Below, one piece after another: positions 1 through 62,095 of a stretch of 62,095 nt of DNA. The notes beneath the pieces are model-generated. The model was not told the origin of the DNA. It made no database searches and was given only the letters and a program-made list of their open reading frames with translations. The DNA lies in contig CAZPHU010000009.1 in assembly GCA_964586285.1 (NCBI GenBank), forward strand, positions 1 to 62,095, read 5' to 3'. A program made the translations under genes and the position numbers. The stretch is from an uncultured Fibrobacterota bacterium (GTDB lineage: Bacteria; Fibrobacterota; Chitinivibrionia; Chitinivibrionales; CAYFVL01). Within the stretch, counting starts at the first letter, position 1, and each line of letters starts with the position of its first letter.

Positions 1-329
1 TCCAACCATCCTGCCAATGCTGCCTCAGACTTTTCGGGCTAAGCTTTCTGCCTTCTCTCTGATGCTTTGTAAAGGTGGGTATATTAATCATCGCTTTCGC
101 CGGACAACGACTTGCACTGCACCAAACCGGCGATATTCTCATTTGCGAATTCATTTATGTTCCGGTTTTTTGTAGTGGCCCTCAATACCATATCTTTCTT
201 GCATTTACGATCGAAAATGCAGCTGCGCTTATTTACAATTTCCCAATAAAATTAATTACCGGCACAATCCGTTTTATTTGCGCGTTTAAAATTAAGGTGT
301 GAACGGATAAGGTATAAAAACAGATTTTC

Positions 330-366
330 GGAAACGGGTTTTCCGGCTTTCTGGTATAAATTATGC
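330..366 (+). promoter_or_regulatory. Palindromic operator GGAAAC-N3-TTTTCC followed by a sigma-54-like -24/-12 promoter
   Basis: ggaaacgggttttcc at 330-344; TGGTATAAATTATGC has GG at 353-354 and GC at 365-366 (GG-N10-GC). The same arrangement recurs at 22788-22824. Confidence 0.55.
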
Positions 367-464
367 CATAATTACTGTTGGAACCATTTGGGAAGGTGGT
401 TCCCGCAAAATGCGTCGTAAGGAAGGGAAACTTTTTTGATAAAAGCCTTGCAGGGAGGTCTATT

Positions 465-3400
465 ATGATGAAAACAAGATTGATACTGCTGATAAATGCG
501 TGTCTTGTTTTTTCGGCTATCGCTCAGGACAGTGCGAGTGTGATATCTTCCGGGGAGGAGCGGTTTAAGATAATCGTTGCCAAACCGGTAGATGCTTCAC
601 CGATGCGAAACGGGCGGGACGAATGGTTTGCCGGTCTGACCGAGCAGCTCTTTCATTTCCGACTGGCCGTCTCCGAGAAATTCTCAATGGTGCCCTCGGC
701 AAAAGTTAACTCCTATTTGTCTGATCTGGGTGCGGGAAGCACACCTAACAGCGGCTCGGCCTACGAGCGACTGGCCCGTCAGATCGGAGCCACTCATGTG
801 CTTTTGCAGACCTTCGAAATAAGTCGGGACGGACGAAACGTACACTACTACACCGAGCTGCGCAGCTTCGGTAAAGAAAGCAGCTTGCAGCCTTTCGAAA
901 GAGAATTTCCGATTCAGTCGTTAAACCGGTACATAGATTCCTGTGTCGTCTGGATATACGAACAAAACGGCATGGAAATCGACTCCAATCTGCAGCGCTT
1001 TTTCTCACTAAACGTATTGTCGGAGGGCAAGGATAACCGTCTTATGGGACAACTATCCGGTGCGGCGGTGGGTAACGACAAAGAGCAGGCCGGAGAAATT
1101 CTTCCTCAGCTGACCGATATCGTTGACAGAGATCCGCGAAACATATTCGCCCAGTATCTTGCCGCCCAGGCGCTGGAGACTGCAGGAGAACATCTGGCGG
1201 CGGCAAACGTTTACAAAGATCTGATAATGGTTCTGCCAAACTACAACAACCTTTATGTAAAGGCTTGCCGCAACTACAGACTCAGCGGAAGAAACAGAGA
1301 GGCGCTGTCGTATGCGGCGGATGCGGAGGGAAGAGGCGTGCGTTCACTGGATCTTATGATCGAGGGAGGATTGGCGCTTGAGGCACAGGAAAGATATAAG
1401 AGAGCAAAAAATGTGTTTCAGAGTGTACTTGACGCATACCCGAGCAACACCGAAGCGCTTCTGTTCTTCGCCCGTTTCTACAACCATGAGAACGACCCGG
1501 AAAAGGCGATAGAGTTTTCTGAAAAAATTTTGAAGAAGAGTCCGGAAAACGGCCGCGCCCTTTTACAGAAAGGGATCGCGCAGGTGGGGCAGAAAAAATA
1601 TAAAGAAGCTGCCTCAAACCTCGAGAAGGCTCAAATCGCCCTTCCTCGAGTGTCCCAGATCGGCACTCTTCTTGGAAAGGTATACACAAATTTAGAAAAG
1701 TATGAGCTTGCCGCGCGATCGTTTGCACAGGTAGCGCTGTACGATCCACAGGATTTCGGCATTCAGCTGCAGGTCGGAAGGTCCTGGATAAAGGCGTCCA
1801 AGCCCTCGGAGGCGATGGATGCCTTTTTGAGAGCCGAGCGGATGTTTGCCGACAGTGTTATCCTTAAGAAAGAAATCGGATTACTTGCGGCCGACATGGG
1901 AGATACATCAAAAGCCGTTACCTATCTCGAGAGCTATCTTGACAAAGGCAGCATGGATTCCGAAGTCCTCATGCGTCTGGGTGATATCTACACCGAAAAA
2001 GGCGTATACGACAAAGCGTTTTATATGTACAACCACGCGATGTCGGTGGTCGAAGACAAGAATACGGCCCGCTTCGCCCTGGGATCGTTTTACATCCGAA
2101 AAGGTGATCCCAACGCGGCAATCACCTATCTGCAGGATATCATAAAGGAAAACCCCAAGTACTCTGAGGTGCAGCGCCTGGTGGCGGACGCATACTTTGC
2201 GGCGGGCAACCATAGTGAGGCTCTCTCTCACTACCATGAAGCCCGAAAGCAGGACGGCTCCGATGTGCACATTCAGAGAAGAATTGCACGAATCAATTTC
2301 GAGGCCTCAGAGTATGCAACGGCGGAAAGAGAGTATCTAAAACTTCTGAGACAAAATGAAAAGGATTCGGGCGCATACTTTTATCTGGCAATTATTTCTC
2401 TGCACAACAAAAATTTGTCCAAGGCCCAAAGCAGGCTCAGTCAGGCAAATGAGCAGGGAACAGCCACAGCGCAAATCCTTTATCTGCTGGGGCAGGGTTT
2501 TGAAATAGTCGATAGAACCGACGAGGCGATATCTTTTTATAACCGGTGTTTAAAGAAGGATTCCGGTCATGAAAATGCGCAACTTTCATTGGCTCGGGCG
2601 TATGAGAAAACCGGGGAAAACAAACTCGCGGCTCAAAGTTACTCCAAACTGTTTGAAATGGATACCGTAAAGTATGCAGATTATCTTGCGGAAGCCGGTT
2701 TACATCATGAAAAAGCCGGCGAGCCCGAAAAGGCGCGCGATGCTTTCAGCAGATATTTAAACGGCGGATACGAGAATCCGGAAATTAACCTTCACCTGGC
2801 GCGGCTGGAGTTCGGGTTTAAAAGCTATGCGAGAGTTATCTCTTTGATCGGAGAGCTGGAAAAGCAGATCGGCGACAACGAGGGTGATATCAGAATACTT
2901 GCCGAATCATATTTCAGGACAAGTGATTACACGAATGCAATCGACTGGTTCAAGCGTATAGTCGATGATCGAAAAGCCGGTGCGGATGTGATCGAAATGA
3001 CGGCCGTGTCGTATGAGAAAACCTCAAACATCGCAACCGCAAGAGAGTATTATCAGAAACTATTGCCGAAAGTGGAAGAGAAAAGAAAACCGGACATCGC
3101 TTTTCATATAGCGGAACTGTACGAAAGTCAGCGTATGATCAGGGATGCCCAAAAACAGTATCTTGACAACGTAGGCTTGTATCCGTCGGATTTAAGAAAC
3201 TACGACCGTCTGCTTGCGATATTCAAGCAGGAAGGTGAGTGGAACGAGGCCCGTCGTGTGCTTGAGAAGCTTGTAGGCAAGCCTTACAGCAAGCCCGGTT
3301 ACACAAAAGAGCTTGCCCGGGTCTGTTTGCATCAAAATGATAAAAGCAATGCGATCAAATACTTCAAAGAGTATCTTGAAGACCGACCGGATGATTTCGA

Positions 3401-5276
3401 AGGCTGGTATGTGGTAGGAAAACTATACTCTGAGAGAAGGCTTTTTGCCAAGGCCTCTCAGGCTCTTCAACACGCGGTCAGACTTGACGGGTCGCATTTT
3501 GACGCGCACCTGCTTTACGGTGAGGCTCTTAAGGAGACCGGAGAGACCGTGCAGGCGGCATCGGTGTTTGAAAAAGCAAATGAGATCGACGGTAAACATG
3601 CGGGTGTAGTCACTCATCTTGCCCAGTGTTATCGGAAACTGGGTGATAAAAATGCCCTGATAAACACTCTCGAAAAACTTATCGCTCTGGAGCCGCAGCA
3701 TTACGGCGCACATGTTGAGCTGGGAAATCTTCTGATCGAATCGGGCAAAGAGGATGAGGGGATTGCTGTGCTTGAGAATGCCTGGAAACTCGATAAGAAA
3801 GATGTATCGGTTCACATAACTCTGGCGCGCTTATACGAGAAGAGAAACAATCAAAATGCCCGGTTTTCTCATCTGAAGAAAGCTTCATCTCGTGACAACA
3901 AAGTTGCGGATGTGCATTATGAGCTTGGTCGGTTTTACCTGCACGAAAAGAATCAAAAACGTGCGGAAAGATTTTTCAAGAAGGCTCTGGATATCGATGG
4001 GGACAATGCCGAGGTGTGTTATGCATATGGTTCCATGCTCTTTGACATGGAAAGATACAAAGAGTCTTTTACCTATCTGGAAACGGCGGCACGCCGGGAC
4101 GGTTATAATCCCGACTACCTGGTCGGATATGCGCGGGCGGCTTACGAAAACGGCAAGAAAGACCTCGCCTTGAAAGTGACGGAAAAGGCTTTGAGTGCCG
4201 ATGAGCAGCATGTGGATGCACTGAGTTTTGCCGGCAGACTATACCGTGAAAACGGTCATGCCCGGAAAGCCCACGATATGCTTCTAAGAGCAATAGCCCA
4301 CGACAGCAACAGACCCGAAATCTACCATCAACTGGGTGAGCTGGCGCTGGCTGAAGAAGAGTATACCAAAGCATCCGGATTCTTCAAGAGATCTCTGGAA
4401 GTCGGCGGATACAGGGAAGAAAGTATCATAGGTCTTGGCCGCATACTGATTCTGACATGTAAAGACGAGAAGGCCAGGGAGCTTTTCGAAGAGGTTCTGT
4501 CTCGTAACGGCGAACAGAAGGAAGCTTTCTATCGACTGACTCATCTTTATATTCGCGGCGGATTCATAAACGAAGCCAAACAGATAATCGAGAAACGCCG
4601 AAATGAAAAGAAAACCGCATGGCATCACCTAGCTTTCGGTGAATGGGCCGAGGTTGAGGGTGATTATCAGGCGGCCAAAATCTCTTACACCGTTGCGCTT
4701 CGACTGATGGGCAAGATGCCGGAAGCCTATGCCGGACTGGGCAGGGTTAATCTCAACGAAAAAGATTATAATACGGCAATAGAGAATTTCGCCAGAGCGC
4801 AGGCCCTCGATCCTTATAACCCCTACCTTTTTCTGGACATGGGTAAGGCCTACGAAGGTATTGGTGAGCTTGGTTCGGCCTATAATATCTACACTAATGT
4901 AGCAGAGAAATTCCCGCACATTTCCGAGGCTTTTTACAGGATAGCGGGTATCATCGGTCGTAAGAATCAACACGACAAAGCACTCGCTATTGTAAAAGAA
5001 GGACTCCAGAATAATCCCAGGGATGCCAAGCTTTATTTCGCAATGGGTGAGAGCTACAGGCATCTGGGCAAATATGAGGAGGCTATAGAAGCATATAGCC
5101 AAGCCGTGAAAAGAGGCGGTAAAGGTTATATCGAAGGATTACTGCATATTGGAAATATTTACAACAGGCAGTTGAGAAATGAGAAAGAGGCCAAAAAATA
5201 CTTCAAGAAGTATATAAGGTCCGGCGGGAATAATGAAGAAGCGAAAAAACAACTGGACGAGTTGGCTAAAATCTAA
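465..5276 (+). CDS. Very large exported tetratricopeptide-repeat protein (~1600 aa)
   Basis: ORF 378..5276; more likely start is ATG 465 after GGAGG (454-458), giving a signal peptide MMKTRLILLINACLVFSAIAQ. A short non-repeat N-domain is followed by TPR-like helical repeats to the C-terminus. Confidence 0.9.
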   Translation: MMKTRLILLINACLVFSAIAQDSASVISSGEERFKIIVAKPVDASPMRNGRDEWFAGLTEQLFHFRLAVSEKFSMVPSAKVNSYLSDLGAGSTPNSGSAYERLARQIGATHVLLQTFEISRDGRNVHYYTELRSFGKESSLQPFEREFPIQSLNRYIDSCVVWIYEQNGMEIDSNLQRFFSLNVLSEGKDNRLMGQLSGAAVGNDKEQAGEILPQLTDIVDRDPRNIFAQYLAAQALETAGEHLAAANVYKDLIMVLPNYNNLYVKACRNYRLSGRNREALSYAADAEGRGVRSLDLMIEGGLALEAQERYKRAKNVFQSVLDAYPSNTEALLFFARFYNHENDPEKAIEFSEKILKKSPENGRALLQKGIAQVGQKKYKEAASNLEKAQIALPRVSQIGTLLGKVYTNLEKYELAARSFAQVALYDPQDFGIQLQVGRSWIKASKPSEAMDAFLRAERMFADSVILKKEIGLLAADMGDTSKAVTYLESYLDKGSMDSEVLMRLGDIYTEKGVYDKAFYMYNHAMSVVEDKNTARFALGSFYIRKGDPNAAITYLQDIIKENPKYSEVQRLVADAYFAAGNHSEALSHYHEARKQDGSDVHIQRRIARINFEASEYATAEREYLKLLRQNEKDSGAYFYLAIISLHNKNLSKAQSRLSQANEQGTATAQILYLLGQGFEIVDRTDEAISFYNRCLKKDSGHENAQLSLARAYEKTGENKLAAQSYSKLFEMDTVKYADYLAEAGLHHEKAGEPEKARDAFSRYLNGGYENPEINLHLARLEFGFKSYARVISLIGELEKQIGDNEGDIRILAESYFRTSDYTNAIDWFKRIVDDRKAGADVIEMTAVSYEKTSNIATAREYYQKLLPKVEEKRKPDIAFHIAELYESQRMIRDAQKQYLDNVGLYPSDLRNYDRLLAIFKQEGEWNEARRVLEKLVGKPYSKPGYTKELARVCLHQNDKSNAIKYFKEYLEDRPDDFEGWYVVGKLYSERRLFAKASQALQHAVRLDGSHFDAHLLYGEALKETGETVQAASVFEKANEIDGKHAGVVTHLAQCYRKLGDKNALINTLEKLIALEPQHYGAHVELGNLLIESGKEDEGIAVLENAWKLDKKDVSVHITLARLYEKRNNQNARFSHLKKASSRDNKVADVHYELGRFYLHEKNQKRAERFFKKALDIDGDNAEVCYAYGSMLFDMERYKESFTYLETAARRDGYNPDYLVGYARAAYENGKKDLALKVTEKALSADEQHVDALSFAGRLYRENGHARKAHDMLLRAIAHDSNRPEIYHQLGELALAEEEYTKASGFFKRSLEVGGYREESIIGLGRILILTCKDEKARELFEEVLSRNGEQKEAFYRLTHLYIRGGFINEAKQIIEKRRNEKKTAWHHLAFGEWAEVEGDYQAAKISYTVALRLMGKMPEAYAGLGRVNLNEKDYNTAIENFARAQALDPYNPYLFLDMGKAYEGIGELGSAYNIYTNVAEKFPHISEAFYRIAGIIGRKNQHDKALAIVKEGLQNNPRDAKLYFAMGESYRHLGKYEEAIEAYSQAVKRGGKGYIEGLLHIGNIYNRQLRNEKEAKKYFKKYIRSGGNNEEAKKQLDELAKI

Positions 5277-5304
5277 AAATCCCTTCCTTGCCCCTGTGGC
5301 GCAT

Positions 5305-5340
5305 GGCGGTTGTCGGTCTCCGGCAGCCGCCTTGTTTATT
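5305..5340 (+). terminator. Intrinsic terminator after the TPR gene
   Basis: ggcggttgtcgg-tct-ccggcagccgcc, a 12-bp stem with two G-U pairs on the + strand, followed by ttgtttatt. Confidence 0.6.
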
Positions 5341-5722
5341 TGCGCTTGAAAGCCCAGTCGATATTTTTGCTCTCAAGATAACGTTCGAACTCCGATGCGT
5401 TTGTAAACAGCACTTTGTAAACCGGGTCGTTTGTCTGGTATTCACAAAACTGATCCTCTGCCGGGTATTTACGGCAAACATCCGGACGGCTTTCATATAC
5501 TTGGCAGCGGCAGTCTTCGCTTAGGTGTTCGCACGGTGTTTTGAAAGAAAGAAGCCATTCATTCCAGTGATCGATCATCACGCTGACATCCCTGTGCATC
5601 AGATACCAGCGAATGTTGTCATAGTCTCGCTTACAGCCGGGTTTTTCGATCGGTAATGTTACATGGCGGCAACAAACCGCACCACATTTTACACAATCTC
5701 GCTTGCGTTCATTTTCTGCCAT
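5336..5722 (-). CDS. YkgJ-family cysteine cluster (CxxCxxxCC) protein
   Basis: CVKCGAVCC and PCEHLSEDCRCQVYESRPDVCRKYP motifs. Confidence 0.85.
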   Translation of the reverse strand: MAENERKRDCVKCGAVCCRHVTLPIEKPGCKRDYDNIRWYLMHRDVSVMIDHWNEWLLSFKTPCEHLSEDCRCQVYESRPDVCRKYPAEDQFCEYQTNDPVYKVLFTNASEFERYLESKNIDWAFKRK

Positions 5723-5791
5723 CGAATCCCCCTGGATGTGAAAAGTAAAGATTCTCCGTAGTGCGAGTCCTGAAAGAGATCAAAAATGTTG

Positions 5792-6970
5792 TCATTCCGC
5801 TCTTTGGGCGACACCGGCGATACCGCCTTGTTCGGACAGTCTTTCCCCGCTTGGCCTGTAGGTACTTCTTTTGCGGCGCGGATCCAGTTGCCGTAACATA
5901 TATCCTGAGCCGTAAAGAAAAATCATAAAGACCAGAATATTAACGGGTGAATGTAAAAAGGTACGGTAGCCGAAGTTTTGTTCCAAAATCCTGCAAGTCC
6001 AGGAGATAAGCGGTATATGCAGTAGATACGGGTAGAAGGAGCTTTTGCCAAGCTCCTGAACAAACGGCACCGAAAACAGTTTAGCTACGACTCCGTAGCC
6101 GTGAGCCAGGCGATACAAAAGAATCGCATACAGCGGCAGCATCACCACATGGTAAGTAACCCAGTAAGTAACCTGGCCGCTGCTTTGCCCGATCCTCAGG
6201 CTCACAAAAATCAATCCAATACATAAAAGAACAAGAAAATCATTACAAACGGATTTCATCCTGGATGGAGCGGGGTTAACGCCGGGGTTGTTTATTGTAA
6301 ACAGCCGAGCCAGACACATTCCGAGTACGAATTCAAAAAAGCGTATGGGGGCAAACATATGGAAAAAAGGGTACCAGCCCTCCCGCCCAAAATGTGCGTA
6401 TACGACAGCCCAAATAATGGAAGGCAAAATTGTTGCTCCAAGGGCAAGTAATACGGAATTGCGTTTTTGCAGTTTAAGAATAAGGCGCAATGTCGGCCCA
6501 AACAAAAGGTAACACAGGAAAAATGCTGAAAGAGCCCATGATGGTGTATTCAACGTATAAGTGTGCATCGGGAAAAAGGACCAGCTGAGCGTTAAATGGA
6601 GCAGCCCGCTGACCAGAAGCTTTCCATAGGCCGCGGCCTGTCCGGAAAACCAGGGAATTACAACGAAAGGAATCATTGCGAGTGTAGTGACGGCATGGAG
6701 AGGGTACAGGTCTTTTAATCGGTTCTTTACCAGAGTAAGAGTAGAAAAAGATCGGGAGTGGGGTGCATATTTTATAGTGAAGATAAATCCGGCAAGGATA
6801 AAGAAAAGACTGGCATGAAAAGCGGGGCCTTTGAGGATCGTGAACAGCCAGGCCGGTTTGCCTCCAAGCTCATAAAGACCGCCGATTCCCTGAAGGTGAA
6901 AAAGTACGATGTTAATCGAAGCGACAAGTCGCAGTCCGTCTATCGAATGAAAATAGCGCTTTTGGGCCAT
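5792..6970 (-). CDS. Acyltransferase family 3 (OafA-like) membrane protein
   Basis: IDGLR...VLFH N-terminal motif, FFILAGF, WALSAFFLCYLLF; about 10 TM helices. Confidence 0.85.
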   Translation of the reverse strand: MAQKRYFHSIDGLRLVASINIVLFHLQGIGGLYELGGKPAWLFTILKGPAFHASLFFILAGFIFTIKYAPHSRSFSTLTLVKNRLKDLYPLHAVTTLAMIPFVVIPWFSGQAAAYGKLLVSGLLHLTLSWSFFPMHTYTLNTPSWALSAFFLCYLLFGPTLRLILKLQKRNSVLLALGATILPSIIWAVVYAHFGREGWYPFFHMFAPIRFFEFVLGMCLARLFTINNPGVNPAPSRMKSVCNDFLVLLCIGLIFVSLRIGQSSGQVTYWVTYHVVMLPLYAILLYRLAHGYGVVAKLFSVPFVQELGKSSFYPYLLHIPLISWTCRILEQNFGYRTFLHSPVNILVFMIFLYGSGYMLRQLDPRRKRSTYRPSGERLSEQGGIAGVAQRAE

Positions 6971-7154
6971 TTCTGTCTCTCTACTCTTCTATATGTATTT
7001 ACTCTGGTCTCTTGAATATAATGCATTTTGTGACAATAACATAGAAATTGGTTGAGCTGATGAGTGCTCATCAAGTAATCGTCGATTCAGTCCGGGGAAT
7101 GAAATATTTTGTATACAATGAGCCCGAAAGCGGTCACCTCTAAGGATGGTTTTT

Positions 7155-7829
7155 ATGAAAAGAAGTGAAATCAATGAGATAATATGAAACTCGATAGAAT
7201 TTTTCGAGACCATGAAGTTTAAGCTTCCCAAATGGGGCTATTGGAGTCCGTCGCAATGGAAAGAGCAGACCGGGGATATATCCGAGATTACCCGCAACAT
7301 GCTGGGGTGGGATTTGACCGATTTTGGCGGAGGGAATTTCGCCCGCAAAGGGCTTATCCTTTTTACCATTCGAAACGGCAACCCGGCAGCGGACAAAAAG
7401 CCCTATGCCGAAAAGATAATGATTGTCGGTGAACAACAGCGCACGCCCATGCATTTCCATTGGAATAAAATGGAAGATATTATAAACAGAGGCGGGGGAA
7501 ACCTGGTCCTGGAAATATACGGCTCAACAAAGCAGGGTATGCTTTCGGATGATCCCGTCACGGTTAAAATTGACGGCATCTCGAGAACAGTGGAACCGGG
7601 CGGAAAAGTGGTTTTGACTCCGGGTGAAAGTATCTGCCTCCAAACCGGGGTCTATCATTCATTCTATGGAGAAAGCGCAAAAGGGAAGGTGCTGGTTGGT
7701 GAGGTCAGTTCGGTAAACGATGACATAAACGACAACAGATTCCTTGAAACACAGGGACGATTTCCTTTTATCGATCCGGATGAATCACCCGAGTTCTATC
7801 TGGTTACCGATTATCAAAACTACTTATAA
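7155..7829 (+). pseudogene. D-lyxose/D-mannose family sugar isomerase (cupin) interrupted by an in-frame TGA at codon 11
   Basis: RBS TAAGGA (7141-7146) and ATG 7155 give MKRSEINEII*NSIEFFETMKFKLPKWGYWSP (TGA at 7185-7187), in frame with ORF 7212..7829. The metal motif TPMHFHWNKMEDIINRGGG is intact. Confidence 0.75.
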
Positions 7830-8018
7830 ACTGAATTGAGCGATTCTCTCGCGGCGACTCGCATGACTCTTTGCGGGGCATAAGGGCTTGAGCAATCTTA
7901 AAAATACCGCGGGGGGTCCCGCGCGATTGTACAAATCTTCTGCCCGTAGGGGATTGCACGACTAACCCGCATAGAGCCGCTAAATTCAGGTATACATTTA
8001 AACGGAGCGGTCAGGAAA

Positions 8019-10130
8019 ATGTCTAAACAAACGATATCTTTTAATGCGCACCATTCGCCGATCGGAGCATTTGCCGGTTTTACTTTGGGTTATCCGGGCA
8101 AAAAGGGGGGATTGGGTCTGGAGCTTACCGGCCCCGCCGATCAGAACGTCTATATTGGGCTGGAATCAAAAGTCGGCAATCGTTTTGATGCGCTGCCGTT
8201 TTTTGAGATGCAGGAGTCACGCCGGCAGGATTACGATGTCGAGAAAACAGAAACGCCGCCATCAGGCGAGGTGATTATCGATCCGTGCGATTTGGATCGT
8301 GTCGAGCGAACGATGAATGTCGCTGCCGATACCTGGAAAATGGGTGATCTCACCTTCACCATCTATTCCCCCGTTCGGGCGATACCCGATCCGGCTGCCG
8401 GGATTTGCGAGGAGCTGAAGCGGGTGATTACTCCGGGGGTACTTTGTGAGATGAGCATCGATAATCGCGGTCATTCAACTTCGCGCAAGGCATTTTTTGG
8501 ATACTCAGGCAGCGATCCTTATTCAAACCTGCGTACTATCGAATCTGAAAAAGGCGATATCGTCGGTATCGGTCAGGGATTGCATACCGCGGTTTTAACA
8601 AACGCCTCGGGGATCAGGTGCGACCTGGGTTTTACGATGGAGGAGATCATCCTGCGCTCGGACAAGGGGGGGCGTTCATTTGGGCTTGGAGAGACCGGAG
8701 GCATTTTGTTTGAGGCAGGCCCCGGTGAGGTCAAGAAGGTGCTGCTGGCAGTCTGTTTTTACCGGGGGGGAAGGGCTACAGCCGGATTGAACACGGCCTA
8801 TTACTATACAAAGTTTTACGATTGCATAGAAGAGGTCGGGCGTTATGTTCTGGAGAATGCTGATGTATATAAAAAGTGGGCGGGAGAAGCCGATGAGATG
8901 ATCGCCGCCGCCCAAAATCTGTCTGATGAGCAGAGATTCATGCTCTCCCATGCCGTAAGATCTTACTACGGATCTACTCAACTGCTCATTCAAGATGATA
9001 AACCTCTGTGGATTGTCAACGAGGGTGAGTATCGTATGATGAACACGTTTGATTTGGCTGTGGATCAACTGTTCTTTGAAATGAAAATGAATCCCTGGAC
9101 TGTACGCAACCTGCTCGAACTCTATTTCAAGCGCTACAGCTACTATGATACAGTCCGATTCCCTAACCGTGAAGAAGAGTTTCCGGGTGGTATCAGCTTT
9201 ACTCACGACATGGGTGTCGGTAACGTATTCTCATCATCCGGCCGGTCGGCTTATGAACTCGGCGGCCTGGACGGGTGTTTTTCCCACATGACTCATGAGC
9301 AGCTTGTCAACTGGATCCTGTGCGCATCGACATATTATGAAAAAACCGGTGATAAACAATGGTTAAACCTCTATATCACTACCTTTCGAGAATGTCTTAT
9401 CAGTATGGTAAACCGGGATAACCCCCAGGAAGCTCTCAGAAACGGGCTTATGTCTCTGGACAGCTCGCGCACCGAACACGGCTGCGAAATAACCACATAT
9501 GACAGCCTGGATACTTCCCTGGGACAGGCTCGTAACAACTTGTATCTTGCGGTCAAGTGCTGGGCTGCGTATCTGGCTCTGGCGAAGGTTTTTGAACACT
9601 TTGACGACAAGGCTCTTGCCGACACCGCAATGCAACAGGCAAAAAGGTGTGCCTTTACAATAGAGAGCAGCGTTAATGAAAAAGGATGTTTACCCGCAAT
9701 TATCGGGGAGAAAAACGATGCCGAAATTATCCCGGCCGTCGAAGGGCTGGTCTTCCCGTATCTGGGGAAAAATTTTGATATGATATCCGAAAACGGGCCT
9801 TTCGGATCATTCATTCAGACTCTGAAAAGGCATCTGGAAACGGTGCTGGTTCAGGGACGCTGTCTGTTTGACGACGGGGGTTGGAAACTCTCGTCCACAA
9901 GTGACAATTCCTGGCTTTCGAAGATATACCTGTGTCAGTTTGTTGCTCGAAAAGTTTTAGGCGCCCAAATAAACAATGAACTCGGAGATGCCGATAAAGT
10001 ACATGTAAAATGGTTGCTGGATCAGGAAAACGCTTACTATGCCTGGAGTGATCAGATGGTTGCGGGAAAAGCACGGGGGAGTAAATATTATCCCCGGGGG
10101 GTAACCGCTATACTATGGCTGGATGAGTGA
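8019..10130 (+). CDS. Glycoside hydrolase family 52 beta-xylosidase (cytoplasmic)
   Basis: FNAHHSPIGAF N-terminus, VNEGEYRMMNTFDL, FTHDMG, EITTYDSLD, KYYPRG C-terminus; no signal peptide. Confidence 0.92.
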   Translation: MSKQTISFNAHHSPIGAFAGFTLGYPGKKGGLGLELTGPADQNVYIGLESKVGNRFDALPFFEMQESRRQDYDVEKTETPPSGEVIIDPCDLDRVERTMNVAADTWKMGDLTFTIYSPVRAIPDPAAGICEELKRVITPGVLCEMSIDNRGHSTSRKAFFGYSGSDPYSNLRTIESEKGDIVGIGQGLHTAVLTNASGIRCDLGFTMEEIILRSDKGGRSFGLGETGGILFEAGPGEVKKVLLAVCFYRGGRATAGLNTAYYYTKFYDCIEEVGRYVLENADVYKKWAGEADEMIAAAQNLSDEQRFMLSHAVRSYYGSTQLLIQDDKPLWIVNEGEYRMMNTFDLAVDQLFFEMKMNPWTVRNLLELYFKRYSYYDTVRFPNREEEFPGGISFTHDMGVGNVFSSSGRSAYELGGLDGCFSHMTHEQLVNWILCASTYYEKTGDKQWLNLYITTFRECLISMVNRDNPQEALRNGLMSLDSSRTEHGCEITTYDSLDTSLGQARNNLYLAVKCWAAYLALAKVFEHFDDKALADTAMQQAKRCAFTIESSVNEKGCLPAIIGEKNDAEIIPAVEGLVFPYLGKNFDMISENGPFGSFIQTLKRHLETVLVQGRCLFDDGGWKLSSTSDNSWLSKIYLCQFVARKVLGAQINNELGDADKVHVKWLLDQENAYYAWSDQMVAGKARGSKYYPRGVTAILWLDE

Positions 10131-10135
10131 GTGAC

Positions 10136-11695
10136 TCAGGGCTTGTTTTGAAAAGCATCGAGAAAAGAGCTTTGCAAGGTGTCTTCTGACGGAGTAACCA
10201 AAGGAAGTCGAACTTTTGGAGGGTATGCGGGTATACGTTTACTTACGGCGTACTTGATTTTTGCTGTCTGATCCGGCCCCGAAAAATAATCCGAAATCCT
10301 TGTTATTTCCGACTGCAATTCGGAGATTCGGCCGGAGTCATTTGTAGAGAGTGCCTTTTCCATATCTCTGTACAGCCCGGGAGAATGATTGGCGTGGCCG
10401 CTGACAAAACCGTAAGCACCAAGTGAACAGGCCTTCTCTATATAACGGTCTTTTCCGACATAGTAGTGTGCGGTGGATGAGATCAGATCCAAATTTGCGG
10501 AAGAATCCTTCAAACCAAAGTAACGTATTTTTGAGAGCATCTCACCGGTAATCTCGTTTTGTGTATGGGCGGGGAAATTATATAAAATGAACGGAATGTC
10601 TATCTGGCCTGCGACCGTGTTGAAATAGTCCACGATACCCTCTTCAGGGGCATGGGCGAAATAAAAAGGCGGCAGGCACACTATCGCATCAGCTCCATAA
10701 TCCCGTCCCCATCTTGCATGCAGAATCGAATCCTGTAAAGCACCGGCACCGGATTGGAATAGAATGACTCCGGGAAAATATCGGCGCGCAACCGTGAGCA
10801 GCAAACGCTTCTCCTCTCCGGTCAGGGAGAAAAACTCTCCGGTGGTTCCGTTTACCAGGATTCGGTGGATGTCGTTGTCGGCCAGAAAATCAAGATGCGC
10901 GATAAACATCTTTTCATCTACTGCACCGCTTTGGTCGAAAGGAACCGTGACCGGTACAATCAGTCCCGACAAATCTACTTTCATAAGATCGGCCGCTAAA
11001 ACAGATCCGAAGGTCTCGAAAAGCTCCTCAGTCATCGATTCTACCACAAGGTGGTAGTCTGCCCGACAAAACAGATGCATATCCGCCCATTTCTTGCTGT
11101 CGGCTCCATATTCACTGAATTCGCGAAGATTACTCTGGAGAAATGTGCTTATAGCCTTCTCCCTGCTATACCCTCTGACTTCTATATCACGTCGGCAACG
11201 GGTGGCAAGTTGGGTACGCCAGTCGGAATCGATAAAAATGGAAAAATCAACAAGATCTCTGAAATTTTCGTATGTCGATATCTCCCCGTCCAAAATCACG
11301 TATTTGCCCGGTGTAAACAAAATAGTCGCATCGGCCGTACCCTGAACCGGATCGTAAACCGGTTTATCGAAAGAGCGGCCTTCTTTGGCTGCCTGAATGT
11401 GTTTTCTGACAAGCTCCATTTTATTGGCATGGGGATGGGCACCGAAAAGATTAATTCGTTTTCTGACTTCGCGCGGTGTCTTGTAGTCGTCCAGATGCAG
11501 TACCGAGCTTTGGGGAATGATGCTTGCCAGTTTGCTGCAAAAGGTAGATTTCCCCGTTCCTCCCGGTCCTCCTACGGCAATAACTGCCGGACGGATAGGG
11601 GAGGGGAGACATTTTTGTATTATTTGAGCAACGATCTCTTCGGCGGCTCGACGGCTGCCGGCTTTGTAAGAAACGTGGGTCTTGTTCCCGGACAT
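10136..11695 (-). CDS. Fusion: phosphoribulokinase/uridine kinase-family P-loop kinase plus DHDPS/NAL-family class I aldolase
   Basis: N-half: GGPGGTGKST, LHLDDY, HPHAN, KPVYD, RDIEVRG. C-half: NGTTGEF, LPPFYF, ILYNFP and Schiff-base GLKDSS. Confidence 0.85.
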   Translation of the reverse strand: MSGNKTHVSYKAGSRRAAEEIVAQIIQKCLPSPIRPAVIAVGGPGGTGKSTFCSKLASIIPQSSVLHLDDYKTPREVRKRINLFGAHPHANKMELVRKHIQAAKEGRSFDKPVYDPVQGTADATILFTPGKYVILDGEISTYENFRDLVDFSIFIDSDWRTQLATRCRRDIEVRGYSREKAISTFLQSNLREFSEYGADSKKWADMHLFCRADYHLVVESMTEELFETFGSVLAADLMKVDLSGLIVPVTVPFDQSGAVDEKMFIAHLDFLADNDIHRILVNGTTGEFFSLTGEEKRLLLTVARRYFPGVILFQSGAGALQDSILHARWGRDYGADAIVCLPPFYFAHAPEEGIVDYFNTVAGQIDIPFILYNFPAHTQNEITGEMLSKIRYFGLKDSSANLDLISSTAHYYVGKDRYIEKACSLGAYGFVSGHANHSPGLYRDMEKALSTNDSGRISELQSEITRISDYFSGPDQTAKIKYAVSKRIPAYPPKVRLPLVTPSEDTLQSSFLDAFQNKP

Positions 11696-11725
11696 GAACA
11701 GTTTTCCCGGCTTGAGGTTGAAAAT

Positions 11726-12283
11726 TTACCGCGCCTTATAACAATGCCTCTGATGATCATCCACCATCCCGACCGCTTGCATAAAGGCGTAACAGATGAC
11801 CGTGCCGACAAATGAAAAACCTTTCTTTTTCAGGTCGCGGCTCATCGCATCCGATTGAGCAGTGTGGGTAGGCAGTTCATCAAAAGATGCTGCCCGCTTT
11901 GCCGGAAAGCTAGTTTGATAGTTTGTAAATTGCCAGATATATCTGTCGAAAGTCCCGCATTCCCTGCGAATTTGCTCGAAGGCCCGGGCATTTTTAACGG
12001 CCGCTTCGATCTTGCGCCTGTTGCGGATAATCTTGTCGTTTTGTAAAAGCAGCCCGACCTCTTTGTCATCGAATCGAGCTATCTTTTTCCAGTCGAAGTT
12101 TTTGAATGCCTCACGAAAAGCATCCCTCTTGCGCAAAATGGTTATCCAGCTTAGCCCCGCCTGAAACCCTTCCAGGATCAGCATTTCGAATAATGCACGA
12201 TCGTCATGGAGCGGCTCCCCCCATTCTTGATCGTGGTACCTGATATAAAGCGGATCAGTTCCGGCCCAGTCGCAGCGCGGCAA
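11726..12283 (-). CDS. tag: DNA-3-methyladenine glycosylase I
   Basis: RCDW...YHDQEWG, LEGFQAGLSWITIL, IIRNRRKI, MQAVGMVDDHQRHC. Probable TTG start at 12283, just after the ispD stop (ORF track start 12370 overlaps ispD). Confidence 0.93.
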   Translation of the reverse strand: MPRCDWAGTDPLYIRYHDQEWGEPLHDDRALFEMLILEGFQAGLSWITILRKRDAFREAFKNFDWKKIARFDDKEVGLLLQNDKIIRNRRKIEAAVKNARAFEQIRRECGTFDRYIWQFTNYQTSFPAKRAASFDELPTHTAQSDAMSRDLKKKGFSFVGTVICYAFMQAVGMVDDHQRHCYKAR

Positions 12284-12284
12284 G

Positions 12285-12968
12285 TTATTTTCCTGCTGCA
12301 AGAAGCGCCTCCGCAATCGCCATATCCTGAGGAGTAGTAATCTTGAAATTAAGCGAATCTCCCCAGACAAATCCCACCTCTATGCCGCTTTGCTCCATAA
12401 GCATCGCTTCGTCGGTAGGCGGTGTCTTGAATGTACTAATCTGCTTAAATCCGCCCAGCAGGGAGTCTTTGTGAAACAGCTGCGGAGTTCCAACCCTGAG
12501 AAGCTGCGATCGGTCGAGTGTCTCCAAGCAAAGATCGTTTTCAAATCGACGAATTGTATCAACCACCGGAGTGGCTGTTATACAGCACCTGAACCGATCT
12601 CTTTTCGCCACAACTTTGTCAATGACCTCTCTTGTTACAAACGGCCGCGCGGCGTCGTGTATCATCACCCATTGTGCAAGGGATTTCTCCACCCCATTCC
12701 TTACCGACTGCCATCTATGCGCACCTCCCGGGACTATGTGAACAGGTTTATTCACGGCCGTTGATGATATGATTTCATTAGTCTGTTCCATCATGGCTTC
12801 AGGAACAACAACGATAATAACACCAACTAAAGGGTGATCTTGAAAAACCGGGATGGAATAATTCAAAAGCGGTTTTCCCGACAACGGTACAAATGCCTTG
12901 GGTTGCGAATAACCCAACCGTGTGCCTTCACCCGCCGCAGCAATTATGACATCGACCTTTTCATCCAT
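12285..12968 (-). CDS. ispD: 2-C-methyl-D-erythritol 4-phosphate cytidylyltransferase
   Basis: AAGEGTRLG...PKAF, GGAHRWQSV, IHDAARPF, TPQLF, NFKITTPQD. Confidence 0.92.
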   Translation of the reverse strand: MDEKVDVIIAAAGEGTRLGYSQPKAFVPLSGKPLLNYSIPVFQDHPLVGVIIVVVPEAMMEQTNEIISSTAVNKPVHIVPGGAHRWQSVRNGVEKSLAQWVMIHDAARPFVTREVIDKVVAKRDRFRCCITATPVVDTIRRFENDLCLETLDRSQLLRVGTPQLFHKDSLLGGFKQISTFKTPPTDEAMLMEQSGIEVGFVWGDSLNFKITTPQDMAIAEALLAAGK

Positions 12969-13899
12969 TATTATCCCTCCATGATTGGGGGTGATTAACT
13001 GATACCATATCCAGATTCGATGCAGCGGCGTTCTTCTTTACCTGCTCCACATCTTTACATCCGGGGATTACGCTTGTAACCGAAGGGTTTTTCAAACACC
13101 AGGCAAGTGCCCAATTTGCCATATCTACCCCCGGCGGAACCTCAGTCTCTCTAATCAGTTGAACCTGCTCAAGTTTTTCTCTTTCCTTTTCCTTGTCCCG
13201 AACAGATCTTACATCGTTTGCCGGAAAAGTATCTCCAGGTCTGTATTTACCGCTTAAATATCCGCTGGACAGAGGAACGCGGGCAAGTACACCAAGATCC
13301 AGTTTTTGACATAGTGGAAGAATGCTCTCCTCGGGTCTTTTGTCAAGCCGGTTATATACAACCTGAATCACCGAGGCATTTACTTTGGGGGCAGATTGAA
13401 CCATGTGAAGGCTTGGAGTGCGGGAGGCTAGCGAAATTCCCAGATAGCGAATCTTTCCGGCTTCTACCTGACGGTTAAGCATCTCCCAGAGATCATCCTG
13501 ATCGAAATTTTTATCCGTTCCCGAATGAAACTGATACAAGTCTATGTAATCGGTTCTGAGCGCCCTGAGACTGGCCTCAAGCTGCATTCTTACATCTTCG
13601 GCAGTCCATCTTTGATCGCGATCCTGGAATCTGTTGAATGTGTGACCGAATTTTGTCGCAACAGTCCATTCAGACCTTTTACCCTCAAGAAAGCTGCCGA
13701 TAAACGATTCAGACAAATGGTCGCCGTAACACTCCGCCGTATCCACAAAACGTATACCGGATTCGGCAGCCTGTGACAGTATTGCATCAACTTCCTTCTG
13801 AGTAAAATCTTTTCCCCACTCACCACCAAATTGCCATGTTCCTAAACCTATGACCGGTACCTTTAGATTCGTTTTTCCTAGCCTTCTGTATTTCATCAT
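12961..13899 (-). CDS. Aldo/keto reductase
   Basis: IGLGTWQFGG, DTAECYG, ATKFG, SLRALRTDYIDLYQFH, VIPG. Confidence 0.92.
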   Translation of the reverse strand: MMKYRRLGKTNLKVPVIGLGTWQFGGEWGKDFTQKEVDAILSQAAESGIRFVDTAECYGDHLSESFIGSFLEGKRSEWTVATKFGHTFNRFQDRDQRWTAEDVRMQLEASLRALRTDYIDLYQFHSGTDKNFDQDDLWEMLNRQVEAGKIRYLGISLASRTPSLHMVQSAPKVNASVIQVVYNRLDKRPEESILPLCQKLDLGVLARVPLSSGYLSGKYRPGDTFPANDVRSVRDKEKEREKLEQVQLIRETEVPPGVDMANWALAWCLKNPSVTSVIPGCKDVEQVKKNAAASNLDMVSVNHPQSWRDNNG

Positions 13900-13925
13900 T
13901 TCCTTTCCGAATTGCTCCGAATAAC

Positions 13926-13952
13926 AGGAAAAGGCCCGTTTTGCGGGCCTTT
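13926..13952 (-). terminator. Intrinsic terminator downstream of argG
   Basis: Perfect 9-bp stem aaaggcccg-N5-cgggccttt (13930-13952), short U tract on the minus strand. Confidence 0.6.
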
Positions 13953-13965
13953 GTAAAGTTTCTTT

Positions 13966-15171
13966 TTACGATTTTCGATCTATAAGGCCCTGCACTTTTA
14001 AGGGCAGACCGAATATCCGAATAAAACCGGAAGCGTCTTTCTGGTCGTAGAAGGTGGTGTCTGCAAACGATGCCAGATCCTCCAGATAAAGAGATTTGTC
14101 GGCCCTGGTACCCGCCGGTATAATATTACCTTTGTATAACTTTAATTTAACGGTGCCGGTGACATTTTTCTGAGTGGTCTCTACGAAAGAATCCATTGCT
14201 TCTCGCAAAGGAGTAAACCACTTGCCGTCGTAGACAAGATCGGCATAGGTAAGGGCAAGTTTTTCCTTGAAGTGAAGTGTGTCACGGTCGATCACAAGGT
14301 GCTCAAGCTCACGATGAGCGAAATAGAGGATTGTACCGCCGGGGGTTTCATATACACCGCGGGACTTGATGCCCACAAGGCGGTTTTCCACCATATCAAC
14401 ATGCCCTATTGCATGAACTCCTCCGATACGGTTTAGCTCTTCGAGCAGCTCGAGCGGAGACAGCTCCTTTCCGTTAACCGCAACGGGAGTTCCCTTTTCA
14501 AAAGTAAGTTCAACATACTCAGCCTTATCGGGAGCTTTCTCGATCGTATTTGAAAGAGTGTACACCTCATCCTGCGGTTCCTGAGCCGGATCCTCCAGAT
14601 CGCCACCCTCATGGCTTATGTGCCAGATGTTTCGGTCTTCCGAATATATTCTTTTTTTAGATTGACTTATGGGTATGTTGTGTTTCTGAGCATACGCTAT
14701 ACAATCTTCACGTGAGTGGAGCTGCCATTTGGGATCTTTCCAGGGCGCAATGATTTTCAGCGCAGGGTCAAGTGCCATGAAAGTCAGCTCAAAGCGGACC
14801 TGGTCGTTACCCTTTCCGGTGGCGCCGTGCGCCACCATTGTCGCTCCCTCTTTATGTGCGATTTCCACCTGGCGTTTGGCAATAATCGGGCGGGCGAAGC
14901 TGGTTCCTAAAAGGTATGTCCCCTCGTAAACGGCTCCCGCCTTGAGGGTAGGATAAATATAGTCGGTGATAAATTCTTCACGTAAATCCTCTATGTACAG
15001 TTTAGAGGCGCCTGTTTTGAGGGCCTTTTCCTCAAGCCCCTCAAGCTCTTCCCGCTGTCCCACATCGGCACACATCGCGACGACTTCGCAGTTGTAGGTC
15101 TCCTTAAGCCAGCGAATCATAACGGACGTATCCAATCCGCCGGAATATGCAAGAATACATTTTTCCATCAT
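13966..15171 (-). CDS. argG: Argininosuccinate synthase
   Basis: [33 protein letters not shown]. Confidence 0.97.
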
Positions 15172-15244
15172 TTATCCCTTTTAAATGAAATTAAGTTTTT
15201 TCAAAGATGATTACTTTCGGTAGTTCTTCACGCAAGTTATCGTT

Positions 15245-15271
15245 AAACGGCGTCAATCAATGACGCCGTTT
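15245..15271. terminator. Hairpin between argD and argG (terminator or mRNA-stabilising stem)
   Basis: aaacggcgtca-atcaa-tgacgccgttt, a perfect 11-bp inverted repeat. Confidence 0.5.
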
Positions 15272-15341
15272 CCAGCTGAAATACTTCAATACCTTCAACC
15301 AAATGCATTGACTGAAAGCACTTTCTCCATACCGATGAGGG

Positions 15342-16529
15342 CTATTTGGGAGTGTCTTGTTTCAGCACCTTGTGTACGATTGTAAGCGCTTTGTCTATAT
15401 CTTCCTTATCAACAGTCAAAGGGGGTAAAAACCGGACCGTGTTATGAGCGGCTTTTATCAACAGTAAACCATTTTTGCGACACTCTTCTATGAAGCTCGC
15501 CGGGTCATCCGTCATGCGTATACCAAGCATCAGACCCATACCCCGAACCTCCGTAATGCGCTTATCTTGCTGAGCAAGTGCAACTAACTGTTCGATCAGA
15601 TAAGCGCCGTTTTGACGTACCTTCGAAAGAAAGTTTTCCTGAATGACGGTTTTCATCACAACTTCACCCAGGGCACAAGCGAGAGGATTACCTCCGAATG
15701 TGGTTCCATGATCCCCGGGGCTTACCGCCGAGGAGATGGACTCGGTGCAAACAACCGCGCCTAAGGGGAGCCCGCCGCCAAGGGGCTTTGCCAAAGTCAT
15801 AATGTCGGGAATAACATTATGATGTTGGTATTGCCACAATACCCCTGTCCGTCCAAGCCCACACTGTATTTCATCAAAAATCAGAGCAATATCGTGCTGA
15901 GTGGCATATGAGCGGAGAAACTGCAGAAACTGTGTATCGGCAAGATTGATTCCGCCTTCGCCCTGAAGCGGCTCAACAATAATAGCGGCGAAATCGTGTT
16001 CTTCCAGTAACTTCTCGGCCGCGGCAATATCATTAAATGGTACATAATGAAATCCCGGAACAATCGGTGTGAAATCGGTATGAAACTTCTCCTGTGCCGT
16101 TGCGCTTAGTGCCCCGTAAGTACGTCCGTGAAATCCGTCGCTGAAGGAAAGCACATGATACTTTTGGGGACTCTTCTTAAGGGCGGATTTTCGAGCGAAT
16201 TTGATCGCCGCCTCCATGGCCTCTGTGCCGCTGTTGCAAAGAAAAACCCGATTTCCGAAACTGTTTTCAATAAGAAGATTTGCAAGATCAATTTGCGGCT
16301 GCATGTAATAGAGATTTGATGCATGAAGAAGAAGCTCTCCCTGCTTCTGAAGAGCCGACATGATATCCTCATGACCATGCCCCAGTGCGCTAACCGCAAT
16401 ACCCGATCCGAAATCCAGGTACTCTTTTCCTTCGGAATCGTATAAATACATCCCCTTTCCCCGCACCATCGGGGACCCGCCGCGTTTATAAGTCGGAACA
16501 AATAGTGTATCAAGAAGCGGAATTGTCAT
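15342..16529 (-). CDS. argD: Acetylornithine aminotransferase
   Basis: NSGTEA, FHGRT, EPLQGEGG, DEIQCGLGRTG, AKPLGGG, HGTTFGGNPLAC; located in the arg cluster. Confidence 0.93.
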   Translation of the reverse strand: MTIPLLDTLFVPTYKRGGSPMVRGKGMYLYDSEGKEYLDFGSGIAVSALGHGHEDIMSALQKQGELLLHASNLYYMQPQIDLANLLIENSFGNRVFLCNSGTEAMEAAIKFARKSALKKSPQKYHVLSFSDGFHGRTYGALSATAQEKFHTDFTPIVPGFHYVPFNDIAAAEKLLEEHDFAAIIVEPLQGEGGINLADTQFLQFLRSYATQHDIALIFDEIQCGLGRTGVLWQYQHHNVIPDIMTLAKPLGGGLPLGAVVCTESISSAVSPGDHGTTFGGNPLACALGEVVMKTVIQENFLSKVRQNGAYLIEQLVALAQQDKRITEVRGMGLMLGIRMTDDPASFIEECRKNGLLLIKAAHNTVRFLPPLTVDKEDIDKALTIVHKVLKQDTPK

Positions 16530-16575
16530 TGTTAATCCTTTTATAAATGGTTTAAATATGCATAACTTATTAAGA

Positions 16576-17361
16576 TTAGTAGATCACCGTACCATGGGCG
16601 GTATCCGGTGATATCTCCGATACGAGAGTGTTTATACCGTGCCACCCGGCTATGTGCACTCTACCCACACCGCGGGAGACCGCTTCGGCGGCCGAACGTA
16701 TCTTCGGAATCATTCCGCCGGTGATTTGTCCCGCAGTGATAAGCTTCTCCACGTCTGAAGTTTTTATCTCATGCATAATTTCACCATCTATGCTGACACC
16801 CGCTACATCCGAGATGTAGATCAGGTGATCAACTTTCATACCGACTGCAAGCTCAGAAGCCGCCACATCGGCATTTACATTATAAATATCGCCCTTAGAA
16901 TCCCGACTGACCGGCGAGATCACAGGTACAAGTGAACAGGAAAGAAGAAATTTAACCAAAGAATCGTCTACTTTTTCTATCGTGCCGACATGACCAATAT
17001 CCTGATTGTTTATAAGAAGCCGCTTCGCACTGAACAAATTCCCGTCCACCCCGCTAATACCCAGGGCCCGCACATTCTCACAAAGCAAAGCGTTGACTAT
17101 GCGTTTGTTCACATCCCCGGAAAGTACCATCTGTACCGTCTGCATCGTTTGAGCATCCGTTACACGCATGCCCTCTACAAAGGTAAATTCCTTATTCAGC
17201 AGCTTCAACTGCCGTGCAATATCTTTTCCGCCCCCGTGCACAAGCATCGGAAGATGCTCCAGATCGATAAGTCGTTTAATCGCATTACCCAGTTCATCCA
17301 GCAGGCCGGGTGCATCTATCGTGGAACCGCCTATTTTAATACAAATGGTCTGTGATTGCAT
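16576..17361 (-). CDS. argB: Acetylglutamate kinase
   Basis: IKIGGS, VHGGG, GMRVTD, NVNAD, GGMIPK. Confidence 0.95.
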   Translation of the reverse strand: MQSQTICIKIGGSTIDAPGLLDELGNAIKRLIDLEHLPMLVHGGGKDIARQLKLLNKEFTFVEGMRVTDAQTMQTVQMVLSGDVNKRIVNALLCENVRALGISGVDGNLFSAKRLLINNQDIGHVGTIEKVDDSLVKFLLSCSLVPVISPVSRDSKGDIYNVNADVAASELAVGMKVDHLIYISDVAGVSIDGEIMHEIKTSDVEKLITAGQITGGMIPKIRSAAEAVSRGVGRVHIAGWHGINTLVSEISPDTAHGTVIY

Positions 17362-17490
17362 GCCGATGCTTTCAAATGCTTGAAGTTAAAATTTGCTAAA
17401 CCAGACAAATATACATAAATAGAAGCACTGTAAGGAACAGCACCGTCTATGCGTTTGACTGAATATCACAATCAATAGAAAAAAGGCTCT

Positions 17491-18513
17491 CTATATGAGC
17501 CCCTCTGTTTCTTTAAAATCAAACATGATATTCATGTTCTGAATCGCCTGGCCCGAGGCTCCCTTAATCAGATTGTCGATGGTCGATACTGCGATCACAG
17601 GCTGCCCGTCCACACCACCGGTAAAGCTTATATCACAGAAATTGGTGTGCGTAACAGAACGAATCCTGGGAAGATCTCCCGGAGTCCTTACTCGAACAAA
17701 CGGTTCGTCTTTATAGTAATTTCGAACCAATTCCAAACACTCTGCCGCATTCTTGTTGCCGGTTATGTATATCGTAGACAAAATCCCCCGGTTCATCGGG
17801 ATTAAATGAGGCGAAAAGGTTATACTGACCGGCTTACCACCCGCGCGGCTCAACTCCTGATCGACTTCTGCTATATGGCGATGCTGCCTGCCTATCGAAT
17901 AGGGGGTCAAATTTTCGTGCGCCTCCACAAAATGACTCGTCAGCTTCAAAGCTCGTCCCGCCCCGCTGACTCCAGATTTCGAATCGGCAATAATCGTCCG
18001 TATTTGGGTTGATTCGTCTTTTACCAAGGGAAGCAGCGGAAGCAGTATGCTTGTAGGGTAACATCCCGGGTTAGCCAGTATATTTGCCGTGCGTATCTCG
18101 GAGCGATAATGTTCGGGAAGTCCGAAAACCGCTTCGGAAAGAAGTTCCGGGTAAGGATGTTCTGTCTTATACCACATCTTGTATTCCCCGGCATCACGAA
18201 TCCGAAAATCCGCACTCAGATCAATCACGCGAACCCCGTTCTTGTAAAACGGACAGCAAAGTTTAGCCGAAACTGCATGAGGCAGACAGCTGAACACACA
18301 ATCGACCTTTTTTGAACCGGCAAGCTCTGTATCGATCAATTCCTCGTCGCAGATACCGGTTAATTCGGGGAAGATAGTGGCTATGCGTTGGCCCGCATAT
18401 GAGCGGGAAGACAGGAAACCGATTTGGACATTAGAGTGCCGGGCAAGCATTCGGATGAGTTCCAATCCGGTGTATGCGGTTGCTCCCAAAATTCCGACGG
18501 TAATATGAGCCAT
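17491..18513 (-). CDS. argC: N-acetyl-gamma-glutamyl-phosphate reductase
   Basis: GATAYTG, DLSADFR, ANPGCYPT, SGVSGAGR, DNLIKGASGQA. Start at 18513 is better spaced from AAGGA than 18522. Confidence 0.95.
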   Translation of the reverse strand: MAHITVGILGATAYTGLELIRMLARHSNVQIGFLSSRSYAGQRIATIFPELTGICDEELIDTELAGSKKVDCVFSCLPHAVSAKLCCPFYKNGVRVIDLSADFRIRDAGEYKMWYKTEHPYPELLSEAVFGLPEHYRSEIRTANILANPGCYPTSILLPLLPLVKDESTQIRTIIADSKSGVSGAGRALKLTSHFVEAHENLTPYSIGRQHRHIAEVDQELSRAGGKPVSITFSPHLIPMNRGILSTIYITGNKNAAECLELVRNYYKDEPFVRVRTPGDLPRIRSVTHTNFCDISFTGGVDGQPVIAVSTIDNLIKGASGQAIQNMNIMFDFKETEGLI

Positions 18514-18569
18514 ATATCTCATCCTTTAGTTTATCTGAAAAATCGTTCTTACCGTATTTTCTTCCTGAT

Positions 18570-18822
18570 ACCCAAGATGTTGTGGTTTGGTCATAAATCT
18601 CTGAAAATGTATCACCCACAGGATAAAACCACCTCCAAACGAGATTTAAAAATAATATACCGGGCAACATTCGGTTCATCCAAGCCTCCGGCCTTTGCCG
18701 TGAGAAACGCCGCGAGGCCCCATATCTTGTGTGTTTAAACACAATCACTTGCGCAGCAGGCAAAAAAAAGTTTCTTGGAATATGGGGTTTTTCTTGACTC
18801 CCAACACCATATATTGTATCTT
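18570..18822 (+). promoter_or_regulatory. smc promoter (TTGACT-N17-TATCTT) with three NrdR-box-like sites
   Basis: -35 at 18794-18799, -10 at 18817-18822. 16-mers acccaagatgttgtgg (18570-18585), gccccatatcttgtgt (18717-18732) and acaccatatattgtat (18804-18819) resemble acaCwAtATaTwGtgt. Confidence 0.6.
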
Positions 18823-18892
18823 GGTAGCGATTCACCATCGAAGTGTAGTAGTCTCTTGTACACTTAAATTAGAGTAAGGGTTTAGACATCTT

Positions 18893-21800
18893 ATGATCTT
18901 GCGTAAACTTTCGATTTTTGGCTTCAAGTCGTTTGCCGACAAAATAGAGATGCGCTTTGGCGAAGGAATTACTGCGGTTATTGGTCCAAACGGATGTGGC
19001 AAGAGTAATGTGGTCGATGCGATCCGGTGGGTTTTTGGTGAGCAGAAAGCCTCTATGCTGCGAAGTGCAAATATGCAGGATGTGATATTCAGCGGGACTC
19101 AGAAGCGTGCGCAGTTGAATATGGCTGAAGTAACTCTCACCATTCAGAATAATAAAGGACTTCTTCCGACCGAATATCGCGAAGTGGCCATTACCCGTAG
19201 AATTTACCGCAGTGGTGATAGCGAATATCGGATCAACAAATCACCCTGCCGTTTGCGCGACATTCATAATATGTTTCTGGATACGGGAGTGGGCAGTAAT
19301 GCCTATACCACTATTGAAAACGGAATGATCAACAAGATCCTCAGCGACAAAGCCGAAGAGCGCCGGATTTTGTTTGAGGAGGCGGCCGGAATCGGCAAAT
19401 ACAAACAACGTATCCGGGAGAGTCATCGCAAGCTGGATCGTACCCGCCAGGACCTGCTTCGAATAAACGATCGTGTACAGGAGAAGGATCGATACGTGCG
19501 TATGCTTGCCCGTCAGGTAGAAAAAGCCAAGCGCTACAAATCTTACCGCGACGATCTTCTGGCCCTGGAAGTCGGCTACGAAAACCGTCGATACACTTCT
19601 CTTACCGAGAAGATGAACAATCGGCGTAGCAGACTTTCGGAGCTTGTGCAGGAATATGAAACCATACGGGCCAGGATAGCGGCGGTCGAATCGAGGGTCG
19701 AGAAGAAGGAAATTGCCAAGGTAGAAAAGGAAAACGATCTTCAGATTGCTTCTCAAAATGTGACTCAGATGAGTGAAAAGATAAACGGAATCGATCGAGA
19801 GATCTCCATGACCATGCAGAGCCTTTCCTTTCTGCATGAAAATGTCAGGCGGTTTGAGCAGGAGTCAAATTCATTTGATGAGCAGATGGAGGAGAAGCGC
19901 AATCTTCTGGGCTCGATTGAACGCAGCATCATAGAGCGAGAGTCGCAGCTTAGTGAACATGTCAGCCGTGTGGATGGTGCACAGAATGAATTATCGGAGT
20001 TTGACGCACGTGTGGCCGGGCAGAAGGAGCAGGTTGATGAGCTTGCACAGCAGCAGCTTGCGTTGATTCAGGGAGTCGGTGAAAAGCAGCGGGCTTTGAG
20101 TGCCTTGCAGACGAATCTGAGTAACGCCTTTGAGCGCCGCGATCGTAACCAGCACGAAATGCAGAATTTGGAGACTCGCTCGGAAGAGTACCGTGAGGCG
20201 TTGCAGAGAAGCAAAGAGCAGCTTGAGGCCGAAAGCGAGGCACACGAGAAGTACTTAAAATCCCGTGAAGTACTGTGGAAGCGAATAGAGGAGGAAGATG
20301 AGCGGTATCATTCCTACGTCGAAAAGGAAAAACGGCTCGAGGCGCAGATCGAATCCGGCAAGGCTCAGCTTCGTTTCCTGGACGGTTTGGAGGCATCTTT
20401 TGAGGGGTACGAAACAGGCGTAAAGGCATTGCTTAAGGAGAAATTGAGCGGAGCGATGGGAATCGTTGCCGATTTGATTGAGGTCGAGAACAACGAACTG
20501 GTTGCGCTTGTCGAAAAAGCGTTAGGAAGTGCCATTCAGACGGTTGTTTTTAAAACCGATGCGGATATGCGAAACGCAATGGATTTCATGCAATCTTCCA
20601 AGGTCGGAACGGCTCGCATAGTGTCGCTTGAGCAGTTAAGCACGACTCCGGTTCCAGAAACGGTATCGGTTAACGGCGGCAGTGTTGCGCTTCGATCATT
20701 CATAAAGACCGAGGCCGGTTGTGAGGCTTTGGCCGATCATTTCTTCAATAATGTTATGTTGGGTAACGACCGTGAGAGTGCGCTTGCTTTTCGCGGAAAG
20801 ACCGCACCTCATGGAGTGATGGTCTGTAAGGATGGGGTACTGGCCTCCGGTAATGGTATCATCACGGCGGGTAAGCAGAAAAAGGAAGAGATAGGGATAC
20901 TGCAAAGAAAACAGGAACGGGAAAGACTTTCGGAGCAGATACGAAAGCACAGGACTGATTATGAACAGGTCGTGCATGAAAAAGAGATTTGTATAATCAA
21001 CCGTGATGAGGCTAAACGTGCTTTGGTAGAGGTGGATGAGAAGCTAAACCGAGGTCGTCAGAAGCAGCAGGAACAAGAAACCAATATCCGCCACTATCAG
21101 ACTGAGATACAGAATATAAACGACCGAATGGAAGCGCTCCATCCGGAACTCTTAAAGATTGAAGAGGATATTACCCGGTTCGAGTCTCAGATTGCCGAAC
21201 ATGAGCAGGCAATAGCCGAGGTGGACGACAGGCGTCGAGACCTTGAGGGGCAGATTGAGAGTTCAAAAGACAAGCTCTGCTCGATGGAAGATGAACGTCG
21301 TGAACTTGCCGACCATTTGAAAAATGTAGAACTTGCCATGCATGGACTAAAGAACCGAATCGAGCAGGATAAACAGAGTGTTGAGCGCCTCAATAAGGAT
21401 ATCAAAAACTTTTCGGTTAATAAACAGCAGAAAATCGAAGACAAGAACAAGGCAGAGGTTGAAATCCGTAACCTCGAAGAGAAAACAGTTATGCTTAAGG
21501 AAAGCCTCCAACGTCATCAGTCCCAGCGTGAGGAGTTGCAGGAGGTACTTGCAAGAGTTCGAGAGGAGTATAACACCATTCTCAGCGATATCGAGGAGAT
21601 GCGTAAGAACACGCGCGGTGATCATCACGAGGTAGAGCGGTTGTCGAATCTTAAAAACGGTTTTGAGGTAGAACAGACGCGTGATGAAGAACAGAAACGG
21701 TCTATTCGCGAACGGATCTATAACAGCTATGAGATTGATCTGGAATCGCCGCCCGAAGACGTTCCGATTCTTGATGAAGAGGATATGTCGGGTGTCACGC

Positions 21801-22450
21801 AAAACATACAAATGTTAAAAGAGAGGCTTCGCCGGGTGGGTGAGGTAAACATGGGCTCGCTTCAGGAGTATGAAACCGAAAACAACGACCTTCAGTCGTT
21901 GATAAAACAGCGGGATGATCTGCAGACTGCGGTCGATGATCTGGAGAAGGCGATTAGAAAACTCAATCGCGAGGCGCGCAATCAGTTTGTCGCTACATTT
22001 GAACAGGTAAAAAACAACTTTACCTCAATGTTTACAACCTTGTTTGAGGGTGGTGAGGCTCATCTGGAGATGGATCAGAACGCCGATCCGCTCGATGCGG
22101 CCATATCCATAAATGTAAGGCCGGCGGGGAAAAAGATGCGCGGAGTGACATTGCTCTCGGGGGGGGAACGAGCTTTGACAGCAATATCACTTCTATTTGC
22201 ACTGTACATGGTCAAACCGTCGGCCTATTGTGTGCTCGATGAGCTGGATGCTCCACTCGATGATGCGAATGTTGACAGGTTTTTACGTATCCTGAGACGT
22301 TTCTCAGAGGAAACACAGTTTATAGTCATAACCCATAATAAACGTACGATGGAAGCCGCCGATCTGCTCTACGGAGTGACTCAGCAGGAATCCGGGGTAT
22401 CGGTAATAGCCTCCGTGGGGCTGAACGAAATCCAGAAACAGGCAGCTTAA
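18893..22450 (+). CDS. smc: Chromosome segregation protein SMC
   Basis: GFKSF, Walker A GPNGCGKSN, long coiled coils with central hinge, LSGGE signature, VLDELDAPLD. Confidence 0.97.
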   Translation: MILRKLSIFGFKSFADKIEMRFGEGITAVIGPNGCGKSNVVDAIRWVFGEQKASMLRSANMQDVIFSGTQKRAQLNMAEVTLTIQNNKGLLPTEYREVAITRRIYRSGDSEYRINKSPCRLRDIHNMFLDTGVGSNAYTTIENGMINKILSDKAEERRILFEEAAGIGKYKQRIRESHRKLDRTRQDLLRINDRVQEKDRYVRMLARQVEKAKRYKSYRDDLLALEVGYENRRYTSLTEKMNNRRSRLSELVQEYETIRARIAAVESRVEKKEIAKVEKENDLQIASQNVTQMSEKINGIDREISMTMQSLSFLHENVRRFEQESNSFDEQMEEKRNLLGSIERSIIERESQLSEHVSRVDGAQNELSEFDARVAGQKEQVDELAQQQLALIQGVGEKQRALSALQTNLSNAFERRDRNQHEMQNLETRSEEYREALQRSKEQLEAESEAHEKYLKSREVLWKRIEEEDERYHSYVEKEKRLEAQIESGKAQLRFLDGLEASFEGYETGVKALLKEKLSGAMGIVADLIEVENNELVALVEKALGSAIQTVVFKTDADMRNAMDFMQSSKVGTARIVSLEQLSTTPVPETVSVNGGSVALRSFIKTEAGCEALADHFFNNVMLGNDRESALAFRGKTAPHGVMVCKDGVLASGNGIITAGKQKKEEIGILQRKQERERLSEQIRKHRTDYEQVVHEKEICIINRDEAKRALVEVDEKLNRGRQKQQEQETNIRHYQTEIQNINDRMEALHPELLKIEEDITRFESQIAEHEQAIAEVDDRRRDLEGQIESSKDKLCSMEDERRELADHLKNVELAMHGLKNRIEQDKQSVERLNKDIKNFSVNKQQKIEDKNKAEVEIRNLEEKTVMLKESLQRHQSQREELQEVLARVREEYNTILSDIEEMRKNTRGDHHEVERLSNLKNGFEVEQTRDEEQKRSIRERIYNSYEIDLESPPEDVPILDEEDMSGVTQNIQMLKERLRRVGEVNMGSLQEYETENNDLQSLIKQRDDLQTAVDDLEKAIRKLNREARNQFVATFEQVKNNFTSMFTTLFEGGEAHLEMDQNADPLDAAISINVRPAGKKMRGVTLLSGGERALTAISLLFALYMVKPSAYCVLDELDAPLDDANVDRFLRILRRFSEETQFIVITHNKRTMEAADLLYGVTQQESGVSVIASVGLNEIQKQAA

Positions 22451-22787
22451 GTTTTGGGTATAACTACGAAAAGGGGATTGTGAAAGGATTTTGATCCTTA
22501 ACTTTCCCCGTTCGTTCTACCTTACTTACCGGAGCCGCTGATTGTGGAGCGCCTTGCCTGTTTGTTTAACTTTTAAACAGCAAAAATGCCCCGCTTTTTT
22601 CCTACTATTATCTTTCGGTATCTCGCCTGAGGATCAATTCCAGCTGATGTCGGCTTCAATATCAGGTGGAAGCCTTCCGTTTCATAGAATATTATCGGTC
22701 TTATTTCGCAATTAATATGGCTTTTCGGAATGCTGCATTTTTCTTCAATAGTGGCTTACATGTGGTCTTCATGAAAAAATTAAAACA

Positions 22788-22824
22788 GGAAACCAGATTT
22801 CCGGAATAATGGTTCGTTTTTCGC
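22788..22824 (+). promoter_or_regulatory. Second copy of the palindromic operator plus sigma-54-like promoter
   Basis: ggaaaccagatttcc at 22788-22802; GG at 22811-22812 and GC at 22823-22824 (GG-N10-GC). Same 23-nt palindrome-to-GG offset as at 330/353. Confidence 0.5.
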
Positions 22825-22942
22825 TATATATTATACATAGAGGAAATCAAGACCAAAAGTCTAAAAGGTTGCTCTAAAAGTTGAAAAAATGTACAATTGT
22901 TATAACAGGAAATATTCACCTTAAAATAGGGGTGATGTTCTC

Positions 22943-23743
22943 ATGAGCACACAATTAGAGAACGTCCTCATCGATTGTTTGCGTGATACCCTCAATGTAA
23001 TGGTTTGCACCGGTTCAGATGAGACATCACGCACTATTGAGCGGGTGCTGAAGCGTTATCCTACGTACAGTATCTTTCATGCCGACTCGCTGGAGGTTGC
23101 GGAGACATTGTTTCGGCAGGTGAAGGCATGGCATGGACTGATAATCGATGGGCAAAGCAATGGGGCGGAGGCATGGATATCGGCGGCACAGCAGTTTTCG
23201 CCGTGGATGCCGCAAATTGTACTTGCGGATAACTCGACTGCGGAAACGCTTTTTAATAAAGCCGATATAAGGGAGCACACGGTTCTTCCAATAGATCAGG
23301 TACGTCAAAGCGAAGAAAAGATGCCTATCGGCGGAACCAATCTGATTGCGACCTGTCCGGCAAGTGCGCTTCCCGAGATGCTTCCGGTTCTACAGGTCTG
23401 GAGTATAAAACGTAAGCTGGTTGCCAGAGAGCCTGAGGGGCTTATGGAGGAGGCCATCAAAGCACTCTTTTATAATAATCCTCAGGGAGTGGAAGAGTGG
23501 TCTTCCATGGTCGGCGCAAAGCCCAGGAAGTTTCAGCGGGAGTTTAGGTTGTTCACCAATCTTCCGCCCAAAAAAATGCTTGCGCTATCCAACGCATACA
23601 GAATAGCTTTTGATGTTCTGGACGAGCGAAACCATAAAGATGGAGGTATCTTCCCCGCCTATATGGTGGATGCACGTGCTAAATCGCGTATGATGGAGTA
23701 TGTTTTAACGCGAAGAAGCACATTGCTTTCCTCCGCATATTGA
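22943..23743 (+). CDS. Putative transcriptional regulator: degenerate receiver-like domain plus AraC-like HTH
   Basis: N-terminal alpha/beta fold with GLIIDG and PQIVLAD; C-terminal VEEWSSMVGAKPRKFQREFRLFTNLPPKKML resembles the first AraC HTH. Confidence 0.55.
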   Translation: MSTQLENVLIDCLRDTLNVMVCTGSDETSRTIERVLKRYPTYSIFHADSLEVAETLFRQVKAWHGLIIDGQSNGAEAWISAAQQFSPWMPQIVLADNSTAETLFNKADIREHTVLPIDQVRQSEEKMPIGGTNLIATCPASALPEMLPVLQVWSIKRKLVAREPEGLMEEAIKALFYNNPQGVEEWSSMVGAKPRKFQREFRLFTNLPPKKMLALSNAYRIAFDVLDERNHKDGGIFPAYMVDARAKSRMMEYVLTRRSTLLSSAY

Positions 23744-23762
23744 CTCTTAAGCACATCTTGGA

Positions 23763-23801
23763 GGGAGCGGTCTGGATTCCAACTCAAGAAACCAGCCGCT
23801 C
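23763..23801. terminator. Possible bidirectional hairpin between convergent genes
   Basis: ggagcggtctgg ... ccagccgctcc imperfect inverted repeat. Confidence 0.35.
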
Positions 23802-23828
23802 CAGCCTTTCTTTGATCGGTCTGTTCCC

Positions 23829-26546
23829 TTATTTGTACTCAAATTGTAGAAGGGAGCTTGTGGTTGACGACTTCCAGTCGTGAGCTACTACATACCAATA
23901 GTAAATCCCTCTTTCAAGACCACTTACCGTTGTATGGGACGAAGGGGTTGATTTAATTCGCTCCAGTGAATCTTGCGACCTTCCCAGATAAAGCTCATAC
24001 CAGATGAAATCCCCGTCCAAATCTGATGCATTCCATGAAAAGATAACATCTTCGGAAATGATTTCGGTCTGATTGGCCGGTGAAAATTCTTTCTCAAAAG
24101 CAGGCGGCATTCCATAGTAAAGAGTTTGTCTGAGTGTATCCACGTTTTGTTTTCGATCTTCAACCGTTACCACCACAGTATCGTAACCGTCGAAGGCCCG
24201 AGGGTCAACCACAAGTGCCAGAGTATCTACCAGTGCGGAATCAATCGTGCTGTACAACCGGGATCGTGCCTGGTATATTGACAGACTATACCTCTCTGTT
24301 ATTTGAGGGTCTTTATCGTGAATATGAAAAACCAGAGTGTCGGGTTTTTGTCCGGAATTCAAATCAAACGTGCCGTTTGGGGTAACTGCTCCTCCATATC
24401 CCACACTCAATGAACAGGGATTGTTCCCGCTGATGACAAGAATCCGCGGATATAAAGTATCACTGCCGGGAAAAATGTCGGTTACGGTGACAACCAGCTG
24501 TTGATAGCCGGTATCCGCTATAGTTGGAACCCAGCGAAGAATACTGTCTTGAGTGGAGTGCTGCAAAAGCGAATCGTTTCTGACTAAGCGTGTTGTAAAA
24601 GACCACGGCGCTACACCCGTGCCGCGGCTAATGCCTAAGGGCATGCAAAGGGTGTCGGTGCCGATTTCAAGATATACCGGGAAATCCTCGGCGCGTGTAG
24701 CGAAACGAATCGGTCCCGGATGATCCTCGGCCTTCTGCGACACAACCAACGTAAAAGTCTCGTATACCGGCTGATAACCGTCCCAAATGCGTGCGGTAAC
24801 TGTATGTGTTCCCGTATCTGCCGGTGTTGGAACCCAGTAAACGATTCCTTGTGGTGTTATGAGAAGATCGGCGGGGCCGTGTTCCTTTTTTATGGTCACC
24901 GAATCTCCATCCGGATCGAAGGCTATCACGGTGTCGGTATACAATGAATCTACAAGAATGAAAGCCGGCATAGCATGAGTTTCCACCAGAGGAGGGCGAT
25001 TTCTGAAAATCACCGCAGTCTTCTTGCTCTCGTTTCCTTTTGTGTCGATTGCACGAACGACAACTTCATTACCACCCGGAGTGTGTTGGAGTGAAACATC
25101 ACCATAATACCAACCCGGGTTTTCGGGATCCGGCCCGGAAACGGTTTCATTGATATAAAGCGTATCCATCCAACCATGCTCATCAAAGGCTTTAACACCG
25201 ATGCGTACAGTCGGTTTGGTGGTGTATAGGTTATGCGCCTGTTTACCTCCAACCATTATCGCGGCGATATTAGGAGGTGTGCTGTCCGGCGAATCGGGTA
25301 TGTATCGGAGCACGAATCCGGTTCGGTCAAGAAACCTGCCATCCTGCTGTTGTGTGGCAACAACGCGAATGTCATTAAAGCCGGGGACAAGAGGAAGCCG
25401 CCACTCCCAGAAAGCGTGACTTTCCCGAATGACAAGCGGCTGAACAGGTATACTGTCATTTACATACGCAATCAGTGTAACCGGCAAATTCTCCCCACTA
25501 TTGCTTTCAAGTATTCCGAAAATATCATACATCTCAGTGCCGACAGTTGTAGTGTCTTTATTCGGAGCCATCACAGAGATATTTACGGGTATAGACTGAG
25601 GAAGGGTATCTATGTACCTTATGAAAACCGTGTCGCGGCTCTCGTTTCCAAAAGAGTAACGGTCCAGAGCGTAAATATGAACAGCTAGAGGCTGGGCGGC
25701 ATATCTTTCAACATTTTCTATAACAGCAGTGTACATAGTGCCGTCTTTACGGTCGAAGGCTTTACCGTTAAAAGATGCACTGTCGACCGGCGCCCCGTCC
25801 TGATCCGATATTGATACTCTGAGTGTGTATAGCGGATCTCCGGTTAAAATAGTATCCCCTCTGTTATTATCATCCGAAAGACAGGCGATTAAAGGAGACA
25901 CGGTGTCACTTACAAAGAAATAGAAACTGTCTATCGGTGAAGTATAAGTACCGTCGGAAACCCAGACTGCGCCTACCCCCTCGGACATCGACGGGTTGAG
26001 CTGAATCAGCGTACTGCAGTGTTGCGATATGTATTGAGTAGAATTGCCCAGGGACCAGTAATATCCGACATCCTTATCCGGCACCGGTGTTGTTTGAAGC
26101 TGAAATGAACCGCCCCGGTGGCCCTTGACCGTGTCTTGATTTAATAAAGAGGTAGTGTAGAGCGAAAAGTGGCGCAGTTTTTCTTCATGTTTTGTGCCGA
26201 TTGAAAATGTAATCGTCTGCATACCTGTATCCGGCCAGGAGAAATCCAGGGTTATGGTCTCGGAGAGGATTTGAGATGATGTGAACGTCGTGTCGGTTGA
26301 GTTCCACAGGCGATTGCCGGGACTTGTAATTTGGATATCGGAGACAAGCTCTTTTACAAGTACTCGGAAGGTAATTGTCTGAGTCGAGAATATCGATACA
26401 GTATCCTCGGAATTGAAACTTTTTGCAACTATATCGATGTCGGCGTTTGACACATCGGAGAAAGGGTTATAATGATTGCACGTAATGAATAAGGCTGCGA
26501 TCATGGCGATTGAAAAAGCATGGTATTTTAGAATTCTTTTATTCAT
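23829..26546 (-). CDS. Large lipoprotein with tandem Ig/cadherin-like beta-sandwich domains and a C-terminal Fn3-like domain
   Basis: Likely start ATG 26546, lipobox ALFITC. DTVSP/DSTPP linkers, AFDPDGD...WVPTPADTGTH and WVPTIADTGYQ (He_PIG/cadherin-like), WNASDLDGD...YYWYVVA. Confidence 0.75.
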   Translation of the reverse strand: MNKRILKYHAFSIAMIAALFITCNHYNPFSDVSNADIDIVAKSFNSEDTVSIFSTQTITFRVLVKELVSDIQITSPGNRLWNSTDTTFTSSQILSETITLDFSWPDTGMQTITFSIGTKHEEKLRHFSLYTTSLLNQDTVKGHRGGSFQLQTTPVPDKDVGYYWSLGNSTQYISQHCSTLIQLNPSMSEGVGAVWVSDGTYTSPIDSFYFFVSDTVSPLIACLSDDNNRGDTILTGDPLYTLRVSISDQDGAPVDSASFNGKAFDRKDGTMYTAVIENVERYAAQPLAVHIYALDRYSFGNESRDTVFIRYIDTLPQSIPVNISVMAPNKDTTTVGTEMYDIFGILESNSGENLPVTLIAYVNDSIPVQPLVIRESHAFWEWRLPLVPGFNDIRVVATQQQDGRFLDRTGFVLRYIPDSPDSTPPNIAAIMVGGKQAHNLYTTKPTVRIGVKAFDEHGWMDTLYINETVSGPDPENPGWYYGDVSLQHTPGGNEVVVRAIDTKGNESKKTAVIFRNRPPLVETHAMPAFILVDSLYTDTVIAFDPDGDSVTIKKEHGPADLLITPQGIVYWVPTPADTGTHTVTARIWDGYQPVYETFTLVVSQKAEDHPGPIRFATRAEDFPVYLEIGTDTLCMPLGISRGTGVAPWSFTTRLVRNDSLLQHSTQDSILRWVPTIADTGYQQLVVTVTDIFPGSDTLYPRILVISGNNPCSLSVGYGGAVTPNGTFDLNSGQKPDTLVFHIHDKDPQITERYSLSIYQARSRLYSTIDSALVDTLALVVDPRAFDGYDTVVVTVEDRKQNVDTLRQTLYYGMPPAFEKEFSPANQTEIISEDVIFSWNASDLDGDFIWYELYLGRSQDSLERIKSTPSSHTTVSGLERGIYYWYVVAHDWKSSTTSSLLQFEYK

Positions 26547-26557
26547 AATTTTACAGG

Positions 26558-27445
26558 CTAAAAAGTAAATGACCAGTAAAGTCCGCCGGCTCCGGCAACC
26601 GTCAGAGACCATCCAATAAGCATACCTGCCAGATTCCTGTTGCGTTTATGCAGGGCATCTTCCCACTGCCTGGTTGAATTGGCTGCCAGATTATCGGCAT
26701 CCTTTGAACTGAGTCCGCTGAAAATGCGGTCGTTTTCATCGAATGAGATGCTGTAGAAAATGCCTGCTATGATTCCTCCTACAGCAAGTGTAAGTCCTGT
26801 GTAGCGTAAGACCGTGCGCTTTGTTCGAAGCGGATCGTCCAAAACCGACAGAGGAATGCCGTCGATTGTAGGATCGGTTATCGAAACCGCATAATCATAA
26901 GGTTGCGTTCCGACATCGTGCTCCTCTCCCTCAATCGTAAGGGAAGCACGGCCGTTATGAAGAAACAGGACCGGAGCGATCTTTACAAACCGAGTTTTGG
27001 ATAGGATCCCTTCCACCGAATACATTACCGCACTGTAATGAAATTCGCTGCCGATGGCGTCCTCGTGAAGATAAATACCGTTCCAGTCGTATGGAGCAGC
27101 ATCAACACCACTGGCCGGGTTGTTTTCTTTATCATTCACCGATGTAAACACAACCGGCGTGTCGGGTTTTCCCTTTACAATAAGGCGTCCCTGTACCTGA
27201 AGGCCGGTGAAATTATTAAATAATAAGACCGTCCCAGCTTCAATGTTAACTGTCTTCCCATTTGGGACGTAAATATCATCAACAATAAGGTATGGTTTGT
27301 CGGATGGAAGAATTATTGCCGGCAGATCGCCTGCAAGCGTATCAAACTGTCCGGACTGGTCGGTTGAATTTTGCGCCAGAACCGGAGCGGCCACAAATAC
27401 AAGATAAGCACCGAGGTAAAAAAGAAATAAAATGAAGGTATTCAT
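26558..27445 (-). CDS. Exported hypothetical protein with a beta-helix-like domain and a C-terminal hydrophobic hairpin
   Basis: Signal peptide; PYLIVDDIYVPNGKTVNIEAGTVLLF...GKPDTPVVFTS...DWNGI resembles the start of a right-handed beta-helix; two C-terminal hydrophobic segments. Confidence 0.7.
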   Translation of the reverse strand: MNTFILFLFYLGAYLVFVAAPVLAQNSTDQSGQFDTLAGDLPAIILPSDKPYLIVDDIYVPNGKTVNIEAGTVLLFNNFTGLQVQGRLIVKGKPDTPVVFTSVNDKENNPASGVDAAPYDWNGIYLHEDAIGSEFHYSAVMYSVEGILSKTRFVKIAPVLFLHNGRASLTIEGEEHDVGTQPYDYAVSITDPTIDGIPLSVLDDPLRTKRTVLRYTGLTLAVGGIIAGIFYSISFDENDRIFSGLSSKDADNLAANSTRQWEDALHKRNRNLAGMLIGWSLTVAGAGGLYWSFTF

Positions 27446-27457
27446 AATTTAGCCACT

Positions 27458-29551
27458 TCAATTTCGACTGATTCGTCTGATCTGTTTGTCCGCTTCCTGG
27501 AAGTATCTGTGATCGGGTGACGTCCTTAGATACGATTTCACCTCAAACCATGCTTCCATCGCAAGTCTTCTGGTTTCGGGTGACGGTGCCGATTCAAAAC
27601 TGGAGGTCGAACAAAGAGCTTTTGTGAAGAGAAGGCGTTGACGAAAAGTAGTTTTGTTCATAAATCCGACCGGTGCTCTTGAAGCTCTTTCAACCATTTT
27701 TCGGGCTTCTCCGTGTCTGTCAGTCCGGTATAGATACATTGCCTTTTCCAGCAAAAATTCACCATCGTTGATATCTTGGGACATCAGCATCTCTTTTGCT
27801 TTTGTTTTGCTTCCGGCATTCAAAAGCGCACGGAATCGGTAAATTTGAACTTTTGTTTGGGACAGCTCATCTTTCTTAAGATGTTTATAAATCTTTAAAG
27901 CATTGTCATACTCTCTTTTTTCCACCTCGGCAATAAAAATCTCCGCCGGATCATCAACCCCATACTGAAACCTTAGACGATCGATAAGGGAAGGGGGGGC
28001 GGCTGTTTTTTCCTGTTGTAAGGTTTTGGTGTTTGTTTCCTTATCTAACAACTCCTGCTTACCCTCAATCGGCTTTTCGGAGCCCATTTGTAGAGATCTG
28101 CCATGCGAAACCGGTTGGGTGTTGTTCTTTGAAGCATCCACCATGTTTCCGGTCCCCAATGCATCGGAATAAGCATGCGAATCCGTAGAGTCTTGCAGAA
28201 AGCTGTGTGTCTCTTGCGGTACCGATTGAGATAACGATGATGTGTTTGGATTTGCAGAAGTGGTTGCTGATTTGGTCTCGATTTTAGTATCTGTACCGGG
28301 TCTTTCACCCTGAAAACGATTAGTATAATAAATGAACATGTTTTTAGCGGTTGAGAAATGGTCGGCAATACGCCGGGCGTGAATTCCTTTAGCGGCATTG
28401 GTAATAGAGCTGAATACCTCGGGATTGGAATAAAAGACAAATGTCAGGGAAAAGATCGTTAAGGCGGCAGCTGACGATGCCCAGATTAGAAGAGGAGTGA
28501 AAAAGCGCGATTTTTTACGGATGACTATCGTTTCCGGTTGCCTGGGTGCCTGCATGTATTTTGCCATGACCTGCTCGGGGGACAAGTTTGTCAGTTTCTT
28601 GTGAACCTTGCCCAGGGCGCGTAACAGCTCCAAAGTTGATTGATAGCGCTTATTTGGCTCAAGTCTAAGGCTTTTATGAACAATTTCACGCAGGTTTCGT
28701 GGAATTTTCTTTTTGTACATTTCCAGAGGAATGTAGGTATTATCAAGCTTACTGGGGACAAGCTTTGCCAACCCGGCTTCTGGAAATGCCTGTTTGCCTG
28801 TCAGCATTTCGTAGATAACCGTACCAAGAGAGTATAAATCGGAGCGAAAATCGGCATCCTCTCCCTGCAGCTGTTCCGGAGCGAGGTACTGAAGCGTTCC
28901 GATAACTACATCCGTGCACGTGTGTATGCTGGCGGTTACAGGTTTCGCGATTCCGAAATCCATCAATTTAACCGTACCGCGTTTGGTGATCATTACGTTA
29001 CTGGGTTTTAGATCTCTGTGTATAATCCCCTTGTAATTTTTGCCGTAGAGGACATAAAGCTGATTGTGAGCATAGTTAAGAGCCCTGCCAACCATTATTG
29101 CAACCGATGTACACACCTCAAGAGGAAGGCTGCCCGCGTGTGCAATAACCTTCTCCAGGGTGTAACCGTCGATCCGTTCCATCTCTATGTAAGGAAGGCT
29201 GTTCCATTTACCTACCGCATAAATTTCTATGATGTTGGGGTGGTGGAGCTTGGCGCTGATTTTCATCTCGGTTTGAAATCTTTCGGCCGACTCCTGAGTA
29301 TGATCGGGGCGCAGAAGCTTTACCGCACGGGTGACTTCAAGCTCCTGATTCCAGATTTCGTAGATTATGGCCATGCCGCCTGCACTGATACGCCTGGTGA
29401 TCGTACCGGAGCCCATGGTGATCTTTTTTTGGTCTGATTGTAATTTGTCGGATTGATCGGGAGCCAGCGGCAGCGGGACGGATTCCCGCTTTTCATCGGA
29501 AATCTTTGCAGATCCTTTTTGATTTTCTCCCATTGCCTGCTGAGACGACAT
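27458..29551 (-). CDS. Membrane-anchored Hanks-type Ser/Thr protein kinase with a C-terminal TPR-like extracytoplasmic region
   Basis: AGGMAIIY, AVKLL, HRDLKPSN, DFGIAK, YLAPEQ; TM segment LLIWASSAAALTIFSLTFVFY; S/T/Q-rich linker and helical C-terminus. Confidence 0.92.
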   Translation of the reverse strand: MSSQQAMGENQKGSAKISDEKRESVPLPLAPDQSDKLQSDQKKITMGSGTITRRISAGGMAIIYEIWNQELEVTRAVKLLRPDHTQESAERFQTEMKISAKLHHPNIIEIYAVGKWNSLPYIEMERIDGYTLEKVIAHAGSLPLEVCTSVAIMVGRALNYAHNQLYVLYGKNYKGIIHRDLKPSNVMITKRGTVKLMDFGIAKPVTASIHTCTDVVIGTLQYLAPEQLQGEDADFRSDLYSLGTVIYEMLTGKQAFPEAGLAKLVPSKLDNTYIPLEMYKKKIPRNLREIVHKSLRLEPNKRYQSTLELLRALGKVHKKLTNLSPEQVMAKYMQAPRQPETIVIRKKSRFFTPLLIWASSAAALTIFSLTFVFYSNPEVFSSITNAAKGIHARRIADHFSTAKNMFIYYTNRFQGERPGTDTKIETKSATTSANPNTSSLSQSVPQETHSFLQDSTDSHAYSDALGTGNMVDASKNNTQPVSHGRSLQMGSEKPIEGKQELLDKETNTKTLQQEKTAAPPSLIDRLRFQYGVDDPAEIFIAEVEKREYDNALKIYKHLKKDELSQTKVQIYRFRALLNAGSKTKAKEMLMSQDINDGEFLLEKAMYLYRTDRHGEARKMVERASRAPVGFMNKTTFRQRLLFTKALCSTSSFESAPSPETRRLAMEAWFEVKSYLRTSPDHRYFQEADKQIRRISRN

Positions 29552-29611
29552 CCCAAACTCCCGTAAACCAATGCAGATAAAGACCGACTCGCGGCCAAAA
29601 CGGATGCTCTT

Positions 29612-29640
29612 ATGTTACCATTTCGGCACCCGGATTGCAA
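29612..29640 (-). promoter_or_regulatory. Sigma-70-like promoter for the kinase operon
   Basis: Minus strand TTGCAA-N17-TAACAT with an extended TG before the -10. Confidence 0.45.
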
Positions 29641-29684
29641 AAGCAGGAAGAAAGAATCGAAGAAAACGCGAATCGCAGCATTAA

Positions 29685-30059
29685 TTAACGATGGTAGCGC
29701 ATCCAGTCGTTGATTTTTTTAGTCAGAAAGCTTTTTACCACTGAACGAGAACGGGGTATCAAGAGAAGAAAACCGCTTATATCGGTCAGAAAACCGGGCG
29801 TGATGAGCACCAGCCCGGCAACAAAAATCAACACCGCATCAAACATCTCCTGGGTCGGCATGATACCCTGGGACATATTCATACGCAGTCGCTGCATAGT
29901 CCGTAACCCTTCACGGCGTGTAAAGAATGCACCCGCCGCTGCGGTAGCTAGAACTATAATGATAGTATTGAGAGCACCTATGACAGAACCTACCCGTATA
30001 AGCAGGTAAAGCTCTATTACCGGAACGAGCGCGAAAAGAAAAAACAGTCGAACGATCAT
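29685..30059 (-). CDS. fxsA: FxsA family membrane protein
   Basis: VPVIELYLLI, LVLITPGFLTDISGFLLLIP. Confidence 0.9.
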   Translation of the reverse strand: MIVRLFFLFALVPVIELYLLIRVGSVIGALNTIIIVLATAAAGAFFTRREGLRTMQRLRMNMSQGIMPTQEMFDAVLIFVAGLVLITPGFLTDISGFLLLIPRSRSVVKSFLTKKINDWMRYHR

Positions 30060-30267
30060 TTTATAGCCGCTTTTCGGAAATGAGTTTGGCGATTATGAAA
30101 AATACATTCAATAAAAATAGTTTAATTTAGACGTCGCTGTTTGCGGTAAAAAACGACTGGAAGTAATTTTGGTTTTTTTGGGGGGTGGTGGTAATAGCTG
30201 TGTGAATATTATTTATCGGAATGGACTGGTTTTGTCGTTTCTATTCGTATTCCTAACGTCGAACTCT

Positions 30268-30717
30268 CTAGTTTGAGTGAGGAAAATGATCGGCAAATTT
30301 TTCAATCCATTCCAAAGCTGCTTCCTCCCCGGTAAGCTCTCTACCCTCTTTTTGCGCAACCATCCTCTTGTACTGTTCGATATGACAGATCTGTTCTACC
30401 ATTCGAATTCTGAATTCAGTTTGAGAATCGGTAAACTGAACGCCAACATCGAAATGGTCGTGGATTTCGCGACACCATACGACTCGTCCATGCATTTTCA
30501 ACTCCGGAGCTACCAGTGGTATTCTAATGATAATGGAGGCGTTTTCGGGGACTGGATGATCGCAGCTGAATGCAAGACCGCCAATACTTATATTTGCAAG
30601 AGGCTCGCACCCGATCTCGAAATCAGTCAACTCATATTCTATGGGAATTTCGGCAGGATGTCTGATATACTTACGTGCACCGGAGAAATTCCCTTGAGAA
30701 GTATTTACCGGATTCAT
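30268..30717 (-). CDS. Stand-alone PilZ domain protein
   Basis: RKYIRHP (RxxxR) and NISIGG (D/NxSxxG) c-di-GMP motifs; GRVVWC; VGVQF. Confidence 0.88.
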   Translation of the reverse strand: MNPVNTSQGNFSGARKYIRHPAEIPIEYELTDFEIGCEPLANISIGGLAFSCDHPVPENASIIIRIPLVAPELKMHGRVVWCREIHDHFDVGVQFTDSQTEFRIRMVEQICHIEQYKRMVAQKEGRELTGEEAALEWIEKFADHFPHSN

Positions 30718-30887
30718 TCAATTAATGGCCTTTCTCGCATAACCGTAAAAATGTGAATGAATGTCCTTCGTATTTTTTTATTTTCAGCCCTAGTGTGCTC
30801 ATCTGATTGCTATGCTCATCTACTATTTTATACTATTAAACTGGATTCGGTTATATAATTTCGGAAAAGATTCAAAAAGGTACAGCT

Positions 30888-32105
30888 ATGAACGTCAAGA
30901 AATCTAATAAACTGAATAATGTCCTCTATGATATCAGGGGGCCGGTACCACGAGAGGCACAACGGTTGGAGGAGGAAGGGTATCAGATTATTAAACTGAA
31001 TATCGGAAATCCAGCCCCGTTTGGTTTTGATGCTCCGGAGGAAATTATTCATGATGTTATAATAAACCTGCCTGCGGCACAGGGTTACTGTGATTCAAAG
31101 GGGGTCTTTCCCGCCAGAAAAGCTGTAATGCAATACTATCAGCAAAAGGGTGTTTTCGGCGTAGATACCGAGCACATTTACATCGGTAACGGAGTAAGCG
31201 AGCTTATTGTCATGGCTATGCAGGCTCTGCTGGATAACGGAATGGAAGTACTTGTCCCGGCGCCCGATTACCCCTTGTGGACCGCGGCAACCAACCTGGC
31301 AGGTGGAAAGCCGGTGCACTACATCTGCGATGAAAAATCCGACTGGTATCCGGATTTGGAAGATATAGAGAAGAAAATTACCCCCGATACAAAGGCCATA
31401 GTTGTCATTAACCCGAACAACCCCACCGGCGCGGTTTATCCAAAAGAAGTCTTGGAAGCAATTGTGGAGATAGCCCACAAGCATAAGCTGATCATATTTG
31501 CCGATGAGATTTACGATAAAATTCTATATGATGATGCTAAGCATACCTCTTTGGCTGCTCTAACGGATGATACACTGTGCATAACTTTTAATGGGCTTTC
31601 AAAATCCTACCGCGCGGCAGGTTTTCGTGCCGGTTGGATGGTCATAAGCGGTAAACGCTCGATTGCGAAGGATTATCTGGAGGGTATAGAGATGCTTGCC
31701 TCCATGCGCTTGTGCAGCAATGTCCCTTCCCAGTTTGCTATTCAAACCGCACTTGGCGGATATCAGAGTATAAACGATCTGGTTCTTCCGGGAGGGCGTC
31801 TGATTGCGCAGCGGGACTATGCCTACAACAGGCTGATAAGCATTCCCGGGGTTTCCTGCGTGAAGCCTAAAGGGGCACTTTATATGTTTCCCAGAATCGA
31901 TATAAAAAAGTTCGGCATCACGGACGATCGCCGGATGGTTTTGGATCTGCTTCTCAGGGAGCGTGTACTTCTGGTTCAGGGAACCGGATTCAATTGGGCT
32001 GAACCCGACCATTTCCGTCTGGTATTCCTGCCCCGCGAAGATACACTGAAAACAGCCCTGGACAGATTTGAAAGATTTCTGGAAAACTACAACCAAAACG
32101 GCTGA
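30888..32105 (+). CDS. alaA: Glutamate-pyruvate aminotransferase AlaA-like (class I/II PLP)
   Basis: YDIRGPV, LNIGNPAPFGF, PDYPLWTAA, INPNNPTG, FNGLSKSYRAAGFRAGW. Confidence 0.9.
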   Translation: MNVKKSNKLNNVLYDIRGPVPREAQRLEEEGYQIIKLNIGNPAPFGFDAPEEIIHDVIINLPAAQGYCDSKGVFPARKAVMQYYQQKGVFGVDTEHIYIGNGVSELIVMAMQALLDNGMEVLVPAPDYPLWTAATNLAGGKPVHYICDEKSDWYPDLEDIEKKITPDTKAIVVINPNNPTGAVYPKEVLEAIVEIAHKHKLIIFADEIYDKILYDDAKHTSLAALTDDTLCITFNGLSKSYRAAGFRAGWMVISGKRSIAKDYLEGIEMLASMRLCSNVPSQFAIQTALGGYQSINDLVLPGGRLIAQRDYAYNRLISIPGVSCVKPKGALYMFPRIDIKKFGITDDRRMVLDLLLRERVLLVQGTGFNWAEPDHFRLVFLPREDTLKTALDRFERFLENYNQNG

Positions 32106-32220
32106 TACGATCATTATCGAAGGGACGCAAGGCCGGTTGCGTCTCTTCAACATAAATCCGGTGAGACCACCAAAAAAATGGCTCGAATAGATTCCCCAGG
32201 TTAAACCTCTTCTAAAAAAA

Positions 32221-33672
32221 TCAGGCGTTCTGCAGGATAATTTTCGATGCGGTGTACGCATTGACCATTACATTCCAAATACCGCCACCGGGTTTTCCCC
32301 AGTGCCCAACCTGATATAGATTCGATAAATGGGTAGTTATGGGCATTTTTGCTTCGCCGTAGATATCTCTGGTATTTTCAAAACCGTAGAGCGACCCGTT
32401 AGTGTTTCCGGTGTAGCGCTCAAAAGTCTGAGGTGATCCTGTCTCGAAGAGTACAATCTTATCGGCCAGACCTGGAACTATACTGTCTGCTTTTTGAATC
32501 ATCTTTTCGGCAATTTCATGTTTGGTATCTTTCCAATTGTCGGAAAAAGATTCCTCAACAAAATGCATCATTGTAAGAACGGGATAACTTGGATCATCAA
32601 CAGTGCGCAATAAAATCAGATGATCCATTGCAATACTTTTGTTCTCTTGGATTCGCCGGAAAATTCGACCATGATCTTTTGATTCAAACCAAAATGAGAT
32701 ATTATCATCAAGAATCTGAGTAAAGCTTTCTTCCATTCCACAGTAGACCGCTACACATGATACCGACGGCTTGAGATTGGACAGCCTTCTTACCCATCGT
32801 CTGCTTCGAGCTTTCTCTTCCAATATTCTGGTTTGCAGACTATAGGGGCTGATATTTGAAACAACCAACGGGGCATCGAAATCCTGCCCGTTGCTTGTAA
32901 TGACTTTGGTGACCTTTTTAGACGATTCGCTTAATATAGAACACACCTCTGTTTTCCTGTATACTTTTCCACCATTCGCGGAGATTATACCGGCCAGAGA
33001 ATCGGCAAGTGTGTGAAATCCCCCTCGTAGAAAATGAGAACCTTCGAAATAGTGGATCGTAAACATCATGGTGTAAAACAGCGCCGCACCATAATCGGGC
33101 GAAGCACCGGCATACGGCCATAATGAATACAGCACATGTTTCACATCCGAATCGGTCAAATGCCCATCAAGAAAATGCTTAAACGATTTGTTATGAAACT
33201 GTGACACAAACGACAAATCTTCCGGCGTGAAATTATGTTCGTAATCACGGATCGGATCTATGAGTATGCGTCTGAATTTTTGCATTGTATCGAAAAAACT
33301 GTCCAGTTCTTTGCGATGTTTTGGAAAACGCTCGTGAAGTTTATCCGTTATTGCTTCCTGATGCGAGGGCATCGTAAACGAACTATTCGGAGTAACCGTC
33401 CGATACATCGCAGGTTGATCAATGGGGGTTATGCTCTTATCTATGTCAAGAAGCCTTAAAAGGTGCATCAAGGTTCCGTGTTCACTTAACGGTACAGAGT
33501 GAATGCCGCTTTCAAAATGATACTTTTTTCGGCTGAAGCCGTGTGCATAGCCGCCTATTCTATAATGCTTCTCCAGCACGGCTACACGCATGCCCGCTCT
33601 TGCCAGAAAAGCTCCGCATGTCAGTCCGCCAATACCGGATCCGACAACAATTACATCATATGATGATGTCAA
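32221..33672 (-). CDS. CrtI/RetSat-like FAD-dependent oxidoreductase
   Basis: VVGSGIGGL...VLEKH..IGGY dinucleotide fold; SPQTFERYTGNTNGSLYG; LYQVGHW..PGGG. Confidence 0.85.
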   Translation of the reverse strand: MTSSYDVIVVGSGIGGLTCGAFLARAGMRVAVLEKHYRIGGYAHGFSRKKYHFESGIHSVPLSEHGTLMHLLRLLDIDKSITPIDQPAMYRTVTPNSSFTMPSHQEAITDKLHERFPKHRKELDSFFDTMQKFRRILIDPIRDYEHNFTPEDLSFVSQFHNKSFKHFLDGHLTDSDVKHVLYSLWPYAGASPDYGAALFYTMMFTIHYFEGSHFLRGGFHTLADSLAGIISANGGKVYRKTEVCSILSESSKKVTKVITSNGQDFDAPLVVSNISPYSLQTRILEEKARSRRWVRRLSNLKPSVSCVAVYCGMEESFTQILDDNISFWFESKDHGRIFRRIQENKSIAMDHLILLRTVDDPSYPVLTMMHFVEESFSDNWKDTKHEIAEKMIQKADSIVPGLADKIVLFETGSPQTFERYTGNTNGSLYGFENTRDIYGEAKMPITTHLSNLYQVGHWGKPGGGIWNVMVNAYTASKIILQNA

Positions 33673-33694
33673 AAAGTCCCCACAATATATTTAT

Positions 33695-35191
33695 TTAAGA
33701 AATGCTAAATTGCTTGTGATCGTCCCGGCAAATAATCTGCGTGACATGTTTACCCAATGCGGTCACTCTGGGGAGACCCCCTGGAGTTGCAATCCACTGC
33801 CCGGTCATATAGAAATTTTTCAGTTTCGGCAATGTCTTTGGGATGTTCAGACCAATATTCTTCGGTGTAGGCGCCCATCCCTGATAACTAGCCTTCCAGT
33901 TTTGAGTATAACGAACGTATGTCGCAGGTGTTGCGGTATCAATAGTCTCTATGTTCTTACGAGTTCCGGGGAAACGCTTCTCAAGACCGTCTATGACAGC
34001 TTCGGCAACTCGCTGCTTTTGCTGTTTGTACTCCTCATAATTATTTTCCCGCAATCTTGTCCAATAGGAATAATCGTGGGTGCGAAGATGGACAATTAAG
34101 GCAGTCTTGCCTTCAGGAGCAAAACAGGTATCGAAGTTGCAAATACGAATGAGCATTGAATCGATCTTTTCCGATCCCATTGGTATGCTTTCCGTAAGCG
34201 GCAAGACCAGCTTCGAGGGCGCATCGGAGTAGTCCATGTTCACACCCAACGAAATCTGTAAGAGAGAGGGAAAGACCGGAAATGTATCATACTGTTTTTT
34301 CAGTCGCTTATTTAAGTATTTCCCGTCAAGCATGTTAAAAAGCGCTTCGTGCCCGTCGGAGGCACAAACTACAATATCGGCCTTGTAAACGCTGCCGTCG
34401 GAGCACCTTACCCCAGTTGCTCTATTATTTTCAACCTCTATCCGGGTAACTCTTTTATGCAGACTGATTGTACCGCCAAGCTCCTTATACTTTCTCTGGA
34501 TGATATCTCGGAAATTAGCGGAGCCTCCGCGGGGATATCCGGCCGCACGTGCATGCATCCATGCCAATGCCATCATTACACTAAGAACCGAAAAGAAATC
34601 ATGGTGCGGAAAAATCAATCGCAACATCATTCCCAAGCGTTTGTTGCTGTATCGCGAGGCATACTCTTCTATGGTCTCCTTACGCCATTTGGCGTAAAAC
34701 CTGATTATCTTCAGATTCTTAAGCACAAACCTTACTGCTGTGTACGGATTTAGCAGCTCGGGTACCGTATCGAATGGAATGTCCATTCTGCTCAAATCAT
34801 CGATGGCTTCCGTGAATTCACGGGCCAACGATTCATCTTCAGGGGACAGACGAACCATCTCACGATATAATTCATGAGCATCCGTGTACACATGGAATGT
34901 CTCTCCCTCATAATCGATCTGCATGAATTCTTCAAAATCGATTATTTCAAGCTCATTGAAATCAATAAGTTCCTTGAGCACCTTATGCACAGTGGAACGA
35001 TCGGATGAACCGGGAAGCCAGTTAGTAGCCCCGTCAAAGATGTATTTCCCACGTTTCCACGAAACCGATACGCCGCCGCACTCTCGTCCCATTTCCAGAA
35101 CGTGGCTGTGGTATCCATTCATCTGCAGATAGCAGCCCGTTGCCAGGCCGCCGATTCCGCCTCCAATAATTATTACTTTTTCTCTTTTCAT
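33695..35191 (-). CDS. Second CrtI/phytoene-desaturase-like FAD-dependent oxidoreductase
   Basis: IIGGGIGGLATG, WKRGKYIFDG, ATPATYVRYTQNWKASYQGW, FYMTGQW..PGGLP. Confidence 0.85.
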   Translation of the reverse strand: MKREKVIIIGGGIGGLATGCYLQMNGYHSHVLEMGRECGGVSVSWKRGKYIFDGATNWLPGSSDRSTVHKVLKELIDFNELEIIDFEEFMQIDYEGETFHVYTDAHELYREMVRLSPEDESLAREFTEAIDDLSRMDIPFDTVPELLNPYTAVRFVLKNLKIIRFYAKWRKETIEEYASRYSNKRLGMMLRLIFPHHDFFSVLSVMMALAWMHARAAGYPRGGSANFRDIIQRKYKELGGTISLHKRVTRIEVENNRATGVRCSDGSVYKADIVVCASDGHEALFNMLDGKYLNKRLKKQYDTFPVFPSLLQISLGVNMDYSDAPSKLVLPLTESIPMGSEKIDSMLIRICNFDTCFAPEGKTALIVHLRTHDYSYWTRLRENNYEEYKQQKQRVAEAVIDGLEKRFPGTRKNIETIDTATPATYVRYTQNWKASYQGWAPTPKNIGLNIPKTLPKLKNFYMTGQWIATPGGLPRVTALGKHVTQIICRDDHKQFSIS

Positions 35192-35243
35192 GATAATGAA
35201 CTGTTCTGAACCGTTTTACACTGTTACCTGTTTAACCCTGTAA

Positions 35244-36131
35244 TCAGCTGTCACTTTCTTGCACAAAGGGTATATCTTCATGAAGAAAGTACCATTGCTC
35301 AGGGTGTTTTGATATTGTTGATTGAAGATTATCGTAGATAAGCTGCAAAATATTTGTCTTGTTTAGTGGAATTTCTTTTAGTGATAAGCTGTATAGATCA
35401 TTATTTTCCCGGAGCATTGTCGCGGCCGCGATTTCCATTGGTGCACGGCAGAACATCACTAGACGATCTATTCCGGCCCCGCCCCAAACCTTGGTACCGA
35501 AAAGCTCAACAGGCTTACTGTATGGTGTTTTTTCGTCGATTACGGTAACAAGGATTTCTTTTCTTCTCAGAGCCGCCGCCATATCGAGCGCGGCGTTTGT
35601 TTGAGGTTTGCCAATCTCAATAAACCGTATAGGGGCGAACAAACCACTTTCGTTCATCTTCTTGGCCCGGGCATGTGCCTCCTGGGAAAACCTTTCGGTA
35701 GTAAATCGCAAAACTACATTCACCGTATGCCCCATACGGGACAGTGTGGGTACGATGAATTCTATTGCTCCAAAATGACCGGTTACAATCAGGATTCCTT
35801 TGTTCTGTATGTCCGCCTGGTATAAAAAGGATATATCCCGGGTCTGTATGCGTCTGTTAAGAAAATCGGAAAAGAATTCGGGGCCTCCGCATAAGGGCAG
35901 CAACTTCTCATAATAGTGTAGCAGAAGATGTTTTTTAACCGCCTCTACTTGTTCCATTTCGCAAGGAAGCGAAAACTGGGCAAGATTCTCTCTGATATGA
36001 GCGCTTATTTCAGGATTTTCGGAGTACCACCAATTGCCTCTTTCGAAGATAAGATCGCGAAGCTGAGGTGGTGTGAGGTTAGGAATCTCAGACAATATCT
36101 GAGGGTCTTGTAAGTAGCGGCTTAAACTCAT
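35244..36131 (-). CDS. LpxL/HtrB-family (lysophospholipid/lipid A) acyltransferase
   Basis: ILIVTGHFGAIEF (HX4E catalytic motif), VIDE, VELFG, HPEQWYFLH. Confidence 0.75.
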   Translation of the reverse strand: MSLSRYLQDPQILSEIPNLTPPQLRDLIFERGNWWYSENPEISAHIRENLAQFSLPCEMEQVEAVKKHLLLHYYEKLLPLCGGPEFFSDFLNRRIQTRDISFLYQADIQNKGILIVTGHFGAIEFIVPTLSRMGHTVNVVLRFTTERFSQEAHARAKKMNESGLFAPIRFIEIGKPQTNAALDMAAALRRKEILVTVIDEKTPYSKPVELFGTKVWGGAGIDRLVMFCRAPMEIAAATMLRENNDLYSLSLKEIPLNKTNILQLIYDNLQSTISKHPEQWYFLHEDIPFVQESDS

Positions 36132-36159
36132 AGTTCTTTCAAAATATTCGGATAAACAT

Positions 36160-36191
36160 AAAGGCAGGAGAAAACAAGCTCCTGCCTTTTT
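36160..36191 (-). terminator. Hairpin downstream of acp
   Basis: aaaggcaggag-N8-ctcctgccttt, a perfect 11-bp stem. Confidence 0.6.
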
Positions 36192-36218
36192 AACTTATAG
36201 GCAAAAAGAATGCATTTG

Positions 36219-36473
36219 TTATTGATTCAAATACTTCTCGACTGTTTCGGTGCATTTATTGATCGAAATCAGATTGGGGAATTCAGATTCTGGAATGGAA
36301 ACACCGAACTTCTTTTCCATAGTGGCCAAAACTTCCAGCAACGCCATGGAATCGAGACCGACGTCATCGATAAAATGAGCATTATCGGTAATGTTTTCTT
36401 CTTCAACATCCATATCTCCTGCTATCTCAATGATAAGTTCACGGATGTCATTCTTAATTTCGGCACTATCCAT
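36219..36473 (-). CDS. Acyl carrier protein
   Basis: DVGLDSMALLE phosphopantetheine site, acidic sequence; start ATG 36473 after GAGGAG. Confidence 0.92.
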   Translation of the reverse strand: MDSAEIKNDIRELIIEIAGDMDVEEENITDNAHFIDDVGLDSMALLEVLATMEKKFGVSIPESEFPNLISINKCTETVEKYLNQ

Positions 36474-36537
36474 AACAAAAATCTCCTCGCTATGCAATCA
36501 CTTATTAGAATGCAACACTCATTTGACTGGGCATTAA

Positions 36538-37740
36538 TCACATAATGTTTTTAAAAATAATTGAGGCGCAATTACCATCGCACGAAAAAGAATTTATCAG
36601 TACGTATTCGGCGGCAAATTGCGGCATGTTTTCAAACTGAATGTTGGCCTCTCCCACTGTTTCATAGGAAGGCCCAACCCCGCTTATACGATTTTCAAAG
36701 CAATCAGCCAATGCACAGATCATAGATAAAGGGGCCCCGGCACCGTAGCATTCACCTACTTTTGCTTTGTATGCTGTAACAGGAGTATTTCCAAACAGCT
36801 TGGCGATTGCCGAAGACTCGATTGTATCGGCTGTCTTATTTCCGTTGGCACTTGCCGCTATAAATGATATCGCATCACAGGAAATGCCGGCCATATCACA
36901 TGCATTTTTCATGACATACTTTTGAACGTTTTCAGAAGGGGCAAACCCCGTAAGTGGTGCATCAGAATCAAAAGCGGAGTAGTACCCGACTATTTCCGCA
37001 ATCGGTTTTGCACCACGAGCGGACGCCTTCTCCAGTGTTTCTATCATAAAAACTCCGCTACCCTCACCCATCACCAGCCCGTCCGCATTACGACCGAAGG
37101 GCAAAATAGTGCCTTTGTGGGAAAGAATACCGGCCCGCTGCATCCCAAGCAGTTCAAAATATGATACTTCTTCTACGCCGCCAACCAGAATGGAATCCAG
37201 ATAACCGCGTCTGATGTAATCGCTGCCGTAGATAACAGCATCGATTCCCGAGTTAAATCCGGTGGAAACGGTAGTGCTTAACGTTCGTACACCGTAACGA
37301 ATGTTGGCGTTGCCGGTCGGCGAGTTGACAACGGTGTTTGCAAATGCCTGCGGATTGACACTGTTTACCCCGTTAACAATTGAATCACTGAGAAAATCAC
37401 CAATGCTCTGAACGCTGCCGAATGAAGTTCCTATACATATGCCGGGCTTGGTGTCATCATCGGCATTTTCAAAGAGATCCTTAAAAGGAGTCTCAATTGA
37501 ACCAAGAATTAATTTGGTCGCCCAATCTTTTGTACGCAGCCCCTTCTTCCCTAAAACTTCAACAGGATCGAAGTGAGTTGCTCTAAAACAGGGGAGCCCT
37601 TGATCAAAAGAATGGTATTCCGAATCCTGATATGAAGCCGGTGCACTTGGTTGCGACAGAGCATCCCTATGCTGCTCGAGCCCAACGCCTAAAGAACTTA
37701 CCGCACCGACACCGGTTATTACTAAGCGTGAATTATTCAT
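36538..37740 (-). CDS. Catalytically inactive ketosynthase (chain-length-factor-like)
   Basis: Full KS fold (ITGVG, PQAFANTV, MGEGSG) but the triad is replaced: STGFNSG for TACAAG, SANGN for HGTGT, VGEC for LGHT. Confidence 0.85.
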   Translation of the reverse strand: MNNSRLVITGVGAVSSLGVGLEQHRDALSQPSAPASYQDSEYHSFDQGLPCFRATHFDPVEVLGKKGLRTKDWATKLILGSIETPFKDLFENADDDTKPGICIGTSFGSVQSIGDFLSDSIVNGVNSVNPQAFANTVVNSPTGNANIRYGVRTLSTTVSTGFNSGIDAVIYGSDYIRRGYLDSILVGGVEEVSYFELLGMQRAGILSHKGTILPFGRNADGLVMGEGSGVFMIETLEKASARGAKPIAEIVGYYSAFDSDAPLTGFAPSENVQKYVMKNACDMAGISCDAISFIAASANGNKTADTIESSAIAKLFGNTPVTAYKAKVGECYGAGAPLSMICALADCFENRISGVGPSYETVGEANIQFENMPQFAAEYVLINSFSCDGNCASIIFKNIM

Positions 37741-37743
37741 GAA

Positions 37744-38970
37744 TTATCCTTTATATCTTCCGATCACGAGAGATGATGTATTGCCGGCAAATGCATAAGC
37801 ATTGGATACCGCTATATCTAATTTAGCTTCACGAGCCTTATTAGGTACATAATCCAGGTCGCAATCGGGATCGGGATCCTGATAATTGATCGTAGGAAGT
37901 AATGTGTTCCTGTTTATCATCAGTGCACACGCGCACGCCTCAATTGCCGATGCCGCACCCATGGTATGACCCAGCATGGACTTAAGAGAACTCATCGGGA
38001 TCTTATAGGCTCGTTCTCCAAATACTTTCTTTGAAATCAAAGTCTCCGATTTATCGTTCTCTTTGGTTCCTGTACCGTGGGCGCAAATGTAATCGATTTG
38101 ATCGGGGCTCACGCCTGAATGCTTGAGGGCTCGATTCAGTGCAAGGATACCACCACTACCCTGTGGATCGGGGATCGTCATTTTAAAGGCATCACATCCC
38201 AGTCCGTACCCAAGCACTTCAGCGTAAACAGGTGCTTTTCGTGCAAGTGCATGACTAAGTGTTTCCAGTATTAGTATACCGGCACCTTCGCTGACGGCCA
38301 TACCTTTTCGATTCAGATCAAACGGCCGCACAATATCGCCGGTTGTGGCAAGCAGACGATTGAAACCCGTAAACGCAATAGAGGAGAATGGGTCGGTACC
38401 ACCTACGACCGCAATGTCGATACGGTTGAGCTGCATAAGATCGTATGCGTATCCGATAGCGTAGTTGCCTGCTGCGCAGGCTGTAGGTATTATGAAATTT
38501 GGTCCCTTGGCACCAAAAGCCTTGGCCACATGAGCAGGAATAACTCCACAGGGATATTGGCGAGGTAAATTCGAAGGAATCGCCTCGGCTGAGTTATTAT
38601 CGTATTTAGCGTGAATCCCTTTTTCAAGTATTTGCGGCTCACCCATTGTAGTGCCGATACTTACTCCAAACCGGTAGGCGTTAACCGCCTTGAGATTAAG
38701 TTTCGCATCGGTGACAGCCATAGCGGCAGCTGCTACCGCAAACTGGCTTGAGCGGCCCATATTCTCTATCTGTTCTTGTGTCAGATACTCCTGTGGATCA
38801 AAGTCTTTTACTTCACCGCCGGTTTTGGTTCGGTACTCGGTCGTATCAATCGAAGTAAGCGGAGCAACACCGTTTTTTCCATTGACGGCAGCTTCCCAAA
38901 ATGTTTCGATTCCGGTGCCAATGGGTGTGACCAGTCCCAGTCCCGTGATTACGACTCTATTACTATTCAT
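37744..38970 (-). CDS. fabF: Beta-ketoacyl-ACP synthase II-like ketosynthase (active)
   Basis: PTACAAG, AHGTGT, KSMLGHTMGA, SNAYAFAG. Confidence 0.9.
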   Translation of the reverse strand: MNSNRVVITGLGLVTPIGTGIETFWEAAVNGKNGVAPLTSIDTTEYRTKTGGEVKDFDPQEYLTQEQIENMGRSSQFAVAAAAMAVTDAKLNLKAVNAYRFGVSIGTTMGEPQILEKGIHAKYDNNSAEAIPSNLPRQYPCGVIPAHVAKAFGAKGPNFIIPTACAAGNYAIGYAYDLMQLNRIDIAVVGGTDPFSSIAFTGFNRLLATTGDIVRPFDLNRKGMAVSEGAGILILETLSHALARKAPVYAEVLGYGLGCDAFKMTIPDPQGSGGILALNRALKHSGVSPDQIDYICAHGTGTKENDKSETLISKKVFGERAYKIPMSSLKSMLGHTMGAASAIEACACALMINRNTLLPTINYQDPDPDCDLDYVPNKAREAKLDIAVSNAYAFAGNTSSLVIGRYKG

Positions 38971-39131
38971 TCACCTGCTTCCAGTTGAAAAATTACGAAA
39001 AAAGGTTTCGTTAAAATGAAAAACATATCAAATGTTGTTCCGAATACTGTAAATCCTGAAAAAACAAGCTAGCAATATACAATCATTCTCTGCTTGTCCG
39101 CAAAAACAACCCAATACTTTTCATGAAAAAG

Positions 39132-39575
39132 TTATACAACTCCGGTTTGGGAAGCCGCAAACATAAGCGAACCGCCTGCAACCGTTTCGCCGTCGACAAA
39201 TGATTTGGCAGAAACAATCGCGTTTTTCCCGACTATCTTTTCCACGATGATTTTCGTTATCAGCTGATCCCCCGGTGTAACCGGCTTACGAAAGGAGATC
39301 TTCGAAATCTTTCCCAAATAATACACCGTATTTTCCTTTAATCCACCGCCGGATTTGGCCAGCAGAAAACAGGACGCCTGTGCCATATTTTCGACAATAT
39401 AGACTCCGGGAAAAACCGGATGCCCCGGAAAATGCCCCTGAAACTGCGCCTCATTAACCGTAATATTCTTTAGAACCGTGACCGACTCATTAGGTGTAAA
39501 TTGGGTTACTCGGTCGATGAGAAGGAAAGGATAACGGTGCGGAACATTACGCATGATCTCTTCTATATCAAACAT
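39132..39575 (-). CDS. fabZ: 3-hydroxyacyl-ACP dehydratase
   Basis: PHRYPFLLIDRV, FQGHFPGHPVFPGVYIVENMAQ. Confidence 0.93.
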   Translation of the reverse strand: MFDIEEIMRNVPHRYPFLLIDRVTQFTPNESVTVLKNITVNEAQFQGHFPGHPVFPGVYIVENMAQASCFLLAKSGGGLKENTVYYLGKISKISFRKPVTPGDQLITKIIVEKIVGKNAIVSAKSFVDGETVAGGSLMFAASQTGVV

Positions 39576-39590
39576 GTAAACCCTTTCAGA

Positions 39591-40325
39591 TCAGGCGGTC
39601 ATCCCGCCGTCTATTGTAAATACCTGACCGGTGATGTATCCTGCTTTTTCGGAGAGTAGAAACGTCACCAACTCTGCTACCTCATCCGCCTTGCCCAGAC
39701 GTTGCATGGGTATCATCTTTTTCATCTCTTCCAAATGCTTTGCATTTATCTTATCGGTCATATCCGTTTCTATGAACCCTGGAGCTACGCAGTTGACCGG
39801 AATGCCCAGCTTAGCGGTCTCTTTTGCCAGGGCACGAGTAAAGCCGATGATGCCTGCCTTGGAGGCACAGTAATTTGTCTGTCCGGCAAGCCCAATCAAA
39901 CCGCTTACAGAGGTTACATTGACAATACTTCCCTTTTTATTCTTCATCAGCTGTACAATCAAGGCGCGAGTGACATTGAAATAACCGTTGAGGTTCGTAT
40001 TCAGTACACTGTCCCAATCCTCACGGCTCATCAGAAAAAGCATCTTATCACGCGTGATTCCCGCGTTATTCACAAGCCCGTCCACATCCTGAAGAAAATC
40101 CTTGCACCGATCAACGAAATCCGAGGCCTGCTTAGGATCGGATAAGTCCGCTTCAAATGCCATGAGTTTTTCTCCAGTCGGATCAAGAGACTGAATCATC
40201 TCCTCGGCAAGAGCCTTATTCGAACGATAATTGAATGCGACTTTACATCCCTGGTTCACCAGCTTGGTCACAATTGCTTTCCCTATTCCGCGTGATCCGC
40301 CGGTAACGATAACATTTTTGGCCAT
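39591..40325 (-). CDS. fabG: 3-oxoacyl-ACP reductase
   Basis: [32 protein letters not shown]. Confidence 0.92.
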
Positions 40326-40368
40326 GATTAATGGTCCTTCCGCAAATATTTCAATTTAACTGCTGCTG

Positions 40369-40788
40369 TCAATTGTCGTTTTCAGGTGCGAGCTTGGTTT
40401 CTTGTTTAGGGCTTATACCCTCACACCGACTCATTTTCAGCCAATGGTGCGGGTGGTTGACCGAATCACCATTCAGGGTGAAATAAAGAATGCGGGCGCG
40501 AATCAGCGAGTCGCTGCGCCATTTGTAGTGATAACCCATTTCCATGGTTAGATCTTCACTTTCAATGGATGCTACCAAAACGGTATCCTTAACCGAGTAT
40601 GTACCGTTGCCTGATACGCTTTCGTCCCTCAAACTGGCGATCGATAGTGAATCCTCATTCTGAAACGTTATTACTAATCCCTCATCACTTACGCACCATG
40701 TACCTTCAAACTTCTGTTGGGATGAAAGTGGCAACACCACTGATAAAACGACTGCCGCGATGCCCGCTGAAAATGAACTTAGCTTCAT
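40369..40788 (-). CDS. Small exported hypothetical protein, lipocalin-like beta fold
   Basis: ATG 40788 after AAGGAG; signal peptide, then FEGTW (GxW) and alternating beta-strand pattern. Confidence 0.6.
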   Translation of the reverse strand: MKLSSFSAGIAAVVLSVVLPLSSQQKFEGTWCVSDEGLVITFQNEDSLSIASLRDESVSGNGTYSVKDTVLVASIESEDLTMEMGYHYKWRSDSLIRARILYFTLNGDSVNHPHHWLKMSRCEGISPKQETKLAPENDN

Positions 40789-40801
40789 AATTCTCTCCTT
40801 T

Positions 40802-43087
40802 TTAACTACTTTTCTCTGTATGTCTGCTCCCGAACATTCGGAACAAAATGGGTAAAAACAGCAATGAAAATGTTGAACTTGTGACCATCGATACAAAAAC
40901 AAACAATCCGAAATGGCGTATCGGCGGGAAACTGGAAAACGCCAGAACGAGAAAACCGATCCCTACAACAAAAGTGTTGAACATTATGACCGCCCCTTTT
41001 GTCTTGGAGGTTGTCATAAGAGCTTCAAAAGCATTGACGTGAGAATCACGTACATACATATATCCCGCCACAAAATGGATCGCATAATCGATACCGATAC
41101 CGATGCAGGTATTAACAATTATTACGGTAACCGCATTAATGGCGACACCAAAAAATCCCATAAGGGAATATACGAAAAGAGTCGAAAGCAGAATCGGTAT
41201 GATTGCAAAAGCTCCCGTTCGTACCGATTTAAACAGAAGGCATAAAACCACAAACACCGAAATGAAGGCAATTAGTAATGAGGAAACCTGTGTATCTATG
41301 AGCACATAGGTCATCGCATCGTTCAGGACCGGAGGCCCGGCGACAAGAACCTCGAATGAAGGGTATTTTTCAGAAAGTGTTTCTTTTAAAGACTTTGAAA
41401 GTTCGAGGAATCGGGTACCGGTGACATTTTTGCAGATGAGCATGATTCTGGTTGTCGTTCTGTCTTCTGTAATCCAGTGGCTTATATAATTGTTGAAACG
41501 TTTTCCCAGAAGCCCCTTGCCTCCAAGAATCATCGAAACCGCAGCATCGGAGATCGGCTTATCAGTCAGCATCATGCTTACTTTTCTTATGAGGGGGAGC
41601 ATGGATGTTGTGGCACCTACCATATCGAGGCTTTTTGCGTAGTTTGATATTTCTTCGACCGTTCGCCATTGATCTGCTGAAGTTAGCGTCGTGTCCCTGT
41701 TTTGGAGCACAACTGTCAAAAATCTGGTTCCTCCGAGGTGATCGCTGATAATCTCGTCGGATCTGCGTATCTGATTTTTAGCAGAAAACATGGCAATCGG
41801 ATTGCCTTCAACGCGGACACGTATGTAACCTATTGTCCCTACGGCGATTATAACTCCCACAGCAATAAGCCACGCATAATCGTTGCGAACAAACGATCCG
41901 TAGTGATTCCAGAAATCAGAGCCGTTTTTCCCATGTGCTTTGGGAGGAATCGGGGATTCGGTACGCTTGTGGCGGGTGTAGGAAAGGGCAATGGGCAGCA
42001 GGATTATACTCAAAAGAAGGGCCAGGACGACCCCAATACTGGTAAATATACCGAAATTTCTGGTCCAGGGTACATCGGAGAATGCAAAAGAAAAGAAACC
42101 GACGAAAGTCGTTATCGCAGACAGGAAAATAGGCTTCATCAGCTCCGAAAAGGTTTTGACGATTATGTCCGTACCGCTGATATTACCCGACTCTGTGCTG
42201 TAGCGTCCGTATGTTTTAAATACATGAATCGCGCTTGCGACACCGATAGGAAACAAAATCACCGGTATCATGGAGGTGACCACCGAAAATTCGAATCCGA
42301 AAATCGACATAAGACCAAAAGTCCATATTATGGCGGTAAAAATTATAAGAAGGGATATGAGGGCATAATACAATCTTTTGAAAACCAGGTATAAAAGAAT
42401 GAAAACAACGACAATACACAAGGGGAGCAACACGGAGAAGTCCCGACGCATCGCGGTGTCGATTGAATAGGCGTACAGGGGAGCACCGGTAATATACAGG
42501 CTTGAGCCTTCAAGAGAATCCAACCGGGCGTGAACGCGAGTGACCTGGGAGACAATGTCAACCTGATTTTTATCCTCCGGCACATCCATCATCATACCCA
42601 GAACAGATTCGTCCTGAGATATCAGTGCGTTAGTGAATTCGACATTTTCTTTTATTCGCTCCCGGATCTGCTCCTCTGTAAGCTCTTTCTTGCGCGAAAC
42701 GATATAATCGCTGCTTAAGCCAAACAGTCCCCCGGAGACTGGAACCTGTATTGTTCCCAGATGAACAATGTTATCAATGCCGTCTATAGCCGCAAATTCT
42801 TGTCCCCAGCTTTGCATCGAATCGATTTTGGCTTTAAGGCTCAAAGTGTCGAATTTGGCGATAAGAAGAATAGAGCGCGGGGAAGAGAAGGTTTTCTGAA
42901 GGTTTTCGTAATCTATTTTTTCCGGGAGATCCGCCGGAATCGTTTTGGTCGGATCGTTGTTTACTTCCAGACGAGGAAGAAACCATATCATAAACACGGT
43001 AATTACCGCGGTTATGCCAATTACTACGGTTCGGAAACGAATAAGTGTATGAACAATTGAACTGGTTAAGTTGGATTTCATGAGCAT
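40802..43087 (-). CDS. MMPL/RND-family lipid exporter
   Basis: Two (1 TM + large loop + 5 TM) repeats; ITGAP, GIGIDYAIHF, FPPIRHFG. Confidence 0.88.
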   Translation of the reverse strand: MLMKSNLTSSIVHTLIRFRTVVIGITAVITVFMIWFLPRLEVNNDPTKTIPADLPEKIDYENLQKTFSSPRSILLIAKFDTLSLKAKIDSMQSWGQEFAAIDGIDNIVHLGTIQVPVSGGLFGLSSDYIVSRKKELTEEQIRERIKENVEFTNALISQDESVLGMMMDVPEDKNQVDIVSQVTRVHARLDSLEGSSLYITGAPLYAYSIDTAMRRDFSVLLPLCIVVVFILLYLVFKRLYYALISLLIIFTAIIWTFGLMSIFGFEFSVVTSMIPVILFPIGVASAIHVFKTYGRYSTESGNISGTDIIVKTFSELMKPIFLSAITTFVGFFSFAFSDVPWTRNFGIFTSIGVVLALLLSIILLPIALSYTRHKRTESPIPPKAHGKNGSDFWNHYGSFVRNDYAWLIAVGVIIAVGTIGYIRVRVEGNPIAMFSAKNQIRRSDEIISDHLGGTRFLTVVLQNRDTTLTSADQWRTVEEISNYAKSLDMVGATTSMLPLIRKVSMMLTDKPISDAAVSMILGGKGLLGKRFNNYISHWITEDRTTTRIMLICKNVTGTRFLELSKSLKETLSEKYPSFEVLVAGPPVLNDAMTYVLIDTQVSSLLIAFISVFVVLCLLFKSVRTGAFAIIPILLSTLFVYSLMGFFGVAINAVTVIIVNTCIGIGIDYAIHFVAGYMYVRDSHVNAFEALMTTSKTKGAVIMFNTFVVGIGFLVLAFSSFPPIRHFGLFVFVSMVTSSTFSLLFLPILFRMFGSRHTEKSS

Positions 43088-43421
43088 TTTATCGGGAGAA
43101 TTTCAGACTCCGGGAAAAAAGGTTGAATCATACAGTTATCTGAGGATAAAATATCCGCGGGGTCGCGTCGATGGGCAATCGCACGTCTAAATATACAAAA
43201 GCCGATGACTAAAATCATAACGTATATATATCTTTTATGGTGCAAAACGGATTTTATCAAAATATACTCAACAGTGTTTTGAAATTTTGGGGGTAAGGAG
43301 TGTATTTTTAATTTTAAATTTTTCTTCACCCTCTGTACCCCTATCTGTTATTTAAACGAAAATAATCAGGTAGACAATTGTGAAACGCCGATAATAGACG
43401 GCATTTCAGTAAGTTCTTCTT

Positions 43422-43901
43422 ATGCTTGTACCCGTAGAAATCGCCTCTTTTGCCGTAGATCCGACAAGGAATGTGCCTTTGATTATACTCAAAGAGATAA
43501 ACGGCAATAGAACGCTACCAATACCTGTAGGTAATACCGAAGCTTCGACGATAGCTTTGGGATCTTTGAATACTGCATCTGAGCGCCCCCTTGCAATCGA
43601 TCTGGCGAAGAATCTGTTGGAAAGTCTTGGGGGAAAGCTGCAAAGGGCCGTTATTACCGATTATGAAGATCAGACCTTTTTTGCAAACCTGTATATCATC
43701 ACCGCAAACAGTATTCAAATCGTTGATTGTCGTCCCTGTGACGCAATCTCCCTGGCCCTGCGTTGCAACACACGGATGTTCGTTAATGAAGGGGTTTTTG
43801 AAAAAACGCGACCGGATTATATCTCTTCTTCAAAAGATCGATTGAAGAAGATGATAACCGAACGTGATACACTCAATTTTGGCAGTCATTTTTTGGAGTA
43901 A
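43422..43901 (+). CDS. Bifunctional nuclease family (DUF151) protein
   Basis: LPIPVGNTEA, RPLAIDL, TFFANL, DCRPCDAISLAL. Confidence 0.85.
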   Translation: MLVPVEIASFAVDPTRNVPLIILKEINGNRTLPIPVGNTEASTIALGSLNTASERPLAIDLAKNLLESLGGKLQRAVITDYEDQTFFANLYIITANSIQIVDCRPCDAISLALRCNTRMFVNEGVFEKTRPDYISSSKDRLKKMITERDTLNFGSHFLE

Positions 43902-43904
43902 GAT

Positions 43905-45713
43905 ATGCAATTTTTCTCAACGATCTGTTTAAGTGTGCTTTTAGGAACATCTCTTCTTTTCTCACAGCAGTATGATGATCCTCAAAAGCTGCTGCAAGCC
44001 GCACGAGCCTTCTATCAGAAGGGAGAGTTCGATTCGACCATATCGGTAATCAGAAACTACCTTAAGGATAAGGGCAAGGATGAGTCTACCGAATATATAG
44101 TCCCGCTACTTATGGAAGCGCTTGTTCGCAGAGGTGATCAGGTGTACTTTGACCGTCTGTTTCGAGTTTATAAAGACCGTTTTCCAAATTCATCCTATAT
44201 GGGACGTCTTTTGTATCTTCGCGGTGTTCAGCTTGCCAGGGATCAAAAACACCGTGAGGCTGTCGTAGCTTTTTCCGAGGCCTGTAAAAAGGGTGTTACA
44301 CCCACTTTGAATAAACTGGTTGTCGAAAATGTTACCCTTATATGCCAAAAAGTGCTTACACTTGACGACCTGAGTCGACTCACAGCGCGGGACCTTCACG
44401 TAACTGTAGCCGAAATAATCGCTTATCAGGAATTTAGCCGCTTATATAACCAAAACCAGGCATTCAGAGCAAAGCGAAAAGCGGAAGATTTTCTGCAAAA
44501 GTATCCCGATTCCAGATACAGATCCGAAGCCCGAAATATCATAAACCGCAGTCGTACTGCCGACAGAAGTCAGGTGGCTGTTGGTCTTATGGCTCCGATT
44601 AGTGGGTATGATGCCGATATCGGCAAACTGGTTGTGAGGGGTGTACAGCTGGCGGTCGAGCAGTTTAACAGCCGCGGTGGATTGCAGGTAAAGCTGGTAA
44701 TAAGTGACACGCGCGGAGATATGATTGAGACGGTACGCAAGACAAAAGAATTGGTGGACGGATTTAAAGTACCGGTGATAATCGGCCCCATACTCAGCTC
44801 CAACGCGGTTGTGACCGCCTCAATGGTCATGGATAAAAACGTGGTGATGGTTACCCCGACTGCAACCGATGAGGGGATTGCGCGGTTGGGCCCGACTCTC
44901 TTTCAAGTGAATGTTACTCTTGGTATGCTTGGAAGGCGTATCGCCCAGTATGCGATGGAAAACGTTAACATAAAAGAATTTGCGGTTATATCCCCGCGCT
45001 CCGAGTATGGACGAGTACTCTCATCGGCCTTCATTGAGGAAGTCAAAAAACACGGAGGTGAGATTGTTGCCGAAGAGTCTTTTGAAGAGGGTACCACCGA
45101 TTTTCGTCTGCAGTTTGAAAGTATTCGTTCCAATCTGCTTGCTCGTCGACGCGAGCAGATGGCCGTCGATCAGGGAATCAGCATAGAGCAGGCACATGAG
45201 ACTGCCTACGAAGACAGTATACACTATCTGGATTCCACACTTTCGGTTGGGGGGATTTTTATCCCCGCGGAATCTGAAGATGTTGTAATGATTGCACCGC
45301 AGGTGGCTTTTAATCGGATTCAAACCCAGTTGTTCGGATCAAACGGCTGGCATACTTCCAAAACCATTCTCGACGGGAGAAAGTACGTAAACGACGCCTT
45401 TATTTCCACAAGCTTTGAAATCAACGAAAACGATCCGCGATGGAGCGAATTTGTAAAATTGTACAAGGCTCGATACGGTTCGAAGCCTGACAAGGTTGTT
45501 GCGCCTTTGAGCTACGACGCGGCAAAGATGGTTTTGGAAACCGTCGGGGAGACAGGTGACTTGGAAGATGGAAAAGAAATAGCTCGCCGACTGCTTGATA
45601 TACAGAATTACAAAAGTGTTTCCGGCACCATATCTTTCAAGGGAACCGACGGCTCTAACAAAGAGACCGCCATCATGAAAATTAAGAACAGGAAATTCAT
45701 ACGAGTTCAGTAG
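43905..45713 (+). CDS. Exported TPR plus type I periplasmic-binding-fold protein (LpoA-like)
   Basis: Signal peptide, TPR N-half, VGLMAPISG...IIGPILS...TPTAT, SEYG, YDA C-half. Confidence 0.75.
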   Translation: MQFFSTICLSVLLGTSLLFSQQYDDPQKLLQAARAFYQKGEFDSTISVIRNYLKDKGKDESTEYIVPLLMEALVRRGDQVYFDRLFRVYKDRFPNSSYMGRLLYLRGVQLARDQKHREAVVAFSEACKKGVTPTLNKLVVENVTLICQKVLTLDDLSRLTARDLHVTVAEIIAYQEFSRLYNQNQAFRAKRKAEDFLQKYPDSRYRSEARNIINRSRTADRSQVAVGLMAPISGYDADIGKLVVRGVQLAVEQFNSRGGLQVKLVISDTRGDMIETVRKTKELVDGFKVPVIIGPILSSNAVVTASMVMDKNVVMVTPTATDEGIARLGPTLFQVNVTLGMLGRRIAQYAMENVNIKEFAVISPRSEYGRVLSSAFIEEVKKHGGEIVAEESFEEGTTDFRLQFESIRSNLLARRREQMAVDQGISIEQAHETAYEDSIHYLDSTLSVGGIFIPAESEDVVMIAPQVAFNRIQTQLFGSNGWHTSKTILDGRKYVNDAFISTSFEINENDPRWSEFVKLYKARYGSKPDKVVAPLSYDAAKMVLETVGETGDLEDGKEIARRLLDIQNYKSVSGTISFKGTDGSNKETAIMKIKNRKFIRVQ

Positions 45714-45806
45714 TCTCGGTGAATCTTTATGAATGTATCACTCTGATGTTTGCCCCAAAAAAGCTTCTACCGGACTTTTTGGGTACAGCGGAAACAGAAT
45801 CGGTCG

Positions 45807-46661
45807 ATGCGGAATATAATCTATTTTCTGAAAGAGGCTTTGCGTGGCTTTTACCATGCCAAGCTTATGACGTTTGTGTCCATAGCAACGATAGGAATCA
45901 CGTTGTTTTTTTTGGGCATGGTTATCGTCGTCTTTTTAAATGTGAGTAGATTCGTTGAGAATGCCGCTAATGAAGCCACGGTTGTCATTTATTTGACCGA
46001 CAAAGTCGGTGAAGATTCCCTTGCCTGCGCAAAGCTGGCAGGCAAGGTAAAGGATTATCCGCAGGTTGCAGGAGCTGTACTCATAAATAAAGATCAGGCC
46101 TGGAAAAGATTCGAGGCGCTATACGGTAAAGATATGCTTCAGGCGGTGGACAGAAATCCGCTGCCTGCTTCTATTGAACTCACCATATCTCCCGACTACC
46201 GTTCCCCTCAGGCGCTTGCCGATTTTAAAAAAGAACTCGGCAACATTTCCGGTATCGAAACCATACAGTATTCTCAAGAGTATGCATCAAGGATAAACCG
46301 CGTATCGTCGATGTTTTCCTGGGGCTCGATCATACTTGGAGCGGTTCTGATCTTTGCCCTGCATTTTATGATTGCAAATACTATAAAACTCACCATCTAC
46401 GCCCGTAAGGATCTGGTAACAAACATGCATTTTGTTGGTGCTACCGACAGCTATATAAAAATGCCTTTTGTGTTTGAAGGTATGCTGCAGGGGGTAGTCG
46501 GTGGGCTGTTGGGAATCGGAGCTTTTGGAGCGCTTCGGTTGGTTTTATCTCAGCATTCTATTCAGTGGGGTGGATGGCATATTCCGGCAATAATCTTCAG
46601 CGTAGGGGTACTTTTCGGTTGTTTGGGAAGCATGAGTGCGGTTCGAAAATTCCTTTCCTGA
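45807..46661 (+). CDS. ftsX: Cell division permease-like protein FtsX
   Basis: YFLKEALRG, NPLPAS, IANTIKLTIYARK, VGATDSYIKMPFVFEG; likely ATG 45807. Confidence 0.9.
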   Translation: MRNIIYFLKEALRGFYHAKLMTFVSIATIGITLFFLGMVIVVFLNVSRFVENAANEATVVIYLTDKVGEDSLACAKLAGKVKDYPQVAGAVLINKDQAWKRFEALYGKDMLQAVDRNPLPASIELTISPDYRSPQALADFKKELGNISGIETIQYSQEYASRINRVSSMFSWGSIILGAVLIFALHFMIANTIKLTIYARKDLVTNMHFVGATDSYIKMPFVFEGMLQGVVGGLLGIGAFGALRLVLSQHSIQWGGWHIPAIIFSVGVLFGCLGSMSAVRKFLS

Positions 46662-47836
46662 TCACTTCGCTGCTTTTACTGGTATCGGTTGTTTACGGCC
46701 AGCAAAAACAGCGTCAGCTCATTACCGAGTATGAGAATAAGATCCGGAAAAACAGTGCTATGCTGGACTCTATCAAGCAGGAGCTTGAACAGGGGCGTCG
46801 TCAGCTGGATGATCTGCGCCAAAAGGAGGGTAATTTTCTTCAGCAGTTAGAGCAGCTTGAAAAGAATTTGGCGACCGCAAGCGTTTTTATTGAAGAACTC
46901 GACAACAACATTGATACGGCAAACATCCGCATAGGCTACCTCAACGACTCTCTTGCAGGCGCGGTTAGACAACTGGATGCGCGCCGCGGGGCAATGGAAA
47001 AACGTCTTCGCAGTATCTACAAGGCCGGCGAAATAAGTATCTTTGAAATAGTTTTGACATCTTCTACTATCGGTGATATGATTCGGCGGATTCGCTATTT
47101 TCAGGAACTCAACCGCTATGACCGCGAACTTTTGGCGTCCATAGACAGCTCCCGGGCAAAAATCGTTCGCCATACCGATGAGCTTGAAAACAAGCGAGAG
47201 CAGTTAATTGCTTTAAGGACTCTTAAGGAGCAGGAGCAGGAAGAGCTTAAGGAGACCCGTCGGGTCAGACAAGACATGCTTGAGAAGATATGGGACGAAA
47301 AAAGTGCTTACCTGGCCATGATCGAAGAGCTTGAATCGGCTCAGAAAGAGCTTGACATGCTGCTCAAGGCACTGGCACAAAAAAAAGAAAAGGCAAAGGT
47401 CGAGCTTGAGCGGGGGCGTAAGATCGCTTTCAAATCCCGCAAGGGTAAACTTCCCTGGCCGGTTGCAGGGCCGGTTATCAAAAAATTCGGCAGGATTATT
47501 CATCCCGAATACAAGACGGTAACCATGAGCATCGGTATCGATATCGGTGCCAAACAAGGCGAAGAGGTCGTGTGTGTGGCGCCTGGTGTTGTGGAGTATA
47601 TCGGGTCTATGCGAGGTTATGGAAAGTTTGTAATAGCCAATCACTACGATGAGTATCTGACTATTTACGCACATTTGGATCAGATAAGAGTGAGGGCGGA
47701 TCAGACTCTTGAATATGGAGCCGTTATAGGTACCGTCGGAAGTACCGGTTCCATTGACGGGGCCAAACTTCACTTCCAGGTACGAAAATCCACCGAACCG
47801 TTGGATCCGGGGGAATGGTTAGAGGTTCACAATTAG
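46565..47836 (+). CDS. envC: EnvC-like murein hydrolase activator (coiled coil plus M23 domain)
   Basis: Coiled coil, KGKLPWPV, GIDIG, TIYAHL, KLHFQVR; follows ftsX. True start uncertain (possibly TTG 46619). Confidence 0.8.
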   Translation: MGWMAYSGNNLQRRGTFRLFGKHECGSKIPFLITSLLLLVSVVYGQQKQRQLITEYENKIRKNSAMLDSIKQELEQGRRQLDDLRQKEGNFLQQLEQLEKNLATASVFIEELDNNIDTANIRIGYLNDSLAGAVRQLDARRGAMEKRLRSIYKAGEISIFEIVLTSSTIGDMIRRIRYFQELNRYDRELLASIDSSRAKIVRHTDELENKREQLIALRTLKEQEQEELKETRRVRQDMLEKIWDEKSAYLAMIEELESAQKELDMLLKALAQKKEKAKVELERGRKIAFKSRKGKLPWPVAGPVIKKFGRIIHPEYKTVTMSIGIDIGAKQGEEVVCVAPGVVEYIGSMRGYGKFVIANHYDEYLTIYAHLDQIRVRADQTLEYGAVIGTVGSTGSIDGAKLHFQVRKSTEPLDPGEWLEVHN

Positions 47837-47837
47837 T

Positions 47838-49025
47838 ATGAGACGTATACAGTGGCGTAAATTTATCGGGCACATTAGATTGAAGCAGACTTTGGGAGCG
47901 GCGTTTAATAATAACGCTCTTGGGCATGCTTATCTTTTCAGTGGAGATTTCGGTTCCGGTACATTCGCTGCGGCTCTGGAGCTTGCCGCGGCTTTGTTGT
48001 GCGACGGTGAAGGCGATGTTCCCTGTTATCAGTGCGAATCATGCAGGCAGTTGGAGCATCATGCTCATCCGGATTTTCACATCACCATGCCCGTACCACT
48101 TCAAAAAAAACATAAAGGCTCCGATGGAAAATTGTCCGATGAGGGGTGGAAATACGTGTCAAATTACTGCAGATATCGTATGGAGAATCCATATACGCTC
48201 GCTGATGATTTTCCCGAAAACTTTCCATTCGATAAGTCGGATGAGAAAACAGCCGTTTCGTCCGGAATCCCCGCGATTCCGGTTGAATGGATCCGTGAAA
48301 CAAATCACGCTATTTTACGAGGTGCGGTACGGGGCAAAAGAAATGTCGCGGTTTTTATAGATGTGGATATGATGAAAAAGGAGTCGGCAAACGCAATACT
48401 AAAGACGCTGGAAGAACCGCCTGCCGAAACGGTAATCATATTGATCACCGAGAGAATTCATGCCGTACTTCCTACAATCCTTTCTCGCTGCCAGATCATG
48501 CGTTTCGGGTATTTATCGCCCGAGGATATCAGACGTGGGATAAAAGAGAGATACGCCGATTTGACGGAGGAGAGCATAGACAATGTGGTACGTTGCGCCG
48601 GAGGTTCGCTGAGTGCCGCCCTTGGGCTAATCGAGCGTCCCTTGGACTTGCGACTGAAGGATGCCGGCACACTCTGGGGGTTATGTACAAAAAAGGACAA
48701 ACTTGCATTCGCTTCTGAACTGGACGATTTTATCAGCGAATCGCTTGACGGTGGAAAGGATCATCAGGCGTGTGAGCGTATTTTGACCTACGTTATTTAT
48801 TTAATACGGGACATTTACCTGTCAAAAATTCCCGGGACTCAGAAGTATATTAGAACAAATCCCTCGCATACCGAGGTCGTACCGCAACGGCCGCAAGTAG
48901 TTGAGCGAATGGTATCGGTTTGTCAGGATGCGATTTATTCTGTTCGGTCTCGCGGTAATGTGGCCCTGACTTTAACAAATTTCGCCCTGACAATGATGGA
49001 GATTATCAATGGCCAAGAACAGTAA
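47838..49025 (+). CDS. holB: DNA polymerase III delta-prime subunit
   Basis: HAYLFSG, CYQCESC, HPDF, ANAILKTLEEPP, LPTILSRCQ. Confidence 0.9.
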   Translation: MRRIQWRKFIGHIRLKQTLGAAFNNNALGHAYLFSGDFGSGTFAAALELAAALLCDGEGDVPCYQCESCRQLEHHAHPDFHITMPVPLQKKHKGSDGKLSDEGWKYVSNYCRYRMENPYTLADDFPENFPFDKSDEKTAVSSGIPAIPVEWIRETNHAILRGAVRGKRNVAVFIDVDMMKKESANAILKTLEEPPAETVIILITERIHAVLPTILSRCQIMRFGYLSPEDIRRGIKERYADLTEESIDNVVRCAGGSLSAALGLIERPLDLRLKDAGTLWGLCTKKDKLAFASELDDFISESLDGGKDHQACERILTYVIYLIRDIYLSKIPGTQKYIRTNPSHTEVVPQRPQVVERMVSVCQDAIYSVRSRGNVALTLTNFALTMMEIINGQEQ

Positions 49026-49833
49026 ATTAGTTGAGATAGTATTTAAGGGTGAAAGACGTGCAATTTTTCGCAATCGTAACGAGCTTGAAATAAAAGAGGG
49101 TGATTATGTGCTGGTGGAAGCCGAGCGGGGTCACGATATGGGACAGGTTTTTCTGATGGGAGATTTGGTTCCGCTCAAAAGGGGTAAAGGTGAAACCAGA
49201 AGCATTATCCGAAAAGCCTCCGAGCGAGATCGGGAGACGCATCAGCTCAATCTGAACAAAGAGCGCAACGCATACAAAGTATGTAAAGAGAAGATCGAGT
49301 ACTATCATCTCGACATGAAACTGGTAAGGGTGGAAATGCAGTATGACGGCAGCAAGATCACATTTTATTTTACTGCCTCCCAGAGGGTGGACTTCAGGGA
49401 GCTGGTTCGTGACCTGGCATCGGTTTATCGGACTCGAATCGAGTTACGTCAGATCGGGGTAAGGGACGAAGCCAAAAGGATGGGCGGATACGGCATTTGC
49501 GGCAGAAAGCAATGCTGTTCAGCTTTTCTCAGGGAGTTCGAACAGATAACCACTCAAATGGCTAAAGATCAGCAGCTTTCCCTTAATCCTACCAAAATAT
49601 CAGGTAATTGTGGACGGCTGTTATGCTGTTTAAGATATGAGGAACAGTATTATCAAAGCGTATTCAGCAAGTTCCCCCCTCCGGGATCTACGATACTTAT
49701 AAAAAATAAAAGGGCGATCCTTACCTATATTAATGTGTTCGAAGAGGTGGGGCTTCTTAACTACGAGGACGGATCGCACGAGTGGCTTGCTCCGGAAGAA
49801 ATGAAGAAAGGAAAGATTGAAGATGTCATTTGA
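49009..49833 (+). CDS. ricT: PSP1/RicT (YaaT) family protein
   Basis: RVDFRELVRDL, RIELRQIGVRDEA, CGRKQCC, KISGNCGRLLCCLRYE. Confidence 0.9.
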   Translation: MAKNSKLVEIVFKGERRAIFRNRNELEIKEGDYVLVEAERGHDMGQVFLMGDLVPLKRGKGETRSIIRKASERDRETHQLNLNKERNAYKVCKEKIEYYHLDMKLVRVEMQYDGSKITFYFTASQRVDFRELVRDLASVYRTRIELRQIGVRDEAKRMGGYGICGRKQCCSAFLREFEQITTQMAKDQQLSLNPTKISGNCGRLLCCLRYEEQYYQSVFSKFPPPGSTILIKNKRAILTYINVFEEVGLLNYEDGSHEWLAPEEMKKGKIEDVI

Positions 49834-51847
49834 CCAGCCCGAAAGCACCGGGAATAAGCGACCGTTGCTGGTTACAAGTGCTCTCCCATACGCCAATGGT
49901 GATATTCATCTTGGCCATTTGGTAGAGGTGGTACAAACCGATATGTATGTCAGGTTTCGCAAGATGCTTCAGGATCGGGTCTTGTATGTCTGTGCCGATG
50001 ATACTCACGGTACGCCGATAGAGCTGTCCGCCCTTAAACGCAAGATCACTCCGGAGCAGCTGATTGAAGAGGCATGGGAAAACCACGTGCGCGATTACAG
50101 CGCATTTTCTATCGGGTTTGATATTTTTTATTCGACCAATTCACCGGAAAACCGCGAATATGCGGAATTTATTTACAAAAAGTTGCGTGAAAACGGGCTT
50201 ATAGTATCCCGCAAGATATCTCAATACTATTGTGAACACGATAAACGATTCTTACCCGATCGGTTTATCAGCGGGACTTGCCCCAAATGCGGCGCAAGAG
50301 ATCAGTATGGTGATGTATGCGAGTCTTGCGGAGCGACATACGAGACAACCGATCTGGTTTCTCCCGTGTGTATCATCTGCGGAAGTGTCCCACAGATAAA
50401 AGAATCGGAACACTTCTTTGTGAGCCTGGATAAACGTGAGGATTTCCTTCGCGACTTCATCGGGCAGGGCCAAGTCATGCAGGAGGACATGAGCAACTTT
50501 GTGATGCACTGGATAAACGAAGGTCTTCGTGAGTGGTGCATCTCAAGAGACGGACCGTATTTCGGGTTCAAGATTCCCGAAACGGAAAACAAATTTTTCT
50601 ATGTCTGGCTGGATGCGCCTATTGGATACATCTCGTCTACCGCGAAATGGTGTAAAGACAATGGAATGAACGTAGATGAATTTTGGAGCAGGAACAGCTC
50701 CGGCGAAGTTGTTCATTTCATCGGCAAGGATATCGTCTATTTCCACGCATTGTTTTGGCCGGTTATGCTTCAGGCCGCCGAATTTAAACTTCCCTCCCGG
50801 ATTTTTGTCCATGGTTTCCTTACTGTTCAAGGCGAAAAAATGAGCAAATCCCGGGGAACCTTCATCCTCGCCCGCGATTATAGTGAAAAGATAAAGCATC
50901 CTCATGCCTGTGAGTATCTGCGCTTCTATTATGGGGCAAAGCTTTCCAACCATGCAGGAGATATCGATCTGAATTTCGAAGAATTCTGTAATCGTGTAAA
51001 TACGATGCTTGTAAACAACATCGGAAACTTGCATCACCGAACATTCGTATTTATGGACAGGTATTTTCAAAGCACGGTGCCAAATTCCGATTGGGATCAG
51101 ACTATCGAGCAGGAGACCGAGAATGCGGCGGCACTAATAAAGCAGCATTTCAAAAATGTGGAGTTTAAGGCTGCGGTCGAAAAAATTCATGCTCTTGGTA
51201 GTATCGGAAATAAATATTATCAGGACACAAAGCCCTGGGAGCTTGTGAAGAGCGACATGAAGGCGGCCGAAAAAGTCATGGTCACCTGCGCGAATCTGGT
51301 CAAGGCACTTGCGGTTTTTCTCAAGCCGATTGTACCCAATCTGATCAAGCCGGTGGAAGAGCAGTTCGGCAAGGAGTTTACATGGGAGGACTACCATTTT
51401 TCAGTTAAGGGAATGAAACTCGGCAAGACAGAGAAACTGGTACAGCCTATCCAACTTTCTGAATTCGACGAGATCATAAAAGGTATGGTTACATCGCAAG
51501 AGAAGGAAGATACGCAAGAGGTCACACAGATCGAAATCGAAGATTTCGCGAAGGTCTCTCTTAAGGTCGGAACAATTGTCGAAGCCCAGAAAGTCAAGAA
51601 ATCGAATAAGTTGTTGAAGTTGAAGATTGATGACGGGCAAAGGAAACGCCAGATTATCAGCGGAATTGCCCAGCATTATACGCCCGAGCAGCTAATCAAC
51701 AAAGAAGTCGTGTTTGTGGCGAATCTAAAACCTGCCAAGCTTATGGGGGAAGTTTCCGAAGGGATGGTTTTGGCTGCTCAGGATGAAGACAGGTTGGTTT
51801 TGATTCAGCCCTCCGGGGAAATTCAGCCTGGAGCAGAGGTTTCGTGA
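49817..51847 (+). CDS. metG: Methionine--tRNA ligase with C-terminal tRNA-binding domain
   Basis: ALPYANG..HLGH, Zn knuckles, YVWLDAPIGY, KMSKS, C-terminal ANLKPAKLMG. Confidence 0.97.
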   Translation: MKMSFDQPESTGNKRPLLVTSALPYANGDIHLGHLVEVVQTDMYVRFRKMLQDRVLYVCADDTHGTPIELSALKRKITPEQLIEEAWENHVRDYSAFSIGFDIFYSTNSPENREYAEFIYKKLRENGLIVSRKISQYYCEHDKRFLPDRFISGTCPKCGARDQYGDVCESCGATYETTDLVSPVCIICGSVPQIKESEHFFVSLDKREDFLRDFIGQGQVMQEDMSNFVMHWINEGLREWCISRDGPYFGFKIPETENKFFYVWLDAPIGYISSTAKWCKDNGMNVDEFWSRNSSGEVVHFIGKDIVYFHALFWPVMLQAAEFKLPSRIFVHGFLTVQGEKMSKSRGTFILARDYSEKIKHPHACEYLRFYYGAKLSNHAGDIDLNFEEFCNRVNTMLVNNIGNLHHRTFVFMDRYFQSTVPNSDWDQTIEQETENAAALIKQHFKNVEFKAAVEKIHALGSIGNKYYQDTKPWELVKSDMKAAEKVMVTCANLVKALAVFLKPIVPNLIKPVEEQFGKEFTWEDYHFSVKGMKLGKTEKLVQPIQLSEFDEIIKGMVTSQEKEDTQEVTQIEIEDFAKVSLKVGTIVEAQKVKKSNKLLKLKIDDGQRKRQIISGIAQHYTPEQLINKEVVFVANLKPAKLMGEVSEGMVLAAQDEDRLVLIQPSGEIQPGAEVS

Positions 51848-53559
51848 ACGGCGGGGGATTTCCGACCCCGCGTGAAGTGGTAGGGCTTAAATCGGTTGAG
51901 CCCGACCACGTTCAAGACCTGGCCTCACAGCTTAACGTTTCGCCGCTTCTTGCCACCATTCTTGCAGCCAGGGGGCTTCGAACATTTGAGCAATGCCGAC
52001 GATATTTTCGTCCCGACATTTCCCATTTTCATGATCCTTTTCTACTCAAGGGAATGGAGAAAGCTGTCCGTCGAACCGTAGAGGCCGTCCAAAAGGGCGA
52101 GAAAATCACCATTTACGGTGATTATGATGTTGACGGAGTCACATCGACCGTTCTCATGGTGCGGGTAATCCGGGAGTTAGGCGGAACGTGTGATTACTAT
52201 CTGCCCAATCGATTGATTGAGGGGTATGGGGTTTCCGAGGAGGGAATCGATTCCATAGCGGCAACCGGCACGAATCTTATAATAACCGTTGATTGTGGAA
52301 TCACCTCTATCAAACCGGTTGAGCGGGCTAAGAAGCACGGAATCGATATAATCGTAACCGATCACCACTCTCCCCACGAAAACTATCCCGATGCCCTTGC
52401 AGTGATTAACCCCAAAATTTGCGACTACCCCGATCAGGATTTGGCCGGAGTAGGTGTAGCGCTTAAACTCTGTCAGGCGCTGGTAATGTGGATGGGGCGT
52501 GATGAATACATCTGGCTTCGTCATCTGGATATCGTCTCACTGGGTACCGCTGCCGATATAGTTCCTCTGACAAATGAAAACAGGGTAATAGTAAAGCTTG
52601 GTTTTGAGCAGATACAGAAAACCCAGAACATTGGATTACAACATCTGCTTGAGGCGCAGGACATCGCCCATCGAACGATTTCTACCCGGGAAGTAGTATT
52701 TGCGATAGCTCCCTGCATAAATGCCGCGGGCAGGCTGGGTGACCCGTCACGCGGAGTCAAACTGCTGCTCACCCAAAACTGTTCCGAAGCCGCGTTGTAC
52801 GCAAAAGAACTCCTTCAGGCCAACAAAGAGAGGCAGGCATTAGACAAAAGTGTGCAGTCACAGGCAATAAAGTGGGTTTTGGAAAATTGTGACCCTTGTG
52901 ATGATTTCGCGCTTGTGGCGGCCGATCAGAATTGGCACGTAGGTGTAATAGGAATAGCTGCTTCGAAACTGGTGGATCGTTTTTATCGACCAACATTTCT
53001 TTTTTCCATTGGGCGAAATGGGCTGGCTAAAGGGTCGGGGAGAAGTATACCCGGTGTTCATCTATTGGATCTGCTTCACAAGTGCAGTGATTGTTTGGAA
53101 AGTTACGGCGGGCATTCGGCGGCTGCCGGTGCATCGATACGGGCGGAGAATATCGACGAATTTCGTGAGAAATTCCGAAAAGCGGTGAGGGAGTCGTTTG
53201 AGCCGGATCATTTTTACCCAAGGGTAATGGCCGATGCGCAGGTTAATATCGCCTCACTGACACCAAAGTTTTTTGGCATCCTGAAACAGATGGAGCCTTT
53301 TGGGCCTGGTAATATGAGACCGGTGCTGTTATGTAGTGAGTTGTCACACCGGTTTGATCCCAAGATCGTCGGGAAAAACCACCTGAAAATGACAGTGACC
53401 GGTCAGGGGGTTGTTATGGATGCCATCGCGTTTAATTTCGGAGATCGTTTTTCCGAGATTCGGGGGGCGGATAAGTTTTCACTCGCCTTTTCACTCGATC
53501 AGAACGACTGGCAGGGAAAGTTGCGTTTGCAGATGAAAGTCAAAGGAATTGCAGTATGA
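51844..53559 (+). CDS. recJ: Single-stranded-DNA exonuclease RecJ
   Basis: YGDYDVDG, TVDCG, TDHH, INAAGRL, GSGRS, GGH, EPFGPGN. Confidence 0.95.
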   Translation: MNGGGFPTPREVVGLKSVEPDHVQDLASQLNVSPLLATILAARGLRTFEQCRRYFRPDISHFHDPFLLKGMEKAVRRTVEAVQKGEKITIYGDYDVDGVTSTVLMVRVIRELGGTCDYYLPNRLIEGYGVSEEGIDSIAATGTNLIITVDCGITSIKPVERAKKHGIDIIVTDHHSPHENYPDALAVINPKICDYPDQDLAGVGVALKLCQALVMWMGRDEYIWLRHLDIVSLGTAADIVPLTNENRVIVKLGFEQIQKTQNIGLQHLLEAQDIAHRTISTREVVFAIAPCINAAGRLGDPSRGVKLLLTQNCSEAALYAKELLQANKERQALDKSVQSQAIKWVLENCDPCDDFALVAADQNWHVGVIGIAASKLVDRFYRPTFLFSIGRNGLAKGSGRSIPGVHLLDLLHKCSDCLESYGGHSAAAGASIRAENIDEFREKFRKAVRESFEPDHFYPRVMADAQVNIASLTPKFFGILKQMEPFGPGNMRPVLLCSELSHRFDPKIVGKNHLKMTVTGQGVVMDAIAFNFGDRFSEIRGADKFSLAFSLDQNDWQGKLRLQMKVKGIAV

Positions 53560-54932
53560 AGATGTGGGATGGAAGGTTTTCGAAACCGGTAGATGCATTG
53601 ATGGATGAATTCAACCGCTCACTACCGATTGATCGGGTGTTTGTTCGGGAAGATATCCAAGGAAGTATTGCCTGGGCCAATGCGCTTCATAAAGCGGGGG
53701 TCATCTCATCTGATGACCGGGAGAAGATGGTAACGGGACTCAAAACGCTTCTTAAGAAAGCTGAAAATGATGAGCTTGAGTTTCTTTACTCGGATGAAGA
53801 TATTCATATGGCGATCGAGAGACTGCTCGTGGAGGAGATTGGCGAGGCCGGTTCCCGGCTTCATTCCGGAAGATCCCGAAACGATCAGGTCGCAACCGAT
53901 TTTCGTCTCTATACAATGCGTGCTCTCAAGGCTACCGAAGAGAAGTTGAGTTATCTGCAGCAGGTCCTCTACGATCGTGCACAGACGGATAAAGAGGTGA
54001 TCGTTCCAGGCTACACTCACCTGCAGCAGGCTCAGCCTGTAAGCCTGGCTCACTACTGGCTGTCATTTTTCTTTTGTCTGGAGCGTGAGAAGTCCCGACT
54101 TCGGCATGCGGTCCAAACCGCCGATCGCCTGCCGCTGGGATCGGGAGCGGTAGCGGGCAGCGGATTTGTGGTCGATCGTCATGCCATAGCCCGTGAACTT
54201 GGATTCAGCCGTGTGATGGAAAACAGTATGGATGGAGTGGCGTCGCGCGATTTTGTGCTGGAATCCTTAAGCGCGCTGGCTTCCCTGGCTATTCACATCA
54301 GCCGCTATGCCGAGGAGCTTATAATCTGGTCCTCGCGGGAATTTGGGTTCGTTGAGTTGGATGATGCCTGGTCGACAGGCTCGAGCATGATGCCTCAGAA
54401 GAAAAATCCCGATTCGCTTGAGTTAATACGGGGCAAATGCGGTCGATTCATCGGAAACTACACTCGTTTTGCTGCTACCCTGAAAGGCATAGGTCTTACC
54501 TATTACAAGGATCTCCAGGAAGATAAAGAGCCGCTTCTGGACAGTCTGGTTCAGATTGATCTGATTGTTCGTGTATTTGCTGAGGTAATCAAAACGATTC
54601 AGGTCAAAGGGGAGAGCATTCGGGCCAAACTTGATCCGTTTCTGCTGGCTACCGATGTCGCGGATTATCTGGTTCGTAAAGGAATCCCATTTAGAAATGC
54701 ACATAAGATTGTTGGAAAGCTGGTCGGCTGGTGTGTTGAAAATGATCGCGAGCTGACCTCTTTATCGGTAAAGGAACTTAAAGAGTTTGACGGTGCATTC
54801 CAAGACGATGTTCTGAAGCTGTTCGACTGGCAGACTGCTCTTGCAGGCAGGGATATTGAGGGGGGCACCGGGCCGCGAAGTATAGATGGGCAAATGGAAA
54901 AGGCTCAAAATGTTTTAAAGGGTTTGATTTAG
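53556..54932 (+). CDS. argH: Argininosuccinate lyase
   Basis: MWDGRF, GRSRNDQVATD, PGYTHLQ, GSSMMPQKKNPD. Confidence 0.97.
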   Translation: MKMWDGRFSKPVDALMDEFNRSLPIDRVFVREDIQGSIAWANALHKAGVISSDDREKMVTGLKTLLKKAENDELEFLYSDEDIHMAIERLLVEEIGEAGSRLHSGRSRNDQVATDFRLYTMRALKATEEKLSYLQQVLYDRAQTDKEVIVPGYTHLQQAQPVSLAHYWLSFFFCLEREKSRLRHAVQTADRLPLGSGAVAGSGFVVDRHAIARELGFSRVMENSMDGVASRDFVLESLSALASLAIHISRYAEELIIWSSREFGFVELDDAWSTGSSMMPQKKNPDSLELIRGKCGRFIGNYTRFAATLKGIGLTYYKDLQEDKEPLLDSLVQIDLIVRVFAEVIKTIQVKGESIRAKLDPFLLATDVADYLVRKGIPFRNAHKIVGKLVGWCVENDRELTSLSVKELKEFDGAFQDDVLKLFDWQTALAGRDIEGGTGPRSIDGQMEKAQNVLKGLI

Positions 54933-55052
54933 TAATCTTCAGATCGCCATGTTTGTTTGCTCATCTGCATCTGTTAGAATGAATCCATCGACATGTTTTT
55001 TGGCTGTTGAAATATGCGATTCGTAAACAGATACTGAAAGAATTCAAAAATT

Positions 55053-56666
55053 ATGACAATGCCGGAAAAAGAAGACCGCTTCACGGTTAGATATCAGGTT
55101 ACGGTTCGCGAGGGTGGTAAGATCGAGCAAATAGCGCGTGATATAGCGGTGGAGCAAACGGTCGAAATCCCTTTTGACTGCATTCCGGATGAGCATATCA
55201 GACGGGGAATCATCGGTAAAATCGAATATATCCGGCAGTTAAAGCAGGATAAACCACGATATGAAGTCCATATCAGCTATCCGTCGGCTGTGACCGGCCG
55301 GGAAGTTCCCCAGTTTCTGAATGTACTGTTTGGTAACATCTCACTCAAATCCAACATACAGATAAAAGATTTCTCCTATCCGCACGATCCGCGTCTGTTT
55401 CCCGGTCCAACCTCCGGTATTCCCGGTATAAGGAAGCGTTTAGGGGTGTACAGTCGTCCCCTGACCTGCACTGCATTAAAACCCCTTGGTCTTTCCACCG
55501 AAGAACTTGCCCGGCTGGCAGGAGAATTTGCGGCGGGAGGAGTCGATTTCATAAAGGACGACCACGGGCTCTCCGATCAGCAGTACCATCCGTTCAGGGA
55601 GCGGGTAGCGCGATGTCAGGAAGCGGTGACACGGGGCAATGCACTAAATGGCGGCAATACGATTTACAGTCCTATGGTATCGGGAAGCTTCGATCGGATA
55701 ATGCAGCAGGTGGAGTACGCACTGTCGTGTGGTGTGCGGGCGATTCTTATGGCCCCTATGCTTGTCGGTATGGATACCGTGCGGTATGTAGCTCAAACAT
55801 ATGGTCCAATCATTCTGGCTCATCCGTCGTTTACCGGTACTCATTTTCATGATCGAGATCACGGTATGACACCGGCGGTACTGCTTGGAAAGCTTTTCCG
55901 ACTGATAGGGGCGGATGTTTCAATATTTCCTAATGCCGGTGGGCGTTTTGGATTTACGCAAGAGGACTGTGCCCGTTTGGCTTCTGCGCTTCGGGGGCCA
56001 ATGCACAATGTCAAACCGGCATTTCCATGTCCGGCCGGTGGTATGCAGCTAAAAAAAATTGATTCGATTATCCAACAATTTGGGCCCGATACGATGCTGT
56101 TGATTGGAGGATCCATCCTGCAGCATCCCCATGGGGTTATAGAAGGCACCAAGGCGTTTGTGGATGCCGTAAGCCGGTTGTTTCCCGAAGAGGCAACCGC
56201 AGATACGCAAAGCAATATGTGGCAGGCGCCCTCAGCCTGCGAACTGCCCGCCGCTGGAATAAACCAAAACAAGCATGTCTCAGAGCTGTTGCGTAACGAT
56301 TCTTTTCGCTGGAGCGACCGGTCGGTTGATTTGTATAAAACGGACACTACGGTGAATTTCAAAGGAATAAGCCGGCAGAATTTATTCGGCATATTTGGCG
56401 AAAAAACCTCTTTCGAACTACGCTATTTTGAAATCGAGCCGGGAGGATATTCCAGTCTGGAGCGCCATGCCCACGAGCATGTCATTATTGGAGCGCGCGG
56501 TGAGGGCATCATAAGAAAAGGCGACAACGATTACACCGTCAGTGTGCATGATATAGCGTATGTAAAGCCCCACGAAGTTCACCAGCTTCGAAACAACACC
56601 GAACAACCTTTCGGGTTTTACTGTATCGTTGACCGTACCAGAGACCGGCCGGTAGCCCTGGATTGA
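55053..56666 (+). CDS. Fusion: form IV RuBisCO-like protein (KDDH type) plus C-terminal cupin (MTXu-5P methylsulfurylase-like)
   Basis: EQTVE, LFGNISL, ALKPLGL, GGVDFIKDDHGL, AHPSF, FPNAGGRF, PAGGM; then RYFEIEPGGYSSLERHAHEH...HQLRN...GFYCIVDRTRDRP. Confidence 0.88.
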   Translation: MTMPEKEDRFTVRYQVTVREGGKIEQIARDIAVEQTVEIPFDCIPDEHIRRGIIGKIEYIRQLKQDKPRYEVHISYPSAVTGREVPQFLNVLFGNISLKSNIQIKDFSYPHDPRLFPGPTSGIPGIRKRLGVYSRPLTCTALKPLGLSTEELARLAGEFAAGGVDFIKDDHGLSDQQYHPFRERVARCQEAVTRGNALNGGNTIYSPMVSGSFDRIMQQVEYALSCGVRAILMAPMLVGMDTVRYVAQTYGPIILAHPSFTGTHFHDRDHGMTPAVLLGKLFRLIGADVSIFPNAGGRFGFTQEDCARLASALRGPMHNVKPAFPCPAGGMQLKKIDSIIQQFGPDTMLLIGGSILQHPHGVIEGTKAFVDAVSRLFPEEATADTQSNMWQAPSACELPAAGINQNKHVSELLRNDSFRWSDRSVDLYKTDTTVNFKGISRQNLFGIFGEKTSFELRYFEIEPGGYSSLERHAHEHVIIGARGEGIIRKGDNDYTVSVHDIAYVKPHEVHQLRNNTEQPFGFYCIVDRTRDRPVALD

Positions 56667-56897
56667 ACGGTATAACTTTTTTTTCGGCTTACCTATTACT
56701 TTACTTTATCGCATCGCATCGCATTGCATCCCGTGCTACACTGATCCTGCTTACAAAAGAATTGTGCCGGTATCAAGGACTACTCAGAATCTGTTCAGAG
56801 AAACCACAACTGGTCCTGCTGTTGAAGCTATTTCGACTTTCGTTTACAGCCACACTATTTAACTGCTTGTTTCTATGTTTCTTTTATGTATCTTCTC

Positions 56898-59255
56898 TTA
56901 TCCCCAAAACTTGCTTAATGTCTTGGAAATTGCATCACTCTCGTTCACGTATCCAATCTTCCATTCGGGAGGCAGCAGCGTGGAGTAAGGAGTACGTGTG
57001 AAGCGTTTGTCAATTAGAAGAATCATTCCTCTATCTGTTTCCGAGCGTATAACTCTACCTGCGGCCTGCAATACTTTGTTTATTCCCGGATAAACATACG
57101 CGAAATCGAAGCCGGGTTTCCCGCTTTTATGGAAGTGATCTTTAATCAGCTCACGTTCCTCATGTATCTGTGGAAGCCCCACTCCAACTATGACCACACC
57201 GACCAGCTTGTCACCAACCAAATCTATCCCTTCGCCGAAAACTCCTCCCATGACCGCCAGCCCCAGAAGCGTCTCCGAGTTCTCTTCCGTGAAATTCTCA
57301 AGAAACGCACGGCGCTCGTTTTCGTCCATCGACGGGGTTTGAGTTACCAGATGGAGTTCTGAGTGAAAATCACTAAGATATTTCTCCACCAATTGGAGGT
57401 AGGCATAAGAGGGGAAGAAAACCAGGTAATTACCTCTTTTTTGTTCTATGGCAGCCGAAATCATTTGGGCGATTTGGGGAGCGGTATCTGTCCTATCCTT
57501 ATAGTAGGTGGATACGGAGGAGCCGATGAGCACATTAAGATTTTCCGGGGGAAAAGGGGAGCCGATTCGAAGCAGTTTCGCATCGCGGCAGCCTCCCAAA
57601 ATATCCCGAAAGTAGCCGGGAGGGGAGAGGGTCGCGGAGAAAAAGACCGACGCGTTGGCCCGCTTGAGAGCCATTCTGAGCAAAAGGGATGGATCGAGGC
57701 AGAAAAGCTTGACGATAAGATTCTTCTTATGTCGTGTTATAGTGGTGCGGTAATGTTTGCCGTAATTTTCTTCTATGCGCAGAAAAGAGAGTGTCTCGAA
57801 GTAAAGTTCCAGAAGCTCTTCCCGGGCGGGGTGTTTTTCATTGCGTGCAAGCCTTTTTTGCGCCGCGGTAGCAAATGCGCCCAGATTATGAAGCAGCGCC
57901 GGAGGAGGTTGCTCCTCAGTCCGGAAGTGCCCGCCCTCCATTGAGCCGTCAATCTCCCGAAGAAGGTTGAGAAGCCTTGTGAGGGCGCGTTTGATCTCAG
58001 GCATGCCGCGTCTGATTTTCTTCCTTAGAGCCCCATAGCGCTGCGAGACACATTCCGCGGAAAACATCTCCCGTGCCCTGTCGACAAGATTGTGAGCTTC
58101 ATCGATAAGAAAAACATATCGCTCATCCTCTTCGTCGAAAAAACGTCTGAGATAGACGCTCGGATCAAACACATAGTTATAGTCGCAGATGATGCAGTCA
58201 CACCACAGCGCAACATCGAGGCTTAGTTCGAAAGGACATACACAATGGGTTTGAGCAATCCGCTCGATTTCTTCTCTGTCAATGTTTTGTATTTCAAACG
58301 TCTCAGTCAGTGCACCGCTCAGACGATCGTAGTATCCTTTACAGTAGGGACAATCATCCGGATCACAGGACCTTACGGGAAGAAGGCAGATCTTGTCTTT
58401 GGCTGTAATACAAACCGATCTGATTCGCAGCCCTTTGCGACGCATCAGCTCAAGCGCATCGCGGGCTGCTGTGGCGGTGACACCCTTGGCGGTGAGATAG
58501 AAGATTTTTGCCGCAGCATCTTCTCCCATCGCTTTTATGGAAGGAAAAAGGGTGGCAATAGTCTTACCGGTGCCGGTTGGGGCCTGGGCGAAAACCTGCC
58601 TGCCGTTTTTTACCGCCCGATATACCGCCCCCGCAAACTCTCGCTGCCGCGGCCTGAATTGACCGAACGGGAAAGAAAGCTCGGTAATGGATTGGTTGCG
58701 TACCTCTTTCCACTCACGGGCGATGCGGGCCAGACGCAAATACCGCTGTGCGGCCTCGGTGAAAAACTTTTCAAGCTCCTCCCGCCTCTGCGTGCGATCA
58801 AACGATCGGATTTCAAGCGTGTCGAGATGGGCATAGGTGATTCGAATGGTAATCAGGGGAAGATCGTGTTCGCGGGCATACATATAGGCGTAGCAGCGTG
58901 CCTGTGCCCAGTACATCGGATTGTCCCATTCGCCGAGGGCATCCAGCGGAGTGAGAACCGTCTTGATCTCTTGGACAACCGGTGGATCCTCCGAGCCGAT
59001 TATCCCGTCGATTCTCCCTCCCACACGAAGCTTGAGTGGATTTTGCCCCTTTCCCGGGGCCGCTTCTTCCACATCCGCAGATACCGCCACCTCCGCCTCG
59101 TAGCCTTCCCCATACGATTTCTGGATCTTTTGGTGAGCCTTTATCGCCCGCACCGTGCGATCGGGCGGGGAAAAGAGGCTTGAAGCGTGCAGATCACCGG
59201 AGGCACAGGTGACTGCCACAAGTTTCAAAACCGAGATTCGTATTGGATCCGACAT
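56898..59255 (-). CDS. DinG/XPD (Rad3-related) Fe-S helicase with N-terminal PD-(D/E)XK nuclease-like domain
   Basis: GRIDG...EIKT nuclease motif; QAPTGTGKT, four Cys (KIC...C...CPY...CPFE), DEAH, SATL, FPSY, QAAGRVIR. Confidence 0.9.
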   Translation of the reverse strand: MSDPIRISVLKLVAVTCASGDLHASSLFSPPDRTVRAIKAHQKIQKSYGEGYEAEVAVSADVEEAAPGKGQNPLKLRVGGRIDGIIGSEDPPVVQEIKTVLTPLDALGEWDNPMYWAQARCYAYMYAREHDLPLITIRITYAHLDTLEIRSFDRTQRREELEKFFTEAAQRYLRLARIAREWKEVRNQSITELSFPFGQFRPRQREFAGAVYRAVKNGRQVFAQAPTGTGKTIATLFPSIKAMGEDAAAKIFYLTAKGVTATAARDALELMRRKGLRIRSVCITAKDKICLLPVRSCDPDDCPYCKGYYDRLSGALTETFEIQNIDREEIERIAQTHCVCPFELSLDVALWCDCIICDYNYVFDPSVYLRRFFDEEDERYVFLIDEAHNLVDRAREMFSAECVSQRYGALRKKIRRGMPEIKRALTRLLNLLREIDGSMEGGHFRTEEQPPPALLHNLGAFATAAQKRLARNEKHPAREELLELYFETLSFLRIEENYGKHYRTTITRHKKNLIVKLFCLDPSLLLRMALKRANASVFFSATLSPPGYFRDILGGCRDAKLLRIGSPFPPENLNVLIGSSVSTYYKDRTDTAPQIAQMISAAIEQKRGNYLVFFPSYAYLQLVEKYLSDFHSELHLVTQTPSMDENERRAFLENFTEENSETLLGLAVMGGVFGEGIDLVGDKLVGVVIVGVGLPQIHEERELIKDHFHKSGKPGFDFAYVYPGINKVLQAAGRVIRSETDRGMILLIDKRFTRTPYSTLLPPEWKIGYVNESDAISKTLSKFWG

Positions 59256-59476
59256 ATCGAATATATTACCATAGGCGGTGGGAGGCGGCGACCTGAAAAA
59301 CTAATTCATGCCTCTGGATAAATCACATTCGACTCTTTGCTCTACCGGCAGCATTCTTCTCGTCTCTCGTCATAATACGCATCCAAAACCATAAAAAAAA
59401 GCATATAAATCTTCTGTCTTCAGTAGCCAAAAAGGGCAGAAAGGTTTTTCTTACTACTAATCTAATCCTTTGGCTT

Positions 59477-60145
59477 TTATCCCATCCATCTAAGCAAGAA
59501 ACCTTCGATTCTATCTCTGACCACCTCGCGTGCATCGTACCTGTTGAATCCCTGCATCATTAGATCATCGTAAGGAGTTTCAGTGTGCCGAATGTGCGCG
59601 CGGACCGCGAGCGTGACAGCTTTCTTATCAAGCTCTTTTGCAGCGGCGCTCCGTCCGACCCGGCCGCTGTATTTAAGGCAGGCGTGCTGAGCGATTTTTT
59701 CTTCTCGCCCAAAAGGGCAGTGGGGATAAAGCTCACGAATACGTTTACTGAATTGTTGGATGAATTCTCTGTCCAGCTCAGCTCGCTTAACGGATGCTTT
59801 TTCTCGTCTTTGTTCGCGCTTATCCGCATCGGCCTCACACTCCTTTTCCGCCCGATTTACCGCCTGCTCTTCTACAAGGAGGCCCTGACGTTCATAGCGC
59901 TTGCGCCTGCGGCTCCATTTCAGCACAACCGCAAACAGACGTGAGTGTTTTTTGGCCCTACGGGTAAGCGCGGCATCACCGGAGGGAAGAAACATAAGAT
60001 GGTCCAGATCCGCGCACTCCAGACACACGGCTTTTTTATCACCCTGAAGGGTTATCCAGGCGCTGCTGCCCAAATCCTCCTTACATTCATCACATGTGGT
60101 TTCTTTACTGGAAATAAATACCTTCAAATCATCAGTTTTCGGCAC
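59477..60145 (-). CDS. DUF2293-domain protein
   Basis: CDEC...CLECADL, GDAALTRRA, RYERQG, SGRVGRS, AHIRHTETPYD; GTG start. Confidence 0.8.
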   Translation of the reverse strand: MPKTDDLKVFISSKETTCDECKEDLGSSAWITLQGDKKAVCLECADLDHLMFLPSGDAALTRRAKKHSRLFAVVLKWSRRRKRYERQGLLVEEQAVNRAEKECEADADKREQRREKASVKRAELDREFIQQFSKRIRELYPHCPFGREEKIAQHACLKYSGRVGRSAAAKELDKKAVTLAVRAHIRHTETPYDDLMMQGFNRYDAREVVRDRIEGFLLRWMG

Positions 60146-60364
60146 TCAGATGATCTCCTTTGTTGTGGGTATTGCAAAAGTAAAATAACAGCCCAGCTTT
60201 CCAGATTCAATATAAGTTTCAGCAAAACCGAACATAAGTTCCGAAATGATAGATTTCTGATAGTTTATTTGTACCCGACACACAAGTTGTTGCATTTCTG
60301 TGCATTAGTTACACCGCTTTTTTGAATCGGTTGCCTGCAAAATCTATTGTAGCGCCTTTTTCAT

Positions 60365-60393
60365 TTGACTCTGGACTCTTCTTCCGATATAAT
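60365..60393 (+). promoter_or_regulatory. Near-consensus sigma-70 promoter
   Basis: TTGACT (60365-60370), 17-nt spacer, TATAAT (60388-60393). Confidence 0.75.
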
Positions 60394-60480
60394 AAAGAAA
60401 CATAGTTTAAGCGATATAATAAATTCTGGGTTTATAGCTCACTTGCCGCCTTATTGAGGTCACCTCGTCTCTAATCAAAA

Positions 60481-61749
60481 GTGGATGAATTTGCAAGTGC
60501 ATCTAAGTCCGAGTACGTTGACATATACATTTCGTTTACTGTTTTCCCAAATACCAGGGAGTTCACTTCTATGCCCGCTTTGCAGCAGTACAGCCTTGAC
60601 CCGGTTATGAACAACCTTACACCATTTCTGGAATCACTTGATGAATATCCGGAGACAATCACCGGTTTCCCGTCTCCCGATACGGGACGTCTTCCCAGGG
60701 CGTATATCAGTCGGATAAGTTTTTTCCCAATCGGTGATCCGCCCGATTTCGACACGGTTTCGGAATTTCTTCTGCTGGATTATCTGAATGAATCCAAACG
60801 TGTCTGGACTGCTCATAAATCTGTACGCAGAGGCGATATTATATTCTTTGTGTTGGCCGGCTCGGCGCTAAAGGAGTTGAGGACGGTCAAAAAGATTTTT
60901 GACGATTCTGGATATCAATTTCCACACCCCTGGGCCAGGCTTTATGAGTGGACAAAACAAAATGCCAAAAAACTCATTGCCTATTCGTATTACCTGGGTG
61001 AGCCCAAAGAAATCGAAGACATGAGTCACACAAGATGGAAACAACAGGCGCGGCTGGGAAAAATACAGTTTCTACGCAAGTCGCTGCCCATAACACAGCT
61101 TGATTATTCCAGTGTCCCAACCGCACGCGAAGAGATTGTCGGCGGACTGGGAACGGACATGAATCCGCATCGATATCTGTCTACGGCATCATTTGATCTG
61201 CTTCAAAAAGAAATCATCAAGCATAATCCTAATAAAGCGTTGCAGGAAATAACTGTCGCCACATTCGGAAAATATGCAGAAATTAGTTCCGAGAATTGGA
61301 TGGAAAAGATCCCCCATTATGATGATTTCTGGGCGGAGTGCCATGTGCGTGAGATCTTTGTCGATGAACTTCTGCGGCGTCTGTCCGATGACGGCCTCTA
61401 CCATGCCGAATGCGGTATCATGCGCAACAAAGTTAAAACCGGTAAATTCGTCGACTATGTAATTCGTGCCGGGGGAAGATGGATGCCGGTGGAAGTAAAA
61501 TATAACGCAAAGAGTGTCATCAAACGGCTTGAACAGCAGGTGAAGCAATATATCGACTGTGAAGCAATACTGAAAAACGGTGAGTGTGTATCCATTCCTC
61601 ACAAAGACATACTGGTCATAGATCGTGACCGTGTGTGGCTGTGGCGTAACGGTGAGCCAAACAAGACACCCATTCTTTCAAGACATGAGATCACACCCCG
61701 CATTCTGAAGGAAACAAAGGAGATGCTCGCATGGATTAATCGATCTTAA
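60481..61749 (+). CDS. Hypothetical protein: EVE/PUA-like region plus C-terminal PD-(D/E)XK endonuclease
   Basis: WTAHKSVRRGDIIFFV in the N-half; E...FVDYVI...PVEVK...QVKQY nuclease core in the C-half. Start codon uncertain. Confidence 0.6.
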   Translation: MDEFASASKSEYVDIYISFTVFPNTREFTSMPALQQYSLDPVMNNLTPFLESLDEYPETITGFPSPDTGRLPRAYISRISFFPIGDPPDFDTVSEFLLLDYLNESKRVWTAHKSVRRGDIIFFVLAGSALKELRTVKKIFDDSGYQFPHPWARLYEWTKQNAKKLIAYSYYLGEPKEIEDMSHTRWKQQARLGKIQFLRKSLPITQLDYSSVPTAREEIVGGLGTDMNPHRYLSTASFDLLQKEIIKHNPNKALQEITVATFGKYAEISSENWMEKIPHYDDFWAECHVREIFVDELLRRLSDDGLYHAECGIMRNKVKTGKFVDYVIRAGGRWMPVEVKYNAKSVIKRLEQQVKQYIDCEAILKNGECVSIPHKDILVIDRDRVWLWRNGEPNKTPILSRHEITPRILKETKEMLAWINRS

Positions 61750-62095
61750 CGCTCAGGCTCGTATAAGCCCATGCAATCATGACGAAAGAAGGATTTTGCA
61801 TCGAGAGTCAACAAGGTTCGTATTCCAATCTGCATACCTGGTTTGTCAATCCCCATTTTCGCATATCTCAACCGGATACATGGCAACCCCATTGCATCTA
61901 TGTATCAGCTTCTCCTAAAGAGTCTCACCTTTTTCGCTATGACAATGATTTGTGCAATACATCCATACGTCCGGTTCGACTTCGACGAACCCTCCCGATT
62001 CGTTCCGAGATAATACATCCATAATTGCGCTTCGAATCTCGTGATGAGCGGCTTTCATGGCGATGAAAATGTGAAGGGTTTTCATGGCGATGTTA

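Follow-up and report, generated by a model that had tools for sequence, protein, structure and literature searches.

A ten-gene type II fatty acid synthase-like operon from a Chitinivibrionales genome and its probable kinship with anammox Cluster I

Results

Within a window of 62,095 nucleotides (the whole stretch of DNA analysed) from an uncultured Fibrobacterota bacterium, we examined a ten-gene operon that we regard, on balance, as a specialised type II fatty acid synthase (FAS)-like line of the anammox Cluster I family, with FabG, an LpxL-family acyltransferase and an exporter for the envelope as additions. Cluster I, the putative ladderane cluster of anammox bacteria and the best-studied branch of this family, is represented by kuste3603-3608 in Kuenenia and by homologues in Brocadia; it comprises genes for an ACP, FabZ, FabF2, FabFmut, a phytoene-dehydrogenase-like protein (PDH) and a B12-radical SAM enzyme. 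Most likely the operon's enzymes make an acyl chain that is tailored and probably unsaturated, the chain is joined to a lipid of the envelope, and the product is exported. The evidence comprises gene content, orthology, co-conservation in relatives and a separate primary FAS in the genome. It fits the broad scheme of a sequence-only reading that was made of this stretch beforehand, in which a dedicated KS/dead-KS/ACP line is followed by redox tailoring, acyl transfer and export.

Operon layout and host

The operon (32221-43087) consists of ten closely packed genes, all on the minus strand, with intergenic gaps of 3-161 nt. The sequence-only reading had listed the same ten co-oriented genes at the same positions, and Pfam and NCBIfam profile searches, which we used to assign the operon proteins to families, agree with it. 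In operon order, with one intergenic element, the features are as follows.

40802..43087, minus strand: MMPL/HAE3-type RND lipid transporter, 761 aa, first operon gene (Pfam MMPL)
40369..40788, minus strand: secreted small beta-barrel, lipocalin-like, 139 aa from Met at 40788 (AF2/Foldseek)
39591..40325, minus strand: FabG paralogue, 3-oxoacyl-ACP reductase (TIGR01830)
39132..39575, minus strand: FabZ paralogue, 3-hydroxyacyl-ACP dehydratase (TIGR01750)
37744..38970, minus strand: KS1, predicted active ketosynthase, amxFabF2 clade (Cys-His-Lys-His and tree)
36538..37740, minus strand: KS2, predicted catalytically dead ketosynthase, CLF-like partner (residues and tree)
36219..36497, minus strand: dedicated ACP (PP-binding)
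36160..36189, minus strand: 11-bp stem-loop between the ACP and acyltransferase genes (terminator-like scan, consensus match only)
35244..36131, minus strand: LpxL/LPLAT-family acyltransferase, lineage-specific branch (Pfam Lip_A_acyltrans)
33695..35191, minus strand: Crt1, CrtI-superfamily flavoprotein (Amino_oxidase and NAD_binding_8 domains)
32221..33672, minus strand: Crt2, counterpart of the anammox Cluster I "phytoene dehydrogenase" (kuste3607 type; reciprocal best hit)

The stem-loop might possibly serve as an attenuator or processing site. The host, an uncultured relative of chitin-degraders, belongs to a fermentative Fibrobacterota lineage.

The ketosynthase pair

In an alignment, KS1 retains all four active-site residues (Cys/His/Lys/His), whereas KS2 has Phe/Ser/Lys/Glu at the same positions, which bears out the initial description of an active KS followed by a triad-less one. 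The two genes are just 3 nt apart. KS1 shares 53% identity with its Brocadia Cluster I counterpart and matches PDB 9s5h_B over 406 aligned positions (E 6.9e-144), while the best PDB match of KS2 is 9s5h_C (1.3e-47). Compared with KS and KSmut of Brocadia Cluster I, 9s5h_B and 9s5h_C reach 873 and 860 bits (E 2e-262 and 2e-258, respectively), so these chains are the Brocadia proteins themselves or near-identical ones. KS2 is only ~32% identical to Brocadia FabFmut, on which KS1 outscores KS2 by raw score, and this counts against an anammox-type reading.

In a tree of 82 rows, which includes no rhizobial FabFXL and no aryl polyene reference sequences, a CLF clade (SH-aLRT 100) and a KS clade (91) both hold anammox, Chitinivibrionales, Acidobacteriota and Omnitrophota/Nitrospirota sequences. 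KS2 lies in the CLF clade with anammox FabFmut, its nearest neighbours being Acidobacteriota CLFs, and the Brocadia amxFabF2/amxFabFmut heterodimer (PDB 9s5h) has its two subunits in the same clades as the pair. That heterodimer is reported to prime synthesis by decarboxylating malonyl-ACP and to prefer C6-C8 acyl chains to C16 when assayed by crosslinking (bioRxiv 10.64898/2026.05.19.726425).

FabG, FabZ, ACP and a separate primary FAS

FabG and FabZ pass the cut-offs of TIGR01830 (313.7 bits) and TIGR01750 (159.8 bits), respectively. The ACP matches PP-binding (8.3e-11), carries a DSM serine motif and scores under the cut-offs of the NCBIfam AcpP models. When this genome was searched with the Brocadia Cluster I proteins, FabZ matched the operon FabZ best (115 bits versus 87 for an LpxC-FabZ fusion on contig C32), and the ACP scored 43.9 bits to the operon ACP versus 26.6 to the housekeeping AcpP. 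In the PDB rankings, the E. coli-type FabZ 6n3p stands above the "Beta-hydroxyacyl-ACP dehydratase" entries 7qv0 and 8ayb, which we take to be amxFabZ, and generic ACPs stand above 7auf and 9s5i_E. By this measure the operon FabZ and ACP are not specifically amx-like, which counts against an anammox-type reading.

The operon's contig carries no fabD, fabH or housekeeping acpP. These genes lie elsewhere in the genome, with fabH, fabD and a fabG cut by the contig end on contig C182, and acpP and fabF on contig C168. The sequence-only reading had held that this is not the housekeeping fab locus and had proposed looking for a separate one; the genome does contain a separate primary FAS. As it had also noted, no enoyl reductase family is represented among the ten operon genes.

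Flavoproteins and an unlinked radical SAM gene

Crt1 and Crt2, recognised from the start as two different CrtI-like flavoproteins, are unrelated members of the CrtI family, with only 20-21% identity between them. Crt2 has a sole match in Brocadia, and likewise in Kuenenia, which is the Cluster I PDH; in the other direction, Brocadia PDH scores 171 bits on Crt2, versus 100 on Crt1 and 120 on a paralogue on contig C68. Crt1 reaches 111.7 bits on the crtI_fam model, under the cut-off of 238, and has homologues at 40-59% in many taxa; in Brocadia and Kuenenia it matches nothing but the counterpart of Crt2, and that weakly (88 and 81 bits). This genome's best match to the Brocadia Cluster I B12-radical SAM enzyme is rsB, on contig C61. 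A reverse search from rsB ranks the Cluster I gene best in Brocadia and second best in Kuenenia.

Acyltransferase, exporter and lipocalin-like protein

The acyltransferase exceeds the Pfam Lip_A_acyltrans cut-off (33.6 versus 22.3 bits), and its HX4E motif reads GHFGAIE; no PDB sequence matches it at E<=0.01. It has 240 homologues, and among the 120 listed, the named ones bear Chitinivibrionales or Fibrobacter labels, together with one Treponema-labelled MAG. Searches of anammox and Acidobacteriota genomes turned up no equivalent of it, nor is there an MMPL or lipocalin-like gene at their loci, which counts against an anammox-type reading of the whole operon.

The transporter matches Pfam MMPL (1.9e-40) and contains a sterol-sensing domain; in NCBIfam, its scores on the HAE3 model TIGR00921 (245 bits) and the HpnN-like model (125 bits) are each under the respective cut-off. 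The longest ORF of the neighbouring gene spans 40369-40902, but the true start is likely at 40788, with a signal peptide following. Its product has no family in Pfam or NCBIfam. An alignment of nine orthologues shows a signal-like stretch at the N-terminus and 16 invariant columns, and the AF2 model is an 8-stranded barrel (pLDDT 78.6), whose top Foldseek matches are Bacteroides lipocalin-family proteins; these matches are weak (E 4.8e-3, TM about 0.5), and none is at E<=0.001.

Conservation across Chitinivibrionales

We compared 37 Chitinivibrionales loci, namely the window and 36 relatives. The KS1-KS2-ACP core, and hence the ACP, is present in all 37, followed by FabG (27), FabZ (25), Crt2 (24), the lipocalin-like gene (20), the acyltransferase (19), MMPL (16) and Crt1 (7). 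Nine of the ten operon genes are found together in seven loci and all ten in four, so the co-conservation on which the sequence-only reading depended is there. The trio can also exist without the other genes nearby, since six of the 37 loci hold KS1-KS2-ACP alone, a point against the favored reading. The lipocalin-like gene adjoins MMPL in every locus that has the latter, and where the context is complete an exporter is always close by, either MMPL plus lipocalin or, in one clade, OEP-HlyD-ABC. Radical SAM genes lie inside the cluster in 23 of the 36 relatives' loci. Crt1 and the radical SAM gene rsA never occur together (0/37), and the window represents the variant with Crt1 and without rsA. 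The first reading's "no radical SAM" therefore holds for the window, but not for the genome, given rsB, nor for those 23 relatives. Orthologues of KS2 were found in 55 of 80 genomes of the same order and in none of the 78 genomes of one family (f10).

Discussion

Alternative explanations

It is possible, but unlikely, that the operon remodels lipid A in the rhizobial manner, with an acyl chain of unusual kind, either very long or functionalised, added by the LpxL-type enzyme as a secondary acyl group. The rhizobial VLCFA locus runs acpXL-fabZXL-fabF2XL-fabF1XL-adhA2XL-lpxXL, and the operon likewise combines an ACP, FabZ, two FabF homologues and an LpxL-family transferase; moreover, the LpxC-FabZ fusion on contig C32, which scores over its cut-off, attests to a lipid A pathway in the host. 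In NCBIfam the transferase hits one model only, that of a lipid A lauroyl acyltransferase (PRK06553), but at 22.6 bits against a cut-off of 273, so that, unlike in the rhizobial locus, no lipid A acyltransferase cut-off is reached. Also unlike that locus, the operon has no alcohol dehydrogenase gene of the adhA2XL type, and has an exporter and flavoproteins. Lipid A travels by MsbA/Lpt and needs no dedicated MMPL pump or periplasmic carrier. The KS/CLF pair falls together with pairs from anammox bacteria, Acidobacteriota and Omnitrophota, none of whose clusters has an LpxL gene, and the solved homologue's preference for C6-C8 over C16 (bioRxiv 10.64898/2026.05.19.726425) also argues against this explanation.

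We consider it very improbable that the genome makes ladderanes or ladderane-like cyclised lipids, with the cluster and the unlinked B12-radical SAM enzyme acting as in the proposed anammox pathway. All six Cluster I genes have best-hit counterparts here (reciprocal for Crt2 and rsB, by one-way scores for FabZ and ACP), and the in-cluster radical SAM genes of the relatives point the same way. However, these radical SAM proteins are just 26-31% identical to the anammox enzyme, and ladderanes are, in the available text of one survey, known from anammox Planctomycetota only (PMC9902471). Lipid analyses of two cultured relatives, which may or may not carry the cluster, report only ordinary fatty acids as far as the available account goes (PMC4814513), a result that also weighs against the favored reading, and even in anammox bacteria the step from Cluster I to ladderanes is described as lacking direct evidence (bioRxiv 10.64898/2026.05.19.726425).

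There is similarly little to be said for a reduced aryl polyene or flexirubin-type pigment cluster, a type common in the Fibrobacterota-Chlorobiota-Bacteroidota group. Such clusters, which in Gram-negative bacteria yield an envelope-anchored polyene, resemble the operon in having a KS/CLF, an ACP, a ketoreductase (FabG), a dehydratase (FabZ), an LPLAT-type transferase and an MMPL exporter, and the flexirubin FlxB model gives FabG 282.8 bits. That score misses the cut-off of 340, and the TIGR01830 score is higher. The ten genes and their flanks contain no Pfam-recognisable adenylating or aryl-starter enzyme, thioesterase, glycosyltransferase, methyltransferase, LolA-like protein or second dehydratase. 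Among the PDB matches listed, KS1 is nearest to amxFabF2 and then to FabFs, no chain being named as an aryl polyene enzyme, and the kinship of the KS pair is with the anammox type, unlike that of Ape/flexirubin clusters. The tests run here gave no supporting result for either the aryl polyene or the rhizobial VLCFA reading.

Finally, FabG and FabZ exceed equivalog cut-offs and KS1 exceeds that of the NF005589 subfamily (398.8 versus 387 bits), but a redundant or conditionally used primary fatty acid synthase that makes no special product is hardly credible when KS1 falls short of the fabF equivalog cut-off (415 versus 493.75 bits), KS2 lacks the catalytic triad, the operon has no fabD, fabH or enoyl reductase but includes two flavoproteins, a transferase and an exporter, and a complete primary set lies elsewhere.

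Proposed course of biosynthesis

For the favored reading, a Cluster I-type line extended toward the envelope, KS1 and KS2 would form a heterodimer, by homology to the solved Brocadia heterodimer, and elongate a chain on the dedicated ACP, with FabG reducing and FabZ dehydrating. As the operon has no enoyl reductase, the intermediates would remain unsaturated unless a housekeeping reductase or a CrtI-type flavoprotein acts on them. The chain may then be tailored by Crt2, which is of the Cluster I type, by Crt1, which is lineage-specific here, and putatively by the unlinked B12-radical SAM enzyme rsB. The LPLAT-type acyltransferase would pass the acyl group from the ACP to a membrane lipid acceptor, and the association of their genes suggests that the MMPL pump and the periplasmic lipocalin-like barrel take the product toward the outer membrane. 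Since no member of the family, the anammox ones included, has a known product, we infer every chemical step, chain length among them.

Comparison with known systems

No cluster of known product matches the operon. The actinomycete highly reducing type II PKS for ishigamide (Iga11/Iga12, PDB 6kxd) also has a KS/CLF heterodimer and a ketoreductase and dehydratase with no enoyl reductase. Thirty-six of the 80 records listed for the KS1 active-site motif come from actinomycetes, and 15 actinomycete KS/CLF rows, presumably Iga-type synthases, form the sister group of the KS clade in our tree. Unlike the Iga-type enzymes, KS1 belongs to the clade beside them and scores higher with FabF (354 bits) than with Iga11 (6kxd_A, 326 bits); the polyenes made by Iga-type synthases are free or linked as amides, and are not lipids served by an exporter of their own.

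The likeness to anammox Cluster I extends to a KS and a dead KS in the same clades, a reciprocal best hit for Crt2, a dedicated ACP and FabZ paralogue, the gene order FabZ-KS-CLF...PDH of Brocadia and Kuenenia, and a B12-radical SAM counterpart, which lies on C61 here and inside the cluster in relatives. The layout is thus not the free-standing "hybrid" that had been proposed, given that its KS, CLF and one flavoprotein are counterparts of Cluster I genes. The window cluster differs from Cluster I in lacking a radical SAM gene, in placing the ACP after the CLF rather than before FabZ, in having Phe at the cysteine position of the CLF where anammox proteins have Val or Thr, and in its additional FabG, LpxL-family acyltransferase, second CrtI-type flavoprotein and MMPL plus lipocalin-like pair. 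Its host, too, is a fermentative Fibrobacterota lineage and not an anammox bacterium.

The suggestion that the system is undescribed must be given up. Clusters labelled "ladderane" by antiSMASH and of unknown function have been published for Fibrobacterota, Desulfobacterota, Omnitrophota and other non-anammox phyla, with transcripts detected in one marine study (PMC9902471), and similar clusters were reported earlier from Deltaproteobacteria, at Desulfotalea, Geobacter and Pelobacter loci (Rattray et al. 2009, PMC2649909). The available text of these two papers gives no account of the Chitinivibrionales architecture, the link to a transferase and exporter, or the alternation of Crt1 and rsA. 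The window locus, for which we would expect the same antiSMASH label, is a FAS-like cluster of the same kind as these, a kind that is known but uncharacterised.

Gene content and layout of the operon

The genome to which contig C9 belongs, that of an uncultured Chitinivibrionales bacterium (G000), comprises 4.06 Mb in 199 contigs and is 94% complete; the names of its nearest protein relatives assign it to Chitinivibrionales, in the phylum Fibrobacterota. The sequence-only reading had described ten co-oriented genes, and the ORF listing, together with Pfam and NCBIfam scans, confirmed all ten of them on the minus strand at 32221-43087, separated by 3-161 nt:

Minus strand: MMPL/HAE3 transporter (Pfam/NCBIfam)
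Minus strand: small, lipocalin-like protein, without a family match in Pfam/NCBIfam
Minus strand: FabG and FabZ, each above its equivalog cut-off
Minus strand: active ketosynthase (KS1), triad-less, CLF-like ketosynthase (KS2) and ACP (Pfam/NCBIfam)
Minus strand: acyltransferase of the Lip_A_acyltrans family
Minus strand: two flavoproteins of the CrtI superfamily (Crt1 and Crt2), with a mutual identity of only 20-21%

As had been claimed for FabI, FabK and FabV, neither Pfam nor NCBIfam found an enoyl reductase family among the ten genes. The sole strong stem-loop in the operon, of 11 bp (36189-36160, minus strand), separates the ACP gene from the acyltransferase gene and may set the ratio of ACP to enzyme, or divide the operon into two transcripts. 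An ORF of 83 aa (43078-43329, minus strand) precedes the MMPL gene; it matches no family, shows only partial conservation in the congener (58% over 43% of its length) and probably represents either no gene at all or a leader. An ORF of 220 aa (31599-32261), without a family and antisense to an aminotransferase gene, was taken as spurious.

Fatty acid synthesis genes elsewhere in the genome

Were the operon the cell's primary fatty acid synthase, its genes should be the only ones of their kind in G000. They are not. A whole-genome family search found on C182 fabH and fabD, each above its cut-off, and then a fabG truncated by the contig end; acpP above its cut-off on C168, immediately upstream of a fabF; and an LpxC-FabZ fusion on C32. 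A housekeeping fabD/fabH/acpP set is therefore present on C182 and C168, the sequence-only view that the operon is not the housekeeping fab locus stands, and the operon represents a second, specialized set; we rank the primary-synthase reading low. As for a housekeeping enoyl reductase, G000 yielded only a FabK-like gene on C111 (227 bits, under the cut-off of 453), and the nine SDR paralogues scanned included no FabI.

Two further genes lie outside both fab loci, namely a second FabH (C26:17254-18201, above the cut-off) and a second FabD-like gene (C33:33087-33926; 217 bits, under the cut-off). The housekeeping FabF (L053; C168:3620-4975) is itself unusual, in that it matches the fabF model in two pieces (positions 1-113 and 123-407) separated by an insertion of ~40-50 residues, and falls under the equivalog cut-off.

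Relationship of KS1 and KS2 to the anammox ketosynthases

An alignment with 37 relatives bore out the description of an active ketosynthase paired with a triad-less one. KS1 retains Cys-His-Lys-His, and KS2 has Phe-Ser-Lys-Glu at these positions; most of the 37 relatives in the alignment with KS2 show variants of this "F-x-K-E" pattern. When compared with all PDB sequences, KS1 had its best match in 9s5h_B (E 6.9e-144), with FabF (1e-104) and 6kxd_A, a polyene-PKS ketosynthase (2e-96), ranking lower, and KS2 matched 9s5h_C best (1.3e-47), ahead of FabFs (about 1e-31). We found no paper citing PDB code 9S5H. The ketosynthase and dead ketosynthase of Cluster I, the putative ladderane cluster of anammox bacteria, from Brocadia score 873 bits against 9s5h_B and 860 bits against 9s5h_C, respectively, so that 9s5h represents either the amxFabF2/amxFabFmut heterodimer of Brocadia or a pair nearly identical to it. 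[quoted passage not shown]

A maximum-likelihood tree was made of 82 ketosynthase-family proteins from 45 loci, rooted on G000's own FabF, with eight candidate rows left out for aberrant length. In this tree, which is from a quick search with SH-aLRT support alone and in which the outgroup and the CLFs, both on long branches, meet, the dead partners form one clade (support 100) comprising anammox FabFmut, Omnitrophota/Nitrospirota, Acidobacteriota and Chitinivibrionales KS2, with the latter two as a subclade (support 97). The active ketosynthases of the same four lineages form another (support 91), to which the KS/CLF pairs of actinomycetes are sister (support 93). Brocadia, Kuenenia and Loosdrechtia are represented in both clades. 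As the two clades contain the same four lineages, the heterodimer appears to be an old, vertically coherent pair held in common with anammox bacteria. The tree covers FabF, anammox and actinomycete rows out of the wider KS/CLF phylogeny suggested by the sequence-only reading, and within that range the placement is in anammox-type clades with actinomycetes as sister. Judged by sequence, KS1/KS2 are orthologous to a biochemically proven heterodimer, and we predict that they too form one.

Counterparts of the other Cluster I genes

The Brocadia locus runs ACP-FabZ-KS-KSmut-PDH-B12 radical SAM (PDH being the "phytoene dehydrogenase" of the cluster), which agrees with the listing of kuste3603-3608 of Kuenenia in the accessible text of PMC4790861. 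When searched in G000, Brocadia PDH matched Crt2 best (171 bits), then a paralogue on C68 (120 bits) and Crt1 (100 bits). Conversely, Crt2 matched a single protein in each of Brocadia and Kuenenia, the Cluster I PDH, making the two reciprocal best matches in both genomes, at 26-27% identity. Since kuste3607 showed no phytoene desaturase action in vivo (PMC4790861, in the part accessible to us), a carotenoid role for Crt2 is unlikely. Crt1, which lies within a broad family of 40-59% homologues, has only weak matches in the two anammox genomes (88 and 81 bits), and these are to the counterpart gene of Crt2.

The sequence-only reading had stated that there is no radical SAM gene. This holds for the window cluster, but not beyond it, as 23 of the 36 relatives' loci have radical SAM genes inside the cluster, and G000 itself carries one elsewhere:

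C61:3538-4902 (L050), outside the window: rsB, a B12-radical SAM gene, counterpart of the Cluster I enzyme

The Brocadia radical SAM protein matches rsB best in G000 (158 bits; next, 67). In return, the best match of rsB in Brocadia is the Cluster I enzyme, which comes second in Kuenenia (146 vs. 153 bits). On C61, rsB heads a MarR-OEP-HlyD efflux operon; in the congener (G045), where it is 86% identical, it is followed by OEP-HlyD-AcrB. Orthologues were found in four of five further genomes tested, the exception being a 2.6-Mb genome with the KS1-KS2-ACP trio only. Open frames of 1255-1321 aa with an rsB-like B12-radical SAM part (41-43% identity) are present at G045:C47, G049:C232 and G067:C12, and look like fusion proteins.

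Brocadia FabZ and ACP gave higher scores against the cluster proteins than against their housekeeping equivalents; in the PDB ranking, however, generic FabZ and ACP chains stood above the entries taken as the anammox ones. All six Cluster I genes have best-match counterparts in one fermentative Fibrobacterota genome, the correspondence being reciprocal for Crt2 and rsB and one-way for FabZ and ACP.

Variation among Chitinivibrionales loci

We compared the window with 36 relatives' loci, many of which end at contig ends, so that the counts are lower bounds.

Occurrence of cluster genes in 37 Chitinivibrionales loci
KS1-KS2-ACP: 37 of 37
fabG: at least 27
fabZ: at least 25
Crt2: at least 24
Lipocalin-like gene: at least 20
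Radical SAM gene rsA: at least 20
Acyltransferase: at least 19
MMPL: at least 16
Radical SAM gene rsB: at least 11
Crt1: at least 7
Metallo-beta-lactamase-fold gene: at least 6

The full ten-gene set of the window is found in four loci, and nine genes (all but Crt1) in seven. The slot of rsA is between the lipocalin gene and fabG, and that of Crt1 between the acyltransferase gene and Crt2; the two occur together in none of the 37 loci. On a KS1+KS2 tree of these loci, with a poorly resolved backbone and non-independent relatives, the Crt1/rsA state changed at least twice.

Three Crt1-type loci have rsB immediately after Crt2, and in G071, at a contig end, its neighbor is the aminotransferase gene that comes after Crt2 in the window. 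This makes Crt2-rsB-aminotransferase the probable ancestral order.

Five loci, which form a clade, lack the MMPL and lipocalin-like genes in the cluster, and one of them (L046, rsA-type) has OEP-HlyD-ABC transporter genes upstream. A metallo-beta-lactamase-fold gene, absent from the window, immediately follows ACP in L042, L045, L179, L184, L185 and L193, and possibly encodes a thioesterase-like release enzyme.

The lipocalin-like protein and the acyltransferase

A signal-like N-terminus and 16 columns that are invariant across nine aligned orthologues mark the small protein. AlphaFold models it as a barrel of eight strands (pLDDT 78.6), for which Foldseek gave no match at E≤0.001; the top matches were weak ones to Bacteroides lipocalin-family proteins (E 4.8e-3, TM about 0.5). 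Matches in the ESM Atlas were all below 0.9, with one lipocalin cluster at 0.86, which we regard as a lead only.

The acyltransferase keeps the HX4E motif. It has no sequence match in the PDB, nor any match in two anammox and two Acidobacteriota genomes, and a word-limited search of 5.8 billion proteins returned 240 matches. From these searches, the family looks lineage-restricted.

Distribution of the ketosynthase pair

In a search of 201 genomes, 55 of the 80 others that share the order of G000 had a KS2 orthologue (38-77% identity), as against none of the 78 that belong to family f10 within the phylum; two more genomes of the phylum gave KS2 matches of only 27-28%. An HMMER scan of 1.84 billion representatives returned 907 matches at E≤1e-30, with few close 50%-identity clusters. 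The nearest relatives outside the order reach 33-37% identity, and the named ones among them are Spirochaetales and Deltaproteobacteria MAGs; the few names among cluster members of 20 distant CLF-like proteins are Spirochaetales, Deltaproteobacteria and Poribacteria MAGs. A tblastn search of a plasmid collection with KS2 gave only distant (<30%) ketosynthase matches. Several proteins of about 780-870 aa (P0136, P0141, P0142 and others) match KS2 in two stretches, best in the second half, and are apparently fused KS-CLF proteins.

GTDB species genomes were also scanned with the back-translated 13-residue active-site motif of KS1, PTACAAGNYAIGY, which matched at least 119 stretches, 80 of which were listed.

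Records carrying the KS1 motif, among the matches listed, grouped by record title
Fibrobacterota/Chitinivibrionales: 8
Anammox-named: 9
Other Planctomycetota: 3
Acidobacteriota: 10
Omnitrophota: 6
Nitrospirota: 2
Desantisbacteria, Thermodesulfobacteriota and BMS3Abin15: 1 each
No taxon name: 3
Actinomycetes: 36

In one Acidobacteriota locus (L176, G202:C20), KS/CLF are flanked by genes for an RPE65-family carotenoid oxygenase, HMG-CoA reductase and a Crt2-like flavoprotein, a neighborhood unlike both the anammox and the Chitinivibrionales ones. Six actinomycete KS/CLF loci (L060, L071, L083, L086, L117 and L129) have a Crt2-like flavoprotein nearby (22-25% identity), and the KS/CLF-flavoprotein association may extend to polyene-type type II PKSs.

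Proposed function and significance

We are dealing with a separate, co-conserved operon that has a dedicated ACP, a ketoreductase and a dehydratase, but no enoyl reductase, along with two flavoproteins, one of which (Crt2) is orthologous to the anammox protein. It also encodes a predicted acyl-ACP-type transferase fold, including the catalytic motif, and a putative exporter. In the pathway that we envisage, synthesis would be primed by malonyl-ACP and would give a short-to-medium, probably unsaturated chain, which would be tailored by flavin enzymes and, via rsB, by radical chemistry; the acyl group would then be transferred onto an envelope lipid and exported via MMPL and the periplasmic barrel. 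We offer only tentatively, and as a rather unlikely reading, that the core of the anammox candidate cluster makes an as yet unseen, radical-/flavin-tailored (cyclized, branched or polyunsaturated) envelope lipid in Chitinivibrionales, with Crt1 and rsA, which never occur together and have swapped at least twice on the ketosynthase tree, interchangeable for one tailoring step.

Ladderane biosynthesis is a long-standing open problem. Since Cluster I-type enzymes are found beyond the ladderane producers, they probably represent a more general acyl-tailoring chemistry. If the tentative reading is right, Cluster I would not be peculiar to ladderane producers, and the family would offer a route to its unsolved chemistry in organisms with cultured relatives and with an operon small enough to be expressed. 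Natural variants that are one tailoring gene apart (Crt1 for rsA) provide ready-made comparisons of enzyme roles. The operon also predicts an unrecognized envelope lipid in Chitinivibrionales, an order known only for chitin degradation.

Comparison with known systems

Membership of the Iga-type highly reducing type II PKSs was rejected, as KS1/KS2 lie outside the group of actinomycete, presumably Iga-type, pairs, which is sister to the active-ketosynthase clade. An aryl polyene or flexirubin system ranks low. As the sequence-only reading had claimed for the aromatic starter ligase, Pfam found no aryl-starter genes in the ten genes and ten flanking ORFs, and specifically no adenylating enzyme, ammonia lyase, chorismate-derived starter genes, thioesterase or LolA-like carrier; FlxB reached 282.8 bits, below the cut-off of 340, and the PDB rankings of KS1 and KS2 place amxFabF and FabF first. 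The rhizobial VLCFA-lipid A locus (acpXL-lpxXL) likewise ranks low: the sole NCBIfam match of the acyltransferase, PRK06553, gives 22.6 bits against a cut-off of 273, and where that locus has an AdhA2XL-type dehydrogenase, Pfam found no alcohol dehydrogenase family in the ten operon genes.

The claim of an undescribed system did not survive, as the kind is already in print. The accessible text of Rattray et al. (2009; PMC2649909) reports that Desulfotalea, Geobacter and Pelobacter have similar FAS/radical SAM/PDH clusters, and that of Geller-McGrath et al. (2023; PMC9902471) reports antiSMASH "ladderane" clusters, expressed and of unknown function, in Fibrobacterota as well as eight further groups. 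Our literature searches found no paper on the operon's genes in Chitinivibrionia. What is new here is the gene-by-gene best-match correspondence to Cluster I, the extension of a Cluster I-type core by a transferase and an exporter, the Crt1/rsA alternation and the relocated rsB.

According to the accessible text of bioRxiv 10.64898/2026.05.19.726425, a ladderane product is putative for the Cluster I family even in anammox bacteria. The operon resembles anammox Cluster I in that KS1 and KS2 lie within the amxFabF2 and amxFabFmut clades and in that a kuste3607-type flavoprotein, Crt2, is part of the window cluster. It differs in that the B12-binding radical SAM enzyme, which is encoded within Cluster I, is absent from the window cluster and has its counterpart, rsB, on C61.

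Follow-up and report, generated by a model that had tools for sequence, protein, structure and literature searches.

A RuBisCO-like protein joined to a methylsulfurylase-type cupin in an uncultured Fibrobacterota bacterium, a probable bifunctional enzyme of the MTA-isoprenoid shunt

A gene of an uncultured bacterium of a microbial mat (phylum Fibrobacterota) encodes a RuBisCO-like protein (RLP) joined through a linker to a cupin domain. This RLP-cupin fusion is real and widespread, yet it represents a known pathway in variant form: judged from its sequence, the gene probably encodes a bifunctional enzyme of the methylthioadenosine (MTA)-isoprenoid shunt. In purple bacteria (Rhodospirillum rubrum and Rhodopseudomonas palustris), separate enzymes catalyze consecutive steps by which MTA is converted to an isoprenoid precursor and methanethiol. 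We found no description of an RLP-cupin fusion in the literature searched, in which the matches to "fusion" concerned MtnBD. MtnBD of Tetrahymena thermophila is a precedent for consecutive methionine-salvage enzymes in one polypeptide, but it combines a dehydratase and a dioxygenase, belongs to another pathway branch, and occurs in a eukaryote (available text of PMC3698126).

The window is the whole stretch of 62,095 nucleotides (nt) that was analyzed. The features considered here are as follows.

12285..12968, minus strand: ispD (TIGR00453, 208.6 bits; cut-off, 181.3), 42 kb from the fusion gene and unlinked to it
55053..56666, plus strand: whole fusion gene, a single open reading frame (ORF) for a 537-aa RLP-linker-cupin protein, stop codon included
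55053..56207, plus strand: RLP domain of the DeepYkr type (aa 1-385), predicted 5-methylthioribulose-1-phosphate (MTRu-1P) 1,3-isomerase; best solved relative, 3qfw
55554..55565, plus strand: KDDH motif (aa 168-171); K168, D170, and H171 invariant in 63 fused proteins
56208..56303, plus strand: linker (aa 386-417), differing among relatives in both sequence and length, predicted to be disordered
56232..56243, plus strand: conserved linker motif S-A-C-E (aa 394-397), with Cys396 at 56238-56240
56304..56663, plus strand: cupin domain (aa 418-537), predicted 1-methylthioxylulose-5-phosphate (MTXu-5P) methylsulfurylase; nearest to 3ibm, 3kgz, and 3jzv
56460..56480, plus strand: cupin metal-site motif E-R-H-A-H-E-H (aa 470-476); E470, H472, H474, and H476 invariant
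56622..56624, plus strand: Cys524 in the GFYCIVD strand, invariant in 63/63 proteins and aligned with a Cys in 3ibm, 3kgz, and 3jzv

The fused open reading frame

The ORF listing gives one frame at 55053..56666 (+) with an ATG start and no internal stop codon. Its translation contains VDFIKDDHGLSDQ at aa 165-177, LERHAHEH at aa 469-476, and GFYCIVDRTRDRP at aa 521-533. In Pfam, RuBisCO_large matched aa 122-374 (E, 1.3e-30; 107.2 bits; cut-off, 30.1) and Cupin_2 matched aa 458-525 (E, 8e-11; 41.9 bits; cut-off, 27.2), and there was a weak match of RuBisCO_large_N to aa 6-111 (18.6 bits, under the cut-off of 20.7). No NCBIfam model named either half above a cut-off. The AlphaFold2 model of the protein had a mean pLDDT of 90.4, with both domains confident. 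The single ORF with RLP, linker, and cupin described in a sequence-only reading of this DNA was thus borne out by the ORF listing, the Pfam domains, and the presence of the quoted strings in the translation. The linker length of ~35 aa claimed there also agrees with the ~30 to 40 aa that separate the last RLP helix (ending at about aa 376-388) from the first conserved cupin residues (from about aa 412-420).

Given that Alphaproteobacteria have the two genes separate and close together, a mistake in assembly or sequencing within the linker could make two neighboring genes look like one. We looked for a stop codon or frameshift in the linker and found none. Of the 120 closest relatives in the database, 117 have both domains; they come from many sources and keep the frame open; the frame is likewise free of internal stops in 13 other Fibrobacterota genomes. 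Three overlapping pieces of Logan contigs from run X2, which belongs to another study than run X1 (possibly the source sample), together span 55782-56672 (0 gaps). They cover the linker without an indel, and their sole difference there (56212 G>A) changes Ser387 (AGC) to Asn, not to a stop. The linker also contains a conserved motif (see below). As far as sequence data go, the assembly artefact was rejected because relatives, phylum genomes, and second-study contigs all keep the frame; we regard its probability as negligible.

Family assignment of the two domains

Of the solved structures, the R. palustris RLP 3qfw was the best match to the RLP half (aa 7-374; E, 6e-82; 279 bits), followed by the YkrW enolases as the second-best group (167 bits), type III (133 bits), R. 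palustris RLP2 (2qyg; 111 bits), and the C. tepidum RLP (1tel; 105 bits); the R. rubrum RLP was absent from this comparison and from the RLP tree. Foldseek aligned the model of the RLP half with 3qfw at a TM score of 0.93 on the target and an rmsd of 1.8 Å, with 38% identity in the structural alignment. The RuBisCO large-subunit fold of this half (N-domain plus TIM barrel, with no small subunit) is indicated by the Pfam score (107.2 bits), by the model (pLDDT, 90.4), and by 3qfw (TM, 0.93). The likeness to 3qfw extends to the length of the RLP (about 370 to 385 aa) and to the KDDH, AHP, and GGRF motifs over aa 7-374. The PDB title of 3qfw is "Rubisco-like protein from Rhodopseudomonas palustris" and that of 2qyg names rlp2, which makes 3qfw RLP1 by exclusion. 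RLP1 works in vivo as an MTRu-1P 1,3-isomerase (available text of PMC5893883). The DeepYkr RLPs Rru_A1998 of R. rubrum and RPA2169 (RLP1) of R. palustris are isomerases of this kind; unlike them, the protein described here extends at its C terminus into a linker and a cupin.

At the motif site, IKDDH is found in 3qfw and VKDDE in the G. kaustophilus enolase 2oej; RuBisCO has KDDE at this position, with a carbamylated lysine. KDDH, used here as a DeepYkr marker on the basis of 3qfw and also a feature of the R. rubrum RLP, is present in 96 of the 116 cupin-less RLP representatives. In an alignment of 63 fused proteins (A2; 42 to 65% identity), the invariant RLP residues are K143, P144, D165, K168, D170, H171, H257, P258, R298, G329, G330, G352, and G353. 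A branch with 99% SH-aLRT support in the RLP tree separates the fused proteins from the 36 sampled proteobacterial split RLPs.

Two other assignments were rejected for this half. The YkrW/MtnW proteins (B. subtilis; G. kaustophilus 2oej/2oek) are 2,3-diketo-5-methylthiopentyl-1-P enolases of classical methionine salvage; they share the RLP fold and an MTA-derived substrate with the fusion protein but have KDDE instead of KDDH, and the enolase models scored far under their cut-offs (NF007095, 219.7 versus 409; TIGR03332, 165.5 versus 513.6). The classical pathway requires O2 and the ARD dioxygenase, which was not found in the host genome. True RuBisCO (forms I to III) is excluded by the scores of NF003252 (158.6 versus 438), TIGR03326 (152.7 versus 497.45), and NF010002 (57.4 versus 489). 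The earlier assignment of the RLP half to the KDDH-type isomerase family therefore holds (279 bits to 3qfw, KDDH, TM of 0.93), and the half does not group with the YkrW enolases.

For the cupin half, the nearest solved relatives are 3ibm (98.9 bits), 3kgz (78.3 bits), and 3jzv (Rru_A2000; 71.4 bits), while TM1459-type cupins scored 47.4 bits, well under the methylsulfurylase family. We take 3ibm and 3kgz to be the H. halophila and R. palustris homologues of the cupin, respectively. The cupin half has in common with all three structures the Cupin_2 barrel, the strings ERHxHxH and GF(L/Y)C..(D/N)..RD(R/K)P, HQ(L/F)R, and an N-terminal (F/Y)RW strand. The barrel with its His metal site is supported by the Cupin_2 score (41.9 bits) and by the invariance of E470, H472, H474, H476, and H510 among the 63 fused proteins, in which W420, Y428, R441, R457, Y458, F459, C524, D527, R530, D531, and P533 are also invariant. 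The conserved cysteine of the last strand is reportedly catalytic in the R. rubrum cupin (Warlick et al. 2012). The fused cupins cluster together in a single clade next to the stand-alone enzymes. These results agree with the claim that the cupin half is a member of the methylsulfurylase family. Rru_A2000 itself is the MTXu-5P methylsulfurylase (available text of PMC4334135 and PMC4958253). Unlike the free proteins of its family (about 130 to 170 aa), the cupin here is the C-terminal domain of an RLP and, in close relatives, follows a linker that contains a conserved Cys.

Distribution and host pathway genes

The fused gene was present in 14 of the 296 Fibrobacterota genomes, and an RLP of any kind was present in 22. 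A genome of the same genus was without the fused gene at the same site, two other genomes of the family also lacked the gene, and the fusion is thus patchy within the phylum. By a domain-based count, 34 of the 150 RLP representatives at 50% identity are fused. At 39 of 50 loci in genome contigs, a separate cupin gene lies 24 to 342 nt after the RLP gene, in the same order as in the fusion; in this respect the fusion protein is like the DeepYkr RLPs, whose partner is from the same cupin family. The split forms of the phylum include the orders cupin-PLP enzyme-CoA-binding-RLP (locus L091) and PLP enzyme-Rrf2-MnmA-cupin-RLP (locus L090), in which the PLP enzyme is of the Cys/Met-metabolism type and of O-acetylhomoserine sulfhydrylase size.

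The neighbors of the fusion gene are argH on one side and a Rad3/DinG-type helicase on the other. Across 11 fused loci of the phylum, we detected no adjoining mtnA, phosphorylase, or thioredoxin and no pathway partner that was conserved; the sole recurring feature was an AlgH-like gene, which reflects lineage synteny. Scans for promoters and terminators around the gene gave 2 promoter-like sites versus 3.2 expected from shuffles, and direct repeats in the flanks did not exceed matches of the size expected by chance. In a check for a transfer signature, the gene resembled its neighbors in composition (GC, 0.507; GC3, 0.511).

The host genome (94% complete) encodes MtnA on contig C43 (TIGR00512, 447.8 bits; cut-off, 279), which scored only 211 bits with the ribose-1,5-bisphosphate isomerase model (cut-off, 314.1). 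In the phylum, mtnA accompanies the RLP in all 22 genomes that carry one; given that mtnA occurs in 95 of the 296 genomes and an RLP in only 22, mtnA does not depend on an RLP. Because most mtnA-bearing relatives are without the fusion gene, this gene is not the sole outlet for MTRu-1P and is an accessory branch. The host also has two Spermine_synth genes (spermidine-synthase-like), two O-acetylhomoserine sulfhydrylases (597.3 and 592.8 bits, over the TIGR01326 cut-off), dxr (453.3 bits), and dxs (763.6 bits); the presence of dxs means that the shunt is not needed for making 1-deoxyxylulose-5-phosphate (DXP). The sequence-only reading was right in placing ispD in the same window, and with dxr and ispD the MEP pathway would be able to take up DXP.

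Its expectation of an upstream MTA pathway stood with regard to mtnA only. In the host genome, no MTA phosphorylase (MtnP) scored over the cut-off (best TIGR01694 match, 69.9 versus 274.85), and the models of MTA nucleosidase (MtnN; TIGR01704) and methylthioribose kinase (MtnK; TIGR01767) had no match, so that the upstream MTA pathway is only partly present. The best TIGR01694 match is the one PNP_UDP_1 gene of the genome (contig C126), whose product is a type I, inosine/guanosine-type PNP that scores 384.1 bits with NF006054. Because only 7 of the 81 genomes of the order, all from one family, have an MTA phosphorylase over the cut-off, its absence is a trait of the order and not an assembly gap. 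A TRZ/ATZ-type amidohydrolase is present on contig C12, under all cut-offs. For glutathione synthesis, neither a GSH-S_ATP nor a Glu_cys_ligase domain was detected in the host (PF04262 is narrow and matched 1 of 14 control genomes), and of 20 further genomes of the phylum with an RLP, 19 likewise gave no GSH-S_ATP match. The earlier reading is supported with regard to the family assignments and the DXP consumers, but its placement of the shunt "in this lineage" is overstated, in view of the same-genus genome and two family genomes without the gene.

Proposed function and linker motif

In the function that we propose, the two spermidine-synthase-like genes would supply MTA. Its conversion to methylthioribose-1-P has as its only candidates the inosine/guanosine-type PNP, perhaps after deamination by the TRZ/ATZ-type amidohydrolase. 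The N-terminal RLP domain would convert the MtnA product, MTRu-1P, to MTXu-5P, from which the cupin, by means of a His-bound metal and the invariant cysteine, would remove the methylthio group with a thiol and leave DXP for the MEP pathway via dxr and ispD. The methylthio group may pass through methanethiol to methionine by one of the two O-acetylhomoserine sulfhydrylases. In R. rubrum, glutathione is the in vivo co-substrate, and S-methylthio-glutathione is formed (available text of PMC4334135), whereas its synthesis was not detected in the host here; a thiol other than glutathione may serve this cupin. Alphaproteobacteria have the two genes head to tail; the fusion would have arisen by linking them, and it would keep both activities equal in amount and side by side.

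The same two chemistries could instead act on another 5-substituted ribulose-1-phosphate (for example, one derived from 5'-deoxyadenosine or by a methylthio-inosine route) or serve sulfur salvage only, with DXP as a by-product, which would make "MTA-isoprenoid shunt" a misnomer in this anaerobe. The host and most of its order have no canonical enzyme for MTA to methylthioribose-1-P, with only the PNP and the sub-cut-off amidohydrolase at hand; dxs is present; and the split forms of the phylum have a sulfhydrylase-type PLP enzyme rather than isoprenoid genes in their neighborhood. However, a deoxy substrate would require no cupin, the cupin retains all residues common to the methylsulfurylase structures (the cysteine included), and MtnA scores as a methylthioribose-1-P isomerase rather than a ribose-1,5-bisphosphate isomerase; we consider this reading unlikely. 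It is less likely still that only one domain is active, with a functional RLP and a regulatory, ligand-sensing, or structural cupin devoid of methylsulfurylase activity, or the reverse. A weak match of the cupin to the AraC-type ligand-binding domain (PF02311; 20.1 bits, under the cut-off of 21.1) and the lack of an identified thiol co-substrate system in the host would fit such a division. Against it stand the metal-binding His and the Cys, invariant in 63/63 fused proteins, the closeness to an enzyme family (71 to 99 bits versus 47 for TM1459-type cupins), and the single clade of fused cupins beside stand-alone enzymes. A bifunctional shunt enzyme is our preferred reading and is probable, although the MTA entry genes and glutathione synthesis that were not found, the absence of pathway neighbors, the many genomes with mtnA but no RLP, the presence of dxs, and the lack of an NCBIfam model naming either half count against it.

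The linker ranges from 25 to 221 aa among the 34 fused representatives, and aa 390-406 have a pLDDT of <50 in the AlphaFold2 model. Its S-[SA]-C-E motif is new here: it is conserved in close fused relatives and absent from split forms, in which it was found neither in RLP tails nor in cupin N termini. In the aligned fused proteins, Cys is retained in 56/63, Ser394 in 54/63, and Glu397 in 49/63; a Cys occupies the motif position in 106 of 113 assessable close fused relatives, and the motif is present in only 15 of the 34 fused 50%-identity representatives. One doubtful suggestion is that Cys396, on its flexible arm, might act as a built-in thiol at the cupin site, either taking the methylthio group or resolving a methyl-disulfide of Cys524, so that methanethiol would be freed and an intramolecular disulfide left for thioredoxin. 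If true, the fused enzyme would be independent of glutathione, which would explain why glutathione-free anaerobes have this form of the shunt. The scarcity of the motif among more distant fused representatives speaks against this role, as do the undocked position of the motif in the model and the split forms that do without it in the same glutathione-free phylum; its near constancy in close relatives, its restriction to fused forms, and a host without glutathione synthetase speak for it. The missing MtnP and glutathione would point to two further pathway parts in these organisms.

By the names of the best 120 relatives, the lineages concerned are Fibrobacterota, Nitrospirota (magnetotactic members included), anammox Planctomycetota, Chloroflexota, and Desulfuromonadota. 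The oxygen-independent MTA-isoprenoid shunt would thereby reach beyond purple bacteria into many uncultured lineages, most of them anaerobic, and would account for biological methanethiol production in anoxic mats and sediments. In the available text of published work, the RLPs of Scalindua and of Magnetobacterium are labeled "function unknown" or "sulfur metabolism"; the present reading would give them a testable function. A one-gene module from MTRu-1P to DXP could serve isoprenoid engineering. As a natural "Rosetta stone," the fusion independently confirms the pairing of DeepYkr RLP and methylsulfurylase cupin, and two fused relatives (P0056 and P0079) are named "S-methyl-5-thioribulose 1-phosphate isomerase" by JGI.

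The reading frame and its two halves

The fusion gene and the domains of its product are as follows.

Window 55053-56666, + strand: RLP-cupin fusion gene, one ORF, 537 aa
Fusion protein aa 6-111: RuBisCO_large_N, weak Pfam match
Fusion protein aa 122-374: RuBisCO_large, Pfam, 107.2 bits, above cut-off
Fusion protein aa 458-525: Cupin_2, Pfam, 41.9 bits, above cut-off

The sequence-only reading had described one ORF in which a RuBisCO-like protein (RLP) is joined by a linker of about 35 aa to a cupin. The single 537-aa frame, with both Pfam domains above cut-off, bears this out, and every sequence string cited for the ORF was found in the translation. With 63 fused homologues as input, AlphaFold2 modeled both domains confidently (mean pLDDT, 90.4; pTM, 0.77); within the linker (aa 386 to 417), the middle part (aa 390 to 406) was of low confidence. 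Both domains were present in 117 of the 120 best relatives (90%-identity clusters, own protein counted; 511 to 575 aa); the other three were a 336-aa fragment and two full-length proteins with only PF00016 recorded. Fourteen of the 296 genomes of the phylum, including that of the window (G000), had a two-domain match in one stop-free frame. All four sequencing runs compared were labeled microbial mat metagenome. Logan contigs of run X1, possibly the source sample of the DNA, contained the fusion stretch in a single, near-identical piece, and three overlapping contigs of run X2, from another study, spanned window 55782-56672 with no gaps, the sole linker difference being a Ser-to-Asn substitution. 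The relatives' architecture, the phylum genomes, and the X1 and X2 contigs rule out, as far as sequence data go, an assembly artefact as the source of the fusion; no stop or frameshift was found in the linker, where the frame is open in relatives and the X2 contigs are gap-free.

Among solved structures, 3qfw ("Rubisco-like protein from Rhodopseudomonas palustris") was the top match to the whole fusion protein (6e-82; 279 bits; aa 7 to 374), and Foldseek superposed the fusion model on it with a TM of 0.93 on target (rmsd, 1.8 Å). The YkrW/MtnW enolases of classical methionine salvage ranked next (2oej, 167.6 bits; 2oek, 166.5; 4nas, 158.7; 2zvi, 139.8); type III RuBisCOs scored about 110 to 133 bits, and Photo-type RLPs 111 (2qyg) and 105 (1tel). 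PMC5893883 assigns R. palustris two RLPs, RLP1 (RPA2169; DeepYkr) and RLP2 (RPA0262; Photo), the former being an MTRu-1P 1,3-isomerase in vivo. Because 2qyg is titled rlp2 from the same organism, we infer by exclusion that 3qfw is RLP1. The fusion protein shares the KDDH motif with 3qfw, whereas the enolase has KDDE there; together with the scores (279 versus at most 167.6 bits), this speaks against a YkrW type, a grouping that would have refuted the earlier reading. Neither half was named by any NCBIfam model; models for mtnW and for type III and form II RuBisCO scored far under their cut-offs, and these identities were rejected.

The cupin half alone matched 3ibm (98.9 bits), 3kgz (78.3), and 3jzv (71.4), with TM1459-type cupins well below (47.4). 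The title of 3jzv is "uncharacterized protein Rru_A2000"; in Rhodospirillum rubrum, PMC4334135 and PMC4958253 identify Rru_A2000 as the MTXu-5P methylsulfurylase and Rru_A1998 as the RLP isomerase. The query cupin and these three structures have in common the motifs ERHxHxH, HQ(L/F)R, and GF(L/Y)C..(D/N)..RD(R/K)P. Across 63 fused proteins with 42 to 65% identity to the query, the residues of these motifs were invariant, as were K143, K168, D170, H171, H257, R298, and two GG pairs in the RLP half. Thus, the family proposed for each half held, with the RLP nearest 3qfw and the cupin nearest 3ibm, 3kgz, and 3jzv (Rru_A2000).

Distribution, linker, and origin of the fusion

The two-enzyme RLP/cupin pathway is well described in the literature. 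Published members of the fused family, from Scalindua profunda and magnetotactic Nitrospirota, are described as RLPs whose function is unknown or sulfur-related, and the cupin goes unmentioned in the excerpts available. A full-text search, with the pathway's two primary papers outside its reach, found no published description of an RLP-cupin fusion.

The closest named relatives of the protein were from Fibrobacterota/Chitinispirillaceae MAGs. Any match to the gene was confined to 22 of the 296 phylum genomes (14 fused, 7 with the RLP alone, and 1 with a distant RLP), with a separate cupin in 6 of the 7; the family's other three genomes had no match. The earlier placement of the shunt "in this lineage" was therefore too broad, its distribution being patchy. 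In a genome of the same genus (G005), 170 bp lie between recJ-argH and the helicase gene downstream; the window has 2,042 bp there, with the fusion gene. Since the GC and GC3 contents of the gene match those of its neighbours and no flanking repeats were found around it, gain and loss are not distinguishable.

The linker of fused relatives varies in sequence and length. A motif, S-[SA]-C-E, is kept in close relatives, with Cys396 present in 56 of 63 aligned fused proteins; pattern matching and inspection of the 14 pattern misses gave a linker Cys in 106 of the 113 assessable proteins among the 120 best relatives (7 not assessable). The motif occurred in only 15 of 34 fused 50%-identity representatives, and nothing like it was found in the RLP tails or cupin N termini of split forms. 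Glutathione synthetase was missing from G000 and from 19 of the 20 other RLP-bearing phylum genomes, split ones included. Cys396 might serve as a built-in thiol, an idea with weak support.

A scan of one genome per species, driven by a handful of peptide patterns and not a census, yielded 50 loci. Two were fused, one in a Chitinispirillaceae MAG (65% identity) and one in a gammaproteobacterial MAG; 39, mostly alphaproteobacterial, had an RLP gene and then a cupin match within 24 to 342 nt in another frame or past a stop; and 9 had an RLP match without a cupin, 3 of them at contig ends. The 150 best-matching 50%-identity representatives comprised 34 with both domains and 116 with the RLP only (KDDH in 96, KDDQ in 12). 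An RLP tree was built from 120 rows (the 63 aligned fused proteins plus loci in which 300 or more residues of the query were matched), omitting 57 of the 120 database relatives and loci L050, L055 to L057, L059, and L060. One branch (99% SH-aLRT) divided this tree: on one side lay every fused row (75 in total) together with 3 split rows from the query's phylum, and on the other were 42 split or RLP-only rows. The fused/split label required three changes. In the cupin tree (113 rows; 131 columns), whose internal resolution was poor, one branch (100%) parted fused from split rows, the split cupins of the phylum grouping with proteobacterial cupins. These trees, made by a quick search method with sampling skewed to the query's relatives, would fit a single old fusion that later, in some Fibrobacterota, broke up and had its cupin replaced. 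More distant fused representatives outside the trees, with long and dissimilar linkers, may be separate fusions.

The split RLPs of L091 (genome G031) and L090 (G034) nest among fused RLPs, and their cupins among stand-alone cupins. Two relatives have other architectures that may be gene-calling read-throughs: P0266 (730 aa), in which the RLP continues into a transketolase/DXP-synthase-like N-terminal part, and P0159 (726 aa), in which an inositol-monophosphatase-family domain precedes the RLP.

Pathway context

The genome encodes dxr, one of the genes that the earlier reading had proposed to look for, along with dxs and ispD, two O-acetylhomoserine sulfhydrylases, and two spermidine-synthase-family genes. 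The upstream MTA pathway was recovered in part: mtnA is present, and MTA phosphorylase (MtnP), MTA/SAH nucleosidase, MTR kinase, ARD dioxygenase, and glutathione synthetase and glutamate-cysteine ligase domains were not found in G000 (94% complete). The top match in the MtnP search was a type I purine nucleoside phosphorylase (PNP), the sole PNP_UDP_1 gene. Across the order, 7 of 81 genomes had an MtnP above cut-off. All seven belong to a single family, and there the gene sits no more than about 1 to 2 kb from mtnA, on a shared contig (e.g., G054 C41, G055 C9, and G053 C14); nearly all genomes of the order carried mtnA. Judged by these gene searches, lack of MtnP characterises the order, so another enzyme would feed MtnA. 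The only candidate found, and a guess, is the PNP, perhaps acting once a TRZ/ATZ-type amidohydrolase has deaminated MTA; such a gene lies on contig C12 and is under every curated cut-off.

As mtnA occurs in 95 of the 296 phylum genomes, including all 22 with an RLP, most carriers would use another outlet for MTRu-1P. Contig C12 also carries (L100:50-2064, + strand) an aldehyde:ferredoxin oxidoreductase C-terminal part and then a 388-aa protein with a class II aldolase domain as its C-terminal half; such a protein may be an alternative, DHAP-shunt-like outlet in mtnA-bearing relatives without an RLP.

In R. rubrum, methanethiol is re-used by the Cys/Met-metabolism PLP enzyme family. Split forms of the phylum give the best contextual support, for in them the cupin and RLP are in the same gene string as a 429-aa enzyme of this family.

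G031, L091:7968-11373, - strand: cupin, Cys/Met PLP enzyme (429 aa), CoA-binding protein, and RLP in one string
G034, L090:4857-9672, + strand: PLP enzyme, Rrf2 regulator, MnmA, cupin, and RLP

Other features of the window and genome

An unusual 518-aa fusion ORF (window 10136-11692, - strand) combines an N-terminal phosphoribulokinase/uridine-kinase-like region (aa 33 to 225) with a DapA-family aldolase (aa 240 to 507), all matches being under curated cut-offs. Window 32221-43084 (- strand) resembles a cluster for a pigment or an aryl-polyene type lipid: two CrtI-family desaturase-like genes are next to two FabF-like ketosynthases, FabZ, an HAE3/MMPL-type transporter, and a FabG-like reductase that also scores 282.8 bits against FlxB, the flexirubin reductase model (cut-off, 340). 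On contig C108 (L099:1483-2919, - strand), dihydroorotase (pyrC) appears as two ORFs with one TAA between them; either the gene is broken or the sequence is in error there.
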